This document shows, piece after piece, positions 1-64,000 of a DNA stretch of 64,000 bases. The translations under genes were made by a program, and so were the position numbers. The stretch comes from Escherichia coli (GTDB lineage: Bacteria > Pseudomonadota > Gammaproteobacteria > Enterobacterales > Enterobacteriaceae). How positions within the stretch are numbered: position 1 is the stretch's first letter; each line of letters opens with the position of its first letter. The stretch lies in assembly GCF_003018115.1 (NCBI RefSeq), contig NZ_CP027457.1. The stretch is one strand, 5' to 3'. The notes under the pieces were generated by a model. The model worked only from the letters and a program-made list of their open reading frames with translations. It was not told the origin of the DNA and made no database searches.

Positions 1-17
1 CGTTTGCGCCATTTCAT
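1..17 (-). CDS. fimG: FimG minor fimbrial subunit, first codons only (gene continues beyond window start)
   Basis: Minus-strand ATG at 17 followed by codons reading MKWRK, immediately downstream of fimF in the fim operon order; only 17 nt are visible. Confidence 0.4.
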
Positions 18-29
18 GAGCATCTCCAG

Positions 30-563
30 TTACTGATATTCAAGAGTGAAGGTAGCCGTGGCATTGATATGCCCCGCAGTGACAGGCACCTGTGTCGCCA
101 TTAGCCGGGCGTAAAAATTCAGCGTATTTGGTTTACCCGGCGTCAGGGTCGTCCACGAAAGCGCGGACGATGGAGCATTAAGGGGTATTTGATTTTGCTG
201 CTCATTCAGAAGCTGTATTCCCAGTCCCGAAGCCGCTGACACCGTATTTTCAAGTGCAAGCAGGTTGGCATTGTGGCTATCTGCAACACCGTTAAACCCA
301 ACTTTTACGGCAGAAACGGCATTACCACAGGGTGACAGCAAAATACGAAATGGAACGACAGGAGTCGTCGCGTCAATGTCGTTAAATTGCTTCGCCGCGT
401 TTTCCATCAAATCAACAGTAAAATTGGTTGATTCAGCGGCCACACTACAGCCGTTATCTCTGACATAGCCGCGGATAGTAATCGTGCTATCCGCAGCCAA
501 AGCGTGACTCACCGCCAGCCACAAAAAAGCGCACAGAAGATAAAAAGGTTTGTTTCTCATCAC
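30..563 (-). CDS. fimF: Type 1 fimbrial minor subunit FimF
   Basis: 177-aa ORF starting [23 protein letters not shown] with a signal peptide and pilin-like sequence; position after fimD. Confidence 0.9.
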
Positions 564-569
564 GCCCCC

Positions 570-3206
570 TTAACGACATTCAGCTGATAGCTGGGTTAAT
601 AACTGCTGCTGACTCTCTGGTGGCAGTTGATAATTGGCGACACAGTGAGCATTTTCCTCTTCTCCCCATTTCACCTGAACTTTTCCCGCTAAAGGCATTC
701 CGCTGAGGTAAACCTGACCATTATCCGCAACAATGCCGCTACTCTGGCTACTCTCTGATGTCACCATCGCCCCAAACGGCAGCGGCTTATTATTGTGAGT
801 TAGCGTCATGAGCAGTTTTATCCCAACGCGCGCTTTAAACTCTGCTCGCACGATCGCCCCACGAGTGGGAACAACGTTAGCGACCGCGTTATCTAAATCG
901 ACGTTATCAGCCAAGGTATTGGTATCCAGCGCCACTCTATTTTCCCGATATTCGGTGGCATAAGGCAGCACGGCATAACCGCGCCAGTCGGTACGCACCC
1001 CCGTCTGGTTTTCGACTTTTGCATCTTTTGCGCCAGGCGCTTTAACAAGTACCACCGTATCGTTTAACGGCTGCCCCAGCGTTACGCCATTGGCATGAGC
1101 CAGTACCCCACCGCTGACTCCGTAATAGAGCTGCTTAATATCATCGCTATGGCTGTAACCGATATTGGCATTGCCGTAACCACCGCGATAATTCAGCGTG
1201 GCGTAGCCTGTACTTCCGCTATTACCATCGCCTCCCCCGGCATAGCCGGTTTGCACGCTATAACTGAGGTTGTTGTCTTCCAGCAACGTACCGTATACAC
1301 CAGCCAGATTGGTCATCCGACCGTTGAGATCGTGTGACATGCTGTAGCTAGCACTGGCATGTCGCCACTGAGATTTACTGTCAGAACGCAGCCAGTGGCT
1401 GAAAGGAATATTGACGTTAAGCGCTAACATCTGATCCCGTCCTTTTTGCCAGGCGTTTTTCGTCAGGCTATAGCTGAGCGTCCAGTTGATATCTTCGAAC
1501 GCAGTATTTAATCCAGCCTGGAATTGCTCATCGACATTACTCGTTCCCCAATAAGTTTGATGGCTACCACTCAAATACAGTGTTGATGTGCGCCCGAGTT
1601 GCTGAGTAACGGTGAGCTGTAATTTCCCGCGTTTGTTATAAGCGAGGTTGTAATAGTCGGTGAATTTCGGCTTAACCTGAATAACTCCGTCCTGTGTTTC
1701 GATGTTGTAGCCATTCATTCGACTGTATGTTGTATCAGCGAAATTAAAATATCCGCTGGTCGAATAACGGTAACCCACTAACTGAATATTCGTGCCTGAC
1801 TCATTGAGCGATTTGTTATAGAGAAAACGAACCGATTGTCCGTCATGCTGACTGTCATCGGGAAGTGTGGAATTAGCCTGAGTCATATCCACAGACAGAG
1901 CGCCCAGTGCCCCCATGTTTTTCCCGATACCGAAATTAAAAGCACGATAACGATCTGCCAGTTGCGTTCCACCATATATTGTCCAGCCAGCCGGAAGGCC
2001 GTGGAGTAATGTACTCTGGAAAAAGCGGGGTTTTTCCTGTTGCGCATTTCCACTACGGTATTCTCCTGCCGTAATGGAATAACGAGTATGCCCTTCACGT
2101 TGCAAAAGCGGGACTGACGAATAGGGTACGGTAAAAATCTGCGTGCTGCCGTCAGCCTCTTTAATCGTTACCTGCAAGTCACCACTATTACCTGCGGCAT
2201 AGATATCGTTGATGGTAAAAGGCCCCGGTGGCACCGTACTATTATAAATGTCATACCCATTTTGTTTAATAGTGACCTGTGCAGTACCACGAGCAATACC
2301 GTGGATCACCGGGGCAAATCCTCTTTGGCTATCGGGTAACATATTGTCATCTGAGGCCAATTGTGCGCCGCGAAAGTTAATACCATCGAAAATATCGCCC
2401 TGAGTATAACCATCACCCAGCGTCAGCCGGGAACGTAACGGTATTATGTCTCGCTCAAGCCAGGTATTGATATGCTGCCATTTATTTTTGCTACCTGATG
2501 ATCTGTCGCTACTGTTATAACTCCAGGTGGTATTGTCGCGTAAACGCCACGCACCAATATTTAACCCACTCTGTAGGTTTAAATATGCATAATGGCTGTT
2601 ACCCCCAATCCGATTCTGTACACTATTTCCGCTGAAATTATAATTGAGCAATCCGGCATTAATACCGGGATCCCATAACTCAGGAGGAATATAACCACGC
2701 GCGCGATTACTCATAAATGCCTGAGGGATCGTCAGGTTGAGTCGCTGCTGACCAACATCCAGATGCGCAGTAGCGTCATGGATCATTGAGGTTAATGGCA
2801 CGCAGGCATCATCCGCCAGCAGATTCATACCGGAGACAGAAGCCGTATTCAGCCCCATACTGGCAAGTTGCGCGCGTGTCAGGCAGGGAACAATCCCTTG
2901 TTCGCTGTCGCCCGTATTAAATGTGACATCACGCGTTGCCATATAACCATTATTCAAATAGATATCGACACGATACGTCCCTGGTGGTAATTCTTGCCCA
3001 TTCTCAAAACGCGATAAATCGGCTACAGCCTGGGGATCATCCGCTAAAAAACGCGGGTTAAAATAGAGTTCGGCAGATGACAAAGGTGCCTGTGCGGCAA
3101 AAGCACAGGCAACAAAGAGCCGGACAAAAAAACCAGCCAAATGATGCTTACGAATATGCAAGCATTGTGTGTTTCGCTGGTAAAGTCTTAAATTCAGATA
3201 TGACAT
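570..3206 (-). CDS. fimD: Fimbrial usher outer membrane protein FimD
   Basis: 878-aa ORF, usher-length, between chaperone fimC and fimF; recognised sequence. Confidence 0.93.
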   Translation of the reverse strand: MSYLNLRLYQRNTQCLHIRKHHLAGFFVRLFVACAFAAQAPLSSAELYFNPRFLADDPQAVADLSRFENGQELPPGTYRVDIYLNNGYMATRDVTFNTGDSEQGIVPCLTRAQLASMGLNTASVSGMNLLADDACVPLTSMIHDATAHLDVGQQRLNLTIPQAFMSNRARGYIPPELWDPGINAGLLNYNFSGNSVQNRIGGNSHYAYLNLQSGLNIGAWRLRDNTTWSYNSSDRSSGSKNKWQHINTWLERDIIPLRSRLTLGDGYTQGDIFDGINFRGAQLASDDNMLPDSQRGFAPVIHGIARGTAQVTIKQNGYDIYNSTVPPGPFTINDIYAAGNSGDLQVTIKEADGSTQIFTVPYSSVPLLQREGHTRYSITAGEYRSGNAQQEKPRFFQSTLLHGLPAGWTIYGGTQLADRYRAFNFGIGKNMGALGALSVDMTQANSTLPDDSQHDGQSVRFLYNKSLNESGTNIQLVGYRYSTSGYFNFADTTYSRMNGYNIETQDGVIQVKPKFTDYYNLAYNKRGKLQLTVTQQLGRTSTLYLSGSHQTYWGTSNVDEQFQAGLNTAFEDINWTLSYSLTKNAWQKGRDQMLALNVNIPFSHWLRSDSKSQWRHASASYSMSHDLNGRMTNLAGVYGTLLEDNNLSYSVQTGYAGGGDGNSGSTGYATLNYRGGYGNANIGYSHSDDIKQLYYGVSGGVLAHANGVTLGQPLNDTVVLVKAPGAKDAKVENQTGVRTDWRGYAVLPYATEYRENRVALDTNTLADNVDLDNAVANVVPTRGAIVRAEFKARVGIKLLMTLTHNNKPLPFGAMVTSESSQSSGIVADNGQVYLSGMPLAGKVQVKWGEEENAHCVANYQLPPESQQQLLTQLSAECR

Positions 3207-3272
3207 TATTCCTCCGGTTTAAAATTACCCGGCAGTCAATTCTTTTTATTCAGGCGAGAAATTCCCCCTGCG

Positions 3273-3998
3273 TTATTCCATTACGCCCGTCATTTTGGGG
3301 GTAAGTGCGCCATAATCATTTATTGTTCGGTAAGTAATATTGCTTCCTGCATCAGAAGGCAATTTAACCGTGCTTTCGCCCATTGGAGGCACCAATGCAT
3401 TTTCAAGAACCCGGGTTCCGGCATTCAACTCTGTTACCGTCAGATAATAGGGTGTCGGGTTAATCAGCGTCAGAGAATTCGCGCTACGACGAAATCTTAA
3501 TTTTTCTGCGGCCTGATCGGGTGGCAACGCTAATTTAGCCGGGCGATAGTACAGTTTAATGCGGCTGATAATTGCGAGCTGTAGCGTATTCTCAGTCAAT
3601 TTTGATTTATCCATTGACGGAATCGCTTTAACATTCATCCAGAATAAACTTTCCCGGTCCTGTGGCAATTGGTTATTTGTTGCATCAAGAATACGCAAGG
3701 TATTCTCTTTTTTTCCCTTCATCGCAAACAGAGGAGGCGTCACGATAAAACGACCATCCTTTACACCATCGGCATTTTCCACCCATGATTGAATTAAATA
3801 GGTACTATTTTCATCATTATTTGTCACGGCAAGTTGCACTTGTTTTTGCCCTGCCGGATAAATTACGCGAGTCGCACCTAAGGCCACTCCCGCTTCAGCG
3901 CGTCCGGCAACCATCATTGCCATGAACATCAGGATACCTGCCAGCAAGCAGAATGTTATTTCCTGCGATTTCCTTACATTGACGTTTTTATTACTCAC
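3273..3998 (-). CDS. fimC: Periplasmic pilus chaperone FimC
   Basis: 241-aa ORF with signal peptide; PapD-like chaperone position between fimI and fimD. Confidence 0.92.
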   Translation of the reverse strand: MSNKNVNVRKSQEITFCLLAGILMFMAMMVAGRAEAGVALGATRVIYPAGQKQVQLAVTNNDENSTYLIQSWVENADGVKDGRFIVTPPLFAMKGKKENTLRILDATNNQLPQDRESLFWMNVKAIPSMDKSKLTENTLQLAIISRIKLYYRPAKLALPPDQAAEKLRFRRSANSLTLINPTPYYLTVTELNAGTRVLENALVPPMGESTVKLPSDAGSNITYRTINDYGALTPKMTGVME

Positions 3999-4034
3999 TG
4001 TCCTGTTCCTGTTATCACATTATCTGCTGAACAA

Positions 4035-4574
4035 TTACTGATAGGTTAAAGAGAACCAGGCCTGGGCATTGGCGATGCCGCCAGTAACCCGACGCCCGGT
4101 AGCACGATATTTGGCGATGAAATGTAGCGAAGTAGAGCCTGAGTAAAGCCGTTTCCAGTTTACTGGAGGACGATTAATCGGTACGAGGTTTCCTTCATCA
4201 TCAAACAACGCTACGCCAATATTGGTGGCTATCCCTGGCCCCTCTCCCACGGAAAGCACATCCGGATTTTTACCATCCGCGACACCGTGAAACGCCACAC
4301 CCACACGTTCACTCACCACCGTGCTACATTCCCGTAAATGAATAACAAAAGGCACCGGTGCGCTATCTTCCCCTACCGCATGAAACCGGTTACTGCTGAT
4401 TTGCCCCATATTGACCGTCATTTGTTTATCACCGGCTTCAATCCGGCAAGTTTCCGCAATAATGACGCCCTGAAATTGCATATTTCCGCCGGGCAGCGTG
4501 GTATTCCATTTATTTCCGGCCAGAGCAAACATTGGCAGCAACGACGCTAATAGAAATAATCTCTTCCTTTTCAT
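4035..4574 (-). CDS. fimI: Fimbrin-like protein FimI
   Basis: Track ORF 4035..4706; internal start [19 protein letters not shown] at 4574 gives a 179-aa pilin-like protein with signal peptide. Confidence 0.85.
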
Positions 4575-4638
4575 CGTTATTTTTATCGCACAAGGGTGGG
4601 CATCCCTGCCCGTAATGACGTCCCTGAACCTGGGTAGG

Positions 4639-5187
4639 TTATTGATACTGAACCTTGAAGGTCGCATCCGCATTAGCTGCGCCAGGGGTTGCGACACCGG
4701 TTGCATAATAACGCGCCTGGAACGGAATGGTGTTAGTACCGTTATTCAGGGTTGTTTGCTCACTGAATGTCGCACCATCCAGCGTCAGCGCAGCACCCGT
4801 TCTGTCCAGGATCTGCACACCAACGTTTGTTGCGCTACCCGCAGCTGAACTCTGCAGAGCCAGAACGTTGGTATGACCCGCATCAATCGCCGTACCTAAA
4901 AAGGCAACTGCGGCTTTAGATGCAACATTGGTATCGCAATCATTCAGCTGAATGTTAAAACCGACAGCAGAACTGGTTGCTCCTTCCTGTGCCAGCGATG
5001 CGGTACGAACCTGTCCTAACTGAACGGTTTGATCAACAGAGCCTGCATCAACTGCGCAAGCGGCGTTAACAACTTCCCCTTTAAAGTGAACGGTCCCACC
5101 ATTAACCGTCGTGGCAGCGGCCAGAGCCGCTGTAGAACTGAGGGACAGAGCCGACAGAACAACGATTGCCAGAGTTTTAATTTTCAT
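4639..5187 (-). CDS. fimA: Type 1 fimbriae major subunit FimA
   Basis: Track ORF 4639..5244; start [23 protein letters not shown] at 5187 gives a 182-aa major pilin. Confidence 0.92.
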
Positions 5188-5306
5188 GCTGCTTTCCTTT
5201 AAAAAAACTATTTCTAAATCGACATGGGCAGTCGTTCTGTACACTTTGTTTTGTCAACGAGTTTGACTGCCAACACTGCACAGTTTTCCCCCAAAAGATG
5301 AAACAT

Positions 5307-5620
5307 TTGGGGCCATTTTGACTCATAGAGGAAAGCATCGCGTACAAACTTTTTCAGTTTATTTGTTGGCTTAATATTCTATTGTTATCTTTATTTATAG
5401 ATTTTTATATTGCATGAGGTGGTTTTTGGAGAGAAGAATGAGGAAGATGCGTCGAGCCACAGAAACGTTAGCTTTACATATAGCGGAGGTGATGTGAAAT
5501 TAATTTACAATAGAAATAATTTACATATCAAACAGTTAGATGCTTTTTGTCGTTTTTTAATATTTTTATGCTTGAGAAAAAATACGTAACTTATTTATGA
5601 TATGGACAGTTTGGCCCCAA
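5307..5620. mobile_element. fimS: fimS invertible element (fim switch), 314 bp bounded by 9-bp inverted repeats TTGGGGCCA (5307-5315) and TGGCCCCAA (5612-5620); apparent OFF orientation
   Basis: Inverted repeats read directly from the sequence at the expected place between fimE and fimA. A sigma70-like promoter TTGAGA-N18-TATGAT lies just inside the fimE-proximal repeat and reads on the + strand, away from fimA. Confidence 0.85.
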
Positions 5621-5667
5621 TTGTCTTGTATTTATTTGTTTTTTAACTTTATTATCAATAAGTTAAA

Positions 5668-6264
5668 TCAAACCTCTTCTCTTTTTAATTTTTCGTTTAT
5701 GAGATTATTTCTTTCCCATAATCCGGCAAAACGAGCAGCATTACTGGCGGTATAACGCACAGTATGGCGAATATTTCGATGCCCGAGATAATCCTGAATT
5801 AAACGAGTATCTGCACCACGCTCCGCCAGTTCATAACCGCAAGCATGCCTTAACATATGAGGATGAGTCTGCGTTACGGTTCCAGCTTCAATACCGGCAT
5901 CGCGAATAATGCGATAGGCCTGCTGGCGAGAAAGCCGACTCCCGCGGCGAGAAATAAATATGGCGTCGGTCCGGTCAGCGCCTTTCCAGTTAGCACGTTC
6001 CAGGGTCCAGCGTTCCACAGCTTCACGCTCATCAAAACGTAACGGGTGAACGGTAGAAAATCCGTTCTTCAGTCGGCGAATATTTATTCGACCTTCATTA
6101 AGGTCAAGATCCTGATAATGCAGATCAAGCAGTTCACTAATACGCATCCCATGCCGATATGCCAACAGAATAAGACAATAATCTCTGGCTCCCGTTGCCC
6201 CGTAACAAACCGCCTGCATCATGGCCTGAACTTCTTTACCGGTAAGATAACGACGTTTACTCAC
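5668..6264 (-). CDS. fimE: Tyrosine site-specific recombinase FimE (switch ON-to-OFF)
   Basis: 198-aa ORF starting MSKRRYLTGKEVQAMM with the conserved HxxR...Y recombinase C-terminus; adjacent to fimS. Confidence 0.93.
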   Translation of the reverse strand: MSKRRYLTGKEVQAMMQAVCYGATGARDYCLILLAYRHGMRISELLDLHYQDLDLNEGRINIRRLKNGFSTVHPLRFDEREAVERWTLERANWKGADRTDAIFISRRGSRLSRQQAYRIIRDAGIEAGTVTQTHPHMLRHACGYELAERGADTRLIQDYLGHRNIRHTVRYTASNAARFAGLWERNNLINEKLKREEV

Positions 6265-6741
6265 AATAGTAGTACTCCTGACTGAGATATATTTAAATGA
6301 ATACCTATAGGAAACCTCAATCGGTCAAAATTAGCCCAATAGATAAAAAGATAACCACACACGAAGTGATGTGGCTATCAGTCAATTACATTAAATATCA
6401 TACAAAAATAAAATATCACTGATGTGACAACATCTATTTTCATTGATTTGATTCAATATAACAATAGATTGCAGTAGATTAGCTTCCAGTTGCTTAAAAA
6501 ATAAAGAAAAAAGTGCGAAAACAGGAGAATTTAAGTGATGTGTAAATTTATGAATGATTTTGTTTATTTATTTTGAAGAACATAAACCATTGTATTTTGT
6601 ATGGATATGGTTAACTTAATGTTTATTATGATAATTAAGAATCATACTTACAATAACATCAATTAATAAATGCTTAATCATTTTTGATATATCGTAAGAA
6701 TAATGTTGTTTTTAACACCATCCCTGGTATCTCAACTATCT

Positions 6742-7344
6742 CTATAAAACAGCGTGACGCTGTCGTCCTCTGGCTCTATCCCAGATGCCGTAAAAACGCC
6801 CTGCATTGCTGGCGGTATACCAGACAGTATGACGAATATTGCGATGCCCAAGATAATCCTGGATAAGTCGCGTATCTATTCCCATATTCGCCAAAGCAAA
6901 ACCACACGAATGGCGTAACATGTGCGGATGAATCTCCAGTGACAACCCGGCATTACCACCGGAAGTCGAGATAATATGGTAAAATTGTTGCCGAGAAAGC
7001 GGATTCCCCTTACGCGATAAAAATACCCACTCGCTCTCAGCATGCGGATACGAAGTACGGATACTCAACCAGTTTTTTAAAGCCTGAACTTCTTTGTTCA
7101 ATAGCGGGTGCGTTGTTGAAAAGCCTTTTTTTAATCGATGGATATATATACACTTTGCCTTAAGATCAATATCCGAAATCCTCAATCGACAAATTTCACT
7201 CGCCCGGAAACCATGAATAAAACAAAGCAAAGTCAGACAATAATTACGTGCTGCATGAGGCCCGGTATTTGCTGCTTTAAGGAGTGATTCGATTTCACTA
7301 TGGGTCAGGAAGTTCCTTTTTTTGTTTTCAGCCTTATTCTTCAT
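6742..7344 (-). CDS. fimB: Tyrosine site-specific recombinase FimB
   Basis: Track ORF 6742..7374; start MKNKAENKKRNFLTHSEIE at 7344 gives 200 aa; paralogue of FimE. Confidence 0.92.
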   Translation of the reverse strand: MKNKAENKKRNFLTHSEIESLLKAANTGPHAARNYCLTLLCFIHGFRASEICRLRISDIDLKAKCIYIHRLKKGFSTTHPLLNKEVQALKNWLSIRTSYPHAESEWVFLSRKGNPLSRQQFYHIISTSGGNAGLSLEIHPHMLRHSCGFALANMGIDTRLIQDYLGHRNIRHTVWYTASNAGRFYGIWDRARGRQRHAVL

Positions 7345-8359
7345 CGTTTTTCCCTTATAATTACAGACGCGCACTAGCTGTGCTGGGTTAGCAATAATCC
7401 AACATTTTTATCCTGATTATGTTTATAAAAGCGAACGTTTGCTTAATAACTAACGTAAGTGGACCAGTTCTTCTGAGTGAACTTAAATGGAGTAGCAACA
7501 GTTAATTATAATAACGTTGCCATACAAACGCTATGCTCTTGCATGCTATGTACCTTTATATATTTATCAATCGGATACGAATCTAATAATAACCCTCATC
7601 ATTAATGCAACTAATCTTATCTATATATCATGTGATATGTTCTGTAACAAGTAAAATCAACATAAAAAATTCAGCAAAATTTAATATTCGTTCAACTAGC
7701 CGTCTCACATATGACATTATTAGTCAACTCCATTTGCCACAAAATGGCTATTTCATGGAACACAGTAATTTCTTAGTGGCTATTATCAAGCTAATTCTTA
7801 GGTCCCTAGCGATTATTCCTGGCTGGTTCGTCAGTTTAAGCCATGAGATTGTTACATTCCTTTTTATCCTGGAGATATGGGGGAACGCAGGAGACGATTT
7901 TTTCATCTACATTCGTTGGTAAATATGGCTTTGGTCACTGCGACTTAAACCTTCCTCAATCACAGCCATTCGCCGGGCGATACGGCAAACAAACTAAGTG
8001 AAACATCATCCTGAAAACACCAACATCAACAAGCCTCTCCAGATCGACTTCAGAAGTGACCAGTTACAAGCCACAAACCAGGAAACATATTTCATGATGA
8101 GAATTATGCTCAGCCTGATGGCGGGTAAACACTGATTTTCATCAAACTCACTGAGTTAGCTTGCAAAGCTTTCCTTGTTTAGACTCTAAATAAATTATTT
8201 ATAAAACAAATATTTAAACGAAGATCTTTAGTTTTTGAAGACCACCGCAAGTGTTCGTCTGGCTTCACATGGCATCTTCCTCTTAGAAAAAGATCGACAT
8301 ATTTTGTGACACGAATTGCAAATCTGGTTTTGTTGTATGGATTGCGTGATTTTTGATCT

Positions 8360-8378
8360 GGTATAACAGGTATAAAGG
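8360..8378. promoter_or_regulatory. Putative NanR operator (tandem GGTATA repeats: GGTATAACAGGTATAAAGG) in the fimB-nanC intergenic region
   Basis: Two GGTATA hexamers spaced as in NanR operators, read directly; location in the long AT-rich intergenic region known to carry NanR/NagC sites controlling fimB and nanC. Confidence 0.5.
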
Positions 8379-8788
8379 TGCACCAAGATAGTCAATGAGA
8401 CAGGGCATCTCGCAATCTCTGGCAAACATCACTTCAGTTCTTTCTCATCGGGTGATGAAAACGCACTTCAGTCTGAAAGGAATATGAAAATGAGATCAAC
8501 AGACACTCTATTTTATGACTCTGGGTAAAATGAATTGAGTAAGTGATATAGCTTACGAACATTCAAATCAATTAAACATCAGAAGAGATTTTATACTCAG
8601 GTATTTAATCTGGCTCTCTGTTTATTTAAATAATGTGGAAAGAGAATTTTCACAGGAGACCTTATACAAAAAATATAAAATAAGCTACCCGTTGCCAAAG
8701 ACACTATAAGCCTGGCAAAAAATATTACACAACATAAATGCTAATTGTTTATGCGGGCTTTGTTTTGCTTTCTGTATCCTACAAATGA

Positions 8789-9514
8789 GTGAAATTTATG
8801 AAAAAGGCTAAAATACTTTCTGGCGTATTATTACTGTGCTTTTCGTCACCATTAATTTCTCAGGCTGCGACACTGGACGTACGTGGTGGATATCGTAGCG
8901 GAAGCCATGCCTATGAGACTCGACTCAAAGTCAGTGAGGGATGGCAAAATGGATGGTGGGCAAGCATGGAAAGTAATACCTGGAATACCATTCATGATAA
9001 TAAAAAGGAAAATGCCGCACTCAATGATGTTCAGGTTGAAGTTAATTACGCGATTAAACTTGATGAGCAATGGACGGTGCGCCCGGGAATGTTAACGCAT
9101 TTTAGCAGCAACGGCACACGCTACGGACCCTACGTAAAACTGTCCTGGGACGCGACAAAAGATCTTAATTTTGGCATTCGCTATCGTTACGACTGGAAAG
9201 CTTACCGACAACAAGACTTATCCGGTGATATGTCTCGTGATAACGTTCATCGTTGGGATGGATATGTCACTTACCATATTAATAGTGATTTCACCTTCGC
9301 ATGGCAAACGACGCTATACAGCAAACAGAACGATTATCGCTATGCAAACCATAAGAAATGGGCGACGGAAAATGCATTTGTTCTACAATACCATATGACG
9401 CCCGATATTACGCCATACATAGAATATGACTACCTGGACCGTCAGGGTGTTTACAACGGCAGAGATAATTTATCGGAAAACAGTTATCGCATTGGTGTGT
9501 CATTTAAACTGTAG
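8789..9514 (+). CDS. nanC: N-acetylneuraminic acid outer membrane channel NanC (KdgM family)
   Basis: 241-aa ORF with signal peptide ...LLLCFSSPLISQAATLDVRGG and beta-barrel porin-like sequence ending in F-K-L. Confidence 0.9.
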   Translation: MKFMKKAKILSGVLLLCFSSPLISQAATLDVRGGYRSGSHAYETRLKVSEGWQNGWWASMESNTWNTIHDNKKENAALNDVQVEVNYAIKLDEQWTVRPGMLTHFSSNGTRYGPYVKLSWDATKDLNFGIRYRYDWKAYRQQDLSGDMSRDNVHRWDGYVTYHINSDFTFAWQTTLYSKQNDYRYANHKKWATENAFVLQYHMTPDITPYIEYDYLDRQGVYNGRDNLSENSYRIGVSFKL

Positions 9515-9533
9515 TAGACAGGAGACAGTCACA

Positions 9534-10640
9534 ATGAATAAAACAATAACGGCGCTTGCTATCATGATGGCTTCATTTGCCGCAAACGCGTCTGTATTAC
9601 CGGAAACTCCTGTGCCATTTAAAAGTGGTACCGGAGCAATTGATAACGACACTGTCTACATTGGTTTAGGTAGCGCAGGTACGGCATGGTACAAGCTGGA
9701 TACACAGGCCAAAGATAAAAAATGGACAGCGTTAGCTGCATTCCCTGGTGGAACAAGAGATCAAGCAACCTCGGCATTTATTGATGGCAATCTGTATGTG
9801 TTTGGCGGCATTGGCAAAAATAGCAAGGGCTTGACTCAGGTATTTAATGACGTACACAAATACAACCCCAAAACCAATAGTTGGGTTAAATTGATGTCGC
9901 ACGCACCGATGGGCATGGCAGGTCATGTGACTTTTGTACACAACGGCAAGGCTTATGTTACTGGCGGTGTTAACCAGAATATCTTCAATGGCTATTTTGA
10001 AGATCTCAACGAGGCTGGAAAAGATTCAACCGCTGTAGATAAAATCAACGCTCACTATTTTGACAAAAAAGCAGAAGATTATTTCTTCAATAAGTTTCTG
10101 TTGTCTTTTGATCCCTCAACACAGCAATGGAGTTACGCTGGCGAATCTCCCTGGTACGGAACGGCTGGTGCGGCGGTTGTGAATAAAGGTGATAAAACCT
10201 GGCTTATTAATGGTGAAGCCAAACCAGGATTGCGAACGGATGCCGTATTTGAACTTGATTTCACCGGTAATAATTTAAAATGGAATAAGCTTGCTCCCGT
10301 CTCATCACCAGATGGCGTCGCTGGCGGTTTTGCGGGGATAAGCAATGATTCTCTTATATTTGCCGGAGGGGCCGGATTCAAAGGTTCACGAGAAAATTAC
10401 CAAAACGGTAAGAACTATGCGCATGAAGGCCTGAAAAAATCATATAGCACTGATATTCATCTTTGGCATAACGGGAAATGGGATAAATCGGGTGAATTAT
10501 CGCAAGGTCGGGCCTACGGAGTATCATTGCCCTGGAATAATAGTCTATTGATTATTGGCGGTGAAACTGCAGGCGGCAAAGCGGTGACGGATTCAGTTTT
10601 GATCTCTGTGAAGGATAATAAAGTTACAGTACAAAACTAA
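9534..10640 (+). CDS. nanM: N-acetylneuraminate mutarotase NanM (Kelch-repeat protein)
   Basis: Internal start MNKTITALAIMMASFAANA at 9534 with RBS GGAGA upstream; 368 aa, repeated GG/W Kelch-like motifs. Confidence 0.88.
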   Translation: MNKTITALAIMMASFAANASVLPETPVPFKSGTGAIDNDTVYIGLGSAGTAWYKLDTQAKDKKWTALAAFPGGTRDQATSAFIDGNLYVFGGIGKNSKGLTQVFNDVHKYNPKTNSWVKLMSHAPMGMAGHVTFVHNGKAYVTGGVNQNIFNGYFEDLNEAGKDSTAVDKINAHYFDKKAEDYFFNKFLLSFDPSTQQWSYAGESPWYGTAGAAVVNKGDKTWLINGEAKPGLRTDAVFELDFTGNNLKWNKLAPVSSPDGVAGGFAGISNDSLIFAGGAGFKGSRENYQNGKNYAHEGLKKSYSTDIHLWHNGKWDKSGELSQGRAYGVSLPWNNSLLIIGGETAGGKAVTDSVLISVKDNKVTVQN

Positions 10641-10704
10641 CGCTTCAGGGCCCCAGTAAAGGGGCCCTGCTATCAATTTGTCATTTCAATTACGCGAAAT
10701 TTAT

Positions 10705-11685
10705 ATGAACGCAATAATATCGCCTGATTATTACTATGTTCTTACCGTTGCTGGTCAGTCTAATGCCATGGCGTATGGCGAAGGACTGCCATTACCGGAC
10801 AGGGAAGATGCGCCTCATCCAAGAATTAAACAATTAGCGAGATTTGCGCATACGCATCCCGGAGGCCCGTCATGTCACTTTAACGACATTATTCCACTGA
10901 CTCACTGCCCACACGATGTTCAGGATATGCAGAGTTATCACCATCCTCTGGCAACGAATCATCAAACACAGTACGGCACCGTTGGCCAGGCACTGCATAT
11001 TGCACGGAAATTACTGCCCTTTATTCCTGATAACGCAGGGGTTCTCATCGTTCCATGTTGCCGTGGCGGATCGGCTTTTACCGCGGGCAGCGAGGGGACA
11101 TATTCAGAACGGCACGGAGCCAGCCATGATGCTTGTCGTTGGGGAACGGATACTCCGCTGTACCAGGATTTAGTCAGCAGAACGCGAGCCGCACTGGCAA
11201 AAAATCCGCAGAACAAATTCCTCGGCGTATGCTGGATGCAAGGCGAATTTGACTTAATGACCAGTGACTACGCGTCACACCCTCAACACTTTAATCATAT
11301 GGTTGAAGCCTTTCGTAGGGATCTAAAACAATACCATTCTCAGCTGAATAATATTACTGACGCGCCGTGGTTTTGCGGCGATACCACCTGGTACTGGAAA
11401 GAAAATTTCCCTCATGCGTATGAAGCTATTTATGGCAATTATCAAAATAATGTTTTAGCCAATATTATTTTCGTCGACTTCCAGCAACAAGGTGAAAGAG
11501 GACTGACGAACGCGCCTGATGAAGATCCGGACGATTTAAGCACGGGATATTACGGTTCAGCGTACCGGTCACCGGAGAACTGGACGACGGCACTGCGAAG
11601 CAGTCATTTCAGCGCGGCAGCCCGTCGGGGGATTATTTCTGACAAGTTTGTAGAAGCAATTTTGCAGTTTTGGCGCGAAAGGTGA
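10705..11685 (+). CDS. nanS: 9-O-acetyl-N-acetylneuraminate esterase NanS (SGNH hydrolase)
   Basis: Start MNAIISPDYYYVLTVAGQSNAMAYG, 326 aa; GQSN block typical of SGNH esterases. Confidence 0.88.
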   Translation: MNAIISPDYYYVLTVAGQSNAMAYGEGLPLPDREDAPHPRIKQLARFAHTHPGGPSCHFNDIIPLTHCPHDVQDMQSYHHPLATNHQTQYGTVGQALHIARKLLPFIPDNAGVLIVPCCRGGSAFTAGSEGTYSERHGASHDACRWGTDTPLYQDLVSRTRAALAKNPQNKFLGVCWMQGEFDLMTSDYASHPQHFNHMVEAFRRDLKQYHSQLNNITDAPWFCGDTTWYWKENFPHAYEAIYGNYQNNVLANIIFVDFQQQGERGLTNAPDEDPDDLSTGYYGSAYRSPENWTTALRSSHFSAAARRGIISDKFVEAILQFWRER

Positions 11686-11839
11686 GCGTTCATTAATTTG
11701 ATTTATTCGCATCCATCAGCGCTTTTAACTCCTCCGGCGTAAACGGTGGTTTGCGTCGGTGCAACATCGCATGGCAATTAGGGCACACAGGCAGCAAAAA
11801 AACAAATGAGATCAAAGTAATATATCTTCACTTGCAGGC

Positions 11840-12769
11840 TTGAACAGCAGAAAATTTGCGAGCATGATCGCAATTATTTCACTGCCAGGGATATCAATGG
11901 CTTCCAGTAAATCGCTACAGCAGGCAATTGCCAACATAAAAATCTGGCACAAGGGTGAACAGCGCGCGCCGCATAAGCCATTGTTATTGCTATACGTATT
12001 AGCGGGATACCTGAATGGACATCCACGCCTTTTCGATTATGGCTCGGAAATCTACGAACCTCTGCACAGTTTACTGGAACGTTTTGGGCCACAGCGTTCA
12101 CAGTACCGACCTGATATGCCGTTCTGGCGATTACAAGGCGACGGATTCTGGCAATTACACAATGCCGAGCTTTGCTCAACAGCAGGGAGCAGCCGACAAC
12201 CGCCAGTGAAGGAACTGAACGAATACCACGTTGCAGGCGGTTTCGATGAACAGCACTACGCCCTGGTAACCGGCAATAAAAAACTCATTAATACTCTGGC
12301 ACAACAGATACTCGAAGCGCACTTCACCGAGAGTATTCAGGAAGAAATCGCTGACGAGTTGGGTTTTGACCTCCAGCAAATCCGTAAGCAACGCGACCCG
12401 TTATTTCGCAGACTTGTATTACGCGCCTATAACTACCAGTGCGCGATATGTGGCTTTAATATGCGCCACGATGACACTACCGTCGCGCTGGAAGCGGCAC
12501 ATATAAAATGGAAACAGCACGGCGGTCTTTGTGAAATTCCTAATGGCCTGGCGCTTTGCGCAATTCACCATAAAGCCTTTGATAAAGGATCGATTGGCCT
12601 GGACGAAAATATGCGGGTACTGGTATCAGATGCGGTAAACGGCGGAGGGATCGTTGAGAGATTATTCTGGGATTTTGACGGGAAAACTATTGCGTTACCA
12701 CAGGTGCGTAAAAATTACCCTTTTGAGGGGTTTGTAGAGTGGCATCGGAAAGAGGTTTTTAGGGGGTGA
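11840..12769 (+). CDS. HNH-motif endonuclease with an uncharacterised N-terminal domain (possible modification-dependent restriction-type nuclease)
   Basis: 309-aa ORF; C-terminal YQCAICGF...AAHIKW...LCAIHHKAFDKG is a Cys/His HNH-type motif. An alternative start MASSKSLQQ at 11897 has an AGGGA RBS. Family assignment of the N-terminal domain is not possible by eye. Confidence 0.7.
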   Translation: MNSRKFASMIAIISLPGISMASSKSLQQAIANIKIWHKGEQRAPHKPLLLLYVLAGYLNGHPRLFDYGSEIYEPLHSLLERFGPQRSQYRPDMPFWRLQGDGFWQLHNAELCSTAGSSRQPPVKELNEYHVAGGFDEQHYALVTGNKKLINTLAQQILEAHFTESIQEEIADELGFDLQQIRKQRDPLFRRLVLRAYNYQCAICGFNMRHDDTTVALEAAHIKWKQHGGLCEIPNGLALCAIHHKAFDKGSIGLDENMRVLVSDAVNGGGIVERLFWDFDGKTIALPQVRKNYPFEGFVEWHRKEVFRG

Positions 12770-12810
12770 GATTGATAACTATCGCAGTATGTTCAATATT
12801 GCTGACATAA

Positions 12811-12993
12811 TCAGTGCAGGATCTTGCCGCTAGTTTACAACTCGCCTTCGATAGCGGCGCAAAACGAGTTCTGTTGCCGATATCCTCGGCTATGGATATT
12901 CCAACAGTTCCGGCAGAGTTGTTTACCAAGTTTCAGGTAAGTTTTTTCTCAGAACCGGTTGATGCGGTTTATAAGGCGCTGGATGTGAATTAA
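12811..12993 (+). pseudogene. Remnant encoding the C-terminal ~60 aa of a Lon-like protease domain (BrxL/Lon-type)
   Basis: Frame opens just after a TAA at 12808-12810 and reads ...SGAKRVLLPISSAMDIPTVPAELFTKFQVSFFSEPVDAVYKALDVN*, which resembles the extreme C-terminus of Lon proteases (...GIKTVLIP...IP...V...EVL..AL). No upstream body of the gene is present. Confidence 0.5.
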
Positions 12994-13326
12994 CACATTC
13001 CTCAGCTTATTTACAAAAGGATTATTCCCATTTGATATAATATCAGTGCCAATTTACTTTTTTCAATGAAATATATCTCGGCTAAATAACAATAAAACTT
13101 ATCGCTAATGGATTAAATAAACAATTTTCTAATTCATTTCACCACCTTTGATATAGAAATTGATGGTGTTGTCGTTGCCATTGCTTATGGTGATGATAAA
13201 ATCCACGTTTCTGGATCGTTGCGTAGAAAATCATCACTGCCTTGATATTTTGATGCGATATAATCATACCGTTCCGTAGTACCAATTTCAATTTCAGGCT
13301 AAACCCCAACATTAAAAAAAATTAGA

Positions 13327-13375
13327 GTTATTCACTGATTATATTATATTATCAATAATATAATCAGTGAATAAC
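13327..13375 (-). terminator. Perfect 21-bp inverted repeat (7-nt loop) downstream of the 682-aa ORF, followed on the minus strand by a T8 run; probable intrinsic terminator
   Basis: GTTATTCACTGATTATATTAT / ATAATATAATCAGTGAATAAC arms read directly; T-run lies about 6 nt past the stem on the minus strand. Confidence 0.55.
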
Positions 13376-13397
13376 ATGGACTATATAATAAATTGCT

Positions 13398-15446
13398 CTA
13401 ATCATTTCCCTTACGAATATATGGGCCAAAAGCCCAAGAATCATAATAAGGGTGATGGACTAATTTTTCATTAAATCGAACACTATAAGTTAATTTTTTT
13501 ATATTTTTACGTACAGCATTAATACTGGGCAAAGAGGAAAGATAATCTATAAACTTATCGATAGTGATTTCCCCTTCGCAACACTCAAACCCATCAATGA
13601 TATTTTTCGCCATTTTTCCATTTTCATTTGTTTGATATATCACTCCAGGTATTCGTTGAAAAAAACTAGATAATGCATATTTGTCCGCTACATATGTATC
13701 ATCCACATGATATTTCCCACCGAGCATAGTTGTAGTAACAATAAGCTTATACACACCTTTGGGTTGCCATGTTGATGGTAGTTCGAATTCTTTAATGATC
13801 ACATCAAGATGATTAAGATAATGTTCAGAAATTCGATTTATTTGTTGAAAATAAGAACGCATAAATTTATTATTATGATCATGTATTAATGAGCTATCTC
13901 CAACGATGTTACACACTTGCTGATAGTACTTACCATAATATATTGGTTGACCATTTGATTTTAGTTCTGTAAAAATCAAAAAATCATCCAGGAGAATCAC
14001 GCAATCGCACTGATAATTAGCATGAGCATCAATTGAAGAAGCTTTAATCCCCGCATCACGAACTTGTTTTATAAATTGTTGCTCATGAAATCGCCCTTTA
14101 CTTGCTTGAGAAATTTTTTTGGAACCAAATAATGACATTAGAGAGCGAGTCACTGAGCTATTTGCTATTAATGCAGGCATTAAGCATAAACCGTCCATAC
14201 AGGGAATAAATGGGCAATCATTAAGATCATGTGATTTTGAATTGAAGGTAAAATAATCTATCAGTTTTTTTGCTGCATCCGCTGCAATCCCCTTACGTTG
14301 AAAGAATGATAACCAACTCTCACGGCTTTTTATGATCAGCCAGCGATCCAACTGTAGGGGTATAGGTTTTGTCGATGAAAATCTTTTGCTCATTTCTTCT
14401 TTAGATAACTCGACTAAACATTGATAAGCGTGCACCCAATTAAATAATGATATATTCCCATATTCTTCATGAAGGTCATCAGGAGACATATTTTCCAACT
14501 CGCTTAGATGAAATGAGCTAAAAACGCCATCAGAATTTAAGTAAGATGGCATATGATCCTTTACCCAACTATTTAGATGAAAATGTTTGTTACTAAATTC
14601 ATGAACTTCGCTATATAGATGTGACGCTCTCATCATTAGTCTATTTCTTGCAATCTCATAATCTCGGTATAAACAAAAACTATCAACCTCAAGAGAGTAA
14701 ATGTTATTATCCAATTTTGTAAATACTGCACTACTTAGTCTGAAAAAGTCTCTTACTCTGCTTAATGAGTCAAAAACATTCCACTCATTAAGGTACCCTC
14801 CCATTGAAAGCAAGGTTTGTTTATTCACACAAGAAGTTAGTTTCAATGGCCCATGAGTCCGTAAATAAGAAAATATTCTTCCGGTGTAATTGGCTACCTC
14901 ATCAAATGCCCTATCGATAACTCGAAAATATTCGATATCAGGTTCAGCATGAATATTAATATTTTCAGAAACGATAAATAATGGAAAAATCCTCTTCATT
15001 TTTTTAGGATCATTGACCACAACCAAGGATGATAATGATGATAAAAACATCTCACAAAACATGATGAGATTAAGTATTAATGCATGTGATTTTTTTGTAT
15101 TTTTACGCCAAATACCAGCACATTTTGTAGCCGCAAAGAAAGAATTATTTATATCATGCATAATTTTACATTGACTCTCGAACTCAGAGATTAGTTCAAT
15201 GTTATCAGGAAATGAGTTTACTAGCTCATTAATACATTTTTTGAATGTATTGTTATACTCAACTTCAGTCTGAACTGAAAATCTATTATAATAGATGGAA
15301 GATATTCTCAGCACATCCAAGGCGATATCTATACTAATATCATCTCTTTTTATGTACTCACAAAAAAAAGAACAAAACTGTTTCGGGTCGTTAGCAAGAT
15401 TACTAATTCTAGTAGTATCATAAACTTTTTCCATTTTTCCATACAT
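13398..15446 (-). CDS. Orphan AT-rich 682-aa protein of unknown function; candidate defence or nuclease protein with a possible PD-(D/E)XK-like motif
   Basis: Uninterrupted 2 kb ORF with RBS AGGA before the ATG; composition visibly far more AT-rich than flanking core genes; no Walker A, HNH or other motif I recognise except E~455 ... D~481 ... E494-L-K496 (QCDCVILLDDFLIFTELK). Confidence 0.75.
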   Translation of the reverse strand: MYGKMEKVYDTTRISNLANDPKQFCSFFCEYIKRDDISIDIALDVLRISSIYYNRFSVQTEVEYNNTFKKCINELVNSFPDNIELISEFESQCKIMHDINNSFFAATKCAGIWRKNTKKSHALILNLIMFCEMFLSSLSSLVVVNDPKKMKRIFPLFIVSENINIHAEPDIEYFRVIDRAFDEVANYTGRIFSYLRTHGPLKLTSCVNKQTLLSMGGYLNEWNVFDSLSRVRDFFRLSSAVFTKLDNNIYSLEVDSFCLYRDYEIARNRLMMRASHLYSEVHEFSNKHFHLNSWVKDHMPSYLNSDGVFSSFHLSELENMSPDDLHEEYGNISLFNWVHAYQCLVELSKEEMSKRFSSTKPIPLQLDRWLIIKSRESWLSFFQRKGIAADAAKKLIDYFTFNSKSHDLNDCPFIPCMDGLCLMPALIANSSVTRSLMSLFGSKKISQASKGRFHEQQFIKQVRDAGIKASSIDAHANYQCDCVILLDDFLIFTELKSNGQPIYYGKYYQQVCNIVGDSSLIHDHNNKFMRSYFQQINRISEHYLNHLDVIIKEFELPSTWQPKGVYKLIVTTTMLGGKYHVDDTYVADKYALSSFFQRIPGVIYQTNENGKMAKNIIDGFECCEGEITIDKFIDYLSSLPSINAVRKNIKKLTYSVRFNEKLVHHPYYDSWAFGPYIRKGND

Positions 15447-16123
15447 CCTATTGTCTAAATTACTATAAAACTAGCCACTTAACTAATAATTATAAATTTC
15501 ATCTTTTACACCTTGCATTTTTATAACCAATGAAATCTACAACAAGCAACTGATGGATAATCCGATATTGGTCGCATTTAATGGCATGGTAGCAAAGTTT
15601 TCATCACATACCTCCTTTGCACCAGAATAAACGCCAGAGACCTGAAATTGCGAGTACACTACAGAAATTGTACTGCCGGTCCCATCAGCATAAAACCATA
15701 GTTACACAGGTAATCATCATTATTCGCCAAGATAATAAATATTATTCGGTAGAATAGCGTTCTCAGGTGGTCAGTAAAATTGTCTTCAACAAGATGTCTG
15801 CGCATCTCGTCTGCTAGCCCTACATAACTGCTCTCGACCGAAACTATTTATTGAATGTTCACCAAGGTGGGCGTGGAGACAAAATGACGTCTTTTGATAT
15901 TAGCTACCTGAGCCACATGGTCAAAACGTTCAAGTAGCATAGCGAAACCACCCTGCCCACGTAATGTGGACGATGCAGCTTCCAGCCAGAGCAAACTTGG
16001 GACCATCGACTACAAAATGAAGAATACTGAACTGCTTTTCTGGCAGGCCTATATACTGCACGGATATGGGTGATTTCAGGCACAAAAAAAGCCGCCCTTA
16101 AGCGACTCGATTTGCATACGGTG

Positions 16124-16208
16124 TGGTGCCGAAGGCCGGACTCGAACCGGCACGTATTTCTACGGTTGATTTTGAATCAACTGCGTCTACCGATTTCGCC
16201 ACTTCGGC
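16124..16208 (-). tRNA. leuX: tRNA-Leu (leuX-type, CAA anticodon), 85 nt ending CCA
   Basis: Reverse complement reads GCCGAAGTGGCGAAATCGGTAGACGCAGTTGATTCAAAATCAACCGTAGAAATACGTGCCGGTTCGAGTCCGGCCTTCGGCACCA; type II tRNA with long variable arm. Confidence 0.9.
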
Positions 16209-16403
16209 ACTGAAGAGGTATGCGGAAAACGTTGTGGATTATACCTGTCGCACGCCACCATGCAAGCGCCAGCTTGCTCGCACCTCGCTAAGTGCTGAAA
16301 TTTTCAGCATTGCATACAGCGATGTGTAACCTTTGTCACACTCCAGGCACCCCGCCCTGCCATGCTCTACACTTCCCAGACAACACCAGAGAAGGACCAA
16401 AAA

Positions 16404-17423
16404 ATGTCGATGATAAAAAGCTATGCCGCAAAAGAAGCAGGCGGCGAACTGGAAGTTTATGAGTACGATCCCGGTGAACTGAAGCCACAAGATGTTGAAG
16501 TGCAGGTGGATTACTGCGGGATCTGCCATTCCGATCTGTCGATGATCGATAACGAATGGGGATTTTCACAATATCCGCTGGTTGCCGGGCATGAGGTGAT
16601 TGGTCGCGTGGTGGCGCTCGGGAGCGCCGCGCAGGATAAAGGTTTGCAGGTCGGTCAGCGTGTCGGGATTGGCTGGACGGCGCGTAGCTGCGGGCATTGC
16701 GATGCCTGTATTAGCGGTAATCAGATCAACTGTGAGCAAGGTGCGGTGCCGACGATTATGAATCGCGGCGGCTTTGCCGAGAAGTTGCGTGCGGACTGGC
16801 AATGGGTGATCCCACTGCCAGAAAATATTGATATCGAGTCCGCCGGGCCGCTGTTGTGCGGTGGTATCACGGTCTTCAAACCACTGTTAATGCACCATAT
16901 CACTGCCACCAGCCGCGTTGGGGTAATTGGTATTGGCGGGCTGGGGCATATCGCTATAAAACTTCTGCACGCAATGGGATGCGAGGTGACAGCCTTTAGT
17001 TCTAATCCGGCGAAAGAGCAGGAAGTACTGGCGATGGGTGCCGATAAAGTGGTGAATAGCCGCGATCCGCAGGCACTGAAAGCACTGGCGGGGCAGTTTG
17101 ATCTCATTATCAACACCGTCAACGTCAGCCTCGACTGGCAGCCTTATTTTGAAGCGCTGACGTACGGCGGTAATTTCCATACGGTCGGTGCAGTTCTCAC
17201 GCCGCTGTCTGTTCCGGCCTTTACGTTAATTGCGGGCGACCGCAGCATCTCTGGTTCTGCTACCGGCACGCCTTATGAGCTGCGAAAGCTGATGCGCTTT
17301 GCCGCCCGTAGCAAGGTTGCGCCGACCACCGAACTGTTCCCGATGTCGAAAATTAACGACGCCATCAAGCATGTGCGCGACGGTAAGGCGCGTTACCGCG
17401 TGGTTCTGAAAGCTGACTTCTGA
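16404..17423 (+). CDS. ahr: NADPH-dependent aldehyde reductase Ahr (YjgB), zinc-type alcohol dehydrogenase
   Basis: Start [21 protein letters not shown] at 16404; GHEVIG and CGICHSD zinc-ADH motifs; 339 aa. Confidence 0.9.
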
Positions 17424-17552
17424 TCTCTTTGCCGGGTGCCTGTCGCCCGGCACTTAAATCTCTTTGGAAGGCGTCTCGCAATCTGCTGAATTTAGCGGTG
17501 AAGAGTGCGCAGCCGTTGCCTATACTCCAGGCAGGAAACTGGAGGAAATCTC

Positions 17553-19055
17553 ATGAGCGAACCCCTGTTAATTGCCCGTACGCCGGACACAGAACTTTTT
17601 TTACTGCCGGGAATGGCTAACCGTCACGGGCTGATTACTGGCGCAACGGGGACGGGTAAAACCGTTACGCTGCAAAAACTGGCAGAGTCATTGTCGGAAA
17701 TCGGCGTGCCGGTGTTTATGGCTGATGTGAAAGGCGATCTGACCGGTATCGCGCAGGCAGGAACGGCGTCGGAAAAACTGCTCGCAAGGCTTAAAAATAT
17801 CGGCGTCAATGACTGGCAACCGCATGCTAATCCGGTGGTGGTGTGGGATATCTTTGGCGAGAAAGGCCATCCGGTGCGGGCGACGGTTTCAGACCTGGGG
17901 CCGCTGTTGCTGGCGCGGCTGTTGAATCTCAACGATGTGCAATCTGGCGTGCTGAATATCATCTTCCGTATTGCTGACGATCAGGGATTGTTGCTGCTCG
18001 ACTTTAAAGATCTGCGGGCAATTACCCAGTACATCGGCGATAACGCCAAATCCTTCCAGAATCAGTACGGTAATATCAGTAGCGCATCGGTTGGTGCCAT
18101 CCAGCGCGGGCTGTTGTCGCTGGAACAGCAAGGCGCAGCACACTTCTTTGGTGAGCCGATGCTGGATATCAAAGACTGGACGCGCACCGATGCCAACGGT
18201 AAAGGCGTTATCAATATCCTCAGCGCCGAGAAGCTTTATCAGATGCCGAAACTGTATGCCGCCAGCCTGTTGTGGATGCTCTCGGAGTTGTATGAACAAT
18301 TGCCGGAAGCGGGCGATCTGGAGAAACCAAAACTGGTGTTTTTCTTCGACGAAGCACATCTGCTGTTTAACGATGCACCGCAGGTACTGCTGGATAAGAT
18401 TGAGCAGGTGATAAGGCTTATTCGCTCAAAAGGCGTGGGCGTCTGGTTCGTTTCGCAAAACCCGTCTGATATTCCGGATAATGTGCTCGGCCAGCTCGGT
18501 AATCGCGTTCAGCACGCTTTACGGGCTTTTACGCCAAAAGATCAGAAAGCAGTGAAGGCAGCGGCGCAAACCATGCGGGCCAATCCGGCATTTGATACCG
18601 AAAAGGCAATCCAGGAACTGGGGACCGGCGAGGCGTTAATCTCGTTTCTCGATGCAAAAGGAAGTCCTTCTGTGGTGGAACGGGCGATGGTGATTGCGCC
18701 TTGTTCGCGGATGGGACCGGTGACGGAAGATGAGCGTAATGGCTTGATTAATCACTCTCCGGTGTATGGCAAGTACGAGGATGACGTGGACCGGGAATCC
18801 GCCTATGAGATGTTGCAAAAAGGCGTACAGGCAAGCACCGAGCAGCAAAATAATCCTGCCGTGAAAAGGAAAGAGGTAGCGGTAGATGACGGCATTCTTG
18901 GTGGATTGAAGGATATTTTGTTTGGCACTACCGGACCACGCGGCGGGAAGAAAGATGGTGTTGTGCAAACAATGGCGAAAAGCGCCGCCCGCCAGGTGAC
19001 GAATCAGATTGTGCGTGGAATGTTGGGGAGTTTGCTGGGGGGGAGAAAAAGGTAA
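17553..19055 (+). CDS. yjgR: Putative ATPase YjgR (DUF853, P-loop)
   Basis: Start [20 protein letters not shown] at 17553; Walker A GATGTGKT; 500 aa. Confidence 0.85.
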
Positions 19056-19075
19056 GCCAGGTGCGATTTGTCTTT

Positions 19076-19113
19076 GCCTGATGCGACGCTGGCGCGTCTT
19101 ATCATGCCTACAC
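19076..19113. repeat. REP-like palindromic element
   Basis: GCCTGATGCGACGCTGGCGCGTCTTATCATGCCTACA resembles E. coli REP consensus. Confidence 0.5.
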
Positions 19114-19215
19114 CACTGCAATACATTGGATTTTCATGATTTTTCAGGCATGAACGAAGCACACTTTGCTAATAATAATAAAGGGAGCTTTCGCTCCCTT
19201 TATGCGTTCATCAGG

Positions 19216-20301
19216 TTACGATTTTCTCATTAACAGCCACAGGCTGATTAAGAAGAAGCTGGCGCTTGGCAACAGTGCGCCAATGATCGGCGGGATGCCA
19301 TAAACCAACGTCAGCGGGCCGAAGATCTGGTCCAGTACGTAGAAGACAAAACCGAAGCTGATACCGGTGACCACACGCACGCCCATCGGTACGCTACGCA
19401 GTGGGCCAAAGATGAACGACAGCGCCATCAGCATCATCACCGCCACGGATAGCGGCTGGAAGATTTTGCTCCACATGTTGAGCTGATAACGTCCGGCATC
19501 CTGACCGCTCGACTTCAGATACTTCACGTAGTTGTGCAAACCGCTGATTGAGAGTGCATCCGGGTCCAGCGCCACCACGCCCAGTTTGTCTGGCGTGAGG
19601 TTGGTTTTCCAGGTGCCGCTCACCGTCTGCGAACCGGTGATCTGTTTCGGATTGGTCAGATCAGATTCATCAACCTGCGACAGACGCCAGACTTTATGTT
19701 CCGGGTCAAACTTCGCGGTAGCGGCATAGCGTACGGATTGCAGACGACGATTCTCGTTAAAGGCATAAATACTGATGCCACCTAACTCTTCGTCACCTTT
19801 AACCCGCTCAATGTAGACGAAGTTGTTGCCATCTTTCGCCCATAAACCTTGCTGGGTAGAGAGCAACGAGCCGCCGTACATCGCCTGCGCACGGTAGTTA
19901 CGCGCCATCTGCTCGCCCTGCGGCGCGACCCATTCACCAATCGCCATCGTCAGTAAGACCAGCGGAATGGCGGTTTTCATCACCGACAGCGCAACCTGCA
20001 TACGGGTGAAACCAGAAGCCTGCATCACCACCAGTTCGCTGCGCTGCGCCAGCATCCCAAGACCAAGCAACGCCCCAAGCAGAGCCGCCATCGGGAAGAA
20101 GATCTGCACATCTTTCGGCACGCTCAGCAAGGTATACATTCCTGCGCCTAACGCGTCGTAACTCCCCTGCCCGGCTTTTTTCAGCTGATCGACAAATTTG
20201 ATAATGCCCGACAGCGACACCAGCATGAACAGCGTCATCATGATGGTGGTGAAAATAGTTTTACCGATATAGCGGTCAAGTACGCCAAAAGGTTGCATCA
20301 C
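19216..20301 (-). CDS. lptG: LPS export ABC transporter permease LptG
   Basis: 360/361-aa membrane protein starting M(M)QPFGVLDRYIGKT; 4-bp overlap with lptF. Confidence 0.92.
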   Translation of the reverse strand: MMQPFGVLDRYIGKTIFTTIMMTLFMLVSLSGIIKFVDQLKKAGQGSYDALGAGMYTLLSVPKDVQIFFPMAALLGALLGLGMLAQRSELVVMQASGFTRMQVALSVMKTAIPLVLLTMAIGEWVAPQGEQMARNYRAQAMYGGSLLSTQQGLWAKDGNNFVYIERVKGDEELGGISIYAFNENRRLQSVRYAATAKFDPEHKVWRLSQVDESDLTNPKQITGSQTVSGTWKTNLTPDKLGVVALDPDALSISGLHNYVKYLKSSGQDAGRYQLNMWSKIFQPLSVAVMMLMALSFIFGPLRSVPMGVRVVTGISFGFVFYVLDQIFGPLTLVYGIPPIIGALLPSASFFLISLWLLMRKS

Positions 20302-34460: not shown

Positions 34461-34856
34461 ATGGTAGAAAGAACCGCTGTTTTCCCTGCTGGCCGACATT
34501 CACTGTATGCTGAACATCGTTATTCTGCGGCTATTCGTTCCGGCGATTTGCTGTTTGTTTCCGGGCAAGTAGGAAGTCGAGAGGACGGAACACCAGAACC
34601 CGATTTTCAGCAACAAGTCAGACTGGCCTTTGATAATTTGCATGCGACCCTGGCAGCTGCGGGATGCACTTTTGACGATATCATTGATGTTACGAGCTTT
34701 CATACCGATCCAGAAAAACAATTTGAAGACATCATGACGGTGAAAAATGAAATATTTAGCGCGCCACCTTATCCAACCTGGACGGCGGTGGGCGTTACAT
34801 GGCTGGCAGGCTTTGATTTTGAAATTAAAGTGATAGCGCGCATCCCTGAGCTGTAA
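34461..34856 (+). CDS. yjgH: RidA/YjgF-family protein YjgH
   Basis: 131-aa ORF with RidA-fold features; position upstream of pyrL. Confidence 0.8.
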   Translation: MVERTAVFPAGRHSLYAEHRYSAAIRSGDLLFVSGQVGSREDGTPEPDFQQQVRLAFDNLHATLAAAGCTFDDIIDVTSFHTDPEKQFEDIMTVKNEIFSAPPYPTWTAVGVTWLAGFDFEIKVIARIPEL

Positions 34857-35136
34857 GCAATAGTGTTAGCCGTTCGTTTTCACACTCCGCCCTATAAGTC
34901 GGATGAATGGAATAAAATGCATATCTGATTGCGTGAAAGTGAAAAAGAAAAAAGCAGGAAATGTCTGCAATTATTGATACCGAACGACAGTTCCCCTCCA
35001 GAATCACAGTAAATAAAAATGCATATATTTTGACTTTAAATTCAAATAAACCGTTTGCGCTGACAAAATATTGCATCAATTGCTTGCACCGCTTCTGACG
35101 ATGAGTATAATGCCGGACAATTTGACGGGAGGATGT

Positions 35137-35271
35137 ATGGTTCAGTGTGTTCGACATTTTGTCTTACCGCGTCTGAAAAAAGACGCTGGCCTGCCGTTTT
35201 TCTTCCCGTTGATCACCCATTCCCAGCCCCTCAATCGAGGGGCTTTTTTTTGCCCAGGCGTCAGGAGATAA
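35137..35271 (+). CDS. pyrL: pyrBI operon leader peptide PyrL
   Basis: 44-codon ORF MVQCVRHFVLPRLKKDAGLPFFFPLITHSQPLNRGAFFCPGVRR ending just before pyrB and spanning the attenuator. Confidence 0.85.
   Translation: MVQCVRHFVLPRLKKDAGLPFFFPLITHSQPLNRGAFFCPGVRR
35225..35252 (+). terminator. pyrBI attenuator (intrinsic terminator hairpin plus T8)
   Basis: AGCCCCTCAATCGAGGGGCT hairpin followed by TTTTTTTT, inside the pyrL reading frame. Confidence 0.9.
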
Positions 35272-35274
35272 AAG

Positions 35275-36210
35275 ATGGCTAATCCGCTATATCAGAAACA
35301 TATCATTTCCATAAACGACCTTAGTCGCGATGACCTTAATCTGGTGCTGGCAACAGCGGCAAAACTGAAAGCAAACCCGCAACCAGAGCTGTTGAAGCAC
35401 AAAGTCATTGCCAGCTGCTTCTTCGAAGCCTCTACCCGTACCCGCCTCTCTTTCGAAACTTCCATGCACCGCCTGGGTGCCAGCGTGGTGGGCTTCTCCG
35501 ACAGCGCCAATACATCACTGGGTAAAAAGGGCGAAACGCTGGCCGATACCATTTCGGTTATCAGCACTTACGTCGATGCGATAGTGATGCGTCATCCGCA
35601 GGAAGGTGCGGCGCGCCTGGCCACCGAGTTTTCCGGCAATGTACCGGTACTGAATGCCGGTGATGGCTCCAACCAACATCCGACGCAAACCTTGCTGGAC
35701 TTATTCACTATTCAGGAAACCCAGGGGCGTCTGGACAATCTCCACGTCGCAATGGTTGGTGACCTGAAATATGGCCGCACCGTTCACTCCCTGACTCAGG
35801 CGTTAGCGAAGTTCGACGGCAACCGTTTTTACTTCATCGCGCCGGACGCGCTGGCAATGCCGCAATACATTCTGGATATGCTCGATGAAAAAGGGATCGC
35901 ATGGAGTCTGCACAGCTCTATTGAAGAAGTGATGGCGGAAGTAGACATCCTGTACATGACCCGCGTGCAAAAAGAGCGTCTGGACCCGTCCGAGTACGCC
36001 AACGTGAAAGCGCAGTTTGTTCTTCGCGCCAGCGATCTCCACAACGCCAAAGCCAATATGAAAGTACTGCATCCGCTGCCGCGTGTTGATGAAATTGCGA
36101 CGGATGTTGATAAAACGCCACACGCCTGGTACTTCCAGCAGGCAGGCAACGGGATTTTCGCTCGCCAGGCGTTACTGGCACTGGTTCTGAATCGCGATCT
36201 GGTACTGTAA
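35275..36210 (+). CDS. pyrB: Aspartate carbamoyltransferase catalytic subunit PyrB
   Basis: 311-aa ORF starting [21 protein letters not shown] with STRTR and HPLP motifs. Confidence 0.96.
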
Positions 36211-36222
36211 GGGGAAATAGAG

Positions 36223-36684
36223 ATGACACACGATAATAAATTGCAGGTTGAAGCTATTAAACGCGGCACGGTAATTGACCATATCCCCGCCCAGATCGGT
36301 TTTAAGCTGTTGAGTCTGTTCAAGCTGACCGAAACGGATCAGCGCATCACCATCGGTCTGAACTTGCCTTCTGGCGAGATGGGCCGCAAAGATCTGATCA
36401 AAATCGAAAATACCTTTTTGAGTGAAGACCAGGTAGATCAACTGGCATTGTATGCGCCGCAAGCCACGGTTAACCGTATCGACAACTATGAAGTGGTGGG
36501 TAAATCGCGCCCAAGTCTGCCGGAGCGCATCGACAATGTGCTGGTCTGCCCGAACAGCAACTGTATCAGCCATGCCGAACCGGTTTCTTCCAGCTTTGCC
36601 GTGCGAAAACGCGCCAATGACATCGCGCTCAAATGCAAATACTGTGAAAAAGAGTTTTCTCATAATGTGGTGCTGGCCAATTAA
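36223..36684 (+). CDS. pyrI: Aspartate carbamoyltransferase regulatory subunit PyrI
   Basis: 153-aa ORF with C-terminal zinc-binding cysteines (CPNSNC...CKYC). Confidence 0.95.
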
Positions 36685-36756
36685 TTGCGGTTGGTAATAA
36701 AAGTCTGGCTCCCTATAATGAGCCAGACTTTTTACCGCTGTAATAAAGGAGAAATC

Positions 36757-37143
36757 ATGAGCAAAACTATCGCGACGGAAAATGCACCGGCAGCTATCGG
36801 CCCTTACGTACAGGGCGTTGATCTGGGCAATATGATCATCACCTCCGGTCAGATCCCGGTAAATCCGAAAACGGGCGAAGTACCGGCAGACGTCGCTGCA
36901 CAGGCACGTCAGTCGCTGGATAACGTAAAAGCGATCGTCGAAGCCGCTGGTCTGAAAGTGGGCGACATCGTTAAAACTACCGTGTTTGTAAAAGATCTGA
37001 ACGACTTCGCAACCGTTAATGCTACCTACGAAGCCTTCTTCACCGAACACAACGCCACCTTCCCGGCACGTTCTTGCGTTGAAGTTGCCCGTCTGCCGAA
37101 AGACGTGAAGATTGAGATCGAAGCGATCGCTGTTCGTCGCTAA
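36757..37143 (+). CDS. ridA: Enamine/imine deaminase RidA (YjgF)
   Basis: Start MSKTIATENAPAAIGPYVQG at 36757 with RBS AGGAG; 128 aa. Confidence 0.92.
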   Translation: MSKTIATENAPAAIGPYVQGVDLGNMIITSGQIPVNPKTGEVPADVAAQARQSLDNVKAIVEAAGLKVGDIVKTTVFVKDLNDFATVNATYEAFFTEHNATFPARSCVEVARLPKDVKIEIEAIAVRR

Positions 37144-37199
37144 TCTTGATGGAAATCCGGGCTATCATGCCCGGATTAAGTCTGATGACAAACGCAAAA

Positions 37200-37292
37200 T
37201 CGCCTGATGCGCTACGCTTATCAGGCCTACGTGATTCCTGCAATTTATTGAATTTGTAGACCGGATTAGGCTTTTACGCCGCATCCGGCATG
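37200..37292. repeat. REP elements (pair) between ridA and mgtA
   Basis: GCCTGATGCGCTACGCTTATCAGGCCTAC and GCCGCATCCGGCATG units. Confidence 0.75.
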
Positions 37293-37348
37293 AACAAAAC
37301 TCACTTTGTCTGCAATCTGAATCCGGGCCACCATGCCCAGTTTATTCT

Positions 37349-40045
37349 TTACTGCCAGCCGTAACGACGGCTATAGAACCCTTTCACCAACTGGGTTAAT
37401 GTCATATACCCTGCCAGAATCGCAACCAGCCACGGGAAATAGCTTAACGGCAACGCCTGTAATTGCAGATAACTGGCCAGCGGTGAAAACGGCAATGCGA
37501 TCCCGACAATCATCACGATCACGGTCATGATCATTAACGGCCACGATGCACAGCTCTGAATAAACGGCACACGGCGGGTGCGGATCATATGCACAATCAG
37601 CGTTTGCGACAGTAAGCCCACCACAAACCATCCCGACTGGAACAGCGTTTGCGTTTCCGGCGTGTTGGCATGGAATACCCACCACATCAGGCAAAACGTC
37701 AAAATATCGAAGATCGAGCTGATCGGTCCGAAGAAGATCATAAAGCGCCCCAGATCCGCCGGATTCCAACGCTGCGGCTTTTGAATTTGCTCGTCGTCGA
37801 CGTTATCAAACGGGATCGCCACCTGTGACACATCGTACAGCAGGTTCTGAATAAGCAAGTGTAACGGCAACATCGGTAGGAAGGGCAAGAAAGCACTCGC
37901 TACCAGCACGCTGAACACATTACCGAAGTTAGAGCTCGCCGTCATTTTGATGTATTTCAGCATGTTGGCGAAAGTGCGACGTCCCTCAATAACCCCCTCT
38001 TCCAGCACCATCAGGCTTTTTTCCAGCAGGATGATATCAGCCGCTTCACGGGCAATATCTACCGCGCCGTCCACAGAAATGCCGATATCCGCAGCGCGTA
38101 AGGCGGGCGCATCATTAATACCATCGCCCATAAAGCCAACCACATGCCCTTCGCGCTTCAGTAAGGTCACAATGCGTTCTTTATGCATCGGCGTCAGGCG
38201 GGCAAACAGCGTGGTGCGCTGTGCAAGATTTGCCAGTTCGTCGTCAGATAGCGTTTCAATATCACTACCAATGACCACCTCTCCCGCGTCCAGCCCCACT
38301 TCATGGCACACTTTCGCTGCAACTAACTCACTGTCGCCAGTAAGGATTTTTACGGTAATTCCACTCGCTTTTAATGCCTTCAGTGCCGGAGCGGTTGTCT
38401 CTTTTGGCGGATCAAGGAAAGCAATATATCCTTCGAGGATCAGGTCGGATTCATCCGCCCGCTGGTAATCTCCTTCACGCGCTGGCAGGTATTTCGTCGC
38501 CACCGCAACCACGCGCAGCCCCTGACGATTCAGCGTATCAGTAACCCGCTTAATCTTACGCAGCATGATGTCATCGAGCGGCACAATCTCGCCATTGTGA
38601 CGCACCTGCGAACACACATTGAGGATTTCCTGCAATGCACCTTTGCAAACCAGCTGATGGTGCTCGGTATTTTCTGCCACTACCACCGACATCCGGCGAC
38701 GCTCGAAATCAAACGGAATCTCATCGATTTTTTGCCAACGACTGGCCAGCGAGCGCGCTGACTCTTCATCCGTACCTTCGAGCACCGCTGTATCGAGCAG
38801 GTTTTTAAGTCCGGTCTGATAATGACTGTTCAACCACGCGCTATGCAGCACGCGTTCGCTGGTTTTACCGGAGATATCGGTATGATTCTCCAGCACAATT
38901 TTATCCTGTGTCAGGGTGCCGGTTTTATCAGTGCACAGAATATCCATTGCGCCAAAGTTCTGAATGGCATCCAGATGTTTGACGATCACTTTCTGTTTCG
39001 ACAGCTTTACTGCGCCGCGCGCCAGCGTCGAGGTAACAATCATCGGCAACATTTCCGGCGTTAGGCCTACCGCGACCGAAAGCGCAAACAGCGCCGCTTC
39101 CCACCAGTCGCCTTTGGTGTAGCCATTGATTAACAGCACCACCGGTGCCATCACCAGCATAAAGCGAATCAGCAGCATACTGACGCGGCTGATCCCTTGC
39201 TGAAAGGCATTCGGCTCGCTTTCCTGCTCACTAACACGCCCCGCCAGTTGACCAAACCAGGTATTGGCACCTGTAGCAATCACCATTGCTTGTGCCGTGC
39301 CGCTCACCACGGTGGTGCCCATAAAACACAGCGTGTCGCACTCCAGCGGATTGCTGTGCTCCGGCTGGCGAGTGGTAGCGGCTTTTTCCACGGGCAGAGA
39401 CTCACCGGTTAACGACGCCTGAGCGACGAACAGATCCCGCGCCTGCAAGATACGTAAATCTGCCGGGATCATATCTCCCGCCGCCAGTTTTATAATATCG
39501 CCGGGCACCAGCTGGTCGATCGGGATCTCCAGCCAGCCATTTTCGCCTTTGTCGTTAATTACGCGCAGCACCGTCGCGGTATTGCTGACCATCGCTTTCA
39601 GGGCATCTGCCGCTTTAGTGGAACGTGCTTCCTGAATAAAGTTCAGCAACGTAGAAATAGCGACCATTAGCGCGATAACGCCCGCAGCAAATAAATCTTC
39701 CGTGGCGTAAGAAATAGCGCCGAGAATGGTGAGTAAAATATTAAAGGGGTTGCGATAGCAGACCCATAAATGTACCCACCACGGCGACGGTTGTTGTGCG
39801 GGTAATTTATTTTCACCATGTTGTTCGCGGGCAGATTCCACTTCCGCCTGATTTAACCCTTCCGGATGGGTGTCGAACGTTTTCCACAATTCTTCTTCGG
39901 GCATCACCGCCATTTTCAGGCAATGCGCACTTAAGGACGGCGGGACCACCGTATTCACTGTCTGCTGCGCGCCAGGCAATGGATCACGATGAACCAGACG
40001 GGAAGGTAAATGGCGAATGAGCCGGGTAAAAATTTCTTTAAACAT
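37349..40045 (-). CDS. mgtA: Magnesium-transporting P-type ATPase MgtA
   Basis: 898-aa ORF with the DKTGTLT phosphorylation motif and GDGINDAPAL. Confidence 0.95.
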   Translation of the reverse strand: MFKEIFTRLIRHLPSRLVHRDPLPGAQQTVNTVVPPSLSAHCLKMAVMPEEELWKTFDTHPEGLNQAEVESAREQHGENKLPAQQPSPWWVHLWVCYRNPFNILLTILGAISYATEDLFAAGVIALMVAISTLLNFIQEARSTKAADALKAMVSNTATVLRVINDKGENGWLEIPIDQLVPGDIIKLAAGDMIPADLRILQARDLFVAQASLTGESLPVEKAATTRQPEHSNPLECDTLCFMGTTVVSGTAQAMVIATGANTWFGQLAGRVSEQESEPNAFQQGISRVSMLLIRFMLVMAPVVLLINGYTKGDWWEAALFALSVAVGLTPEMLPMIVTSTLARGAVKLSKQKVIVKHLDAIQNFGAMDILCTDKTGTLTQDKIVLENHTDISGKTSERVLHSAWLNSHYQTGLKNLLDTAVLEGTDEESARSLASRWQKIDEIPFDFERRRMSVVVAENTEHHQLVCKGALQEILNVCSQVRHNGEIVPLDDIMLRKIKRVTDTLNRQGLRVVAVATKYLPAREGDYQRADESDLILEGYIAFLDPPKETTAPALKALKASGITVKILTGDSELVAAKVCHEVGLDAGEVVIGSDIETLSDDELANLAQRTTLFARLTPMHKERIVTLLKREGHVVGFMGDGINDAPALRAADIGISVDGAVDIAREAADIILLEKSLMVLEEGVIEGRRTFANMLKYIKMTASSNFGNVFSVLVASAFLPFLPMLPLHLLIQNLLYDVSQVAIPFDNVDDEQIQKPQRWNPADLGRFMIFFGPISSIFDILTFCLMWWVFHANTPETQTLFQSGWFVVGLLSQTLIVHMIRTRRVPFIQSCASWPLMIMTVIVMIVGIALPFSPLASYLQLQALPLSYFPWLVAILAGYMTLTQLVKGFYSRRYGWQ

Positions 40046-40185
40046 AAGGAGTCCCTCCGCACTGTCTGAAACAGTACAGAAATGTCTTCAGGCGTGGCGA
40101 AGCCTTACCTGAAGGTAATAAAGCTGAGCAGGGACGTTAAAACGTCACGGCCTTACGCATCCGGTAACGCCGTGAAAAGACGGGC

Positions 40186-40239
40186 TTACCGGAAAAGTTT
40201 TAATCTCCGTCGAGGGAGAGGCGTGGGATCAGGTTCCAT
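40186..40239 (-). CDS. mgtL: mgtA leader peptide MgtL
   Basis: 17-codon proline-rich [20 protein letters not shown] upstream of mgtA in the leader region. Confidence 0.8.
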
Positions 40240-40423
40240 ATAACCTCCGGTAAGTGAAAAAAGCGCCGCAAATAATAAGGAGAATCCAATAATATTCGTA
40301 GCATCTATGGCGATATAATACCTGCTGGCAACTAAACCAACGATAAACCAGACTTTACCCATTGCTGAATGCACGGGTAAAGTTAGGCTCAAATAATTAA
40401 ACAACACGTTACGGGACAACAGG

Positions 40424-41371
40424 ATGCAAAATCGGCTGACCATCAAAGACATCGCGCGCTTAAGCGGCGTGGGGAAATCTACGGTTTCCCGGGTGCTGAA
40501 TAACGAAAGCGGCGTGAGCCAGCGTACGCGCGAGCGTGTTGAAGCAGTGATGAATCAGCATGGATTTTCCCCTTCCCGTTCTGCACGCGCTATGCGTGGG
40601 CAAAGCGATAAAGTGGTCGCCATCATTGTCACCCGTCTGGATTCGTTGTCAGAAAATCTCGCCGTTCAAACCATGCTGCCAGCGTTCTATGAACAAGGTT
40701 ACGATCCAATCATGATGGAAAGTCAGTTTTCCCCGCAATTAGTTGCCGAACATTTGGGGGTGCTGAAACGGCGTAATATCGACGGCGTAGTGCTGTTCGG
40801 TTTTACCGGCATAACAGAAGAAATGTTAGCCCACTGGCAGTCATCGCTGGTTCTGCTGGCGCGTGACGCAAAAGGCTTTGCTTCGGTCTGTTATGACGAC
40901 GAAGGGGCAATCAAGATCCTGATGCAACGGCTGTATGACCAGGGGCATCGTAATATCAGTTATCTCGGCGTGCCGCACAGTGACGTGACGACCGGTAAGC
41001 GACGTCACGAAGCCTACCTGGCGTTCTGCAAAGCGCATAAACTGCATCCCGTTGCCGCTCTGCCAGGGCTTGCTATGAAGCAAGGCTATGAGAACGTGGC
41101 AAAAGTGATTACGCCTGAAACTACTGCGTTACTGTGCGCAACCGACACGCTGGCACTTGGCGCAAGTAAATACCTGCAAGAGCAACGCATCGACACCTTG
41201 CAACTGGCGAGCGTCGGTAATACACCGTTAATGAAATTCCTCCATCCGGAGATCGTCACCGTAGATCCCGGTTACGCCGAAGCTGGACGCCAGGCGGCCT
41301 GCCAGTTGATCGCACAGGTAACCGGGCGCAGCGAACCGCAACAAATCATCATCCCCGCCACCCTGTCCTGA
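40424..41371 (+). CDS. treR: Trehalose operon repressor TreR (LacI family)
   Basis: 315-aa ORF with N-terminal HTH (TIKDIARLSGVGKSTVSRVLN). Confidence 0.93.
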   Translation: MQNRLTIKDIARLSGVGKSTVSRVLNNESGVSQRTRERVEAVMNQHGFSPSRSARAMRGQSDKVVAIIVTRLDSLSENLAVQTMLPAFYEQGYDPIMMESQFSPQLVAEHLGVLKRRNIDGVVLFGFTGITEEMLAHWQSSLVLLARDAKGFASVCYDDEGAIKILMQRLYDQGHRNISYLGVPHSDVTTGKRRHEAYLAFCKAHKLHPVAALPGLAMKQGYENVAKVITPETTALLCATDTLALGASKYLQEQRIDTLQLASVGNTPLMKFLHPEIVTVDPGYAEAGRQAACQLIAQVTGRSEPQQIIIPATLS

Positions 41372-41489
41372 TCGTTTCCTGAACGATAAATTGTGATCTT
41401 CGCTGCGTTTCGGGAACGTTCCCGTTTTTAAATTTTTCCGCGCAATATATTCTGCAGCCAACCAAAAATGTCATCTGCCATGGGGCTTT

Positions 41490-42911
41490 ATGATGAGCAA
41501 AATAAACCAAACGGATATCGATCGGTTGATTGAACTGGTCGGCGGGCGCGGCAATATTGCGACGGTGAGCCACTGTATTACTCGCCTGCGCTTTGTCCTC
41601 AACCAACCGGCCAATGCCAGACCGAAAGAAATTGAGCAACTCCCCATGGTGAAAGGCTGTTTCACCAATGCCGGGCAATTTCAGGTGGTGATTGGCACCA
41701 ACGTGGGTGATTACTATCAAGCACTGATAGCGTCAACCGGACAGGCGCAGGTTGATAAAGAGCAGGTAAAAAAAGCCGCCCGGCAGAATATGAAATGGCA
41801 TGAGCAGTTGATCTCTCATTTCGCGGAGATCTTCTTCCCGTTGCTGCCCGCGTTGATCAGCGGCGGTTTGATCCTCGGTTTTCGCAATGTGATCGGCGAT
41901 TTGCCCATGAGCAACGGTCAAACGCTGGCGCAAATGTATCCTTCCCTGCAAACGATCTACGATTTTCTGTGGTTGATCGGTGAAGCGATCTTCTTCTACC
42001 TGCCGGTCGGGATTTGCTGGTCAGCGGTGAAAAAAATGGGCGGCACGCCGATCCTTGGTATCGTACTTGGCGTAACGCTGGTTTCTCCACAGCTGATGAA
42101 CGCTTATCTGCTCGGACAGCAGCTGCCGGAAGTGTGGGACTTTGGCATGTTCAGCATCGCCAAAGTGGGCTATCAGGCGCAGGTGATCCCGGCACTATTA
42201 GCCGGGCTGGCGCTGGGCGTTATTGAAACTCGCCTTAAACGCATCGTGCCAGATTACCTCTATCTGGTGGTGGTGCCAGTCTGTTCGCTGATCCTCGCGG
42301 TGTTCCTCGCCCATGCGCTGATTGGTCCGTTTGGTCGCATGATTGGCGATGGCGTTGCCTTTGCGGTACGTCACCTGATGACCGGCAGCTTTGCTCCGAT
42401 TGGCGCGGCATTGTTTGGCTTCCTGTACGCCCCGCTGGTGATCACCGGGGTACACCAGACCACGCTTGCTATTGATTTGCAGATGATTCAAAGCATGGGT
42501 GGTACGCCAGTGTGGCCGCTGATTGCGCTGTCGAATATCGCTCAGGGCTCCGCCGTGATAGGCATTATCATTTCCAGCCGCAAGCACAATGAACGCGAGA
42601 TCTCCGTGCCTGCGGCGATCTCCGCCTGGCTTGGGGTCACTGAGCCTGCAATGTACGGCATCAACCTGAAATATCGCTTCCCGATGCTGTGCGCGATGAT
42701 TGGTTCTGGTCTGGCAGGATTGCTATGCGGCCTGAACGGCGTTATGGCGAATGGCATCGGCGTAGGCGGCCTGCCGGGAATTCTCTCGATTCAACCGAGC
42801 TACTGGCAGGTGTTTGCGCTGGCAATGGCTATCGCCATCATCATCCCGATTGTACTCACCTCGTTTATCTACCAGCGGAAATACCGCCTGGGCACGCTGG
42901 ACATTGTTTAA
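41490..42911 (+). CDS. treB: PTS trehalose-specific EIIBC component TreB
   Basis: 473-aa ORF with an EIIB cysteine motif (VSHCITRLRF) and a multi-pass EIIC domain. Confidence 0.93.
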   Translation: MMSKINQTDIDRLIELVGGRGNIATVSHCITRLRFVLNQPANARPKEIEQLPMVKGCFTNAGQFQVVIGTNVGDYYQALIASTGQAQVDKEQVKKAARQNMKWHEQLISHFAEIFFPLLPALISGGLILGFRNVIGDLPMSNGQTLAQMYPSLQTIYDFLWLIGEAIFFYLPVGICWSAVKKMGGTPILGIVLGVTLVSPQLMNAYLLGQQLPEVWDFGMFSIAKVGYQAQVIPALLAGLALGVIETRLKRIVPDYLYLVVVPVCSLILAVFLAHALIGPFGRMIGDGVAFAVRHLMTGSFAPIGAALFGFLYAPLVITGVHQTTLAIDLQMIQSMGGTPVWPLIALSNIAQGSAVIGIIISSRKHNEREISVPAAISAWLGVTEPAMYGINLKYRFPMLCAMIGSGLAGLLCGLNGVMANGIGVGGLPGILSIQPSYWQVFALAMAIAIIIPIVLTSFIYQRKYRLGTLDIV

Positions 42912-42960
42912 TTTTCTTCGGGGCGCAATTGCGCCCCCTCGCATTTGCAGGAATAACGTA

Positions 42961-44616
42961 ATGACTAATCTTCCCCACTGGTGGCAAAACGGCGCTATCT
43001 ACCAGATTTATCCAAAGAGTTTTCAGGACACCACGGGTAGCGGTACCGGCGATTTACGTGGCGTTATACAACGCCTGGACTATCTGCATAAACTGGGCGT
43101 TGATGCCATCTGGCTAACCCCCTTTTATGTCTCTCCCCAGGTCGATAACGGTTACGACGTAGCGAACTATACGGCGATTGATCCCACCTACGGCACGCTG
43201 GACGATTTTGACGAACTGGTGACGCAGGCAAAATCGCGCGGGATTCGTATCATTCTCGATATGGTGTTTAACCATACCTCTACCCAACATGCCTGGTTTC
43301 GCGAGGCGCTGAACAAAGAAAGCCCTTACCGCCAGTTTTATATCTGGCGCGATGGCGAACCAGAAACGCCACCGAACAACTGGCGTTCAAAATTTGGCGG
43401 TAGTGCGTGGCGCTGGCATGCGGAAAGCGAACAGTACTATTTGCATCTCTTTGCACCAGAACAGGCGGATCTCAACTGGGAGAATCCAGCGGTACGCGCA
43501 GAGCTGAAAAAAGTCTGTGAGTTCTGGGCCGATCGTGGGGTCGACGGGTTGCGCCTGGATGTGGTGAATCTGATCTCCAAAGACCCGCGTTTCCCTGAAG
43601 ACCTGGACGGCGACGGGCGTCGCTTCTACACCGACGGGCCACGAGCACACGAGTTTTTGCACGAGATGAACCGCGATGTGTTTACGCCACGCGGGTTAAT
43701 GACCGTAGGTGAAATGTCCTCCACCAGCCTTGAGCATTGCCAGCGATACGCGGCACTGACAGGCAGTGAATTGTCGATGACCTTTAATTTTCATCACCTG
43801 AAGGTCGATTATCCCGGTGGTGAAAAATGGACGCTGGCTAAACCTGACTTTGTGGCGTTGAAAACATTGTTCCGCCACTGGCAACAAGGAATGCACAACG
43901 TGGCATGGAATGCCTTGTTCTGGTGTAACCACGATCAGCCGCGCATTGTTTCTCGCTTTGGTGATGAAGGTGAATACCGCGTGCCTGCGGCAAAAATGCT
44001 GGCGATGGTGCTGCATGGCATGCAGGGAACGCCGTATATCTACCAGGGCGAAGAGATTGGCATGACCAACCCGCATTTCACGCGCATTACTGACTATCGC
44101 GACGTAGAGAGCCTCAATATGTTTGCCGAGCTGCGCAACGATGGTCGTGATGCCGACGAGTTATTGGCAATCCTCGCCAGTAAATCCCGTGACAACAGTC
44201 GCACGCCCATGCAATGGAGCAACGGCGATAATGCCGGGTTTACGGCTGGCGAACCGTGGATTAGCCTGGGCGATAACTATCAGGAAATCAACGTAGAAGC
44301 CGCGCTGACCGATGAGTCCTCGGTGTTTTACACCTACCAAAAGTTAATCGCACTGCGTAAGCAAGAAGCCGTTCTGACATGGGGCAATTACCAGGATCTG
44401 CTGCCAAACAGCCCTGTATTGTGGTGCTATCGCCGTGAATGGAAGGGGCAAACCTTGCTGGTCATTGCCAACCTTAGCCGTGAGATCCAACCCTGGCAGC
44501 CAGAGCAAATGCGCGGCAACTGGCAGCTTGTGATGCATAACTACGAAGAAGCCTCACCACAACCCTGTGCCATGACTTTACGGCCTTTTGAGGCTGTCTG
44601 GTGGTTACATAAGTAA
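42961..44616 (+). CDS. treC: Trehalose-6-phosphate hydrolase TreC (GH13)
   Basis: Start MTNLPHWWQNGAIYQIYPKSF at 42961 within track ORF 42814..44616; 551 aa; alpha-amylase family motifs. Confidence 0.93.
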   Translation: MTNLPHWWQNGAIYQIYPKSFQDTTGSGTGDLRGVIQRLDYLHKLGVDAIWLTPFYVSPQVDNGYDVANYTAIDPTYGTLDDFDELVTQAKSRGIRIILDMVFNHTSTQHAWFREALNKESPYRQFYIWRDGEPETPPNNWRSKFGGSAWRWHAESEQYYLHLFAPEQADLNWENPAVRAELKKVCEFWADRGVDGLRLDVVNLISKDPRFPEDLDGDGRRFYTDGPRAHEFLHEMNRDVFTPRGLMTVGEMSSTSLEHCQRYAALTGSELSMTFNFHHLKVDYPGGEKWTLAKPDFVALKTLFRHWQQGMHNVAWNALFWCNHDQPRIVSRFGDEGEYRVPAAKMLAMVLHGMQGTPYIYQGEEIGMTNPHFTRITDYRDVESLNMFAELRNDGRDADELLAILASKSRDNSRTPMQWSNGDNAGFTAGEPWISLGDNYQEINVEAALTDESSVFYTYQKLIALRKQEAVLTWGNYQDLLPNSPVLWCYRREWKGQTLLVIANLSREIQPWQPEQMRGNWQLVMHNYEEASPQPCAMTLRPFEAVWWLHK

Positions 44617-45009
44617 ATCTTCCCTAAGCCCCGGTAATGCCGGTCATTCCGGGGTTTTGCCTGTCAGCATGTTGTTTTTGTTGATTTTTCAACCAGCAAA
44701 TTCATTAAAAAATTTACATAACGCTGTAGCGCCCGTCATCCGTACGCTCTGCTTTTTACTTTGAGCTACATCAAAAAAAGTTCAAACATCCTTGATGCAA
44801 AGCACTATATATAGACTTTAAAATGCGTCCCAACCCAATATGTTGTATTAATCGACTATAATTGCTACTACAGCTCCCCACGAAAAAGGTGCGGCGTTGT
44901 GGATAAGCGGATGGCGATTGCGGAAAGCTCCGGAAAACGAAACGAAAAAACCGGAAAACGCCTTTCCCAATTTCTGTGGATAACCTGTTCTTAAAAATAT
45001 GGAGCGATC

Positions 45010-47148
45010 ATGACACCGCATGTGATGAAACGAGACGGCTGCAAAGTGCCGTTTAAATCAGAGCGCATCAAAGAAGCGATTCTGCGTGCAGCTAAAGCAG
45101 CGGAAGTCGATGATGCCGATTATTGCGCCACTGTTGCCGCGGTTGTCAGCGAGCATATGCAGGGCCGCAACCAGGTGGATATCAACGAGATCCAGACCGC
45201 AGTTGAAAACCAGCTGATGTCGGGTCCATACAAACAACTGGCTCGTGCTTACATCGAGTACCGTCACGATCGCGACATTGAACGTGAAAAACGCGGTCGC
45301 CTGAACCAGGAGATCCGTGGCCTGGTCGAGCAGACCAACGCCTCGTTACTCAACGAAAACGCCAACAAAGACAGCAAGGTGATTCCAACCCAGCGCGACC
45401 TGCTGGCCGGGATCGTGGCTAAACACTATGCACGTCAGCACCTGCTGCCGCGTGACGTGGTGCAGGCACATGAGCGTGGCGATATTCACTATCACGATCT
45501 CGATTACTCGCCGTTCTTCCCGATGTTCAACTGCATGTTGATCGACCTGAAAGGCATGCTGACCCAGGGCTTTAAGATGGGGAACGCCGAGATTGAACCG
45601 CCGAAGTCGATCTCTACGGCAACCGCTGTAACTGCGCAGATTATTGCTCAGGTCGCCAGCCATATTTATGGCGGCACCACCATTAACCGTATCGATGAAG
45701 TGCTGGCACCGTTTGTCACCGCCAGCTACAACAAACATCGCAAGACCGCAGAAGAGTGGAACATCCCGGACGCCGAAGGCTACGCTAACTCTCGTACCAT
45801 TAAAGAGTGCTACGATGCCTTCCAGTCGCTGGAGTACGAAGTAAACACCCTGCACACCGCCAACGGTCAGACGCCGTTTGTAACCTTTGGTTTTGGTCTG
45901 GGCACCAGCTGGGAATCGCGCCTGATTCAGGAATCGATCCTGCGTAACCGTATCGCAGGCCTCGGTAAAAACCGTAAAACTGCGGTGTTCCCGAAACTGG
46001 TGTTTGCGATTCGCGATGGCCTGAACCATAAAAAAGGCGATCCGAACTACGACATCAAACAGCTGGCGCTGGAGTGCGCAAGCAAGCGCATGTATCCGGA
46101 TATCCTGAACTACGATCAGGTAGTGAAAGTCACCGGTTCGTTTAAAACCCCGATGGGCTGCCGCAGCTTCCTCGGCGTGTGGGAAAATGAAAACGGCGAG
46201 CAGATCCACGATGGTCGTAACAACCTCGGCGTGATCAGCCTGAACCTGCCGCGTATTGCGCTGGAAGCAAAAGGCGATGAAGCCACCTTCTGGAAGCTGC
46301 TGGATGAACGTCTGGTGCTGGCACGTAAGGCGCTGATGACCCGTATCGCTCGTCTCGAAGGCGTGAAAGCGCGCGTGGCCCCGATCCTCTATATGGAAGG
46401 TGCTTGTGGCGTGCGTCTCAATGCTGACGATGATGTTTCTGAAATCTTCAAAAACGGTCGTGCGTCTATTTCGCTGGGTTACATCGGCATCCACGAAACC
46501 ATTAACGCGCTGTTCGGCGGCGAGCATGTTTACGACAACGAGCAGCTTCGCGCGAAAGGTATCGCCATTGTTGAACGTCTGCGTCAGGCAGTGGATCAGT
46601 GGAAAGAAGAAACGGGTTATGGTTTCAGTCTCTACAGCACGCCGAGTGAAAACCTGTGCGACCGCTTCTGCCGTCTCGATACTGCTGAGTTTGGCGTGGT
46701 GCCGGGCGTGACCGATAAAGGTTACTACACCAACAGTTTCCACCTCGATGTGGAGAAGAAGGTGAACCCGTACGACAAGATCGACTTTGAAGCGCCTTAC
46801 CCGCCGCTGGCGAACGGTGGTTTCATTTGCTACGGCGAGTATCCAAACATTCAGCACAACCTGAAGGCGCTGGAAGATGTCTGGGATTACAGCTATCAGC
46901 ATGTACCGTATTACGGCACCAATACACCGATTGATGAGTGCTACGAGTGTGGCTTTACCGGTGAGTTCGAGTGCACCAGCAAAGGCTTCACCTGCCCGAA
47001 ATGTGGTAACCATGACGCCTCCCGTGTGTCGGTAACTCGCCGCGTGTGCGGATATTTAGGTAGCCCGGATGCACGTCCGTTTAACGCCGGCAAGCAGGAA
47101 GAAGTTAAGCGCCGCGTTAAACATTTGGGAAATGGGCAGATAGGTTGA
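45010..47148 (+). CDS. nrdD: Anaerobic ribonucleoside-triphosphate reductase NrdD
   Basis: 712-aa ORF with C-terminal glycyl-radical region and Cys-rich zinc site (CYECGF...CPKCGN). Confidence 0.95.
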   Translation: MTPHVMKRDGCKVPFKSERIKEAILRAAKAAEVDDADYCATVAAVVSEHMQGRNQVDINEIQTAVENQLMSGPYKQLARAYIEYRHDRDIEREKRGRLNQEIRGLVEQTNASLLNENANKDSKVIPTQRDLLAGIVAKHYARQHLLPRDVVQAHERGDIHYHDLDYSPFFPMFNCMLIDLKGMLTQGFKMGNAEIEPPKSISTATAVTAQIIAQVASHIYGGTTINRIDEVLAPFVTASYNKHRKTAEEWNIPDAEGYANSRTIKECYDAFQSLEYEVNTLHTANGQTPFVTFGFGLGTSWESRLIQESILRNRIAGLGKNRKTAVFPKLVFAIRDGLNHKKGDPNYDIKQLALECASKRMYPDILNYDQVVKVTGSFKTPMGCRSFLGVWENENGEQIHDGRNNLGVISLNLPRIALEAKGDEATFWKLLDERLVLARKALMTRIARLEGVKARVAPILYMEGACGVRLNADDDVSEIFKNGRASISLGYIGIHETINALFGGEHVYDNEQLRAKGIAIVERLRQAVDQWKEETGYGFSLYSTPSENLCDRFCRLDTAEFGVVPGVTDKGYYTNSFHLDVEKKVNPYDKIDFEAPYPPLANGGFICYGEYPNIQHNLKALEDVWDYSYQHVPYYGTNTPIDECYECGFTGEFECTSKGFTCPKCGNHDASRVSVTRRVCGYLGSPDARPFNAGKQEEVKRRVKHLGNGQIG

Positions 47149-47170
47149 TCTTCACTCTGAGCTAAGCAAA

Positions 47171-47256
<86 letters not shown>

Positions 47257-47305
47257 TTGATTACCGGATGCATCCTATACGCGGACTGATAAGCCAGGCG
47301 AAACA

Positions 47306-47770
47306 ATGAATTATCATCAGTACTATCCTGTCGACATCGTCAACGGCCCCGGCACTCGCTGCACCCTGTTTGTCTCCGGGTGTGTTCATGAATGCCCCGG
47401 TTGCTATAACAAAAGCACATGGCGGGTAAATTCCGGTCAGCCATTTACCAAAGCAATGGAAGACCAGATCATTAACGATCTGAATGACACTCGTATCAAA
47501 CGCCAGGGGATTTCCCTCTCCGGCGGCGATCCGCTGCATCCGCAAAACGTGCCGGATATTCTGAAACTGGTACAACGCATCCGCGCCGAGTGTCCGGGTA
47601 AAGACATCTGGGTGTGGACAGGCTATAAACTCGACGAACTCAACGCTGCGCAAATGCAGGTTGTTGATTTGATTAACGTGCTGGTCGACGGCAAATTTGT
47701 GCAGGATTTAAAAGACCCTTCCCTGATCTGGCGCGGCAGCAGCAATCAGGTGGTGCATCATTTGCGATGA
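47306..47770 (+). CDS. nrdG: Anaerobic ribonucleotide reductase activating protein NrdG (radical SAM)
   Basis: 154-aa ORF with CxxxCxxC cluster motif (CVHECPGCYN). Confidence 0.93.
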   Translation: MNYHQYYPVDIVNGPGTRCTLFVSGCVHECPGCYNKSTWRVNSGQPFTKAMEDQIINDLNDTRIKRQGISLSGGDPLHPQNVPDILKLVQRIRAECPGKDIWVWTGYKLDELNAAQMQVVDLINVLVDGKFVQDLKDPSLIWRGSSNQVVHHLR

Positions 47771-47814
47771 TAAGTTCCCTGTTACCTGAGTGCAGGCAAC
47801 AGGGAAATGAGGAA

Positions 47815-48204
<390 letters not shown>

Positions 48205-48384
48205 TCACTTCCTTTTTTATTTACACTTCATCATTCACACTGCCTCATCGACGACTACGCTCATTCGACCGGGTCACGTACTGCGAGTACGCTCCCCGGC
48301 CCTCATTCACTTTCCGTCTCGATGCAGTGCGAATGATTTTGTGTAATTTTTTAGTTTATAGCGCGACAGGTCGCGCCAGTTTTT

Positions 48385-49737
48385 TTACTGTCCGGCGATT
48401 TTCATCTCCGGCAACAGCACAGAACCACACTGTATATTACTGCGTGTTTCAATATCGTTACCGACGGTGACAATATTGCGCCACATATCTTTTAAATTAC
48501 CTGCGATGGTGATTTCGCTAACCGGATACTGAATTTCGCCGTTTTCTACCCAGAAGCCCGCCGCACCACGGGAATAATCACCGGTAATTGCACTCACGCC
48601 CTGGCCCATCAATTCCGTCACCACCAGCCCGGTGCCCATCTCTTTGAGCATCTGCTCGAAGCTTAGACCTTGTCCGGCAATCCGCCAGTTGTGAATACCG
48701 CCCGCATGTCCGGTGCTTTTCAGCCCCAGTTTTCGCGCCGAATAGCTGGTCAGCAGCCACTGAGTCAGGATGCCATCTTTAATAATATCGCGACGCTCGG
48801 TGCGCACACCTTCGCTGTCGAATGGCGTCGACGCCAGCCCTTTCAGCAGATGCGGATGCTCTTCAATGGTCAGCCAGTCCGGCAGAATTTGTTTACCCAG
48901 CGAATCCAGCAGGAAGGTAGATTTACGGTAAACCGATCCACCCGCTATCGCCCCCACCAGATGGCCAAAAAGCCCGGTTGCCACTTCATTGGCAAAAATG
49001 ACCGGCGCTTTCATGGTGGAGAGTTTACGCGGTGACAGGCGCGATAAAGTACGGCGAGCACAGTCGGCCCCAACCCACTCTGGCGTTTGCAGATCGCTCA
49101 TCGCACGACCAATGGTGTAGGCGTAATCACGCTCCATATCGCCATTTTCTTCGGCAATTACACAGCTGGAGAGCGAATGACGCGTTGAGCAGTAACCCTG
49201 CAACATGCCGTGGCTGTTGCCAAAAACTTTGACACCGTAGTGGCTGTTAAAGCTGCCACCTTCGGTATTGGTGATGCGTTTGTCCGCCTGCAATGCCGCC
49301 TGTTCTGCGCGGGCCGCCAGTTCAATGGCTTCATCCGGGGAAACTTCCGCAGGGTGGAACAAGTCGAGATCTGGTGCGTCAAAGGCCAGCAGCTCTTTGT
49401 CTGCCACGCCGGCACAGGGATCTGGCGAGGTATAACGGGCAATATCCAGCGCCGCCTGTACAGTACGGGCAATGGCCTGCGGGCTTAAATCGGTGGATGA
49501 TGCGCTACCTTTGCGGTTCTGGTGATAAACAGTGATCCCCAGCGCGCCATCGCTATTGAATTCAACATTCTCCACTTCACCATAACGCGTGCTTACGCTA
49601 ATGCCGGTGGTCTTGCTGACGGCAACTTCCGCACCGTCCGATTTGCCTGAGGCCAACTCCAGCGCAGTGGAAACTGCTTCTTCCAGAATCTTGCGCTGCG
49701 CTTCAACTTGAGAGATTACTTTCATTGCAAGTGCCAT
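48385..49737 (-). CDS. pmbA: Metalloprotease PmbA (TldE)
   Basis: 450-aa ORF starting [22 protein letters not shown]. Confidence 0.92.
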
Positions 49738-49830
49738 AATGTAGAGAGTTTCTCTGAAGTCTAACAGAGAACCGTTTTTCAGTGCGCATCTTAACTGGTA
49801 ACATTAGCCTCTTTTTTTAAGGAGCCTGAG

Positions 49831-50382
49831 ATGACTAAGCAGCCCGAAGACTGGCTCGACGACGTTCCCGGTGATGACATCGAAGACGAAGACGATGAAA
49901 TTATCTGGGTCAGTAAAAGTGAAATTAAACGTGATGCCGAGGAGCTAAAACGCCTTGGCGCGGAAATTGTTGATCTGGGGAAAAACGCGCTGGATAAGAT
50001 CCCGTTAGATGCGGATCTGCGCGCGGCTATTGAGCTCGCCCAGCGTATTAAGATGGAAGGTCGCCGCCGCCAGTTGCAGCTCATCGGTAAGATGCTGCGC
50101 CAGCGCGATGTAGAACCGATCCGTCAGGCGCTGGATAAGCTGAAAAACCGTCACAACCAGCAGGTGGTGCTGTTCCATAAACTGGAAAACCTGCGCGATC
50201 GTCTGATCGATCAAGGTGATGATGCCATCGCTGAGGTATTAAGTCTGTGGCCCGATGCCGATCGTCAGCAACTGCGTACTCTGATCCGTAACGCGAAGAA
50301 AGAGAAAGAAGGGAATAAGCCGCCGAAATCCGCACGCCAGATTTTCCAGTATCTGCGCGAACTGGCGGAGAATGAAGGGTAA
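49831..50382 (+). CDS. yjgA: Ribosome-associated protein YjgA (DUF615)
   Basis: 183-aa charged protein starting [35 protein letters not shown]. Confidence 0.88.
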
Positions 50383-50408
50383 TTTTCGTTGTTGATGTGA
50401 GTATGGTT

Positions 50409-50516
50409 TGCCGGATGCGGTGCACCTGTAGGCCTGATAAGACGCATCAAGCGTCGCATCAGGCACTATGCTCAAATGCCGGATGCGGCGTGAACGCCTT
50501 ATCCGGCCTACGCACA
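50409..50516. repeat. REP/BIME cluster between yjgA and mpl
   Basis: GCCGGATGCGG... and GTAGGCCTGATAAGACGC...GCGTCGCATCAGGC units. Confidence 0.85.
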
Positions 50517-50537
50517 CTATATCAGGCTGAGGCCGAA

Positions 50538-51911
50538 TTACTGCGCAGCTTCCGCCTTCTTCGCCAGACCATCCAGCAGTTTCTGATGGATCCCACCAAA
50601 ACCGCCGTTGCTCATCACCAGAATATGGTCGCCAGGCTGAGCGGTTTTCACCACCATATCTGCCAGCGTATCCACATCGCCACTCCAGTGTGCAGGCTGA
50701 ACGCAGGCTTCTGCCACTTCTGCCACCTGCCACGGAATATGCGCCGGTTGCAGCAGGAAGACTTCATCGGCACGACCTAATGAAGGTGCCAAATCGTCTT
50801 TGCAGATCCCCATTTTCATGGTATTCGAGCGCGGTTCCAGCACAGCAATAATGCGCGCCGTACCACCAACTTTGCCACGCAGCGCCGCCAGCGTTGCCAG
50901 AATCGCCGTCGGGTGATGGGCAAAATCGTCATATACCGTGACGCCATTCGCTTCACCACGCAACTCCAGACGGCGACGAGCATTAATAAACGAACCCAGC
51001 GCGTTAGCGGCATCTGCCGGCGCTACACCAACATGGCGAGCCGCTGCAATCGCCATCAGGCCATTGTGCATATTATGTTCGCCTACCAGCGACCATTTCA
51101 CTTCGCCCACTTTTTCGCCATCCAGCAAAACTTCCCATTCGGAAGCATCGGTGGTCAGCTTTTTCGCCTGCCAGTGACCCTGCTCACCCACCAGCTCCTG
51201 CTCGCTCCAGCAGCCCATCGCCATGGTCTGTTTCAGGTTGATGTCATTTTCCGGCCAGATAATACGGCCCTGCCCCGGAACGATACGCACCAGATGGTGG
51301 AACTGTTTCTGGATCGCTTTCAGGTCGTCAAAGATATCGGCGTGATCGAACTCAAGGTTGTTGAGGATCAGCGTACGCGGGCAGTAATGGACAAATTTAG
51401 AGCGTTTGTCGAAGAAGGCGCAGTCGTACTCATCCGCTTCGATAACAAAGAAGTCGCTTTCGCCCAGACGCGCCGAAACCTCAAAGTTCCCCGGCACACC
51501 GCCGATCACAAATCCCGGTTTGTAACCGCACTGTTCCAGAATCCAGGTCGCCATTCCCGCGGTGGTAGTTTTGCCGTGTGTACCGGCAACGGCCAGCACC
51601 CAGCGGTCGCGCAGCACAAAATCGTGCAGCCACTGTGGACCTGACATATAAGGGATGTTTTTTTCCAGTACCGCTTCCACACACGGATTTCCACGGGTCA
51701 TGGCGTTGCCAATAATCACCAGATCCGGCTGCGGATCGAGCTGGCTGGCATCGTAACCCTGAATCAGCTCAATGCCTTGCTTCTCAAGTAAGGTGCTCAT
51801 CGGCGGATACACATTGGCGTCCGAACCCGTTACTTCATGGCCTAACTGGCGCGCCAGCATCGCCAGACCGCCCATAAATGTGCCACAAATTCCTAAAATA
51901 TGAATGCGCAT
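50538..51911 (-). CDS. mpl: UDP-N-acetylmuramate:L-alanyl-gamma-D-glutamyl-meso-DAP ligase Mpl
   Basis: 457-aa ORF starting [31 protein letters not shown]; Mur ligase family. Confidence 0.93.
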
Positions 51912-52086
51912 ACGTCACTATCCTTTTTTAATCTGCCGCTCATTTTACGCATATGTCGGGCAAGTGAGAAACGCATTTCAGGATAATCCGCAATTTGCTG
52001 GCGCGATTCACCTGAGCGCAACATTGAGATTATTTGTTAAGATTGTTGCGGTCGCTTTACTCCATAAACATTGCAGGGAAAGTTTT

Positions 52087-53085
52087 ATGAAAACGTTAGG
52101 TGAATTTATTGTCGAAAAGCAGCACGAGTTTTCTCATGCTACCGGTGAGCTCACTGCTTTGCTGTCGGCAATAAAACTGGGCGCCAAGATTATCCATCGC
52201 GATATCAACAAAGCAGGACTGGTTGATATCCTGGGTGCCAGCGGTGCTGAGAACGTGCAGGGCGAGGTTCAGCAGAAACTCGACTTGTTCGCTAATGAAA
52301 AACTGAAAGCCGCACTGAAAGCACGCGATATCGTTGCGGGCATTGCCTCTGAAGAAGAAGATGAGATTGTTGTCTTTGAAGGCTGTGAACATGCAAAATA
52401 CGTGGTGCTGATGGACCCACTGGATGGCTCGTCCAACATCGATGTTAACGTCTCTGTCGGTACCATTTTCTCCATCTACCGCCGAGTTACGCCCGTCGGC
52501 ACGCCGGTAACGGAAGAAGATTTCCTCCAGCCTGGTAACAAACAAGTTGCGGCAGGTTACGTGGTATACGGCTCCTCTACCATGCTGGTTTACACCACCG
52601 GATGCGGTGTTCACGCCTTTACTTACGATCCTTCGCTGGGCGTTTTCTGTCTGTGCCAGGAACGGATGCGCTTCCCGGAGAAAGGCAAAACCTACTCCAT
52701 CAACGAAGGAAACTACATTAAGTTTCCGAACGGGGTGAAGAAGTACATTAAATTCTGCCAGGAAGAAGATAAATCCACCAACCGCCCGTATACCTCACGT
52801 TATATCGGTTCACTGGTCGCGGATTTCCACCGTAACCTGCTGAAAGGCGGTATTTATCTCTACCCAAGCACCGCCAGCCACCCGGACGGTAAACTGCGTT
52901 TACTGTATGAGTGCAACCCGATGGCATTCCTGGCGGAACAAGCGGGCGGTAAAGCGAGCGATGGCAAAGAGCGTATTCTGGATATCATCCCGGAAACTCT
53001 GCACCAGCGCCGTTCGTTCTTTGTCGGCAACGACCATATGGTTGAAGATGTCGAACGCTTTATCCGTGAGTTCCCGGACGCGTAA
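52087..53085 (+). CDS. fbp: Fructose-1,6-bisphosphatase class I (Fbp)
   Basis: Start [23 protein letters not shown] at 52087 within track ORF 51904..53085; 332 aa. Confidence 0.93.
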
Positions 53086-53117
53086 TCTCCTGCGCCTCTC
53101 CACACGGAGAGGCGTTT

Positions 53118-54113
53118 TTATTGCTGCGCAATGTTGACTCTTGTCACTGGCGAACTCTGACGATTCTCCCACAGCACCGTTAATCCACGCTGTAATGCTA
53201 TAAAAATAAACAACAAAATACCGATGGCGATTTTCGTCCACCATGAGCTCAGCGTGCCATCAAAGTTTATGTAAGTCTGAATCAGTCCCTGAATCGCCAC
53301 GCCAAAAAGCGTCCCTAATACCGTTCCAACGCCACCGCTCAAAAGCGTACCGCCAATCACCACTGAGGCGATAGCGTCCAGTTCCACACCTACGCCCGCC
53401 AGCGCATATCCGGCCTGGGTATAAATCGAGAAGACAATCCCCGCCAGCGTTGCCAGTCCGGTGGAGAGCATATAAATGCGAATAGTAGTGCTACGGGTAG
53501 AAATCCCCATCAGGTTTGCCGACGTCGCATTGCCCCCAATGGCGTACACCTGATTACCAAAGCGGGTACGATGCGCGAGGAATATGCCGATAACCACCAC
53601 CGCCAGCATCAGCAGTCCCATCGCACTTAAGCGACCGCCGCCAGGGATTTTCCACGCAAGGCTTGAGAGCGTGTCATAAATGGGATGGTTTATCGGGATC
53701 GACTCTTCCGAAACGAGATAGCTGACGCCGCGCAAAAAGAACATCCCTGCAAGGGTAATGATAAATGCCGGGATCTTCAGGGCGTCGATCAAAAGCCCCA
53801 TAAATGCGCCAAAAGCACAGCCCATTACCAGCACCAGCGGAAATGCCAGCAACGGCGAGAGGCCGAAATCGCCAATCACTTTTGCCAGAAACACGCCGGT
53901 AAAGGCGATCACCGAACCAACGGAGAGATCGATCCCACCGGAGAGGATCACAAAGGTCATGCCAACGGCAATTATCCCAAGAAAGGCGTTATCGGTCAGG
54001 ATATTGCAGATCACTCTTGTGGAAGCAAAACCGGGAAACTGGGTCAGGCAGTAAAGATAACCCAACACAAAGACGCCGATGGTGATCATCAGTGGCAAAT
54101 TACGTTTTATCAC
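53118..54113 (-). CDS. yjfF: Galactofuranose ABC transporter permease YjfF
   Basis: 331-aa multi-pass permease; last gene of the ytfQRT-yjfF cluster. Confidence 0.85.
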   Translation of the reverse strand: MIKRNLPLMITIGVFVLGYLYCLTQFPGFASTRVICNILTDNAFLGIIAVGMTFVILSGGIDLSVGSVIAFTGVFLAKVIGDFGLSPLLAFPLVLVMGCAFGAFMGLLIDALKIPAFIITLAGMFFLRGVSYLVSEESIPINHPIYDTLSSLAWKIPGGGRLSAMGLLMLAVVVIGIFLAHRTRFGNQVYAIGGNATSANLMGISTRSTTIRIYMLSTGLATLAGIVFSIYTQAGYALAGVGVELDAIASVVIGGTLLSGGVGTVLGTLFGVAIQGLIQTYINFDGTLSSWWTKIAIGILLFIFIALQRGLTVLWENRQSSPVTRVNIAQQ

Positions 54114-55125
54114 GGCTACGTACTCCTTTAATCAGACTGATAAAGCGTTGCGACTGGACAATCAGCACGCAAAGAACCACCACCGCTTTTACAACCTGGT
54201 TCATCTCTGGCGGAAAGCCCGAAAGCAAAATTCCGGTGTTCATCCCCTGAATAATCAGCGCCCCCACCACCGAAAGCAGTAGGTTAAAACGTCCGCCCAT
54301 CAGCGAACCACCGCCAATCACCACCGCGAGAATGGCGTCCAGCTCCAGCCATAATCCGGCGTTGTTGGCATCGGCACCGCGAATATCCGCCGCCACGATA
54401 ATGCCCGCAATCGCCGCACATAGCCCGCTCAACACGTAGGTGAGCATGACGATGATTCGTGTGTTGACTCCGGCATTTTTTGCCGCCCGAATATTGATAC
54501 CAACGGCTTCGATAAACATCCCCAGCGCCGTTTTGCGGGTCAACAGCCAGAACAGGATAAGCGTCAGCACCGCGATAATGACCGGCGTTGGCAGGAACAA
54601 CAGCGATCCACTGCCGAACCATGAGAGATCCGGCGAGTTAAACGTGACGATCTGCCCGGCGGTGATCAGTTGCGCCACGCCGCGCCCGGCGACCATCAGG
54701 ATCAGAGTGGCGACAAACGGCTGAATTTTGAGGATCGCTACCAGTATGCCGTTCCACAATCCCGCCAGGATGCCGGTGCCCAGGCCGCTTAACAAAACAA
54801 TCGGCAGGCTGAATCCCGCGACCGTCATCGCAGCCGTTGTGGCTCCGGCGATAGCCATCACCGCCCCTACGGAGAGATCAATCCCACCGGTGGCGATCAC
54901 CAGCGTCATGCCAATCGCCAGTAACGCAACGGGAGCTGCACGGTTAAGAATGTCTATGGGGCTACCGAACAAACGCCCATCCTGAAGCACCACCTGCCAG
55001 AAATGCGGGGCTACCAGGCTATCGACCAGCAGCACCAGCAATAGTGCTACCAGCTGCGGCATCCCCGTCGGCCAGCGAAAGCGCCTTTTTGGCGTAGTGG
55101 TGTCCGGAAGAGATTGAGGCATCAC
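54100..55125 (-). CDS. ytfT: Galactofuranose ABC transporter permease YtfT
   Basis: About 341-aa permease; probable start MPQSLPDTTTPKRRF within track ORF 54100..55146. Confidence 0.85.
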   Translation of the reverse strand: MMPQSLPDTTTPKRRFRWPTGMPQLVALLLVLLVDSLVAPHFWQVVLQDGRLFGSPIDILNRAAPVALLAIGMTLVIATGGIDLSVGAVMAIAGATTAAMTVAGFSLPIVLLSGLGTGILAGLWNGILVAILKIQPFVATLILMVAGRGVAQLITAGQIVTFNSPDLSWFGSGSLLFLPTPVIIAVLTLILFWLLTRKTALGMFIEAVGINIRAAKNAGVNTRIIVMLTYVLSGLCAAIAGIIVAADIRGADANNAGLWLELDAILAVVIGGGSLMGGRFNLLLSVVGALIIQGMNTGILLSGFPPEMNQVVKAVVVLCVLIVQSQRFISLIKGVRSRDKT

Positions 55126-55135
55126 ACTGTTCTCC

Positions 55136-56638
55136 TTACGCCGCAATGGCGTTCATGATCGCCGGAACGGAAAGCTCTGCCAGCGGGATCTCCGCCACCT
55201 GTTTGCGATCGCGCATGATAATCACCCGATCGGCATAGCCCACCAGCTCTTCCAGTTCGGAGGAGATCACCAGCAGCGCCAGACCATCGGCGCATAGCGT
55301 TTCAATCAGGCGGATGATCTCGGCGTGGGCACCAACATCAATGCCGCGGGTTGGCTCATCGAGGATCAGAAATTGCGGTCGGGTCAGTAGCCAACGTGAA
55401 AGCAACACTTTTTGCTGATTGCCGCCGGAGAGAAATTCAATCGGTTGTTCAGTTGAAGGTGTGCGAATGCCAAGCTGGCGGATAAAGCGTTCGGCAATCT
55501 CTTGCTGTTCTTTGCGGGAAATGGGACGTAGCCAGCCGCGCTGGGCCTGGAGAGCGAGGATGATATTTTCCCGCACCGAGGCGGCAGCGATGATGCCATC
55601 GGTTTTCCTGTCTTCCGGGCAGAAGCCAATGCCCAGTACCGAAGCCTGATGTGGCGATCGCAGGTTTTGCGGTTTGCCTTTGATCAACGCCGTGCCGCTG
55701 TCAGCAGGTTTGATACCGAAGATCACTTCGGCGGTTTCGGTACGTCCTGATCCCAGCAATCCAGCCAGACCGACGATCTCGCCGGGGCGTACTTCGAGAT
55801 CAAACGGTGCGATCGTTCCTTTTTTGCCGTAATTTTTGAACGCGGCAACGGGTTTGTCGCTCAACAATGTTCGCCCGGCACGCTGTAGCGCGTGGGTATC
55901 CAGCTCGCGCCCCAGCATCATTTTTACCAGTTCGATCTGCGGTAGCTCGCACGTTTCCCGACAGCCTACGAAACTTCCGTTGCGTAAGACGGTGATCCGA
56001 TCGCTGACCTGATAGACCTGATCGAGAAAGTGAGTGACAAAAATCAGGCTGACGCCGCGATCGCGCAACTGACGCATCAGGTCAAACAGTAACTCCACTT
56101 CCTGGGTGTCGAGACTGGCGGTGGGTTCATCGAGGATCAGCACTTTGGCAGAGAGATCGATAGCCCGGCAAATAGCGACGATTTGCTGCATCGCGACTGA
56201 AAAGCGGTTGAGCGGTTCGCGCACGTCGAGGGAGAAACCGTAAGATGCCATCAGTTCGGTGGCGCGCTTTTCCATCTCTTTGCGGCGTAGAAGGCCGAAG
56301 CGTTTGGGTTCGCGGCCTATAAATAGATTATCAGCGACCGACATATTGGGTAGCAGGTTTACTTCCTGATAGACGGTGCCAATGCCGAGTTGTTGCGCGT
56401 GGGCGGTATTTTTCGGTGAGATAGCCTGGCCTTCCAGCCAGATGGTGCCGCGATCGGCGTGGTATACACCAGTTAATACTTTGATTAGCGTTGATTTTCC
56501 CGCCCCGTTTTCACCGAGCAGCGCCATGATTTCGCCACGGCGCAGGCTGAAATCAACGTTGTCTAACGCTTTGACGCCGGGGAAAAATTTACTTAATCCT
56601 TCGGTGCGGAGGATTTCCTGGTGTTGGTCGGTCGTCAT
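55136..56638 (-). CDS. ytfR: Galactofuranose ABC transporter ATP-binding protein YtfR (tandem ABC domains)
   Basis: Start MTTDQHQEILRTEGL at 56638 with GGGGG RBS; two Walker A motifs (GENGAGKST and GLLGSGRTE). Confidence 0.88.
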   Translation of the reverse strand: MTTDQHQEILRTEGLSKFFPGVKALDNVDFSLRRGEIMALLGENGAGKSTLIKVLTGVYHADRGTIWLEGQAISPKNTAHAQQLGIGTVYQEVNLLPNMSVADNLFIGREPKRFGLLRRKEMEKRATELMASYGFSLDVREPLNRFSVAMQQIVAICRAIDLSAKVLILDEPTASLDTQEVELLFDLMRQLRDRGVSLIFVTHFLDQVYQVSDRITVLRNGSFVGCRETCELPQIELVKMMLGRELDTHALQRAGRTLLSDKPVAAFKNYGKKGTIAPFDLEVRPGEIVGLAGLLGSGRTETAEVIFGIKPADSGTALIKGKPQNLRSPHQASVLGIGFCPEDRKTDGIIAAASVRENIILALQAQRGWLRPISRKEQQEIAERFIRQLGIRTPSTEQPIEFLSGGNQQKVLLSRWLLTRPQFLILDEPTRGIDVGAHAEIIRLIETLCADGLALLVISSELEELVGYADRVIIMRDRKQVAEIPLAELSVPAIMNAIAA

Positions 56639-56677
56639 GGTTTCCCCCTTAGCCACGCTCTAAAAGTACTGCACAAC

Positions 56678-56712
56678 TGCCGGATGCGGCGCGAGCGCCT
56701 TATCCGGCCTAC
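56678..56712. repeat. REP element between ytfR and ytfQ
   Basis: TGCCGGATGCGGCGCGAGCGCCTTATCCGGCCTAC. Confidence 0.85.
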
Positions 56713-56737
56713 GAATCGGCATCAGGCATAGCAACCC

Positions 56738-64000: not shown

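Follow-up and report, generated by a model that had tools for sequence, protein, structure and literature searches.

The invertible fim switch of an Escherichia coli genome in its OFF orientation: anatomy, in-silico orientation assays and frequency among complete genomes

Phase variation at the fim switch, fimS, has been textbook knowledge since 1985, and in Escherichia coli O157:H7 the switch is locked OFF by a deletion that prevents its inversion. The element is defined as a 314-bp segment bounded by 9-bp inverted repeats (PMC8777976, PMC2647292). A promoter lies inside fimS, and of the two recombinases FimE strongly favours the ON-to-OFF inversion and dominates FimB; a Rho-dependent terminator, also located inside the element, acts on fimE only in the OFF state, in which the fimE mRNA is shortened and destabilised (PMC2647292, PMC9993118). 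Inversion of a promoter by tyrosine recombinases at short inverted repeats, as at fimS, is also described for hyxS and ipuS, which are found at other loci (PMC6458436). In the accepted scheme, the fimAICDFGH operon has its promoter within fimS, and the tyrosine recombinases encoded by the linked genes fimB and fimE invert the element. In the ON orientation, PfimA inside fimS drives fimAICDFGH and, in the OFF orientation, this promoter is uncoupled from fimA. The analysis reported here concerns the anatomy, orientation and intactness of one such switch and its frequency among assemblies, while promoter activity, terminator coupling and phenotype are taken from the literature.

The locus lies near one end of a 64,000-nucleotide stretch of E. 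coli DNA (contig NZ_CP027457.1), referred to here as the window. According to the open reading frames, the annotation of a near-identical genome and the alignment to MG1655, fimS is placed between fimE and fimA, directly upstream of the fimAICDFGH operon. The features of the locus are as follows.

30..4574, minus strand: fimI, fimC, fimD and fimF (open reading frames and annotation of the near-identical NZ_CP024223.1)
4639..5187, minus strand: fimA, major type 1 fimbrial subunit (open reading frame list and annotation of the near-identical genome)
5288..5422, no strand: promoter-distal end of fimS, comprising the LRP-1/LRP-2/Fis binding region and the IRR junction, equal to a published 135-bp EMSA probe
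5307..5620, no strand: fimS invertible element, 314 bp, OFF orientation (MG1655 alignment and three in-silico assays)
5307..5315, no strand: IRR, the fimA-proximal 9-bp inverted repeat, TTGGGGCCA on the plus strand
5320..5324, no strand: HinfI site GACTC, used in a published phase assay
5339..5342, no strand: BstUI site CGCG, the sole one in the OL4-OL20 amplicon (5153-5879) and the basis of a published orientation assay
5572..5601, plus strand: PfimA-like promoter, TTGAGA at 5572-5577, an 18-nt spacer and TATGAT at 5596-5601 (consensus scan)
5612..5620, no strand: IRL, the fimE-proximal 9-bp inverted repeat, TGGCCCCAA on the plus strand, the reverse complement of TTGGGGCCA
5668..6264, minus strand: fimE, tyrosine recombinase (ON-to-OFF), 198 aa, intact (open reading frame list and annotation of the near-identical genome)
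6742..7344, minus strand: fimB, tyrosine recombinase (both directions), 200 aa, intact (open reading frame list and annotation of the near-identical genome)

From repeat to repeat, fimS spans exactly 314 bp, and both 9-bp repeats are perfect and stand at the coordinates at which a preliminary description of the window had reported them intact (5307-5315 and 5612-5620). The ATG of fimA was likewise found where that description had put it, at minus-strand position 5187, and lies 119 nt past the fimA-proximal repeat. On the other side, the stop codon of fimE (5668-5670) lies 47 nt past the fimE-proximal repeat. The genes fimG and fimH fall outside the 64-kb window. The spacer between fimA and fimI carries in MG1655 an annotated sRNA, fimR2 (b4838), and a matching spacer is present in the window at about 4594-4628 on the minus strand.

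A 9-bp inverted pair by itself proves nothing about a switch, as the window holds 35 perfect 9-bp inverted pairs with a spacing of 250-350 bp. The identity of fimS rests instead on its position between fimE and fimA and on its 99% identity and colinearity, together with its flanks, with the switch of MG1655 (NC_000913.3, between fimE b4313 and fimA b4314), from which it differs by two SNPs within the element. The 314-bp length, the 9-bp repeats, the flanks and the OFF orientation are all shared by the two strains. The differences between MG1655 and the window comprise a few SNPs in the flanks, among them an A-run shortened by 1 bp in the fimE-IRL spacer, four FimA substitutions, and the replacements Q88L in FimE and D6E in FimB. 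The switch of the uropathogenic strain UTI89 (NC_007946.1) agrees with that of the window in length, repeats, promoter position and orientation and differs by a few SNPs, such as those in the spacer beside IRL and beside the BstUI site. A third copy of the 9-mer (TGGCCCCAA), at 57211-57219, was considered as a further switch and rejected as a chance occurrence, since it lies inside ytfQ and 35 similar pairs exist in the window. Altogether, we regard the region, with very high confidence, as the canonical E. coli fim switch in its OFF state.

Orientation was read with published assays run in silico on the window as it stands and on a version in which 5307-5620 had been artificially inverted. 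Primers OL4 and OL20 give a product of 727 bp that BstUI cuts into 188 and 539 bp in the window as is and into 434 and 293 bp after inversion, the published sizes being 187 and 539 bp for OFF and 433 and 293 bp for ON (PMC9993118). The Phase_L/Phase_R product of 559 bp is cut by HinfI into 198 and 361 bp as is and into 481 and 78 bp after inversion, with published bands of 359 bp for OFF and 489 bp for ON (PMC4349694). In a third assay, primers 1 and 2 yield 884 bp and primers 1 and 3 no product from the window as is, while the inverted version yields nothing from the 1-2 pair and 412 bp from the 1-3 pair; the published assignment is OFF for 884 bp from the 1-2 pair and ON for 394 bp from the 1-3 pair (PMC11968103, eLife).

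The placement of the ends of the element points the same way. The primers BSFORBIO and BSREVBIO (PMC9993118) map convergently at 5288-5422, where they delimit 135 bp in the window as is and give no product after inversion. The 135-bp Lrp/Fis probe that they define spans the “fimA promoter-distal end” (PMC9993118), and in the window this promoter-distal Lrp/Fis end adjoins fimA. The reference genome of UTI89 is stated to carry fimS in the OFF orientation (PMC6458436), and the arrangement of fimS is identical in the window, MG1655 and UTI89. All five lines, namely the three assays, the UTI89 arrangement and the Lrp/Fis probe, support the OFF orientation. The converse is provided by E. coli SC418 (NZ_LR778147.1), a natural ON genome, whose element and flanks share 99.7% identity with the window once the latter has been artificially inverted at fimS. 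Its element is inverted relative to that of the window, with TTGAGA-N18-TATGAT directed toward fimA and the BstUI/Lrp end toward fimE. The preliminary description had already read the sequence as the OFF state, and the BstUI, HinfI and primer 1-2 assays, the match to UTI89 and the position of the Lrp/Fis end all agree with it. It had also suggested an alignment to reference switches and an orientation-specific PCR or restriction assay as checks. In the former, the element is colinear with MG1655 fimS and matches the UTI89 arrangement, so that the alignment does not turn the arrangement into ON; the latter, carried out in silico, returned the OFF patterns of three published assays.

Within 5100-5800, the top-scoring site of a sigma-70 consensus scan is TTGAGA-N18-TATGAT, with 10 of 12 positions matching the consensus, a score that reflects a consensus match only; the scan returned 3 sites where 2.2 are expected. 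This putative promoter ends 10 nt short of the fimE-proximal repeat, is directed toward fimE and away from fimA, and stands at the end of fimS opposite the published promoter-distal Lrp/Fis end. The same site had been singled out in the preliminary description as the best match on the plus strand, beside the fimE-proximal repeat and reading toward fimE; the motif, strand, position and direction stand, and the coordinates given then (about 5575-5605) were off by 3-4 bp, the actual ones being 5572-5601. We take the two hexamers to be those of the fimA promoter mapped by Olsen and Klemm in 1994 and by O'Gara and Dorman in 2000; a full-text literature search for the hexamer sequences returned irrelevant papers only. 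The OFF call does not depend on TTGAGA/TATGAT being the mapped fimA promoter.

In the state represented by the window, the end of the element carrying the Lrp, Fis and BstUI sites abuts fimA; fimA would therefore receive no promoter from the switch, which would leave the cell without fimbriae. PfimA would at the same time fire antisense toward the 3′ end of fimE, and fimE would be joined to the Rho-dependent terminator. Because FimE drives the ON-to-OFF inversion and dominates FimB, OFF is the expected default state.

The frequency of each orientation was determined with a 651-bp query, required to be at least 80% covered in one place, against 5,426 complete E. coli genomes. The query as is (OFF) was found in 4,457 of the 5,426 genomes, and the same query with fimS inverted (ON) in 248, so that both orientations occur among complete E. 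coli assemblies; the 4,705 classifiable genomes divide into 94.7% OFF and 5.3% ON. The three closest genomes (O169:H41 2014EL-1345-2, F8111-1SC3 and LR882990) are all OFF and 100% identical across the switch, as expected at a base rate of about 95%. OFF is the state of the reference genomes and of most deposited assemblies. Its finding here is correct but ordinary, as the biology is already known and the switch is in its default position, and in itself matters little. The counts of 4,457 OFF and 248 ON nevertheless provide a useful base rate against which other reports of a switch being OFF can be judged. Moreover, fimS is unmarked in all RefSeq records examined. Annotation pipelines leave the element unannotated, and when an assembly is OFF, looking for promoters upstream of fimA will miss that of the operon.

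From its sequence, the switch looks able to flip and does not seem locked, because it has the 314-bp length, perfect repeats and full-length FimB and FimE. FimE has no internal stop and carries a single substitution, Q88L, relative to K-12 MG1655 and to UTI89, both of which have Q at this position. FimB is also uninterrupted and likewise departs from both strains by a single substitution, D6E. Both recombinases have the H-x-x-R motif and the C-terminal tyrosine at positions common with K-12 and UTI89. A deletion, broken repeats and a truncated recombinase were sought in fimS, FimB and FimE, and none was found; the element is of full length, unlike the locked-OFF fimS of O157:H7 with its deletion.

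Three other readings of the locus deserve consideration. The arrangement could truly be ON, with the real fimA promoter in the part of fimS nearest fimA and TTGAGA-N18-TATGAT an incidental match, a reading that is almost certainly wrong. The promoter scan, being a consensus match only with 3 sites for 2.2 expected, would leave room for it, and a preprint (10.1101/840991) labels a PCR product of the window's orientation, the 884-bp product of primers 1 and 2, as ON. However, the peer-reviewed eLife version (PMC11968103) reverses this label to OFF, assays from three independent laboratories give OFF, UTI89, which is stated to be OFF, is arranged identically, and the end of fimS that faces fimA in the window is the one published as “promoter-distal.” The ON label of the preprint was set aside as an error, since the eLife labelling, the sequence geometry and the two restriction assays disagree with it. 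The sites of the primers concerned by this inconsistency in the literature lie within 4460-5995 of the window.

The OFF orientation being retained, it could still reflect genotype and not phase if the lineage were locked OFF by mutation, through the two SNPs in fimS or through FimE Q88L or FimB D6E, in a manner comparable to the deletion of O157:H7. Such a lock would seem very improbable. All three near-identical assemblies are also OFF, but with about 95% of genomes in this state four of four would be expected by chance (0.947^4, about 0.8). L88 of FimE is unlike the residue of K-12 and UTI89, yet a defect in FimE would favour ON instead, and one of the SNP positions is also variable among MG1655, UTI89 and SC418. 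The complete 314-bp element with perfect repeats and the two full-length recombinases, with their H-x-x-R and C-terminal tyrosine positions as in K-12 and UTI89, also argue against a lock. For the O169:H41-like lineage to which the window belongs, we see only a very slight chance that the switch is biased or locked OFF via changes specific to this lineage, namely FimE Q88L, FimB D6E and the LRP-2-IRR SNP; if it were, type 1 fimbriation would be constitutively low in an enterotoxigenic (ETEC) O169:H41-like background. It is unlikely, with somewhat more to be said for it, that the source culture was substantially mixed (e.g., more than 10% ON) and that the assembler gave the majority, in which case the OFF call would say little about the population. 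fimS is phase variable by design and 248 complete assemblies are ON, but an intact FimE with a dominant ON-to-OFF activity would leave standard cultures mostly OFF; a mixture cannot show in one consensus sequence. The canonical switch in its OFF state remains the preferred reading, and the OFF call describes the state that prevailed in the culture when it was sequenced, as a consensus shows only the majority of a phase-variable population.

Several other observations were made elsewhere in the window. A small islet at 10700-16210 lies beside a tRNA-Leu gene (16127-16208, minus strand; probably leuX) and contains a truncated nanS and fragments of HNH endonucleases. It also encodes a 290-aa HNH_2 endonuclease (11897-12769, plus strand) that matches PADLOC models for HNH and for type IV methyl-directed restriction and bears the RefSeq name “phosphorothioated DNA-binding restriction endonuclease.” A 678-aa open reading frame of the same islet (13398-15434, minus strand) is without a Pfam family and has a weak PADLOC match to PDC-M29B (E 0.002).

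Of the 70 SNPs that separate window positions 1-39400 from the closest genome, NZ_CP024223.1, 59 are concentrated in valS-yjgN-yjgM-rraB-argF (25979-30164), a cluster that looks like a recombination tract, and yjgL has an 18-bp deletion at position 31525. Elsewhere, the window shows near or full identity.

Repeats of the naRNA4 (REP325-type) family occur in two intergenic spacers, as two tandem copies at 23251-23422 between pepA and holC, within a periodic repeat of roughly 96 bp (23179-23477), and as one copy at 50431-50508 between yjgA and mpl. A strong Rfam match to the Yersinia sRNA Ysr276 (180 bits) at 22223-22417 on the minus strand is antisense within the coding region of pepA and is probably due to conservation of the coding sequence and not to an RNA gene of its own. 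Finally, treR (about 40421-41371) is annotated as partial, with its N-terminus missing, in a 100%-identical relative genome, and adjoins the mgtA Mg riboswitch (40139-40254, minus strand).

Follow-up and report, generated by a model that had tools for sequence, protein, structure and literature searches.

Why do the divergent genes fimB and nanC of Escherichia coli stand so far apart, and what is the tandem GGTATA element that lies in the AT-rich DNA between them? We took up this question in a 64,000-nucleotide stretch of DNA from a non-K-12 strain (NZ_CP027457.1; hereafter the window, with positions counted from its first base), for which an original prediction, made from the sequence alone, had proposed a NanR-type operator in the fimB-nanC interval. 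The interpretation that we consider very probably right is that fimB and nanCMS share this interval as their control region, as is already known, that 8360-8382 is the NanR operator O_NR, and that the region works by the mechanism proposed below.

The interval between fimB and nanC

6742..7344, minus strand: fimB coding sequence, from the ORF list, the Pfam Phage_integrase match (E 2e-58) and the annotation of homologous records; ATG at 7344
8798..9514, plus strand: nanC coding sequence, KdgM porin family in Pfam (E 5e-28), annotated nanC in homologous records; ATG at 8798

FimB is the tyrosine recombinase that switches fimS from OFF to ON. Its gene lies here on the minus strand together with the other type 1 fimbrial genes of this reversed block (fimA 4639-5244, fimE 5668-6264, fimB 6742-7344). 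On the other side, nanC encodes the N-acetylneuraminic acid outer-membrane channel and is the first gene of nanCMS, with nanM and then nanS following it on the plus strand. The genes of the two regulators, nanR and nagC, both lie outside the 64-kb window. The divergent arrangement of fimB and nanC that had been proposed is one on which open reading frames, Pfam and homologous annotation agree. Measured from ATG to ATG, the interval runs from 7345 to 8797 and is 1,453 bp long (1,455 bp in MG1655); the limits given earlier, 7375-8788, are the ends of the longest open reading frames, with GTG starts, and the difference is immaterial. The interval was also described as AT-rich, and its GC content is indeed 36.0%, as against 49.2% for the window and ~43% for fimB and nanC themselves.

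The description of the interval as long and non-coding likewise holds, as we found no conserved ORF in it. Its length could in principle be explained by an unannotated gene or a structured RNA, with the GGTATA element being incidental. The longest ORF in the interval, 7605-7922, has 105 codons, and in one strain PGAP annotates a 'hypothetical protein' there, which would speak for such a gene; but this ORF gave no match in a Pfam search, and indels of 1 bp and 12 bp interrupt it in K-12, O111 and B2 strains. The RNA side of this explanation is weighed below with the nanC leader.

The tandem GGTATA element

8360..8382, plus strand: NanR operator O_NR, composed of GGTATA (8360-8365), ACA, GGTATA (8369-8374), AA and GGTGCA (8377-8382)

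The tandem repeat that had been reported, GGTATAACAGGTATAAAGG, was located exactly at 8360-8378 on the plus strand. It extends to a 23-bp operator, GGTATAACAGGTATAAAGGTGCA, at 8360-8382, which consists of two perfect repeats and one degenerate third repeat, GGTGCA, with 4/6 matches to GGTATA. The 64 kb hold a single copy of the arrangement GGTATA-N2-3-GGTATA, and 100 dinucleotide-preserving shuffles yielded none; similarly, GGTATAACAGGTATAAAGGTGCA is the sole match in the 64 kb at three or fewer mismatches to the nanA-type (GGTATA)3, and again none of 100 shuffles contained one. Single GGTATA hexamers showed no enrichment in the window (25 observed against 18.5 +/- 4.5 expected), which means that the signal resides in the tandem arrangement and not in the hexamer.

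The spacers of O_NR, 3 nt and 2 nt, are those of the nanA and nanX operators. According to the binding study of Horne et al. 2021 (PMC8012715), NanR needs no fewer than two direct GGTATA repeats at 2-3 nt spacing and binds less well when the spacers are 6 nt longer. The KD of NanR was 25 nM on two repeats and 20-39 nM on three, with no binding to a single repeat, and two complexes formed on two-repeat DNA as against three on three-repeat DNA (PMC8012715). Since nanomolar binding takes only two repeats, a degenerate third unit is compatible with function, and the feature separates sub-types of the operator and does not decide membership. The third unit is degenerate in the K-12 nanC operator too. 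nanCMS is one of three operons described as bearing a NanR operator (Horne et al. 2021, PMC8012715; Vimr 2013, PMC3658417), and genomic SELEX places a NanR peak in the nanC/fimB spacer (PMC5934670, PMC4797297). The assignment of the operator, which the original prediction had offered as its own inference, is therefore backed by identity to K-12, by the published coordinate, by the 20/23 match to nanA and nanX, and by SELEX.

In the same SELEX work, NanR was still bound at the nanC/fimB spacer with Neu5Ac present (PMC5934670), and a simple release model leaves this Neu5Ac-resistant binding unexplained. One SELEX review gives NanR regulation with the opposite sign (PMC4797297).

It might be argued that the tandem GGTATA is a functionless chance occurrence in AT-rich DNA, given that single hexamers are near chance (25 against 18.5 expected). 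We give no credence to this view: the tandem form is absent from all 100 shuffles, the operator is identical to that of K-12 and invariant across strains, it is common to two other NanR-controlled promoters and to nanA operators in dozens of genera, and it sits at the published coordinate.

The fimB start and the published coordinates

7615, minus strand: fimB transcription start, derived from the SlyA operator coordinates and not mapped here
7783..7809, minus strand: SlyA operators O_SA1 (7783-7794) and O_SA2 (7798-7809), sequences from PMC3173223

We anchored the fimB start through the published positions of the SlyA operators (McVicker et al. 2011, PMC3173223), which come from the same laboratory as the primary mapping of the sites. 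There, O_SA1 (TTAGCATGATAA) is placed at -179 to -168. The two SlyA operators, which overlap H-NS sites, together occupy the span from 194 to 167 bp before the fimB start (PMC3173223). With the derived start at 7615, both published SlyA ranges fit within 1 bp and the 5' UTR is 271 nt long. O_SA1 carries a natural variant at 7789, reading TTAGCTTGATAA here and TTAGCATGATAA in K-12, with A, T or G at this base among 10 strains.

The original prediction had singled out comparison with experimentally defined NanR coordinates as the way to check it. On the scale of the derived start, O_NR spans -745 to -767, and the published position is 'around 760' (PMC3173223). The outer edges of the mapped sites as a whole, -767 and -471, likewise agree with the published range of 760 to 470 (PMC3173223).

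These distances bear on an alternative in which O_NR is a promoter-proximal repressor site of nanC only, the response of fimB being indirect, for example through changes in local supercoiling or H-NS occupancy as a result of nanC transcription. Such an arrangement would suit the ~750 bp that separate O_NR from the fimB start, as well as the fact that the promoter cassette described below is common to nanA and nanX, both purely repressed targets. Furthermore, H-NS covers the DNA around the fimB start, from ~500 bp upstream of it to 150 bp downstream (PMC3173223), and the physical mechanism of fimB activation has been described as unknown (PMC5401889). However, the laboratory that mapped the sites reports that NanR and NagC activate fimB via O_NR and O_NC1 plus O_NC2, and that fimB is expressed less in nanR and nagC mutants (PMC3173223). 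With these reports on the other side, we regard a nanC-only operator as quite improbable. The sequences past O_NR on the nanC side are also reported to be dispensable (Sohanpal 2007), which would count against it too.

The NagC sites

8298..8320, no strand assigned: NagC operator O_NC1 (published 'fimB1'), CATATTTTGTGACACGAATTGCA, the exact reverse complement of the published site (PMC3098098)
8086..8108, no strand assigned: NagC operator O_NC2 (published 'fimB2'), CATATTTCATGATGAGAATTATG, the exact reverse complement of the published site (PMC3098098 Table 1)

The known NagC sites fimB1 (TGCAATTCGTGTCACAAAATATG) and fimB2 (CATAATTCTCATCATGAAATATG) are listed in the FITBAR paper (PMC3098098 Table 1). 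Relative to the derived fimB start, O_NC1 lies at -683 to -705 and O_NC2 at -471 to -493, and their centre-to-centre distance is 212 bp. A 212-bp spacing of the NagC sites is reportedly given in the abstract of Sohanpal et al. 2007 as well.

A NagC site is a 23-bp quasi-palindrome in which only TT/AA at +/-5,6 is invariant, with C/G at +/-11 in high-affinity sites (PMC4288165). Both O_NC1 and O_NC2 have the TT/AA, and at +/-11 O_NC2 has C and G, while O_NC1 has C at -11 only. We built a NagC PWM from the eight non-fim sites of PMC3098098 Table 1 and scanned it over the 64-kb window. O_NC2 scored 20.2 bits and ranked first in the 64 kb, with 0.4% of shuffles reaching this score; O_NC1 scored 12.0 bits and ranked fifth, with 23% of shuffles reaching its score, which is not significant alone. 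The exact matches to both published sites bear out the part of the original prediction that concerns the GlcNAc regulator.

By the TT-N9-AA rule alone, the interval contains 15 candidates, including two alternative pairs ~212 bp apart. One such pair, 8272-8294 with 8059-8081 (213 bp apart), was rejected: both members score negatively with the PWM (-8 and -16) and are polymorphic among strains, and the site at 8059-8081 differs between LF82 and MG1655, two strains that reportedly do not differ in the published sites.

IHF-like cluster and Dam sites

8189..8216, no strand assigned: IHF-core-like cluster of three matches, each with one mismatch to WATCAANNNNTTR, and an A/T tract; candidate IHF bend site
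8292..8295, no strand assigned: Dam site GATC, 2 bp from O_NC1, lost in 3 of 10 strains (O111, R1, E89)
8355..8358, no strand assigned: Dam site GATC, 1 bp upstream of O_NR, invariant in 10 strains

The IHF-like cluster is centred on the midpoint (8203) of O_NC1 and O_NC2 and is polymorphic among strains. IHF-like matches are not enriched in the window, with 79 found against 65 expected. The position of the cluster agrees with that of the IHF site reportedly described by Sohanpal in 2007.

Similarly, GATC is not enriched in the fimB-nanC interval (5 sites against ~5.7 expected), and it is only the placement of the sites that is notable. NagC is reported to protect its site from Dam (Sohanpal 2004). 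GATCT also precedes the K-12 nanA and nanX operators. In a Dam-methylation study, NanR binding was found within 5 bp of a GATC at nanA, nanC and yjhB (PMC5155068), and NagC protection of GATC from Dam has been cited (PMC11316696).

The promoter cassette and presumed leader of nanC

8305..8320, plus strand: CRP-like 16-mer TGTGACACGAATTGCA, overlapped by O_NC1, centred 61.5 bp upstream of the predicted nanC start
8362..8374, plus strand: putative nanC promoter core, by homology with nanA, with -10 TATAAC at 8362-8367 and the start at about A8374
8375..8797, plus strand: presumed 5' leader of nanC, ~420 nt long and homologous over its first ~190 nt to that of K-12 nanX

How does O_NR stand to the promoter of nanC? 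The centre of the CRP-like 16-mer lies 46.5-47.5 bp upstream of the operator at nanC, K-12 nanA and K-12 nanX alike, and the CRP-like site upstream of nanA operators is conserved across Enterobacterales. nanC is reportedly activated by CRP (Condemine 2005), and it is also under OmpR and CpxR control. In K-12, the nanA ATG stands only 40 nt past the nanA operator, so that the nanA start must lie within or just after the operator. From this geometry and the conserved distance between CRP site and operator, we infer that the -10 and start of nanC fall inside the operator, and thus O_NR would overlap the nanC promoter at both elements. The same start puts the CRP-like site at -61.5, the standard class I position. 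A scan with the sigma-70 consensus found no promoter at the operator, and just two weak minus-strand matches, fewer than in shuffles; an activator-dependent promoter whose -35 is poor would be expected to escape such a scan.

The original prediction had the sialic-acid and GlcNAc regulators acting at long range on both genes. This stands for fimB, but it probably does not for nanC: as O_NR overlaps the predicted nanC promoter and the ~415 bp to the ATG would be leader, only the action on fimB is truly distant.

The nanC and nanX regions are collinear in two blastn blocks, 8303-8379 at 84% (E 9e-21) and 8434-8563 at 60% (E 4e-6), and the ATG follows the operator after ~415 nt in nanC and 411 nt in nanX. 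The leader is better conserved among E. coli strains than the DNA around it, and within it 8420-8640 has few polymorphisms among ten aligned strains. There is also a mini-ORF, MKMRSTDTLFYDSG, at 8484-8528, of 12-14 codons with a Shine-Dalgarno-like AGGA. It can be hypothesized that the ~420-nt leader is transcribed and has a regulatory role of its own, as an sRNA target, through the translated mini-ORF, or by carrying OmpR/CpxR sites. If so, it would add a post-initiation layer to the sialic-acid control of the porin. Nothing that speaks positively for a function of the leader was found, and we would call this role unlikely, if still a conceivable one.

The same region provides the remaining argument for a hidden gene or structured RNA in the interval, since 8420-8640 is unusually conserved and holds the short ORF with its AGGA. 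Against this, an Rfam search of the fimB-nanC interval including the leader gave no family at E <= 1, RNA folding of the leader was no more stable than that of shuffles (z = 0.30), and the two polymorphisms inside the mini-ORF are both non-synonymous. Moreover, the GGTATA element has an explanation of its own. That a hidden gene or RNA accounts for the length of the interval is thus very improbable indeed.

Conservation among strains and species

The whole interval is ~98% identical to that of MG1655, with changes at base 7789 of O_SA1 and several between the NagC sites, and all the K-12 differences are outside the NanR and NagC sites. The stretch 8221-8418, which contains O_NR, is base-for-base identical to K-12 MG1655. 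The best match to the interval is strain F8111-1SC3, at 99.9%. Of 5,426 complete E. coli genomes, 5,109 carry the interval, mostly at 95-99% identity, and 5,089 carry a 91-bp core, 8296-8386, which has at least 99% identity in 3,947 of them.

An alignment of 10 E. coli strains (the strain of the window, K-12, O157, O111, two B2-like and four others) gives a finer view. O_NR with its GATC, O_NC1 and O_NC2 are invariant in all 10 except for an edge base of O_NC2, 8108, and variation in the interval is greatest in the DNA between the NagC sites, 8108-8290, where as many as 22 columns in 50 vary. Binding sites under constraint, with a looped spacer constrained mainly in its length, would be expected to leave this pattern.

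Beyond E. coli, an exact 20-mer scan of 100,044 species genomes, one for each species, found 90 loci across Enterobacterales, nearly all of the nanA type. The nanA operators of other genera have natural third units reading GGTATA, GGTATG, GGTACA, GGTCTA and GGTAGG, so that degeneracy of this unit is common among them. A nanC-type context of the 20-mer was not found outside E. coli in these 100,044 genomes, so that there is no cross-species footprint of the fimB-nanC arrangement. The sequences and coordinates, the identity to K-12 and to the published sites, the uniqueness of the element and its conservation are direct observations.

Proposed mechanism and significance

For binding by NanR and NagC at O_NR, O_NC1 and O_NC2, and for the direction of regulation, we follow the literature. 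Dimers of NanR, a GntR-family regulator responsive to Neu5Ac, would bind the two perfect GGTATA repeats cooperatively, and possibly GGTGCA weakly. Bound at O_NR, NanR would occlude the overlapping nanC promoter and repress nanCMS, and Neu5Ac would weaken the binding and lead to induction. NagC, responsive to GlcNAc-6-P, would bind O_NC1 over the CRP-like site as well as O_NC2, with a bend between them, and so modulate nanC. In the other direction, NanR at -745 to -767 and NagC at -683 to -705 and -471 to -493 would serve as distant activators of fimB, such that sialic acid or GlcNAc would result in less FimB and less OFF-to-ON switching of type 1 fimbriae. The bound regulators may also shield the GATC beside O_NR and that beside O_NC1 from Dam. 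No sequence feature contradicting the O_NR explanation was found.

Host mucus is a source of free sialic acid and GlcNAc, and both are also set free in the course of inflammation. The region couples nutrient sensing to adhesion: the sialic-acid porin operon goes up, FimB goes down, and fewer cells are fimbriated. This coupling at fimB-nanC has been established for K-12 since 2003-2007; the original finding is correct and already known, and the accepted picture is unchanged. What is added here is that the NanR operator, both NagC sites and the NanR-side Dam site are intact and base-identical in a non-K-12 strain, that the operator and the NagC sites are invariant across diverse E. coli, and that the cassette is duplicated among nanA, nanX and nanC. 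The conserved ~420-nt nanC leader, partly common to nanX, is a possible new thread.

Comparison with known systems

The closest known system is O_NR of the K-12 nanC-fimB region (PMC3173223), which has the same sequence, the same position relative to fimB and the same O_NC1, O_NC2, GATC and SlyA neighbours. The operator itself shows no difference at all, and only the host strain is non-K-12. The module described here is the K-12 O_NR/O_NC1/O_NC2 module itself and not a relative of it.

Next come the other two NanR operators of K-12. Those of nanA and nanX (yjhB) both read GGTATAACAGGTATAAAGGTATA, and the nanC operator is identical to them at 20/23 positions and differs only in its third unit. 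The nanA operator (nanATEK-yhcH; PMC8012715) shares with nanC the spacers, the GATCT prefix and the upstream CRP-like site. Unlike the nanA operator, with its ATG 40 nt off, O_NR stands ~415 nt before the ATG, and it also serves the divergent fimB, ~750 bp away, as an activating site. The closest paralogue is nanXY (yjhBC) of K-12, with which nanC has 77 bp in common at 84%, from the CRP-like site through the promoter and GATC to the operator, as well as ~130 nt of homologous leader; the nanX operator has three perfect repeats and is without a fimB partner. nanXY is absent from the window, and the closest genome lacks KpLE2 between nanS and leuX. Judged by sequence likeness, O_NR is part of a promoter cassette, comprising CRP-like site, GATC and operator, that is duplicated among nanA, nanX and nanC.

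On the NagC side, the two-operator looping systems nagE-nagB, chb and glmU also have two 23-bp quasi-palindromes with TT/AA at +/-5,6. There as here, whole helical turns (212 bp in this region) separate the operators, and a bend site, here a candidate one, lies between them. The difference lies in the outcome, in that NagC represses an overlapping promoter in nagE-nagB, chb and glmU, whereas here it activates fimB from ~470-700 bp away.

Polymorphism within the fimB-nanC interval

The interval between the divergent fimB (minus strand) and nanC (plus strand, ATG at 8798) contains the following sites, in window positions:

7783-7794, SlyA operator O_SA1 of fimB, overlapping H-NS sites
7821-7900, indel-rich stretch
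8292-8295, GATC (Dam site)
8298-8320, NagC operator O_NC1
8360-8382, NanR operator
8484-8528, mini-ORF in the presumed nanC leader

The SlyA operator O_SA1 has a natural variant at position 7789, where the window strain has TTAGCTTGATAA and K-12 has TTAGCATGATAA, and the alignment of 10 diverse E. coli strains shows A, T or G at this position. Measured against the SlyA consensus, TTAGCAAGCTAA, the window-strain form is one step farther away than the K-12 form, and the variant could affect SlyA/H-NS control of fimB.

The part of the interval richest in indels is 7821-7900, where TCAGACTGTGTA (12 bp) is inserted at 7864 in B2-like strains and 1-bp indels occur in several strains. In strain 08A21CPO005, the PGAP annotation places a 131-codon "hypothetical protein" here (358-753 of locus L099, its homologous region), and the indels argue against this being a real gene.

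The GATC adjoining O_NC1 is absent from O111:H-, strain R1 and strain E89 (loci L095, L097 and L098), being replaced by TATC, TACC or TATA, unlike the Dam site on the NanR operator side, which does not vary. If methylation protection counts in fimB control, these three strains would be without the NagC half of that protection.

Within the presumed nanC leader, the mini-ORF reads MKMRSTDTLFYDSG, with AGGA 9 nt upstream of its second ATG. The aligned position in the nanX leader is likewise an ATG, though with a longer ORF. Since the two polymorphisms inside the nanC mini-ORF are both non-synonymous, it bears no sign of coding constraint.

Flanking sequence and related loci

In some genomes, represented by NZ_OZ547122.1 (locus L102), an IS1 element stands in place of the entire fim cluster, and the replacement takes in fimB as well as the 263 bp of intergenic DNA closest to it. 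From the IS1 junction on (window position 7608 onward) the sequence is intact, and the retained NanR/NagC module and nanCMS adjoin gntP.

Downstream of nanS (11840-12769 and beyond), a small island occupies the place where K-12 has the KpLE2 element. Proteins encoded in this part of the window are:

HNH_2-domain protein of the island, intact, 309 aa
hypothetical protein, 678 aa, adjoining tRNA-Leu

In the closest genome (locus L103), the annotation of the HNH_2 counterpart reads "phosphorothioated DNA-binding restriction endonuclease" and marks it as frameshifted. The nanXY genes are not present within the 64-kb window.

Two public assemblies (loci L008 and L074) appear to contain E. coli contamination: an "uncultured Bacteroides" MAG has a 3.3-kb contig with exactly the sequence of the operator and its surroundings in the nanC-fimB region, and Methylobacterium mesophilicum NBRC 15688 has a 265-bp contig bearing the operator region of E. 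coli nanX (yjhB).

A shared promoter cassette

In E. coli strain E69 (CP089930.1, locus L083), a nanC-type promoter cassette has GGTACA as its third repeat, and the sequence diverges completely immediately 3' of the operator, which suggests that a divergent Escherichia lineage has a different downstream context here, or one that was rearranged.

Comparison of window positions 8303-8563 with the K-12 nanX region (L003, 5568-5838) and the K-12 nanA region (L002) shows a duplicated cassette, including the NanR operator, with these parts:

CRP-like site
promoter
GATCT
operator
leader start

The operator lies ~410-415 nt from the ATG in both nanC and nanX, and their leaders are homologous over the first ~190 nt. 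The cassette is common to nanC and nanX, and nanA has a shorter version of it.

Follow-up and report, generated by a model that had tools for sequence, protein, structure and literature searches.

The 4,438-bp interval between nanS and the tRNA gene leuX in this Escherichia coli genome is, with a probability of roughly 80%, one compact occupancy state of the known nanS-leuX/ahr defence hotspot and not a self-mobile island. This reading draws on what we observed in the anatomy of the interval, its homologies, the alternative cargoes of other strains, the scars left inside it and a contrast in divergence along it. The stretch analysed, called the window below, comprises 64,000 nucleotides. It is an instance of hotspot #37 of Hochhauser, Millman & Sorek 2023, so that the locus-level phenomenon has already been published (PMC10121019). 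That hotspot is defined as nanS-yjgB with tRNA_Leu_CAA, nanS being the left boundary gene, and thus has the same flanking genes (yjgB/ahr) and tRNA as the window. It was occupied in 97.3% of genomes, held 31 defence system types, BREX and AbiE among them, had no detectable mobile element in 68% of cases, and was described as dedicated to defence; BREX was found at hotspots #1 and #37 only (PMC10121019). The compact cargo of the window, namely an SBD-HNH restriction gene, a BREX scar and a NERD-family nuclease gene, was not found in the main text of that study or, by a term search, in four of its supplementary files, and the NERD gene is absent from the defence systems catalogued in it (PMC10121019).

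To the left of the interval, nanS (sialate O-acetylesterase, 10678-11685, plus strand) is an intact ORF and the core flank of the hotspot, and aligned without gaps to K-12, 536, O111 and others at 97.4-100% identity. On the right stands leuX, tRNA-Leu(CAA), at 16124-16208 on the minus strand (ARAGORN; Rfam tRNA, 59.4 bits). The distance from 11685 to 16124 agrees with the about 4.4 kb given by the first-pass annotation, and its mention of AT-rich DNA is borne out by a GC content that drops to 29.5-38% over about 12.8-15.8 kb, where the flanks have 45-57%. That annotation had treated the whole interval as a variable islet. This holds for about 12779-16071; it does not hold for the left 1.1 kb or for the 52 bp beside leuX, which are semi-conserved and conserved flank, respectively. 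The latter (16072-16123, minus strand) carry the leuX terminator and conserved 3' flank, in which a terminator scan found a stem resembling a terminator at 16108-16089, followed by a T run. Homology with K-12, O111, VCSW7 and MY1-8 restarts at 16072 or 16077, and the 52 bp were kept in K-12, O111:H8, VCSW7 and MY1-8, the four comparison strains in which leuX adjoins the slot. Some or all of the left 1.1 kb was present in about 4,870-4,950 of 5,426 complete genomes. The left 1.1 kb is semi-conserved flank and not variable cargo. Together with the conservation on the leuX side, this narrows the truly variable slot to about 12779-16071.

Conservation at both edges would also be expected if the interval were ordinary core DNA, colinear in most E. 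coli, with K-12 as the exception. We consider this highly improbable. At least 80% of the interval was present in only 332-339 genomes (6% of the 5,426), the NERD gene with its upstream region in only about 334-343, and the same slot held at least five other cargo types. For 12779-16071, the genome counts and alternative cargoes refute the core-DNA explanation.

The left flank contains, next to nanS, two HNH restriction genes of the modification-dependent kind. The first survives as a 105-bp 3' remnant (11693-11797, minus strand), the last 35 codons of a 216-aa McrA-like HNH endonuclease gene, which matched residues 183-217 at 97% by tblastn and is annotated in RefSeq as a partial HNH endonuclease. 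In 13P477T and SMS-3-5 the gene is full-length, and its protein gave a weak PADLOC mREase_IV match (E 1e-5). The other 571 bp are deleted between two copies of ACAGGCAGCAAA, of which the junction copy lies at 11787-11798; a microhomology deletion destroyed the gene. The second is the HNH nuclease gene that the first-pass annotation had listed, and it is intact (11897-12769, plus strand; 290 aa from ATG 11897, with the ORF open from TTG 11840). Its product scored 430.7 bits against NCBIfam NF045808, 'phosphorothioated DNA-binding restriction endonuclease' (cutoff 180), its N-terminal half matched the ScoMcrA sulfur-binding domain structures 5zmo/5zmn/5zmm (E 5e-8), and both the HNH and mREase_IV models of PADLOC recognised it. 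At least 80% of this gene was found in 1,706 of the 5,426 complete genomes, and some part of it in 4,870. The enzyme is predicted to cleave incoming phosphorothioate-modified DNA. It has the SBD + HNH architecture of the EcoWI / ScoMcrA / SprMcrA family (PMC7461809; PDB 5zmo). EcoWI, which cuts GpsAAC N7/N6, is likewise an E. coli protein and has a mass of 33.4 kDa (PMC7461809), against a calculated 33.2 kDa here; the two are likened by architecture, NF045808 score and mass, and not by sequence identity.

Just past the SBD-HNH gene, a 35-bp junction (12779-12813) separates the end of left-flank homology, which in O111 and MY1-8 stops at 12778, from the start of brxL homology at 12814. The 3' end of brxL follows at 12814-12993 on the plus strand, with the last 59 codons and the stop (PADLOC BrxL; TIGR02653 positions 617-675 of 675, E 7e-24). 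This segment is the Lon-like C-terminal remnant reported before, and it is 93% identical to the intact same-locus brxL of MY1-8 and 84% identical to that of O111:H8 8B. A frameshifted 5' remnant of a PLD-like gene lies at 13092-13276 (plus strand; codons 1-62 of about 449), with tblastn matches in three frames and a combined E of 5e-15. Together with the McrA-like remnant it had been missed in the first listing of contents, every element of which was confirmed. In O111:H8 the PLD-like gene follows brxL, its full-length protein matches DrmC/ZacB-like PLD weakly, and nucleotide homology to L006 spans 12814-13276 at 84%. These homologies mark the brxL 3' end and the PLD-like 5' end as the scar that a type I BREX system left on its deletion. 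The deletion removed about 14-15 kb, from just past the SBD-HNH stop codon to about brxL codon 630. Of the type I set (brxA, brxB, brxC, pglX, pglZ, brxL) the window keeps only the brxL 3' end, and with only these 59 codons left BREX function is impossible.

Other strains fill the same slot differently. O111:H8 8B has the order SBD-HNH, PDC-S11, brxA-brxL, PLD-like gene, AbiE, integrase remnant, leuX; MY1-8 resembles it, with type I R-M remnants, and both strains, besides an intact type I BREX, hold further defence genes together with remnants of integrases. VCSW7 does not differ from the window up to 12994 and then continues with a Dcm-type methyltransferase, an NmeDI-like restriction enzyme (type II R-M) and an IS element where the window has the NERD gene. 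SMS-3-5 carries a gene cluster containing JetD, with a WYL-domain gene. In K-12, the 40.1-kb KpLE2 element with an intB pseudogene lies between leuX and nanS, and of SBD-HNH only a fragment of roughly 300 bp, from a diverged allele, is kept. The first-pass annotation had correctly mentioned this large K-12 element and had described the present cargo as different and much smaller, which is borne out by 4,438 bp against 40 kb. Its proposal of successive replacement of defence modules is supported both by these alternative cargoes and by the brxL and PLD-like leftovers, which as remains of a BREX occupant are direct evidence for such replacement.

The absence of an integrase, noted earlier by eye, was confirmed by tblastn with three P4-type queries (K-12 intB, the O111 remnant and Pectobacterium), which found nothing in the window at E<=1e-3. 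Nor did the 64-kb window contain a second copy of the leuX 3' end, when scanned with a 25-mer and a 16-mer at up to three mismatches, in agreement with the earlier statement that no such repeat could be found. The leuX 3' end is the attachment site of P4-type integrase islands, and in the window it is unoccupied. KpLE2 and PAI II of UPEC 536 adjoin the same tRNA gene as the islet. Both have an integrase beside leuX, whereas the islet has none, and a partial leuX repeat, absent from the islet, closes PAI II. In 536 no part of the islet falls within the integrase-delimited PAI II; the islet lies just past a 22-bp partial leuX repeat, TGGTCGAAGGCCGGACTCGAAC, which stands between it and the distal end of PAI II. 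This position argues that the islet is the flank of an attachment site and not an integrative element.

One could nevertheless regard the whole islet as the decayed stump of a single integrase-borne island, for example the O111:H8 or MY1-8 BREX island. After a single integration at leuX, deletions would have stripped that island of its integrase and most of its genes, and the NERD gene would be original cargo. Same-locus BREX islands indeed have integrase remnants beside leuX, the brxL and PLD-like scars persist in the window, and a relative of the NERD gene stands on a P4-integrase island in Pectobacterium. We judge this history unlikely. The NERD gene was in neither BREX island examined (O111:H8 8B, MY1-8), VCSW7 has another cargo and another breakpoint (12994 against 13276), and the islet of 536 is outside the att-delimited island. 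Divergence also speaks against it. In pairwise comparisons of the window with 536 and with 13P477T, identity was 97.4 and 98.2% in nanS, 96.7 and 97.4% in SBD-HNH, and 98.0 and 99.0% in the BrxL/PLD scar; in ahr and yjgR, compared with 13P477T only, it was 95.8% and 95.0%. The NERD gene, in contrast, was 99.6% identical to both strains and the 625 bp upstream of it 99.7%. A module at 99.6-99.7% beside a BREX scar that differs by 1-2% and flanks that differ by 2-5% must have had a different history from the scar. Since the flanks as a whole differ by 1-5%, the contrast points to recent horizontal spread of a 2.7-2.8-kb AT-rich NERD module. This module took the place of whatever had stretched from the PLD-like gene to the leuX terminator.

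In a compact hotspot state of this kind, cargo would turn over by deletion and by homologous recombination across conserved flanks, which are nanS/SBD-HNH to the left and leuX/ahr to the right, with no integrase of the islet's own. The leuX 3' end remains open to P4-type integrase islands, whose insertion takes place between leuX and the islet. We infer this recombination route from the way in which divergence varies in three pairwise comparisons, and not from a phylogeny.

The NERD gene was found in 334-359 of the 5,426 genomes. An identity of 99% or more was seen in 340 of them, whereas in the remaining 19 the match is confined to a stretch of roughly 100 bp at 80-90%; carriers include UTI89, 536, IHE3034, O145 strains, and avian and porcine isolates. 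The ORF of 682 aa lies at 13398-15446 on the minus strand. Alignments with homologues begin at M5 (15434), which is therefore the probable start and gives 678 aa, as in RefSeq. The ORF itself had been recognised before as an orphan, a label that did not stand: 361 cluster representatives were related to it at E<=1e-3 among 1.84 billion proteins, and its AFDB relatives carry the name 'NERD domain-containing protein'. The protein has an N-terminal region of about 440 aa that is all alpha, followed by a nuclease core at about 445-600 and, at the C-terminus, a small alpha/beta domain. Across 111 sequences with 14-55% identity, the core residues E455, D481, E494 and K496 showed no or almost no variation. 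The protein is a member of a broad and uncharacterised family of NERD/PD-(D/E)XK nucleases, about 650 aa in length. It had no significant match in Pfam, NCBIfam, PHROG or PADLOC, the sole PADLOC match being PDC-M29B at E 0.0023, and ten other family members matched no PADLOC family either. The N-terminal region had no recognisable homologue, and no S4 domain was detectable by sequence. Downstream, 23 nt past the stop codon, repeat search and terminator scan located a perfect 21-bp inverted repeat with a 7-nt loop and a T-rich tail (13328-13374, minus strand), a probable terminator, close to the left boundary of the recently spread module; segment 13277-13397 shows a 6-bp indel relative to 536 and 13P477T. 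Upstream, the 625-bp stretch (15447-16071) co-occurs with the gene in the same roughly 332-343 genomes and is unannotated in all; we found in it no ORF >59 aa, no Rfam match and no integrase similarity.

The NERD gene is probably one more anti-phage gene. The family has no conserved neighbour and occurs as single genes, mostly near known defence genes. Eleven family contexts were sampled, of which nine were informative and eight of these were defence or mobile settings: the leuX-nanS hotspot of the window; a P4-integrase island in Pectobacterium; a position adjoining a type I R-M system and a Cap4 nuclease; Tn7-like cargo near Gabija-type genes (OLD-like TOPRIM ATPase + UvrD helicase) and a WYL gene; a prophage end past the lysis genes, adjoining pPIWI_RE; a position adjoining an AbiJ-like gene (weak Pfam match); an island with Gabija-type, NERD-helicase and PLD-helicase genes; and a position adjoining CTD10/DUF2326. 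The ninth, in Izhakiella, was a lone NERD insertion between metabolic operons.

A role other than defence is possible, though we hold it the less probable: the gene could be a selfish or housekeeping nuclease, for example in DNA repair or as an addiction-module toxin, or a decaying, hitch-hiking passenger. It matches no known or candidate defence family, NERD domains are found in proteins with many roles, and the solitary Izhakiella insertion could be cited likewise, a context that we take as neutral on defence. Against this, about 334 E. coli genomes carry the ORF intact, with no more than 8-9 differences over its 2,049 bp, and the catalytic residues are invariant over a deep family. That family recurs near R-M systems, Gabija-type genes, Cap4, pPIWI_RE and AbiJ-like genes and at a prophage end, a typical accessory-gene position, and the gene itself sits in a hotspot reported as defence-dedicated (PMC10121019).

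Among the closest known systems for an anti-phage role is Upx, a single-protein PD-(D/E)XK anti-phage nuclease (PDB 9wuf; PMC13099982; bioRxiv 10.64898/2026.04.30.721860). ZwsA (Zowangsin) of P. aeruginosa is a stand-alone NERD-domain RNA endonuclease against RNA phages (bioRxiv 10.64898/2026.04.06.716636). Compared by description and not by sequence, ZwsA and the NERD protein of the window are alike in layout and core pattern: both are stand-alone and island-borne, with a helical N-terminus, a NERD core and a small C-terminal domain, and E535, D567, E580 and K582 of ZwsA correspond in pattern to E455, D481, E494 and K496. The D-to-E spacing is 13 residues in both, a spacing generic to NERD domains, and the residue numbering of ZwsA occurred in none of 150 family representatives examined.

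In summary, the NERD protein would act alone as an anti-phage effector nuclease, in which the Mg-dependent core (E455, D481, E494, K496) would cleave nucleic acid and the large helical N-terminal region, by conjecture, would sense or gate. At a hotspot that is already published, the new element is the NERD gene, a candidate for a defence nuclease of the single-protein type.

The gene order in the window was nanC, nanM, nanS, the variable interval, leuX, ahr and yjgR, in the reverse of the K-12 orientation. nanS (10678-11685, + strand) is the left boundary gene and ahr (yjgB; 16362-17423) the right boundary core gene, and leuX, which encodes tRNA-Leu(CAA), lies at 16124-16208 on the minus strand, with its terminator at 16089-16108. 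The interval between nanS and leuX (11686-16123) measured 4,438 bp; it was 100% identical in O169:H41 2014EL-1345-2 and in one more complete genome, and a third genome differed by a single base. The compact 4.4-kb islet described in the first-pass annotation, with an HNH nuclease gene, a Lon-like remnant, AT-rich DNA and a 682-aa ORF, was thus confirmed, with refinements. GC content was 45-53% across nanS and the HNH gene and 44-57% toward leuX and ahr, and the profile dipped to 29.5-38% at about 12.8-15.8 kb. The AT-richness therefore stood, but the non-coding DNA was not featureless, since 13092-13276 holds the remnant of a phospholipase D (PLD)-like gene. Local alignments placed the end of the conserved left flank at 12778-12785 and the start of the conserved right flank at 16072. 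In several carriers, RefSeq splits nanS into a truncated pseudogene and a very small 'hypothetical protein' (comparison loci L001 5020-5586, L002 2242-2586, L003 19242-19586 and L023 499-843). The window nanS ORF is intact, 100% identical to that of L001, and aligns without gaps with K-12 nanS; judged by these alignments, the pseudogene calls look like an annotation artefact and not true decay.

Neither an integrase nor a direct repeat of the leuX 3' end had been noticed by eye, and both absences held under computational search. With the last 25 nt and 16 nt of leuX as queries and up to 3 mismatches allowed, the single copy in the 64-kb window was leuX itself, and three P4-type integrases used as tblastn queries found no match in the same 64 kb. 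An ORF scan agreed with this: the 677 bp between the 682-aa ORF (13398-15446, minus strand; the NERD gene below) and leuX, at 15447-16123, contained no ORF longer than 59 aa and no Rfam match. The islet therefore has neither mark of a P4-type integrase island, that is, an integrase beside a tRNA gene and a distal repeat of the tRNA 3' end. In UPEC 536, the same islet is bordered at its right end by TGGTCGAAGGCCGGACTCGAAC, a partial repeat of leuX lying on the leuX side of the islet, beyond which comes the distal end of PAI II. The 536 locus thus identifies the islet as the chromosomal flank of the attachment site, and integrase-borne islands insert between it and leuX.

This locus corresponds to hotspot #37 in the supplementary table of Hochhauser et al. 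(2023), given there as nanS ... yjgB with tRNA_Leu_CAA. Hotspot #37 is occupied in 97.3% of genomes, carries a defence system in 97.4% of the occupied cases, houses 31 system types and has no detectable mobile element in 68% of cases, and BREX is confined to hotspots #1 and #37 (Hochhauser et al., 2023). The window has every feature of that description: bounds formed by nanS and yjgB/ahr, the tRNA-Leu(CAA) gene, variable cargo, and at least one defence system. The earlier interpretation, a hotspot at which defence modules have successively replaced one another, therefore agrees with published work; our comparisons support it, and at the level of the locus it is not new. The islet is ordinary for hotspot #37.

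The HNH nuclease gene of the islet (11897-12769, ORF open from 11840) scored above the cutoff of NF045808, 'phosphorothioated DNA-binding restriction endonuclease' (430.7 bits, cutoff 180; residues 25-308 on profile positions 2-284 of 284). Its residues 23-161 matched structures of the ScoMcrA sulfur-binding domain (5zmo), residues 156-308 matched PADLOC HNH models, and a CxxC...H...N...H pattern was readable in the translation. By family and domain criteria, it is a predicted phosphorothioate-dependent restriction endonuclease, here termed SBD-HNH. The characterised E. coli enzyme of this kind, EcoWI, forms a 33.4-kDa dimer; it cleaves GpsAAC/GpsTTC at N7/N6 and prevents transformation with dnd+ plasmids (PMC7461809). 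The calculated mass of the window protein is 33.2 kDa, against the 33.4 kDa reported for EcoWI; that the two are the same enzyme is a lead, not a result. Some part of the SBD-HNH gene was present in 4,870 of 5,426 genomes and at least 80% of it in 1,706, and this semi-conserved gene may explain part of the near-universal "defence occupancy" of hotspot #37. In the yjhR-nanS gap of K-12 (L018 43269-43562) we found an unannotated piece of a diverged allele, about 300 bp long and sharing 90% identity with the gene's 5' part; BL21, Nissle 1917 and O55:H7 have a matching fragment that carries a restriction endonuclease annotation, and all three fall in the 80-90% identity band, which comprised 2,097 genomes. 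To the left of SBD-HNH, a second HNH endonuclease gene has left a 105-bp remnant (11693-11797, minus strand), identified by RefSeq and tblastn. This gene is intact in 13P477T and SMS-3-5, where it encodes 216 aa with a weak likeness to type IV methyl-directed enzymes; in the window, 571 bp are deleted between two copies of ACAGGCAGCAAA, and 536, O111:H8, VCSW7 and MY1-8 have the same deletion allele.

The Lon-like C-terminal remnant was likewise real and proved to be the end of BrxL: 12814-12993 encodes its last 59 residues (profile positions 617-675 of 675). It is followed at 13092-13276 by the PLD-like remnant, which is frameshifted and covers the first 62 codons of a gene that comes after brxL in O111:H8 8B. 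From the type I BREX gene set (brxA, brxB, brxC, pglX, pglZ, brxL), the window keeps the BrxL end only, and the full set occupies the same locus in O111:H8 8B and MY1-8. Alignment of K-12 and other E. coli leuX regions revealed cargo that differs between conserved flanks, with at least six different cargoes in the slot among the compared strains. O111:H8 8B carries the PDC-S11 candidate, brxA, an IS-split brxB, brxC, pglX, pglZ, brxL, the PLD-like gene, an IS remnant, AbiEi/AbiEii and an integrase remnant. MY1-8, whose brxL end is 93% identical to the window remnant, has PDC-S11, complete BREX, IS1414, ParB/Srx, type I R-M remnants and an integrase N-terminal remnant. VCSW7 is the same as the window up to 12994 and continues with a cytosine methyltransferase, an NmeDI-like restriction enzyme and a transposase pseudogene, and SMS-3-5 holds PDC-S11, a JetD-containing four-gene cluster, a WYL gene, an integrase pseudogene and a CP4-57-like module. 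K-12, described in the first-pass annotation as bearing a larger and different cargo, indeed has the 40.1-kb KpLE2 with intB beside leuX, and UPEC 536 has the window's islet followed by the PAI II distal end.

The strains with BREX or the JetD cluster carry, right after SBD-HNH, a 332-aa gene (L007 14717-15713, L005 21764-22762, L023 2452-3450) that is annotated as a hypothetical or membrane protein; it matched PADLOC PDC-S11 at E 9e-113, with a weak NucS-like N-terminus, and is absent from the window. On the far side of the nanM pseudogene, SMS-3-5 (L005 1-19883) contains a type II Zorya system (zorA2, zorB2, zorE), and in place of nanC and the fim side it has very large helicase, methyltransferase and STY4851-family genes. 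In some strains, then, the variable defence region reaches past the nanS boundary.

To the right of the BREX scar lies the NERD gene, which had been called an orphan. The 682-aa ORF gave no Pfam, NCBIfam, PHROG or PDB sequence match, and its close relatives were found in E. coli (99-100%), Salmonella (75%) and Izhakiella, Xenorhabdus, Pectobacterium and Pantoea (41-56%). An exhaustive profile search then removed the orphan label, recovering 361 cluster representatives, mostly of 600-720 aa and matching over their full length, and the family ranges over Enterobacteriaceae, Bacillales, Lactobacillales, Legionella, Agrobacterium and Planctomycetes. Since homologues align from M5, the RefSeq start at 15434, giving 678 aa, is likelier. 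In an alignment of 111 members (14-55% identity), P412, G451, D481, E494 and K496 were invariant and D407, D410, E455, Q535 and D588 nearly so, with E455 kept in at least 90%; E455, D481, E494 and K496 form the E...D...(D/E)xK catalytic pattern of the NERD / PD-(D/E)XK superfamily. Pfam NERD (PF08378) did not match the E. coli protein itself; among the 111 members it had 12 matches at E<=0.001 and 27 at E<=0.1, and the Card1 and Mrr nuclease families gave weaker matches among them. Membership therefore rests on transitive homology and on the fold. Structure prediction from 7 close homologues reached a pLDDT of 53, and with 111 sequences the AlphaFold model had a pLDDT of 92.7 and a pTM of 0.92. 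The model is all-alpha to about residue 440, followed by an alpha/beta nuclease core of the restriction-endonuclease-like fold at about 445-600 and by a small C-terminal alpha/beta domain. Full-length structural relatives in AFDB (TM 0.7-0.96), named "NERD domain-containing protein", came from Salmonella, Bacillus, Paenibacillus, Listeria, Streptococcus, Legionella, Agrobacterium and others. An S4-like C-terminal domain, hinted at by the secondary-structure pattern, was not borne out by sequence, since no family member matched S4. A literature search found no mention of the RefSeq protein accessions.

A repeat homologue search with the 111-sequence profile returned the same close relatives only and no Pseudomonas protein, and a genome-contig search from a shallow alignment gave two loci, one of them an E. 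coli-like contig in a Lachnospiraceae MAG. This contig (L019, SFGN01000178.1, 4,180 bp) matches the E. coli NERD gene at 99% identity and was deposited under 'Lachnospiraceae bacterium', probably through a binning error. Within the gene, 100 bp (14235-14334) had unannotated counterparts, at 84% identity, on a few chromosomes and on a dozen E. coli plasmids that are large and mostly conjugative, such as NZ_CP010234.1 (81228-81325). What is matched there may be part of a diverged relative of the NERD gene; apart from it, the module was absent from the plasmids in PLSDB.

Two described nucleases were compared with the NERD protein. The top Foldseek match in the PDB was Upx (E 5.7e-6, TM 0.33), a single-protein PD-(D/E)XK defence nuclease (PMC13099982) that is reported to be activated by phage terminase (bioRxiv 10.64898/2026.04.30.721860). 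The two proteins are alike in general plan. However, Upx is a three-domain protein of 1,272 aa in which two nuclease domains are joined to a C-terminal core, whereas the NERD protein (678/682 aa) shows a single recognisable nuclease core, at about 445-600, with a further domain behind it, and the 111-member profile did not retrieve 9wuf (Upx) from all PDB sequences at E<=1. We rejected Upx membership because of the size, the domain count and the missing sequence signal. ZwsA (Zowangsin) is a stand-alone NERD RNA endonuclease against RNA phages, with the architecture VHS-DUF647-NERD-S4 (bioRxiv 10.64898/2026.04.06.716636). By description, its helical N-terminus, NERD core and small C-terminal domain could match the NERD protein. 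The D-13-ExK spacing is common to both, in a comparison by residue spacing alone, and is generic to NERD domains; none of 150 family representatives carries the ZwsA residue numbering.

We sampled 11 genomic contexts of the family, of which nine were informative and two lay on contigs that were too short. No conserved partner was found across them. Besides the leuX hotspot itself, family members occurred in a Pectobacterium P4-integrase island with Vsr, as a lone insertion between enterobactin genes and a sugar operon in Izhakiella, next to a type I R-M system and a Cap4 nuclease, and in Tn7-like cargo with an AlbA_2/SLFN gene, Gabija-type genes (OLD-like TOPRIM ATPase and UvrD helicase) and a WYL regulator. 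Others lay at a prophage end after the lysis genes and adjoining pPIWI_RE, beside an AbiJ-like gene (weak Pfam match), in an island with a NERD-UvrD helicase, Gabija-type genes and two PLD-helicases, and beside CTD10/DUF2326 genes. PADLOC assigned the E. coli protein and ten diverse relatives to no family beyond weak matches to the nuclease core, the only match of the E. coli protein being PDC-M29B (E 0.0023). A defence role is thus likely, though unproven.

The distribution of the islet was then surveyed in 5,426 genomes. Some part of the interval was present in 4,951 of them, and the widely shared portion was its left end. At least 80% of the interval occurred in 332 only (6%), so that the possibility raised in the first-pass annotation, a stretch colinear with conserved core in most E. 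coli, would apply to the left end at most. The NERD gene gave any match in 359 genomes and a match of at least 80% in 334, and the 677 bp upstream (15447-16123) were found in 343. Carriers of the module include UTI89, UM146, IHE3034, 536, O145, ETEC, and avian and porcine isolates. Identity to 536 and 13P477T, respectively, was 97.7% and 98.5% for nanC-nanM, 97.4% and 98.2% for nanS, 96.7% and 97.4% for the HNH remnant with SBD-HNH, and 98.0% and 99.0% for the BrxL/PLD scar. The NERD gene reached 99.6% against both and the 625 bp upstream 99.7% against both. On the other side, ahr and yjgR could be compared with 13P477T only (95.8% and 95.0%), both being absent from the 536 locus compared. Since the non-coding upstream DNA is conserved like the gene, selection at the protein level does not explain this contrast, and the module (13398-16071) appears to have recently spread among lineages. 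With no recombinase at hand, homologous recombination through the flanks would be the most economical route of transfer; we infer it from three pairwise comparisons. Just 3' of the NERD stop, at about 13327-13375, lies a 21-bp perfect inverted repeat with a 7-nt loop and a T-rich tail, and the segment containing it (13277-13397) has a 6-bp indel in 536 and 13P477T. Placed near the left edge of the module, the repeat may be a recombination boundary as well as a terminator. The 625-bp upstream stretch (15447-16071) has a GC content of 44-48%, above that of the gene; it accompanies the gene at 99.7% identity in approximately 332-343 genomes and is unannotated in every one. It contained no ORF longer than 59 aa, no Rfam family, no integrase remnant and no remnant of the 395-aa neighbour gene of Pectobacterium, and no diverged annotated copy was found in E. 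coli; a long leader, a regulator site and the relic of a gene are possible readings of it.

In summary, the locus itself is of little significance, nanS-leuX-ahr being already in print as the E. coli defence hotspot with the greatest diversity, mostly free of mobile elements, and the window is a clean minimal example of it with readable scars. The sole part with discovery potential is the NERD gene, a new candidate in the known class of single-protein nuclease defence genes. A bolder reading, somewhat less likely than not at a probability of roughly 0.4, is that this 678/682-aa gene founds a widespread family of single-protein immune nucleases. In it, infection would be sensed by the novel all-alpha region (about 440 aa), which would then license the NERD core, possibly acting on RNA as reported for ZwsA, and the 2.7-kb module would spread without a mobility gene, solely by recombination via the conserved flanks of the leuX hotspot. 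With 2 kb, clear catalytic residues and a presence in UTI89, 536 and IHE3034, the gene is a cheap candidate single-gene defence system. Moreover, the 99.6-99.7% identity of the module against a flank divergence of 1-5% offers a testable handle on integrase-free cargo entry, a question left open by the hotspot paper, and its apparent recent spread gives a way into studying how E. coli exchanges cargo without an integrase.

Follow-up and report, generated by a model that had tools for sequence, protein, structure and literature searches.

Background

EcoWI, a phosphorothioate (PT)-dependent restriction endonuclease of Escherichia coli, is the described enzyme closest to the gene analysed here. 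It has a reported mass of 33.4 kDa, requires Mg2+, is a dimer in solution, and recognises GpsAAC/GpsTTC, where it cuts at N7/N6 and leaves a 1-nt 3′ overhang (PMC7461809). Hemi-modified as well as fully modified sites are cut, cleavage is better with two sites, and the enzyme becomes promiscuous in Mn2+; in vivo, transformation by a dnd+ plasmid is cut to essentially zero (PMC7461809). PT-dependent cleavage or restriction is documented for EcoWI and for four further homologues, and because cleavage occurs at a fixed distance, the authors characterising EcoWI proposed a Type IIM / IIS-like class for the subfamily, and not Type IV (PMC7461809). EcoWI is in use for genome-wide PT mapping (PMC9521924), and other PT specificities were wanted as reagents by the authors who described it (PMC7461809).

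The sulfur-binding domain (SBD) of ScoMcrA holds the sulfur in a pocket made of H116, R117, Y164, P165 and A168, of which P165 and R117 are essential; the R117 position is Lys in most homologues, the Y164M mutant binds PT-DNA more strongly, and a loop with the sequence SRGRR has a base-reading role (PMC6224610). A conserved SBD motif, KPzzLL...PF..L..W, is given in the literature on EcoWI (PMC7461809, PMC9521924).

We analysed a gene of this kind in the window, the whole 64,000-nucleotide stretch of E. coli DNA under study. The gene very probably encodes a stand-alone, modification-dependent SBD-HNH restriction endonuclease that senses PT, as an E. coli allele or paralogue of EcoWI. The family, its structures and mechanism, a homologue from the same species and the RefSeq name are already known or published.

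Reading frame, start codon and composition

The earlier note had placed the gene in an ORF at 11840-12769. The frame itself held: it runs uninterrupted on the + strand for 309 aa counted from TTG, and all the peptides quoted earlier are present. The start had to be moved, and the two resulting features are as follows.

11897..12769, + strand: CDS of the predicted SBD-HNH phosphorothioate-dependent restriction endonuclease, 290 aa plus stop (ORF, RefSeq, NF045808 and the family's M1)
11840..11896, + strand: in-frame TTG extension, probable untranslated leader with a ribosome-binding site, without homologue or profile coverage

Because the identical RefSeq protein WP_032301168.1 begins at ATG 11897, the match to the NCBIfam profile NF045808 begins at ORF residue 25, and the Met encoded at ATG 11897, residue 1, is nearly invariant in the alignment of 80 family sequences, the true start is most likely ATG 11897 (290 aa), not TTG 11840. 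The homologue in E. coli W also starts at the Met equivalent to ATG 11897, and a Shine-Dalgarno-like AGGGA is located at 11886-11890, 7 nt upstream of this codon. The 19 codons of 11840-11896 were covered by neither NF045808, nor the E. coli W homologue, nor the family alignment, and if translation starts at ATG 11897, this segment is probably a 5′ leader. The ATG start is a correction to the annotation of ORF 11840-12769. A scan for promoters and terminators gave a weak 6-bp hairpin at 11856-11873, inside the leader.

The GC content of the CDS is 48.8% (GC3, 49.8%) and that of the whole window is 49.2%, whereas the neighbouring 682-aa ORF has 32.7% GC and 25.8% GC3, bearing out the earlier impression of a host-like composition that differs from the orphan gene next to it.

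Family assignment

The protein belongs to the SBD-HNH family. Its match to NF045808, “phosphorothioated DNA-binding restriction endonuclease”, scored 430.7 bits, well above the curated cut-off of 180, and extends end to end, with ORF residues 25-308 of 309 aligned to profile positions 2-284 of 284, and the same name is used by RefSeq/PGAP for the identical WP_032301168.1 and its E. coli alleles. A family alignment and profile were built from 80 diverse full-length homologues having 35-76% identity to the window protein, and the AlphaFold2 model obtained from this alignment showed a mean pLDDT of 95.6 and a pTM of 0.91. Together with the full-length NF045808 match, the protein has the other marks of the family, namely an SBD fold, the cavity residues and intact HNH residues. 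Hereafter, residues from H26 to R78 and from C182 to D229 are numbered in the 290-aa protein.

Several other assignments were rejected. The profile for RNA-guided IscB (NF040563) reached 22.6 bits, far below its cut-off of 175, and matched the HNH segment only. The ScoMcrA-type Type IV arrangement (head-SBD-SRA-HNH) does not fit a protein with two domains in 290 aa and no SRA match in Pfam, and the SRA-HNH (TagI, VcaM4I) or EcoKMcrA class does not fit an N-terminal domain that matches SBDs only. A Pfam “Takusan” match with E = 0.11 was set aside as noise. PADLOC, which has no family-specific model, returned generic “HNH” models and one mREase_IV model, the latter being a weak match to “Type IV methyl-directed restriction enzyme” at positions 94-233 of a 560-position profile. 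Since this is the same range as the SBD of ScoMcrA (95-233), the match most likely reflects the SBD.

The N-terminal domain and its sulfur pocket

The N-terminal region was previously described as an uncharacterised domain of about 200 aa. It is shorter, about 160 aa, and it is a characterised domain, an SBD, for which crystal structures with PT-DNA exist. The features discussed in this section are listed below.

11897..12376, + strand: SBD, approximately residues 1-160, with a predicted helical, winged-helix-like DNA-binding fold (phmmer, profile, Foldseek and PF26340)
11972..11980, + strand: H26-K27-P28, aligned with ScoMcrA H116-R117; predicted sulfur-cavity wall and phosphorothioate salt bridge
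12116..12130, + strand: M74-P75-F76-W77-R78, aligned with ScoMcrA Y164-P165-F-W-A168; predicted sulfur-cavity lid and floor
12170..12208, + strand: loop LCSTAGSSRQPPV, residues 92-104, aligned with the base-reading S187-RGRR-191 loop of ScoMcrA

In a phmmer search with the single sequence, the N-terminal part matched the SBD of ScoMcrA (PDB 5ZMO, 5ZMN and 5ZMM) with E values of ~5e-8 to 6e-8, and the alignment with the SprMcrA SBD (7CC9) was weaker. Searching the PDB with the profile of 80 homologues gave ScoMcrA 5zmm (E = 2.5e-24), the SprMcrA SBD (E = 2e-15) and SBDHga (E = 3e-9), and the 5zmm matches cover only residues 95-233 of ScoMcrA, that is, its SBD. Consistent with the sequence searches, the top PDB matches of the AlphaFold model in Foldseek were all SBD-PT-DNA complexes with TM scores, normalised to the target, of 0.71-0.78; the value was 0.78 for 5zmo_A, with an rmsd of 3.1 Å over 157 columns, and 0.71-0.77 for the SprMcrA SBD. 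The HNH enzymes VcaM4I, TagI and EcoKMcrA ranked after the SBDs. Pfam PF26340, which we take to be the ScoMcrA-like SBD family, appears in the precomputed annotations of all close homologues; the local Pfam scan named only HNH_2. The N-terminal domain is identified as a ScoMcrA-type SBD both by sequence and by its predicted fold. The domain does not match a non-defence function, the outcome that the earlier note had put forward as a way to refute its reading; it matched ScoMcrA-type SBDs, not SRA or PUA-like domains.

The residues aligned with the ScoMcrA pocket are conserved. In the family alignment, K27 and P75 are present in 80 of the 80 sequences and H26 in 77, whereas position 74 is variable, with Y in 48 and M in six, the E. 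coli W protein being among those with M. The window protein also carries the motif KPzzLL...PF..L..W. The loop at residues 92-104 is the SBD block of lowest confidence in the model (pLDDT 84), and, besides carrying substitutions, it exceeds its counterpart in the E. coli W protein by one residue (STAGSSRQPPVKE versus STSGS-RQPPRRE). By analogy with ScoMcrA, this loop probably sets the sequence context.

The C-terminal nuclease domain

The C-terminal part contains the following features on the + strand.

12428..12766, + strand: HNH (beta-beta-alpha-metal) nuclease of the HNH_2/TagI/VcaM4I type, residues 178-290 (Pfam, profile, Foldseek and conservation)
12440-12451, + strand: Cys ligands C182 and C185, from conservation
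12500-12502, + strand: predicted catalytic H202, from conservation
12542-12544, + strand: predicted catalytic N216, from conservation
12557-12559, + strand: Cys ligand C221, from conservation
12566-12571, + strand: predicted catalytic H224-H225, from conservation

The Cys/His pattern of HNH nucleases pointed out earlier in this region was confirmed by Pfam HNH_2 (PF13391), which matched ORF residues 201-255 with E = 1.8e-9. C182, H202, N216 and H224 are found in 80 of 80 homologues, C185 and C221 in 79, and H225 in 77, and D229 is at least 96% conserved in the same set. Because the Cys, His and Asn residues are invariant or at least 96% conserved, the motif is not degenerate, and the doubt raised on this point can be dropped. 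With the 80-homologue profile, the PDB matches were the HNH domain of TagI (6ghs, E = 1.5e-10) and VcaM4I (6yex, E = 1.5e-5), both of which had a Foldseek probability of 1.00. These sequence matches begin at query or profile position 144 at the earliest, corresponding to the linker and the nuclease half.

Distribution in E. coli and beyond

Among 5,426 complete E. coli genomes, some match to the gene was found in 4,961, and at least 80% of the gene in 1,914; the remaining matching genomes keep only fragments. In K-12 MG1655, an unannotated remnant of ~250 bp with 89.9% identity is left between yjhR and nanS, and in strain CAR the same remnant is flagged by PGAP as a frameshifted pseudogene. 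The gene belongs to the common accessory genes of E. coli but is often lost, and its decay in many lineages speaks for intermittent selection.

Among clusters at 90% identity there were 4,403 matches at E <= 1e-5, the close ones being from Escherichia, Shigella, Citrobacter, Enterobacter, Klebsiella and Salmonella. At 50% identity, the cluster representatives gave 6,269 matches at E <= 1e-3 and 474 at E <= 1e-30. The two-domain architecture, with a length of about 290-310 aa, is kept in hundreds of the 50%-identity clusters, and among the matches listed, most are 280-320 aa long and align end to end.

Genomic surroundings

Positions 6001-20000 of the window align without gaps to E. coli O169:H41 strain 2014EL-1345-2, at 99.95% identity. 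The gene order is fim, nanCMS, the SBD-HNH gene, tRNA-Leu leuX, ahr, yjgR and lptFG. As noticed earlier, the gene is adjacent to nanS: NanS (326 aa, 98% identical to that of K-12) ends at 11685, and the SBD-HNH gene follows 211 bp further downstream, within the short variable segment that separates nanS from leuX and is a classic site of island integration. The other features of this segment are as follows.

11693-11815, − strand: HNH endonuclease remnant, the last 40 codons of a 216-aa gene
12814-12993, + strand: C-terminal tail of BrxL (BREX system)
13398-15446, − strand: 682-aa low-GC ORF
16124-16208, − strand: tRNA-Leu(CAA) leuX

In strain A16, the 216-aa HNH endonuclease is intact and divergent from the SBD-HNH gene. 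Compared with A16, 571 bp are deleted in the window, and the junction shows a 12-bp overlap; the deletion ends ~110 bp upstream of the start codon, and these ~110 bp of native upstream sequence remain. NCBIfam, Pfam and PADLOC returned no family for the 682-aa ORF. The ORFs of the 64-kb window, where core E. coli genes are found otherwise, include no evident dnd- or ssp-like gene.

The neighbours of the SBD-HNH gene vary from strain to strain, as seen in the window, A16 and E. coli W. A multi-gene system formed with the neighbours was considered and rejected, given that the 682-aa ORF has no family and the neighbours of the E. coli W homologue differ. Because of these differences between strains and the lack of a family for the 682-aa ORF, the enzyme was treated as autonomous, and it appears to be a single-gene system. 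The gene marks the nanS-leuX junction as both a graveyard and a hotspot of defence genes in E. coli.

Proposed function and alternative explanations

In the mechanism that we propose, the SBD would dock on double-stranded DNA and put the Rp sulfur of the PT linkage into a small hydrophobic pocket consisting of H26, K27, M74 and P75, where K27 would form a salt bridge with the phosphorothioate, and the neighbouring loop would read a few flanking bases. The HNH domain, probably as a homodimer with a divalent metal, would cut both strands a few bp away. The targets would be phage, plasmid or island DNA entering the cell with PT marks from a Dnd-type system of its donor, and a cognate methylase would not be needed by the host because its own DNA would lack the PT mark. 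PT dependence, dimerisation, metal use, the cleavage offset and the preference for GpsAAC/GpsTTC are assigned to the window protein by analogy with EcoWI and other characterised relatives and should be regarded as predicted properties.

Much of this had been anticipated from the letters alone. The arrangement of a DNA-recognition domain followed by a C-terminal HNH and the modification dependence derived from it agree with the present analysis, except for the Type IV label, which does not suit a subfamily proposed as Type IIM / IIS-like. Of the modifications suggested in the earlier note, PT is favoured by the SBD, NF045808 and EcoWI; methylated and hydroxymethylated cytosine can be set aside.

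One alternative is that the gene, although its sequence is intact, is silent or no longer functional in this strain, and is a passenger decaying in the leuX-nanS variable region and not a working defence gene. At least 80% of the gene survives in only 1,914 of the 4,961 matching E. coli genomes, K-12-type strains have just the frameshifted remnant of ~250 bp, the flanking genes (the HNH fragment at 11693-11815 and the BrxL tail at 12814-12993) are themselves remnants, and a consensus scan found no sigma-70-like promoter upstream of the gene on the + strand. Nevertheless, we regard this explanation as unlikely, considering that the reading frame is full length without a frameshift, every pocket and catalytic residue is kept, the adjacent deletion has spared 110 bp of native sequence upstream of the gene, and many isolates unrelated to one another carry the allele with 96-100% conservation.

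It is very improbable that the enzyme reads modified cytosine (5mC, 5hmC or glucosyl-5hmC), as TagI, VcaM4I and EcoKMcrA do. Although the HNH domain of the window protein is closest to those of the SRA-HNH enzymes TagI and VcaM4I, the similarity to TagI, VcaM4I and EcoKMcrA is limited to the nuclease domain, and the N-terminal domain matches only SBDs by sequence and fold, with no SRA, PUA-like or NEco domain detected by Pfam, the sequence and profile searches of the PDB, or Foldseek. The weak PADLOC match to the methyl-directed model might seem to point to modified cytosine, but its range is that of the ScoMcrA SBD. In addition, the SBD-HNH enzymes assayed so far, EcoWI and others, are PT-dependent (PMC7461809).

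Least credible of all is the view that this PT-binding nuclease acts on the host’s own PT-DNA in some housekeeping or regulatory capacity, such as repair or turnover, for although less than 3.6% of predicted SBD-HNH genes adjoin dnd clusters (PMC7461809), no dnd- or ssp-like gene is found among the ORFs of the window, the gene sits in a hotspot of defence remnants adjoining leuX, and EcoWI restricts dnd+ plasmids in vivo (PMC7461809).

Sequence specificity

For the PT-sensing restriction endonuclease that we favour, a specificity identical to that of EcoWI is likely but not certain, judging from sequence. The specificity could differ because the SBD is 74% identical and the loop has a one-residue indel, and there is a small chance that the window allele recognises a PT context other than GpsAAC/GpsTTC, for example GpsATC, GpsGCC or the Ssp-type CpsCA. 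A weaker idea than altered specificity is that, in strains with the intact divergent 216-aa “head-HNH” neighbour, the two genes might be a split ScoMcrA-like pair. The residual novelty of the locus is confined to the sequence specificity of the window allele and would be modest even if the specificity proved to be altered. The gene is a natural EcoWI variant, largely intact in about one third of complete E. coli genomes, and a possible reagent for PT mapping, where this allele might offer an altered specificity or a lower star activity.

Comparison with known systems

TagI and VcaM4I (SRA-HNH, modified-cytosine-dependent; 6GHS and 6YEX) share with the window protein a homologous nuclease domain of the HNH_2 type. 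Their specificity domain, in contrast, has an SRA-like fold that reads modified cytosine, and that of the window protein is an SBD. The SBD of ScoMcrA from Streptomyces coelicolor (head-SBD-SRA-HNH; 5ZMM, 5ZMN and 5ZMO) is homologous to that of the window protein, which has H26, K27 and P75 at the positions of H116, R117 and P165. The window protein differs in having M in place of Y164 and R in place of A168, and with 290 aa compared with 561 aa, it lacks the head and SRA domains. SprMcrA from Streptomyces pristinaespiralis (SBD structures 7CC9, 7CCD and 7CCJ) has the same SBD-HNH architecture, although the identity in the SBD is only ~20%. SprMcrA is Mn2+-dependent, with an H-N-R catalytic triad and a variable cut distance (PMC7461809), whereas the window protein has the canonical H...N...H.

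E. coli W encodes a 291-aa “phosphorothioated DNA-binding restriction endonuclease”, WP_000199891.1, adjoining the leuX island integrase. We found no sequence or accession for EcoWI in the EcoWI papers or supplement. The strain name and the calculated mass of WP_000199891.1, 33,410 Da, which matches the reported one, indicate that this protein is almost certainly EcoWI. Both genes are in the variable region adjoining tRNA-Leu leuX, but the window gene is at the opposite end, beside nanS, the E. coli W gene is beside the island integrase, and their neighbours are quite different. The window gene is a different allele, with 71% identity in DNA, and the proteins are 76% identical over the full length, with 74% in the SBD, 60% in the linker and 81% in the HNH domain. 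EcoWI, taken as WP_000199891.1, and the window protein come from the same species, have the same two-domain architecture and nearly the same length (291 and 290 aa, respectively), and are identical in the H-K-P and M-P-F-W-R residues of the pocket and in the HNH residues.

Defence-gene remnants around the PT-dependent restriction gene

The gene for the phosphorothioate (PT)-dependent enzyme, an EcoWI-like SBD-HNH restriction endonuclease, is followed by a short relic.
12814-12993 (+), C-terminal tail of BrxL, a 59-codon ORF
BrxL is a Lon-like BREX protein. The ORF matches positions 617-675 of the 675 in TIGR02653 (E = 7e-24) and the PADLOC BrxL model (E = 1e-18), and is labeled by PGAP only as a partial hypothetical protein. 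It is a leftover of a BREX system formerly located at this site.

The restriction gene itself has left a remnant in K-12 MG1655.
L004:8269-8515 (NC_000913.3 4536268-4536514), remnant of the PT-dependent restriction gene, unannotated, approximately 250 bp
This segment is 89.9% identical to window 11917-12164 and is flanked by the yjhR pseudogene on one side and ythB/nanS on the other. The same remnant in strain CAR (L005:3011-3216) is annotated, as a frameshifted pseudogene.

The annotation of the neighboring nanS was also inspected.
10705-11685 (+), nanS, full 326-aa NanS (compare L001:8006-8572)
NanS of the window is complete and shows 98% identity with that of K-12; in the near-identical O169:H41 strain (L001) and other strains, PGAP calls nanS an incomplete 'sialate O-acetylesterase' pseudogene without the C-terminus, which looks like an annotation artefact and not a genuine truncation.

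A low-GC ORF beside the restriction gene

13398-15446 (-), 682-aa ORF in the interval from the restriction gene to tRNA-Leu leuX
13328-13374 (-), AT-rich perfect hairpin of 20 pairs, TTATTCACTGATTATATTAT...ATAATATAATCAGTGAATAA, then a T-rich tail
The ORF, labeled hypothetical in RefSeq, has very low GC (32.7%) and GC3 (25.8%). No significant match was found in NCBIfam, Pfam or PADLOC, the top match being PDC-M29B (E = 0.002 across 50 residues, non-significant). It is kept beside the PT-dependent enzyme gene in strains O169:H41 and A16, and is possibly a defence gene of an uncharacterised kind. The long hairpin lies immediately 3′ of its stop codon and is probably its terminator.

A divergent HNH endonuclease gene

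11693-11815 (-), HNH endonuclease remnant, final 40 codons of the 216-aa WP_086218009.1
L003:3994-4644 (-), intact counterpart in strain A16, encoding the 216-aa HNH endonuclease
The WP_086218009.1 gene is complete in A16 and several further strains, where it is divergent from the PT-dependent enzyme gene; in the window, 571 bp are deleted, and the junction shows a 12-bp overlap (11787-11798). Residues 24-87 at the N-terminus match the 'head' region of Streptomyces coelicolor ScoMcrA (5zmm residues 29-93, E = 1e-4), and the C-terminus is a McrA-type HNH. The pair in A16 and these further strains, head-HNH and SBD-HNH, resembles a split ScoMcrA.

What the first reader, a model, noticed from the sequence alone, without database searches (positions are those of the whole stretch)
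12811..12993. Lon-like protease C-terminal remnant directly downstream of the HNH gene
Seen in sequence: a 60-codon frame that begins right after an in-frame TAA and ends ...GAKRVLLPISSAMDIPTVPAELFTKFQVSFFSEPVDAVYKALDVN*. It has the pattern of the extreme C-terminus of Lon-family proteases, with no upstream body of the gene. Inference: it is the scar of a displaced gene; BREX BrxL is one Lon-like candidate, but the family cannot be decided from 60 residues.
Basis: partly seen in the sequence, partly recalled or inferred. Interest (0 to 1): 0.5.

Follow-up and report, generated by a model that had tools for sequence, protein, structure and literature searches.

The report
Decayed BrxL tail: BREX deletion scar
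This is a dead 215-base leftover of brxL, the last gene of a BREX anti-phage system. About 14.6 kb of that system was deleted beside the leuX tRNA gene of E. coli, and the same scar sits in about 1 in 15 complete E. coli genomes, so it is real but ordinary.

Summary
Window 12811-12993 is a 60-codon frame preceded by TAA (12808-12810), with the quoted sequence.

The family can be decided. The peptide matches only BrxL models, end to end with their last 59 positions: NCBIfam TIGR02653, E 2e-24, and PADLOC BrxL, E 6e-19. Generic Pfam Lon_C gives only E 0.24.

E. coli ECOR29 and ATCC 43896 carry, at the same site, PT-restriction enzyme, membrane protein, brxA, brxB, brxC, pglX, pglZ, brxL, then variable genes and leuX. 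Relative to ECOR29, 14,571 bp are missing here.

The remnant is longer than reported (12779-12993). Bases 12780-12819 are brxL nt 1815-1854. The TAA is a Lys615-to-stop mutation. A 57-nt in-frame deletion (codons 619-637) lies between near-identical 11-nt repeats.

Downstream lies a frameshifted 5' stub of a PLD-like gene (13092-13276), then an unrelated 682-aa gene.

The identical junction occurs in 360 of 5,426 complete E. coli genomes, UTI89 included. All 12 sampled alleles share these lesions, and 2 carry a second stop. RefSeq already marks it as a partial pseudogene.

Verdict: a non-functional BREX-1 deletion scar in the known leuX defence hotspot. Interest is low.

The parts
11897..12769 (+). 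Left neighbour, intact: an EcoWI-type (SBD-HNH) restriction endonuclease that binds phosphorothioated DNA. This is the 'HNH gene' of the finding.
   Evidence: NCBIfam NF045808, E 2e-129. It is 97.9% identical over 290 aa to the ECOR29 protein and matches the E. coli W protein at 283 of 290 residues. EcoWI biochemistry is described in PMC7461809.
12770..12778 (+). Tail of the conserved left flank (GATTGATAA). It is the last stretch shared with loci that carry BREX, or McrBC (E. coli W), at this site.
   Evidence: Sequence comparison of 10 loci.
12779..12993 (+). brxL 3' remnant, a pseudogene of 215 nt. It consists of a junction base, then brxL nt 1815-1854, then brxL nt 1912-2085 including the native stop.
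   Evidence: tblastn places ECOR29 BrxL aa 606-694 on window 12781-12990, E 3.8e-28. Smith-Waterman alignment. Identity is 33/40 and 163/174 nt. BrxL HMM hits.
12808..12810 (+). In-frame TAA, a nonsense mutation of BrxL Lys615 (AAA in intact alleles).
   Evidence: Alignment to intact brxL. Present in all 12 scar alleles sampled.
12819..12820 (+). Site of a 57-nt in-frame internal deletion (brxL nt 1855-1911, codons 619-637, EQMVVLGSMTLGGVINPVQ). In intact alleles this stretch lies between the direct repeats CCAGTACAGGA and CCGGTACAGGA.
   Evidence: Shared by all 12 alleles.
12814..12993 (+). The 59-codon GTG ORF that gene callers pick up. RefSeq flags it as a partial pseudogene ('hypothetical protein' or 'peptidase', missing N-terminus).
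12994..13091 (+). Former spacer between brxL and the PLD-like gene (29% GC).
   Evidence: Collinear with ATCC 43896 downstream of brxL. GC content.
13092..13276 (+). 5' remnant of a PLD-like gene. It covers aa 1-62 of a 449-aa protein, spread over three frames by two frameshifts. Homology ends at 13276.
   Evidence: tblastn. Pfam PLDc_2 on the intact ATCC 43896 protein.
13277..16071 (-). Unrelated AT-rich cassette that replaces the rest of the PLD gene. It holds a hairpin terminator (13327-13375), a 682-aa orphan gene (13398-15446, - strand) and an unannotated spacer.
16124..16208 (-). tRNA-Leu(CAA), leuX, the anchor of the defence hotspot.
   Evidence: ARAGORN, Rfam.

Best explanation
Window 12779-12993 is a non-functional, decaying 3' fragment of brxL, the Lon-related last gene of a type 1 BREX phage-exclusion operon.

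Inferred ancestral arrangement (still present in ECOR29 and ATCC 43896): nanS, PT-dependent restriction enzyme, membrane protein, brxA, brxB, brxC, pglX, pglZ, brxL, PLD-like gene, then variable genes and leuX.

One illegitimate deletion of about 14.6 kb joined the base 9 nt after the restriction enzyme's stop codon to brxL nt about 1814. It removed the membrane-protein gene, five BREX genes and 87% of brxL. This is shown by synteny and by a single shared junction.

The stub then, or possibly before, acquired a nonsense codon (K615*) and a 57-nt repeat-mediated in-frame deletion. In some lineages it also acquired a second nonsense codon.

Separately, the body of the downstream PLD-like gene was replaced by a cassette carrying a 682-aa orphan gene. 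That left a roughly 500-bp doubly truncated relic.

The scar haplotype then spread, vertically and by recombination across the conserved flanks, to about 6.6% of complete E. coli genomes. It has no function of its own. At most it is passively transcribed as the 3' trailer of the restriction-enzyme mRNA; this last point is inferred.
For: - Family: the peptide matches only BrxL models, over their last 59 positions (TIGR02653 617-675/675, E 2.3e-24; PADLOC BrxL 622-680/680, E 5.9e-19).
- DNA identity: 93-94% to intact brxL 3' ends in E. coli, and brxL is what it hits on plasmids of several genera.
- Synteny: ECOR29 and ATCC 43896 have the complete BREX-1 operon between the same PT-restriction gene and leuX. 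Flanks are 96-98% identical up to 12778 and from 16072/16124.
- Absence: no other BREX gene is in the window.
- Size: 14,571 bp are missing relative to ECOR29.
- Single event: the same junction occurs in 360 of 5,426 genomes. All 12 sampled alleles share the junction, the TAA and the 57-nt deletion.
- Decay: 2 of 12 alleles have an extra stop at 12952. Polymorphisms are 5 synonymous, 6 missense and 1 nonsense. Nucleotide diversity (0.013-0.015) is no lower than in the adjacent PLD stub (0.018).
- No translation signal: there is no Shine-Dalgarno-like sequence before GTG 12814 (CTGACATAATCAGTG).
- Too little of the domain: the stub keeps about 70 of the roughly 183 residues of the Lon-like domain (residues 512-693 by alignment to PDB 8EIL and 8EMC).
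- Annotation: RefSeq PGAP marks it 'incomplete; missing N-terminus'.
- Literature: leuX is defence hotspot #37, and BREX in E. coli is found only at hotspots #1 and #37 (PMC10121019; PMC12707154).
Against: - No intact brxL in the E. coli set or in PLSDB is more than 94% identical to the stub, so the direct parent allele was not found.
- The left end of the deletion coincides to the base with the point where BREX-type, McrBC-type and scar-type loci diverge. That is unexpected for a random deletion. The truncation may have arisen during cassette exchange, or in another genome, rather than by simple deletion in situ.
- The ratio of 5 synonymous to 7 non-synonymous changes is too small a sample to prove neutrality.
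- No expression data were available.
Confidence: 0.93

Rival explanations
1. The stub is still a BrxL remnant, but the truncation did not happen by deletion within this lineage's locus. On this reading a truncated fragment (brxL tail, PLD gene and beyond) arrived as the left end of an incoming cassette, or was produced by imprecise cassette exchange at a recombinogenic boundary (…GGTTGATAA). This strain's ancestors need never have had BREX here.
For: The left junction at 12778|12779 is exactly where BREX-type, E. coli W McrBC-type and scar-type loci stop being alike. The scar is linked to at least two different right-hand contexts: the PLD stub plus 682-aa gene in about 339 genomes, and ECOR29-type downstream sequence plus a type II R-M in VCSW7 and CFIAFB20190157. 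It is also linked to different left contexts, nanCMS or Zorya II. Cassettes at this site are therefore clearly being shuffled. No close parent allele was found in E. coli.
Against: No att-like repeat of leuX, integrase or IS end sits at the junction. An imperfect microhomology (TACCGC on the left, TATCGC in brxL) could place an ordinary illegitimate deletion there by chance. BREX-type loci with the same left flank are common, at 481 genomes.
Confidence: 0.2
2. The 59-codon ORF (12814-12993) is a domesticated small protein, for example a BrxL C-terminal peptide that interferes with BrxL ring assembly or has another role.
For: The ORF is open in 10 of 12 sampled alleles and is kept in 360 genomes. 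It is called as a protein in many assemblies. An engineered, much longer 'brxL 3' fragment (807 nt) had global transcriptional effects when overexpressed in Salmonella (PMC9009780).
Against: Two of 12 alleles carry a premature stop 13 codons before the end. There are 6 missense and 1 nonsense changes against 5 synonymous. Diversity is no lower than in flanking junk DNA. The start is GTG without a Shine-Dalgarno sequence, right after a stop. The piece covers only about one third of the Lon-like domain, with an internal 19-residue gap, so it is unlikely to fold. No promoter stands out above the shuffled expectation.
Confidence: 0.02
3. The fragment derives from a different Lon-family gene (canonical Lon, LonB or YcbZ-like, or a Lon-like gene of another defence system), not from BrxL.
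For: There is a weak Pfam Lon_C match (E 0.24). Some databases label the ORF 'ATP-dependent Lon protease' or 'S16 family serine protease'.
Against: Only the BrxL-specific models score significantly. The DNA is 93-94% identical to bona fide brxL adjacent to pglZ at the same locus. Canonical Lon chains in the PDB match full-length BrxL only at E 1e-11 or worse.
Confidence: 0.01
4. The fragment is an assembly or annotation artefact, or part of a longer gene read in another frame.
For: None beyond its short length.
Against: The same sequence and junction occur in 360 independent complete genomes. No longer ORF exists in any frame. There is no Rfam family here.
Confidence: 0.005

Closest known systems
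BrxL, the Lon-related protein of type 1 BREX (NCBIfam TIGR02653; E. coli ECOR29 WP_001193073.1; solved structures 8EMC, 8EMH, 8EIL)
   Same: The stub is collinear with BrxL residues 606-618 and 638-694. It is 93% identical in protein and 94% in DNA over the last 58 codons. It sits at the same chromosomal position and in the same orientation as intact brxL in other E. coli.
   Different: Only 10% of the gene remains. The N-terminal and ATPase parts and about two thirds of the Lon-like domain are gone. An internal stop and a 19-codon deletion are present. No brxA, brxB, brxC, pglX or pglZ accompanies it.
Canonical Lon protease S16 proteolytic domain (Pfam PF05362 Lon_C)
   Same: There is distant similarity to the last roughly 45 positions of the domain (profile positions 158-200 of 205).
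   Different: E 0.24, below the gathering threshold. The segments that would hold the Ser and Lys of the catalytic dyad are missing: upstream of residue 606 and within the deleted codons 619-637. The placement of the dyad is an inference from motif position.
Engineered 'brxL 3' remnant in Salmonella StySA/BREX (Zaworski et al. 2022, PMC9009780)
   Same: It is a C-terminal BrxL fragment left after removal of the 5' part of the gene, in a BREX locus in the leuX island.
   Different: That fragment is 807 nt, contains the whole Lon_C domain, is driven by a strong cat promoter, and had phenotypes. The natural stub here is 215 nt, interrupted, and has no evident promoter or ribosome-binding site.
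Other natural brxL remnants in E. coli (for example strains E200086 and WP4-S18-ESBL-08)
   Same: They are 3' brxL fragments annotated 'S16 family serine protease, missing N-terminus', with a PglZ ('alkaline phosphatase') fragment nearby. BREX decay scars therefore recur.
   Different: They lie in a different island (near setC/yicL), have different breakpoints (330 or 228 nt retained), and were cut by IS3/IS911 insertion rather than by a clean deletion.
E. coli defence hotspot #37 at leuX (Hochhauser et al. 2023, PMC10121019; review PMC12707154)
   Same: Same locus. BREX is a known occupant, and cassettes are known to be exchanged there.
   Different: Those surveys catalogue intact systems. 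In the passages read, this particular scar is not mentioned: a term search of PMC10121019 found no occurrence of 'remnant' or 'pseudogene'.

Membership tests
BrxL (BREX type 1 Lon-related protein) | Significant match to a BrxL-specific sequence profile | tested here: met
   TIGR02653 E 2.3e-24, positions 617-675 of 675. PADLOC BrxL E 5.9e-19, positions 622-680 of 680. The 85.8-bit score is far below the 628-bit whole-protein cut-off, so it qualifies as a fragment only.
BrxL (BREX type 1 Lon-related protein) | Full-length architecture of about 690 aa, with N-terminal region, ATPase core and C-terminal Lon-like domain | tested here: not met
   Only residues 606-618 and 638-694 of 694 are represented. 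The Lon-like domain alone spans residues 512-693.
BrxL (BREX type 1 Lon-related protein) | Uninterrupted reading frame | tested here: not met
   K615 is TAA and 19 codons are deleted internally. A second stop is present in 2 of 12 alleles.
BrxL (BREX type 1 Lon-related protein) | Encoded at the 3' end of a brxA-brxB-brxC-pglX-pglZ-brxL operon | tested here: not met
   tblastn with the ECOR29 BREX proteins finds none of the other five in the 64-kb window. The operon is present at the syntenic site in ECOR29 and ATCC 43896. Ancestry is therefore supported, but current membership is not.
Lon protease, peptidase family S16 | Pfam Lon_C match above the gathering threshold | tested here: not met
   E 0.24, 11.3 bits against a cut-off of 21.1.
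Lon protease, peptidase family S16 | Ser-Lys catalytic dyad | tested here: not met
   The GPS motif (S597 in ECOR29 BrxL numbering) lies upstream of the breakpoint. The segment homologous to the Lon Lys region lies within the deleted codons 619-637. The motif correspondence is my inference from Lon sequence knowledge, not a structural test.
Gene remnant / pseudogene (deletion scar) | Homology to part of a gene that is intact at the orthologous position elsewhere, with disabling lesions and no sign of constraint | tested here: met
   Synteny. Lesions. Diversity is comparable to neighbouring junk DNA. PGAP pseudogene flags. The constraint test has low power, with only 12 segregating sites.

The most novel reading that the evidence does not exclude
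The scar's left edge (…GGTTGATAA|, 12778) may not be a random deletion endpoint. It could be a fixed, recombinogenic cassette boundary at the inner end of the leuX defence hotspot. BREX, McrBC/type I R-M and other cargo are joined to the PT-restriction gene at the very same base. The brxL stub would then be a by-product of an imprecise cassette-swap mechanism that has not been described.
Probability: 0.1. Interest if true: 0.4.

Novelty: already known. Interest (0 to 1): 0.13.

Why it matters
The practical value is modest.

- It shows that this strain, like about 6.6% of complete E. coli genomes including UTI89 and O145 EHEC, carries a fossil of a lost BREX-1 system. BREX is therefore absent at this locus here.
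- In the complete-genome set the scar (360 genomes) is about as common as a brxL body segment that the scar lacks (349 genomes). That is a useful caution for defence-system censuses and for annotation. The 59-aa ORF is variously labelled 'hypothetical protein', 'peptidase', 'S16 family serine protease' or 'ATP-dependent Lon protease', and it should be labelled as a brxL pseudogene.
- The single shared junction is a convenient marker for tracing how cassettes are lost and swapped at defence hotspot #37.
- It does not reveal a new mechanism.

Tried and rejected
- Generic Lon assignment: Pfam Lon_C is not significant. Rejected in favour of BrxL.
- 'Filler' DNA at 12779-12813: BLAST saw no homology, and I first treated it as unknown sequence. 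A gapped local alignment showed it is brxL nt 1815-1854 followed by a 57-nt deletion.
- leuX att repeat at the junction: none found with up to 3 mismatches. No meaningful direct or inverted repeats flank the scar.
- RNA element: Rfam finds only leuX in 11500-16400.
- Promoter and terminator scan: promoter-like sites (9 against 5.6 expected) are not clearly above the shuffled expectation, and none is specific to the ORF. The only strong hairpin (13327-13375) serves the 682-aa gene on the minus strand.
- Antisense ORFs (56 aa at 12759-12929 and 57 aa at 13139-13312): no Pfam match.
- Search for the parent allele: the E. coli genomes and PLSDB plasmids give at most 94% identity. The protein search with the 60-mer returned only short ORFs, mostly from E. 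coli, and no full-length BrxL.
- Selection test on the ORF: 12 alleles give 5 synonymous, 6 missense and 1 nonsense change. This is consistent with decay but underpowered.
- 682-aa neighbour: no Pfam, NCBIfam or PDB hit. The AlphaFold model from a 7-sequence alignment was too poor (pLDDT 53.8) to justify a fold search.
- Small ORFs between the 682-aa gene and leuX: no family match.

Full report
**Observation**

There is a TAA at 12808-12810. The frame 12811-12993 translates to SVQDLAASLQLAFDSGAKRVLLPISSAMDIPTVPAELFTKFQVSFFSEPVDAVYKALDVN*. The mechanical ORF list gives 12814..12993, GTG start, 59 aa. The only other ORFs overlapping it are a 38-aa ORF on the + strand and a 56-aa ORF on the - strand. 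It lies 42 nt downstream of the stop codon (12767-12769) of an HNH-domain gene. An ORF of this size is not remarkable in itself, so the case rests on homology.

**Family**

It can.
- Pfam's generic Lon_C model is not significant (E 0.24).
- The two BrxL-specific profiles match strongly, and exactly over their C-terminal ends. NCBIfam TIGR02653 ('protease Lon-related BREX system protein BrxL') matches positions 617-675 of 675 at E 2.3e-24. PADLOC BrxL matches positions 622-680 of 680 at E 5.9e-19.
- No other family is hit.
- The HNH gene is NF045808, a restriction endonuclease that binds phosphorothioated DNA (E 2e-129). It matches the protein at the same locus of E. coli W at 283 of 290 residues. 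This is the EcoWI type of SBD-HNH enzyme characterised in PMC7461809.

**Genomic setting**

The window is an ordinary E. coli chromosome segment: fim, nanC, nanM, nanS, a short variable region, leuX, ahr, yjgR, lptGF and onward. It is 99.95% identical to strain F8111-1SC3. leuX is at 16124-16208 on the minus strand. This is defence hotspot #37 of Hochhauser et al. 2023, described as the most highly occupied of the 41 E. coli defence islands. In E. coli, BREX is found only at hotspots #1 and #37 (PMC10121019; PMC12707154).

**What used to be there**

A megablast of 12770-13400 against 5,426 complete E. coli genomes finds 601 genomes.

In ECOR29 and ATCC 43896 the matched sequence is the 3' end of an intact brxL. 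The locus there reads: nanC, nanM, partial nanS, an HNH stub, PT-restriction enzyme, a 332-aa membrane protein (minus strand), brxA, brxB, brxC, pglX, pglZ, brxL, variable genes, leuX, ahr.

The window is collinear with these loci at 97-98% up to 12778, and again from 16072/16124 onward. None of the membrane protein, BrxA, BrxB, BrxC, PglX or PglZ is encoded anywhere in the 64-kb window (tblastn). Relative to ECOR29, 14,571 bp are missing.

**Anatomy of the scar**

BLAST placed the right-hand homology at 12814 and left 35 nt (12779-12813) unexplained. A gapped local alignment resolved this.
- Bases 12780-12819 are brxL nt 1815-1854, with 33 of 40 identical.
- They are followed directly by brxL nt 1912-2085, with 163 of 174 identical.
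- The missing 57 nt (codons 619-637, EQMVVLGSMTLGGVINPVQ) lie, in intact alleles, between the near-identical 11-mers CCAGTACAGGA and CCGGTACAGGA. This is the signature of a repeat-mediated slip.
- tblastn independently aligns BrxL residues 606-694 to 12781-12990 (E 3.8e-28).

The remnant is therefore 12779-12993: 215 nt, or 10% of the 2,085-nt gene. The deletion junction is at 12778|12779, 9 nt after the stop of the PT-restriction gene. Only an imperfect microhomology is visible there (TACCGC on the left parent, TATCGC in brxL).

**Downstream**

Bases 12994-13091 correspond to the spacer that follows brxL in ATCC 43896. Bases 13092-13276 encode residues 1-62 of that strain's 449-aa PLD-like protein (Pfam PLDc_2), but spread over three reading frames by two frameshifts. 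Homology stops at 13276.

From there to about 16071 lies an unrelated AT-rich cassette of 30-35% GC. It holds a perfect 21-nt inverted repeat with a T-run, which acts as a terminator for the minus strand. It also holds a 682-aa orphan gene on the minus strand.

The brxL tail, spacer and PLD head thus form a roughly 500-bp relic truncated at both ends. A third scar lies to the left: 11696-11797 (minus strand) is the last 34 codons of a 216-aa HNH endonuclease that is intact in other strains.

**Distribution and history**

A 160-nt query spanning the junction is fully covered in 360 of 5,426 genomes (6.6%). These include UTI89, APEC strains, O145 EHEC and O169:H41 ETEC. In all, 1,318 genomes have the PT-restriction gene end.

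For comparison, 481 genomes have the BREX-type left junction. 349 genomes have at least 80% of a brxL body segment (nt 1605-1905 of the ECOR29 gene), almost all of which the scar lacks. The scar is therefore about as common as the gene.

Twelve scar alleles from diverse strains all share the junction, the K615 stop and the 57-nt deletion. That argues for one founding event.

The scar is nonetheless linked to different neighbours:
- on the left, nanCMS or a type II Zorya system;
- on the right, the PLD stub plus the 682-aa gene (about 339 genomes), or ECOR29-type sequence plus a type II restriction-modification pair.

Flank recombination has therefore moved it between backgrounds.

**Is the ORF alive?**

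The evidence says no.
- Two of 12 alleles carry an additional stop (GAA to TAA at 12952).
- Polymorphisms in the ORF are 5 synonymous, 6 missense and 1 nonsense.
- Nucleotide diversity in the stub (0.013-0.015) is not lower than in the adjacent PLD stub (0.018), and is below that of the functional restriction gene (0.0235).
- There is no Shine-Dalgarno sequence before the GTG, no convincing promoter and no Rfam family.
- By alignment to solved BrxL structures (8EMC, 8EMH; the isolated C-terminal domain 8EIL), the Lon-like domain spans residues 512-693. The stub keeps about 70 of those roughly 183 residues, with a gap in the middle. It lacks the GPS(597) motif region. That this region corresponds to the Lon catalytic Ser is my inference from Lon motifs.
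- RefSeq's PGAP already flags the ORF as 'incomplete; missing N-terminus' under the names 'hypothetical protein' or 'peptidase'. Other pipelines call it 'hypothetical protein' or 'ATP-dependent Lon protease'.

**Comparison with what is known**

The stub descends from BrxL but is not a BrxL. Profile similarity is met. Full architecture, an intact frame and operon context are not.

It is not a canonical Lon fragment.

Natural brxL remnants recur elsewhere. In another island near setC/yicL, 330-nt or 228-nt brxL tails cut by IS3/IS911 sit near a PglZ fragment.

An engineered 807-nt 'brxL remnant in Salmonella had global effects when overexpressed (PMC9009780). That construct retains the whole Lon_C domain and a strong promoter, unlike this stub.

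**What remains unexplained**

1. The left end of the deletion coincides to the base with the point where BREX-type, E. coli W McrBC-type and scar-type loci diverge (…GGTTGATAA|). The E2348/69 type diverges 7 nt earlier. No leuX att copy is there. This could be chance aided by microhomology, or a defined cassette boundary.
2. No intact brxL in the E. coli or plasmid collections is more than 94% identical to the stub, so the parent allele was not found.
3. The 40-nt piece is more diverged (17.5%) than the 174-nt piece (6.3%).

**Verdict**

It is a decaying pseudogene scar of a lost BREX-1 system in a well-known defence hotspot. It is widespread and already flagged as a partial gene in public annotation. 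Interest is low. The only mildly novel thread is the precise reuse of the cassette boundary.

Noticed in passing
window 13398-15446 (- strand): A 682-aa AT-rich (33% GC) orphan gene is the only intact cargo between the scar and leuX. It has no Pfam, NCBIfam or PDB match, and only a weak PADLOC PDC-M29B hit (E 0.0023). The family is narrow: E. coli 99%, Salmonella 75%, and Izhakiella, Xenorhabdus, Pectobacterium and Pantoea at 41-52%, with one member labelled NERD in UniRef. D481, D487, E494 and K496 are invariant, suggesting a PD-(D/E)xK nuclease core. It is a candidate uncharacterised single-gene defence protein. The AlphaFold model was too poor (pLDDT 53.8) for a fold search.
   Followed up: partly
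window 13092-13276 (+): This is a 5' stub (aa 1-62, two frameshifts) of a 449-aa PLD-like gene that follows brxL in ATCC 43896 and O111 strains. It is a second scar, truncated by the 682-aa cassette.
   Followed up: yes
window 11696-11797 (- strand): These are the last 34 codons (100% identical) of a 216-aa HNH endonuclease that is intact in TUM14697, NRZ14408 and E2348/69. About 570 bp are deleted here, making a third scar in the same 2-kb stretch.
   Followed up: yes
window 12770-12779: The sequence …TGAGATTGATAA| is the exact point at which loci carrying BREX, McrBC plus type I R-M (E. coli W) or the scar diverge from one another. The E2348/69 type diverges 7 nt earlier. This looks like a recurrent cassette boundary of unknown mechanism.
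   Followed up: partly
window 11897-12769 (+): The 'HNH gene' is an intact EcoWI-type SBD-HNH restriction enzyme dependent on phosphorothioate modification. It matches the E. coli W protein at 283 of 290 residues. It is present in about 1,318 of 5,426 E. coli genomes as the constant left-hand neighbour of the variable cargo.
   Followed up: partly
window 13327-13375: A perfect 21-nt inverted repeat with a 7-nt loop, followed by a T-run on the minus strand. It is probably the terminator of the 682-aa gene. Some strains (UTI89, O145) have a 5-nt shorter version.
   Followed up: no
L017 7845-8174 and L018 7845-8072 (E. coli E200086 and WP4-S18-ESBL-08): Independent brxL 3' remnants sit beside IS3/IS911 fragments, with a 'alkaline phosphatase' (PglZ-like) fragment upstream, in a different island near setC/yicL. 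BREX decay has therefore happened more than once in E. coli.
   Followed up: partly
L008 8670-12066 (E. coli 13P460A): This BREX operon at the leuX site has brxC split by an IS1A insertion. It is an earlier stage of BREX inactivation at the same locus.
   Followed up: no
window 15447-16123: A 677-bp unannotated spacer lies between the 682-aa gene and leuX. It is conserved at 99% or more in 317 of the 343 genomes that carry it and travels with the 682-aa cassette. Its small ORFs have no family match.
   Followed up: partly

Follow-up and report, generated by a model that had tools for sequence, protein, structure and literature searches.

The window, a 64,000-nucleotide stretch of Escherichia coli DNA, contains the leuX tRNA-Leu integration hotspot of this species, which lies between ahr/yjgR and nanS/nanM/nanC/fimB. 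GC content is 30-38% at ~12800-15800, versus roughly 43-57% in the flanks. The islet found here is a mosaic of decayed defence systems. It carries an intact gene for a restriction endonuclease, remnants of two other genes and, on the minus strand, a gene for a protein of 682 amino acids (aa). A long palindrome lies just beyond the 3' end of this last gene. The coordinates of these features are collected in the table.

Features of the leuX islet around the palindrome, in window coordinates
Feature	Coordinates	Strand	Basis or remark
Hairpin 5' arm as transcribed, sense GTTATTCACTGATTATATTAT	13355..13375	-	Sequence, pairing, RNA fold, allele alignment
Loop of the window allele, sense UGAUAAU, 7 nt	13348..13354	-	Includes the 5-nt ATTAT/ATAAT slippage unit
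Hairpin 3' arm as transcribed, sense ATAATATAATCAGTGAATAAC	13327..13347	-	Sequence, pairing, RNA fold, allele alignment
Spacer UCUAA from stem base to U-run, 5 nt	13322..13326	-	Invariant in 37 sequences
U8/T8 run	13314..13321	-	Length polymorphic: T8, T7, T4, or A+T6
22-nt spacer from stop codon to hairpin	13376..13397	-	Holds the last stretch alignable with the 3' flank of the Salmonella homologue
682-aa gene, PD-(D/E)xK nuclease family, ~33% GC	13398..15446	-	RefSeq call: 678 aa from 15434
Tail of the 682-aa gene's own segment past the U-run	13277..13313	-	Ends at junction 13276/13277
Degenerate 5' remnant of a PLD-like gene	13092..13276	+	ATG mutated to ATA, frameshifts; defines the boundary, outside the hairpin unit
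3' remnant of BREX gene brxL	12817..12993	+	Annotated as a partial hypothetical protein
Phosphorothioate-DNA-binding HNH restriction endonuclease, intact	11897-12769	+	

The two remnants on the left of the palindrome correspond to ~180 nt from the end of brxL, in a BREX type 1 locus, and to ~185 nt from the start of a PLD-like gene. Intact brxL-PLD loci are present in other E. coli strains, and the remnants share ~84% identity with them. Homology to the brxL/PLD-like locus stops at 13276/13277, and a real recombination junction therefore lies at a distance of 50 nt from the palindrome. One and the same segment includes the 682-aa gene, the palindrome, the U-run and a further 37 nt. On the other side, strains carrying large leuX islands are homologous up to 16147, which is the end of the leuX att repeat (16124-16147), a 24-nt repeat of the tRNA 3' end.

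Some smaller features of the islet were recorded along the way. A filler of ~30 nt (12786-12816) separates the brxL remnant from the conserved flank of the phosphorothioate-dependent endonuclease gene. It ends in ATAATCAGTG (12807-12816), a sequence that also occurs as 10 nt within the right arm of the palindrome. A 57-aa open reading frame on the minus strand (13139-13312) starts directly after the U-run. It was rejected as a gene: it is chimeric across 13276/13277, and its ATG is lost in 5 of 37 alleles. In some other E. coli strains (L002 and L004), part of nanM/nanS is replaced by a type II Zorya system (zorA2/zorB2/zorE), which directly adjoins the phosphorothioate-dependent endonuclease on its left. 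Exchange of defence genes takes place on the distal side of the hotspot.

The earlier note, which was made from the letters of the window alone, described the 682-aa gene as an orphan. This description does not survive an exhaustive HMMER search, in which 235 cluster representatives matched the protein at E <= 1e-3, most of them 640-690 aa long. Full-length relatives with 25-28% identity are encoded on Bacillus and Priestia plasmids, and no phage homologues were found. No Pfam model matches the protein, and PADLOC returned a marginal match only, to PDC-M29B. Residues D481, E494 and K496 are invariant in the family. A confident AF2 model has fold-level similarity to Upx, FokI, NucS, SduA and McrC, which are PD-(D/E)xK defence or restriction nucleases, and the protein carries the D...(D/E)xK motif on a restriction-endonuclease-like fold that marks the PD-(D/E)xK superfamily. 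A literature search with the accessions of the protein found no papers. Because the leuX neighbours include BREX remnants, a phosphorothioate-dependent restriction endonuclease and, in some strains, Zorya II, it is plausible that the gene encodes a single-gene anti-phage defence nuclease. This conserved and uncharacterized family is a more useful by-product of the analysis than the hairpin described below.

On the plus strand, the arms of the palindrome occupy 13327-13347 (GTTATTCACTGATTATATTAT) and 13355-13375 (ATAATATAATCAGTGAATAAC). Each is 21 nt long, the two are 100% complementary, and they are separated by the 7 nt ATTATCA (13348-13354). The perfect 21-bp inverted repeat reported earlier is accurate in its pairing, its loop and its coordinates. 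No close inverted repeat in the 64-kb window is longer, and the window holds no second copy of either arm. When the 3-kb AT-rich islet was subjected to 300 dinucleotide-preserving shuffles and searched for perfect stems with loops of 3-10 nt, the longest stem reached 12 bp (mean 7.6). By analytic estimate, ~1e-6 stems of 21 bp are expected per 64 kb. The palindrome at 13327-13375 is real and far beyond chance.

The 682-aa gene is the only gene that reads into this structure. Its stop codon is TAG at 13400-13398, and the hairpin begins 22 nt further on. Four of the 21 pairs in the stem are G/C; the base is a G-C pair, followed by five A-U pairs. A run of eight adenines on the plus strand (13314-13321) gives the U8 run on the minus strand, which is separated from the stem by the 5 nt UCUAA (13326-13322), and the sense strand across the end of the hairpin reads ...GAAUAAC / UCUAA / UUUUUUUU AAUG. 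The T8 run that had been placed after the stem on the minus strand is thus real, but it lies a short distance from the stem. Only the sense strand of the gene has a U-run after the stem. On the plus strand, the stem is followed by ATGGACTATATAAT, without a T-run.

A folding energy calculation, which the earlier note had proposed as a check, confirms that the hairpin is stable. The window allele folds alone as RNA at -24.7 kcal/mol and as DNA at -17.6 kcal/mol (z = -9.2), and the hairpin in a 111-nt RNA context gives z = -5.2.

The module is carried by about 339-341 of 5426 complete E. coli genomes, always at the same locus and with the same left junction; K-12 is without it. The carriers include O169:H41 strain 2014EL-1345-2, to which the window is 100% identical, O145:H28 RM9872 and APEC IMT5155. 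The hairpin is present in all ~339 carrier genomes and in all 27 metagenome contigs with the module, which were retrieved via an anchor inside the 3' end of the gene. The allele in the window, with its 21-bp stem and 7-nt loop, is found in only 3 of about 339 carriers. The common allele has one ATTAT unit fewer on the plus strand, (ATTAT)2 versus (ATTAT)3, and folds at -23.2 kcal/mol into a stem of 20 perfect pairs closed by a loop of 4 nt (sense UUGA). Slippage of 5 nt adds 3 nt to the loop (4 to 7 nt) and one pair to the stem (20 to 21 bp) and leaves the pairing unbroken. The 21-bp/7-nt form is best described from the aligned alleles as a slippage variant of a 44-nt palindrome, with perfect pairing in both.

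Polymorphism was surveyed in an alignment of 38 sequences, which represent 20 distinct alleles, and variation was counted on 37 of them with contig L028 left out. Substitutions affect one of the 40 stem columns, a U to A change in L038 at the third pair from the base, in the 5' arm as transcribed. The UCUAA spacer has no variable column among its five. Elsewhere, substitutions affect 2 of the 4 common loop positions, 3 of 22 columns in the upstream spacer, 2 of 8 in the U-run (which also varies in length from T4 to T8) and 5 of 37 in the tail at 13277-13313, which was taken as the most polymorphic intergenic part. The last 60 coding bases of the 682-aa gene have 3 variable columns. For the stem against the other intergenic positions together (loop, spacers, U-run and tail; 1/40 versus 12/76), Fisher's test gives p = 0.033, or 0.09 without the loop.

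These counts are modest, not decisive, evidence for constraint on stem pairing, given that the sampled strains are related and total diversity is low, about 1-4% over the module. The signal could reflect the kinship of the sampled strains. In addition, the palindrome is perfect, and its alleles show no evolution through G-U pairs of the kind that would separate selection on the RNA from selection on the DNA.

Outside this module, the palindrome was not encountered. A search for its core with a variable centre found no other context, yielding 1 contig among ~100,000 species-representative genomes and 4 in IMG/VR, and all five matches, a contig mis-binned as 'Lachnospiraceae' among them, are the same E. 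coli leuX module. Plasmid DNA contains no match to the 124-nt segment that includes the palindrome (13277-13400). When the region 12700-16300 was compared with Rfam 15 at E <= 1, only the tRNA-Leu was matched, and no RNA family was assigned to the hairpin. A dispersed repeat or mobile-element end (REP/BIME, MITE or IS end) was dismissed, as there is one copy per genome in a single context.

Homologues of the 682-aa protein with 41-75% identity occur in Salmonella, Izhakiella, Xenorhabdus, Pectobacterium and Pantoea and on one unassigned contig, and each is encoded by a solitary gene in an unrelated neighbourhood. The palindrome is in none of these loci outside E. coli. The 3' flanks of the genes in the five named genera are unrelated. 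In the case of the Salmonella homologue (75% identity), DNA similarity continues for ~20 nt past the stop codon and fades about where the E. coli palindrome starts. This Salmonella gene lies at the margin of a conjugative-element block (TraG-like, SLT) and has a small AT-rich hairpin 8 nt after its stop codon. The Pectobacterium homologue is followed by a conventional GC-rich hairpin and then a U-rich stretch. Such different 3' hairpins after homologous genes are expected for lineage-specific terminators and not for a site that moves genes.

A further palindrome lies near the Salmonella gene. The Salmonella enterica contig ABIEEP010000002.1 (L021) contains at 6237-6285 an AT-rich palindrome of 20 perfect pairs and a 9-nt loop, which is unrelated to the one in E. 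coli. It is located ~190 nt downstream of the homologue and abuts the 3' end of a convergent YebC/TACO1-family gene.

Canonical intrinsic terminators are defined by a GC-rich dyad, with G/C pairs above all at the stem base (10.1101/453969). Their stem runs straight into a U-rich tract of about 7-8 nt. The strongest termination sites show the motif GC(U)7RU (bioRxiv 10.64898/2026.05.29.728758), and Term-seq surveys report a median of 20-28 paired stem nucleotides, loops of 4 nt and a maximum in GC content immediately ahead of the U-tract (PMC12207403). The hairpin of the 682-aa gene agrees with this description in being an RNA stem-loop downstream of a gene, with a perfect stem. It departs from it in several respects. 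The dyad is GC-poor and has no G/C clamp at its base, and its 42 paired nucleotides (40 in the majority allele) are about twice the typical number. The U-tract does not follow the stem immediately. The first 9 nt past the stem include 6 U, and the tail weight is 2.28, versus 5.01 were the U8 adjacent. With the tail as it stands, a d'Aubenton-Carafa-type score comes to about -25; with an adjacent U8 it would be about +23. GC(U)7RU is matched in no phase, the sequence being AC-UCUAAUU-UU when phased on the stem and AA-UUUUUUU-UA when phased on the U8. A simple consensus scan, which is permissive, does list the hairpin as terminator-like.

One further pairing was considered for its ability to bring the U8 next to a stem. 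A closing helix of UUAGAG with CUCUAA would do so, but it needs a 20-nt asymmetric loop and is absent from both the MFE and the centroid structures.

The window also contains a canonical terminator for contrast. That of leuX itself, at 16089-16108 on the minus strand, has an 8-bp stem with 4 G/C pairs and a T7 run directly after it. It falls within a stretch of ~52 nt past the tRNA 3' end (16072-16123) that K-12 and many other strains also have, at ~94% identity.

The hairpin can be compared with three kinds of known RNA element. With Rho-independent terminators it shares a stable stem-loop soon after a stop codon on the sense strand, a strand-specific U8 downstream and a lineage-specific occurrence, with other hairpins at homologous loci. 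It differs from them in its long, perfect and A/U-rich stem, in the missing G/C clamp and in the displacement of the U8 by 5 nt. With 3'-UTR stabilizer hairpins, whether of REP/BIME type or engineered, it shares a long and stable structure at the mRNA 3' end, for which efficient termination is unnecessary. Stem-loops of this kind block PNPase and RNase II. The palindrome differs from REP/BIME elements in being single-copy and outside their repeat families.

The third comparison is with hairpins of the his-pause type. With RNA polymerase at the last U of the U8, ~13 nt would separate the RNA 3' end from the base of the stem. The spacing from hairpin to RNA 3' end is ~11-12 nt for a pause and ~8 nt for a terminator, and the value here is closer to that of a pause. 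In contrast to his-pause hairpins, however, the structure follows a gene instead of lying in a leader, and there is no downstream gene left to regulate.

The most probable reading, to which we assign a probability of roughly 0.6, is that the palindrome is the 3'-end hairpin of the nuclease gene's mRNA and functions as an atypical structure of its kind. The earlier note had offered an intrinsic terminator of the 682-aa gene as the simplest reading. That assignment is favoured by where the hairpin lies and which way it faces, by its stability, by its constant presence in the module and by the scarcity of polymorphism in its stem, but the GC-poor stem and the displaced U8 speak against a standard terminator. 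It is the UCUAA spacer that makes such a terminator non-canonical. Given the poor fit to canonical terminators, the hairpin is therefore probably a weak terminator, a pause site and/or a barrier to exonucleases.

According to this model, transcription of the minus strand would yield a 20-21-bp A/U-rich stem-loop of about -24 kcal/mol, beginning 22 nt after the stop codon and followed by UCUAA-U8. RNA polymerase would be expected to pause on the U-rich stretch. Some of the polymerase might terminate within the first U's, 7-9 nt past the stem. The RNA-DNA hybrid at that point would be UCUAAUUU(U), with a single G/C pair, which makes some release plausible. Regardless of how efficiently the transcript is released, the long hairpin could shield its 3' end from 3'-to-5' exonucleases and so stabilize it. 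The hairpin presumably arrived with AT-rich foreign DNA and is not a canonical E. coli terminator.

The hairpin carries little weight by itself. It offers an example of an AT-rich acquired gene with a long A/U-rich hairpin that is scored poorly by E. coli terminator rules. As such, it is relevant to terminator annotation in genomic islands and to modelling how termination proceeds when the U-tract is displaced.

A rather unlikely alternative is that the palindrome has no function. In AT-rich foreign DNA, it might have been created or perfected by template switching, quasi-palindrome correction or ATTAT slippage and kept because the module is young, with transcripts ending elsewhere, for example at sites of Rho action. 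The poor agreement with canonical rules fits such an origin, as does a perfection over 20-21 bp that exceeds what termination needs. The stem contains short tandem ATTAT units with slippage polymorphism, and the low diversity of the module makes the absence of stem changes weakly significant. The 682-aa gene is frameshifted in several E. coli strains, and the unrelated palindrome in Salmonella suggests that such structures are common in DNA of this composition. However, if the palindrome were functionless, both its 22-nt distance from the stop codon and the strand-specific U8 would be coincidences, and the stem is less polymorphic than the neighbouring non-coding DNA.

It is improbable that the palindrome instead represents a symmetric pair of sigma-70 promoters, one directing antisense transcription into the nuclease gene from its 3' end and the other driving leftward transcription over the remnants. 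The idea arises from the majority allele, which reads TTCACT-N17-TATAAT on both strands, with a perfect -10 element, a 17-bp spacing and 4/6 matches at -35; the minus strand of the window gives a 10/12 match. Symmetry of this sort is automatic in a palindrome, however, and promoter-like matches are not enriched (19 versus 16.1 +/- 3.7 expected from shuffles). The window allele weakens the plus-strand -10 element to AATAAT with no sign of cost, and nothing identifiable lies downstream on the minus strand.

A related and very improbable proposal is that the palindrome exerts DNA-level control over an adjacent toxic nuclease gene. Control might be exerted either through a symmetric promoter pair with its antisense RNA or through a cruciform that is recognized by the gene's own PD-(D/E)xK product, whose nuclease core weakly resembles Holliday-junction resolvases. 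If true, the E. coli copy of this solitary defence gene, and no other, would carry a safety or regulatory device that acts in cis.

Equally little credence is given to a protein-binding or recombination site in the DNA that marks the edge of mobile cargo, which the earlier note had raised as its second possibility. A long, perfect and AT-rich palindrome does lie within 50 nt of a real recombination junction, and the point at which Salmonella homology fades coincides approximately with its start. The piece of its arm that recurs in the filler, ATAATCAGTG, is moreover beside the other brxL-remnant junction. This recurrence was rejected as meaningful, since a match of 10 nt is equalled in 8% of shuffles and is probably due to chance. 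When the boundary of the variable segment was located, as had been suggested, homology was seen to break at 13276/13277, which is neither in nor at the palindrome. The cargo-edge proposal is also contradicted by the single context of the palindrome in genomes and viral contigs, by the lack of plasmid matches and by the absence of the palindrome from homologous genes that have moved into five other genera. In addition, the stretch of the islet from leuX to the nan genes encodes no recombinase, transposase or integrase.

Two specific kinds of DNA site were compared with the palindrome by inspection and set aside. Integron attC sites resemble it in being palindrome-type sites at gene 3' ends, with the qualification that an attC site is an imperfect palindrome attached to a promoterless gene cassette. 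Their ends are RYYYAAC...GTTRRRY (inverse-core/core), with extrahelical bases. Here, the ends GTTATTC...GAATAAC are in reversed order, pairing is perfect without extrahelical bases, no integron integrase is annotated, there is no array, and other copies of the gene lack the palindrome. The sequence architecture does not fit a protelomerase-type (telomere-resolution) site.

Several of the public sequences collected for this analysis have peculiarities of their own. Contig L028 (OKVG01001339.1) seemed to have a breakpoint inside the 5' arm of the palindrome. This is an artefact, as the continuation is the Nextera/Tn5 adapter CTGTCTCTTATACACATCT; in this public assembly, untrimmed adapter CTGTCTCTTATACACATCTGACGCTGCCGACGA is fused within the 5' arm at the contig end. 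The 4.2-kb contig L016 (SFGN01000178.1), which is labelled 'MAG: Lachnospiraceae bacterium', matches the E. coli leuX islet along nearly all of its extent at 98-99% identity and is almost certainly a mis-binned E. coli contig. In L018 (IMGVR_UViG_2617271340_000008), two adjacent BLAST alignments at ~4626-4848 cover the same 223 nt of the window (14753-14975), and this overlap suggests a tandem duplication inside the 682-aa gene.

Follow-up and report, generated by a model that had tools for sequence, protein, structure and literature searches.

In E. coli K-12, the idn cassette, which encodes the GntII/L-idonate pathway, separates ahr from yjgR. In the window, by which we mean the whole stretch of 64,000 nucleotides (64 kb) of E. 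coli DNA analysed here, the two genes follow each other directly. An earlier note had seen this adjacency and, from the gene order of K-12, had proposed that the strain lacks the idn locus through an indel next to the leuX hotspot. The locus raises the question of whether idn is really missing and, if so, whether it was lost by this strain or whether the junction is an old state of the site. Our main reading, to which we give a probability of about 0.9, is that ahr and yjgR in the window are joined by a widespread idn-less allele, one side of a presence/absence polymorphism already known for this site. The features around this junction were as follows.

16124 to 16208, minus strand: leuX, tRNA-Leu(CAA), from ARAGORN and the annotation of an identical record.
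16404 to 17423, plus strand: ahr, intact, coding for an NADPH-dependent aldehyde reductase of 339 aa, from tblastn, blastn and annotation.
17424 to 17552, plus strand: the 129-bp ahr-yjgR spacer of the idn-less ('empty site') allele, from the sequence, genome counts and orthologues.
17553 to 19055, plus strand: yjgR, intact, coding for a HerA-like ATPase (DUF853) of 500 aa, from Pfam, tblastn and annotation.

The stop codon TGA of ahr was located at 17421-17423 and the ATG of yjgR at 17553-17555, with a putative ribosome-binding site, GGAGG, at 17541-17545, 7 nt 5' of this ATG; the spacer between the two genes is exactly the interval described in the earlier note. Since the adjacency is a statement on gene order, chance is no issue for it. 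The Ahr protein of the window showed 99.1% amino acid identity with K-12 Ahr in tblastn, and YjgR 98.4% with its K-12 counterpart. YjgR is a full-length HerA_C (DUF853) ATPase (Pfam HerA_C, E=2e-253); among the defence-system models of PADLOC, mad8 (E=1e-19) and several HerA models also matched it moderately. The genes lptG, lptF, pepA, holC and valS are found downstream of yjgR in the same order as in K-12. The window is 100% identical to two ETEC records, NZ_LR882990.1 (isolate L7_E1373_ETEC) and NZ_CP024223.1 (O169:H41), the annotation of which gives the same genes at coordinates matching those of the window.

Other parts of the window showed features of their own. The region 10927-16100, a stretch of only about 5 kb with leuX on one side and a truncated sialate O-acetylesterase gene on the other, is devoid of integrase and carries an HNH remnant together with a 290-aa HNH nuclease at 11897-12769, which is annotated as a phosphorothioated-DNA-binding restriction endonuclease and has HNH and type IV REase matches in PADLOC. 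No Pfam or PADLOC match was obtained for the 682-aa ORF at 13398-15446 (minus strand). In the pepA-holC spacer (23182-23477), a 96-bp unit resembling a palindromic element of the REP/BIME type is present in 3.1 tandem copies, the 159-bp spacer of K-12 having one copy. According to the annotations, cybC (cytochrome b562, 47833-48219) is an intact CDS in the identical record and a pseudogene in K-12 MG1655.

We compared the locus with K-12. The annotation of MG1655 gives the order lptG-yjgR-idnR-idnT-idnO-idnD-idnK-ahr-leuX, with 5,126 bp from the ahr stop to the yjgR start, so that the order given in the earlier note for K-12 was correct; the possibility that ahr and yjgR are adjacent in K-12 too can be discarded, as idnK-idnDOTR intervene there. 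In blastn, homology between the window and K-12 stopped exactly at the ahr stop codon (17423) and restarted at 17514. The alignment thus bore out the proposal that the idn cluster is missing at this locus, the difference from K-12 being an indel that starts exactly at the ahr stop. A tblastn search of the 64-kb window with the five K-12 Idn proteins recovered no idn gene, the matches being the distant relatives treR, bdcA and ahr at 21-27% identity. In the same way, the 129-bp spacer held no ORF and none of idnK, idnD, idnO, idnT and idnR. Reading from the ahr stop, the window has TCTCTTTGCCGG, the hairpin, the conserved central block and the yjgR-proximal block, all described below, and the junction is that of the empty-site allele.

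The spacer was then divided into the following segments by comparison with other alleles.

17424 to 17435, plus strand: TCTCTTTGCCGG, immediately 3' of the ahr stop, from comparison with K-12, CFT073, Z1323CEC0015 and Citrobacter FP75.
17430 to 17452, plus strand: a terminator-like hairpin, from the pattern scan and fold.
17434 to 17510, plus strand: a central piece of about 77 bp, present in idn-less alleles only, from alignments.
17511 to 17552, plus strand: a yjgR-proximal block common to idn+ and idn- alleles and to Citrobacter, from blastn and alignments.

The first 10-12 bases of TCTCTTTGCCGG were found, in K-12, CFT073 and Z1323CEC0015, at the distal end of the idn region, right before the yjgR-proximal block, and Citrobacter FP75 has a slightly altered version at the same place. 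As the idn+ alleles carry this motif at the far end of the cassette, the latter is bounded by the ahr stop and by the motif. The hairpin at 17430-17452 has a 9-bp GC-rich stem UGCCGGGUG/CGCCCGGCA, a CCUGU loop and a tail CUUAAAUCUCUUU. It conforms to the Rho-independent terminator pattern with a tail that is only moderately U-rich, the pattern scan giving 1 site for 0.5 expected, and the centroid fold was of -16.7 kcal/mol with a weak z of only -1.65. By pattern match only, we regard it as a probable ahr terminator. A GC-rich hairpin of different sequence is present at the equivalent position in Citrobacter werkmanii. Within the central piece lie the hairpin's loop and 3' arm as well as a conserved block AATTTAGCGGTGAAGAGTGCG. 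In the yjgR-proximal block, TATACT at 17521-17526 is conserved across every allele and species compared; no promoter was called by a sigma-70 consensus scan of 17300-17700, and TATACT is only a candidate promoter element. The empty-site spacer would, in this arrangement, supply the terminator hairpin of ahr as well as the ribosome-binding site and promoter-proximal sequence of yjgR.

The K-12 cassette measures 5,074 bp and consists of idnK, idnDOTR and 25 bp downstream of idnR, starting directly after the ahr stop. The idn+ allele is collinear with both ends of the window spacer and differs from it in two respects, the cassette that is gained and the central piece of about 77 bp that is missing; the latter was absent from the idnR-yjgR spacer of all four idn+ alleles (K-12, CFT073, Z1323CEC0015 and FP75). 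The similarity of the central piece to the K-12 idn region was not significant, with a score of 26 compared to a shuffle maximum of 29. Because the central piece has no significant similarity to the idn region, the allele of the window cannot be made from a K-12-type allele by simple deletion.

The frequency of both alleles was determined in 5,426 complete E. coli genomes, an empty junction being counted when at least 80% of a 170-bp junction query was covered, mostly at 97-100% identity. The window-type junction, as one contiguous match over both genes, was found in 3,211-3,212 genomes (59%), among them O157:H7 strains, which have the same idn-less junction at 99.4% identity, and ETEC H10407. 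The ahr/idnK junction of K-12 was present in 2,051 genomes (38%); idn carriers include K-12, BL21, CFT073 and one APEC O2:K1:H5 strain. DNA of idn was detected in 2,055 genomes (2,038 at 80% coverage or more), at no plasmid location and in at most two places in any genome, so that idn, where present, is essentially always at the ahr junction (2,051 of 2,055). By subtraction, about 164 genomes (3%) show neither of the two standard junctions; we inspected two of them. Most E. coli genomes have the empty site, and K-12 represents the minority state.

Two unusual intervals were seen at this site. HS-02 has a variant of the empty site with an ahr-yjgR spacer of 55 bp (8972-9026 of the locus extract), in which the conserved central block and the hairpin's 3' arm have been lost through a further deletion of about 74 bp. 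In MLI104K2, the interval is 928 bp long (8959-9886 of the locus extract) and unique among the 5,426 genomes. It combines pieces resembling idnT and idnR (84-88% identity) with 40 bp that match the window spacer, and it has long homopolymer runs of C, G and T; an artefact of assembly or polishing, or a chimera of both alleles, may lie behind it. We considered from this interval that the window spacer might be a decayed 5' end of idnT, and rejected it: the interval occurs in one of 5,426 genomes, its homopolymers are artefact-like, and the similarity between spacer and idn is no better than that of shuffles.

The age of both alleles was examined in outgroups. A YjgR search of species-representative genomes gave mostly Betaproteobacteria among the matches listed and at least seven Enterobacterales loci. 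Empty sites were found in E. albertii and in C. werkmanii, with ahr-yjgR gaps of 129 bp and 136 bp, respectively, and both spacers align with the window spacer across its full length, at 93.8% identity for E. albertii, above the approximately 90% of the flanking genes, and at 75% for C. werkmanii. Citrobacter sp. FP75, the flanks of which are 91-93% identical to those of C. werkmanii, has the order ahr-idnK-idnD-idnO-idnT-idnR-yjgR at the same site, with the idnR-yjgR junction of the idn+ alleles of E. coli. Its idn genes showed 78-83% nucleotide identity with those of K-12, compared to 82-85% for the flanks, and since the two divergences are about equal, the presence of idn at ahr|yjgR is old as well. 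Each allele occurs at the same site in both Escherichia and Citrobacter; therefore, both alleles are old. Judged from these sequence comparisons, the empty site is an old allele that did not arise by a recent deletion in this strain. Between ahr and yjgR, Enterobacter cloacae and Enterobacter sp. Ag1 have a Dak1/Dak2 dihydroxyacetone-kinase-like gene of 548-568 aa, located as follows.

8217 to 9863 and 8224 to 9930 of the two locus extracts, opposite strand: the Dak1/Dak2 gene of the two Enterobacter genomes.

With this gene in the slot in Enterobacter, different genera have different carbohydrate genes at the ahr-yjgR site.

Which of the two alleles came first was less clear-cut, either polarity requiring two steps, a gain or loss of the cassette and a change of about 77 bp in the spacer. 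We lean towards an ancestral empty site, which we consider the somewhat more probable state, because the idn+ spacer retains just the left half of the hairpin and looks derived. The opposite order is possible, though doubtful: the common ancestor of Escherichia and Citrobacter would have had ahr, idn, the full spacer and yjgR, the empty site would have arisen by a single precise loss of the cassette, and the idn+ allele would have lost the 77 bp later. The divergence of FP75 and K-12 idn, equal to that of their flanks, places idn here at least as early as the split of the genera and agrees with such an order, as do the presence of idnK in Salmonella Typhimurium (bioRxiv 10.64898/2026.04.07.716905) and the fact that the hairpin could equally have terminated idnDOTR. 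It does not, however, save any event compared to the opposite polarity, and it demands a base-precise deletion of 5,074 bp with no flanking repeats; moreover, no idn+ allele with a full spacer was found among K-12, CFT073, Z1323CEC0015 and FP75, and the Enterobacter slot holds a different gene.

That a K-12-like idn+ ancestor of this strain or lineage recently lost idn, possibly in connection with a rearrangement at the leuX hotspot, is very improbable and largely refuted. The site is only 1.2 kb from leuX, the distribution of idn is patchy within phylogroups and even sequence types, so that losses do occur somewhere, and a secondary deletion at the site is known from HS-02. Against it, the 77 bp or so of central spacer were found in no idn+ allele examined, and the identical junction is that of 59% of E. 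coli, with orthologues in E. albertii and C. werkmanii. As the empty site is the majority state and the outgroup spacers are orthologous, the absence of idn should not be taken to mean that this strain has deleted it.

The position of leuX gave no support to such an event either. The 3' end of leuX, at which integrative islands insert, faces lower coordinates, away from ahr and yjgR, so that islands lie across the tRNA gene from the indel. The tRNA gene lies 195 bp upstream of ahr and 1.2 kb from the indel. We found no integrase in the cassette, the K-12 segment containing idn genes only according to its annotation; no terminal direct or inverted repeats pairing the cassette ends and no tRNA-derived repeat; and no target-site duplication when the junction sequences were compared. 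The features of a leuX island, that is, the tRNA 3' end with an adjacent integrase, and tRNA-derived repeats or a target-site duplication, were both lacking. Because the cassette is on the 5' side of leuX and has neither integrase nor repeats, the idn indel is not a leuX island event: the earlier placement next to the leuX hotspot stands as regards position and fails as regards an island event. Switching between the two alleles within E. coli would rather rely on homologous recombination in the core genes on either side than on a mobile-element mechanism.

The weakest alternative, a relocation of idn to another place on the chromosome or to a plasmid of the source genome, might be entertained with 64 kb of the genome in view and with an idonate-like cluster, devoid of DNA homology to idn, described on an APEC plasmid (PMC3251573), yet it is extremely improbable, given the ahr junction in 2,051 of the 2,055 idn genomes, the zero plasmid locations and the maximum of two places per genome, which leave at most about four genomes, the fragmentary MLI104K2 among them, that could have idn elsewhere. 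These population counts make idn improbable elsewhere in any genome with an empty junction, and we infer from them that the source genome almost certainly has no idn.

We found also a contrast in diversity between the cassette and its flanks. Pairwise nucleotide identities were compared among three idn+ genomes (K-12, CFT073 and Z1323CEC0015, phylogroups A and B2 being included). The five idn genes exhibited 98.9-99.9% identity, whereas ahr and yjgR, which abut the cassette, exhibited 93.6-97.2% and 93.4-95.0%, respectively; the next genes, lptG and lptF, were again at 98.4-99.4%. Between K-12 and CFT073, the switch in divergence lies within about 30 bp of the cassette edges. Identity to K-12 of at least 99% was observed for idn in 1,973 genomes and for yjgR in just 751. 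Most changes in the two abutting genes are synonymous, Ahr being 99.1% identical in protein compared to 96.8% in DNA. Between the window and K-12, divergence was 3-4% in ahr and yjgR compared to less than 1% in lptFG-pepA. The maximum of the aligned part was in yjgL (window 30001-32000), with 6-11% divergence from K-12 in 500-bp windows over a background of about 2%. The peak in the flanks was considered as a sign of balanced polymorphism and rejected, other places in the window being equally or more diverged; because the flanks of two idn+ genomes are equally diverged from each other, divergence does not track the idn state.

Three processes could each possibly explain the contrast: a recent species-wide spread of one version of the cassette; exchange with idn-less donors that erodes the flanks, its recombination tracts being forced to stop at the heterology; or an influx of divergent flanking sequence driven by the leuX hotspot. 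We tentatively suggest, as a conjecture, an old same-site polymorphism of Escherichia and Citrobacter in which one near-monomorphic cassette has recently spread in E. coli, with recombination tracts pinned at the edges of the heterology. If true, the cassette would be a clean natural case of an indel shaping recombination endpoints beside an integration hotspot. Hyperdiverse flanks around a near-monomorphic cassette, at a site whose two alleles are found in two genera, could be of interest for studies of recombination near indels and hotspots.

By the known role of GntII, a strain with the empty site would not use L-idonate or 5-ketogluconate via IdnD/IdnO/IdnT and would have no IdnK; GntK would be left as the sole gluconate kinase, and gluconate use would rely on GntI, encoded outside the window. 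For the ETEC O169:H41/L7-like strain, the prediction is that L-idonate and 5-ketogluconate do not support growth via GntII and that GntK is needed to phosphorylate gluconate. As the minority state, K-12 should not serve as the reference condition at ahr|yjgR.

Variation in the presence of idn is already documented, and the allele of the window is common and ordinary. In PMC8545132, idnODRKT is accessory: 83% of pks+ genomes have it, compared to about 31% of those that are pks-, and one ST95 clade is without it; in PMC5369007, idnK is missing from ST131 H30/H22 and present in H41; and accessory status in the E. coli pangenome is also given in PMC10269509. In the relevant passages of these three studies, the five idn genes are present or absent together and vary within ST95 and ST131, and our counts (38% idn, 59% empty site) agree with this accessory status. 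These passages treat gene presence or absence; the junction sequence, the outgroup state and the diversity contrast of the flanks are not discussed in them. The GntII (subsidiary gluconate/L-idonate) cluster idnK-idnDOTR of E. coli K-12 (Bausch et al. 1998, J Bacteriol 180:3704, as cited in PMC3251573) lies in this slot, flanked by ahr (yjgB) and yjgR, and both leuX and the genes on either side are collinear with those of the window. The cluster is wholly absent from the window, where the 129-bp spacer stands in place of the 5,126 bp of K-12.

The leuX integrative islands, represented in K-12 by the cryptic prophage PR-Y with an intB pseudogene, are in the same neighbourhood as the idn site, but they have an integrase and occupy the 3' end of leuX, whereas the idn cassette is beyond ahr, on the 5' side, and is devoid of integrase and repeats. 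The Dak1/Dak2 gene of Enterobacter shares with idn the slot and a role in carbohydrate metabolism, and differs in being an unrelated cargo of a single gene on the opposite strand. Segments that K-12 has and O157:H7 lacks are called 'K-islands' or 'K-loops', and, like them, idn is a strain-specific segment between backbone flanks.
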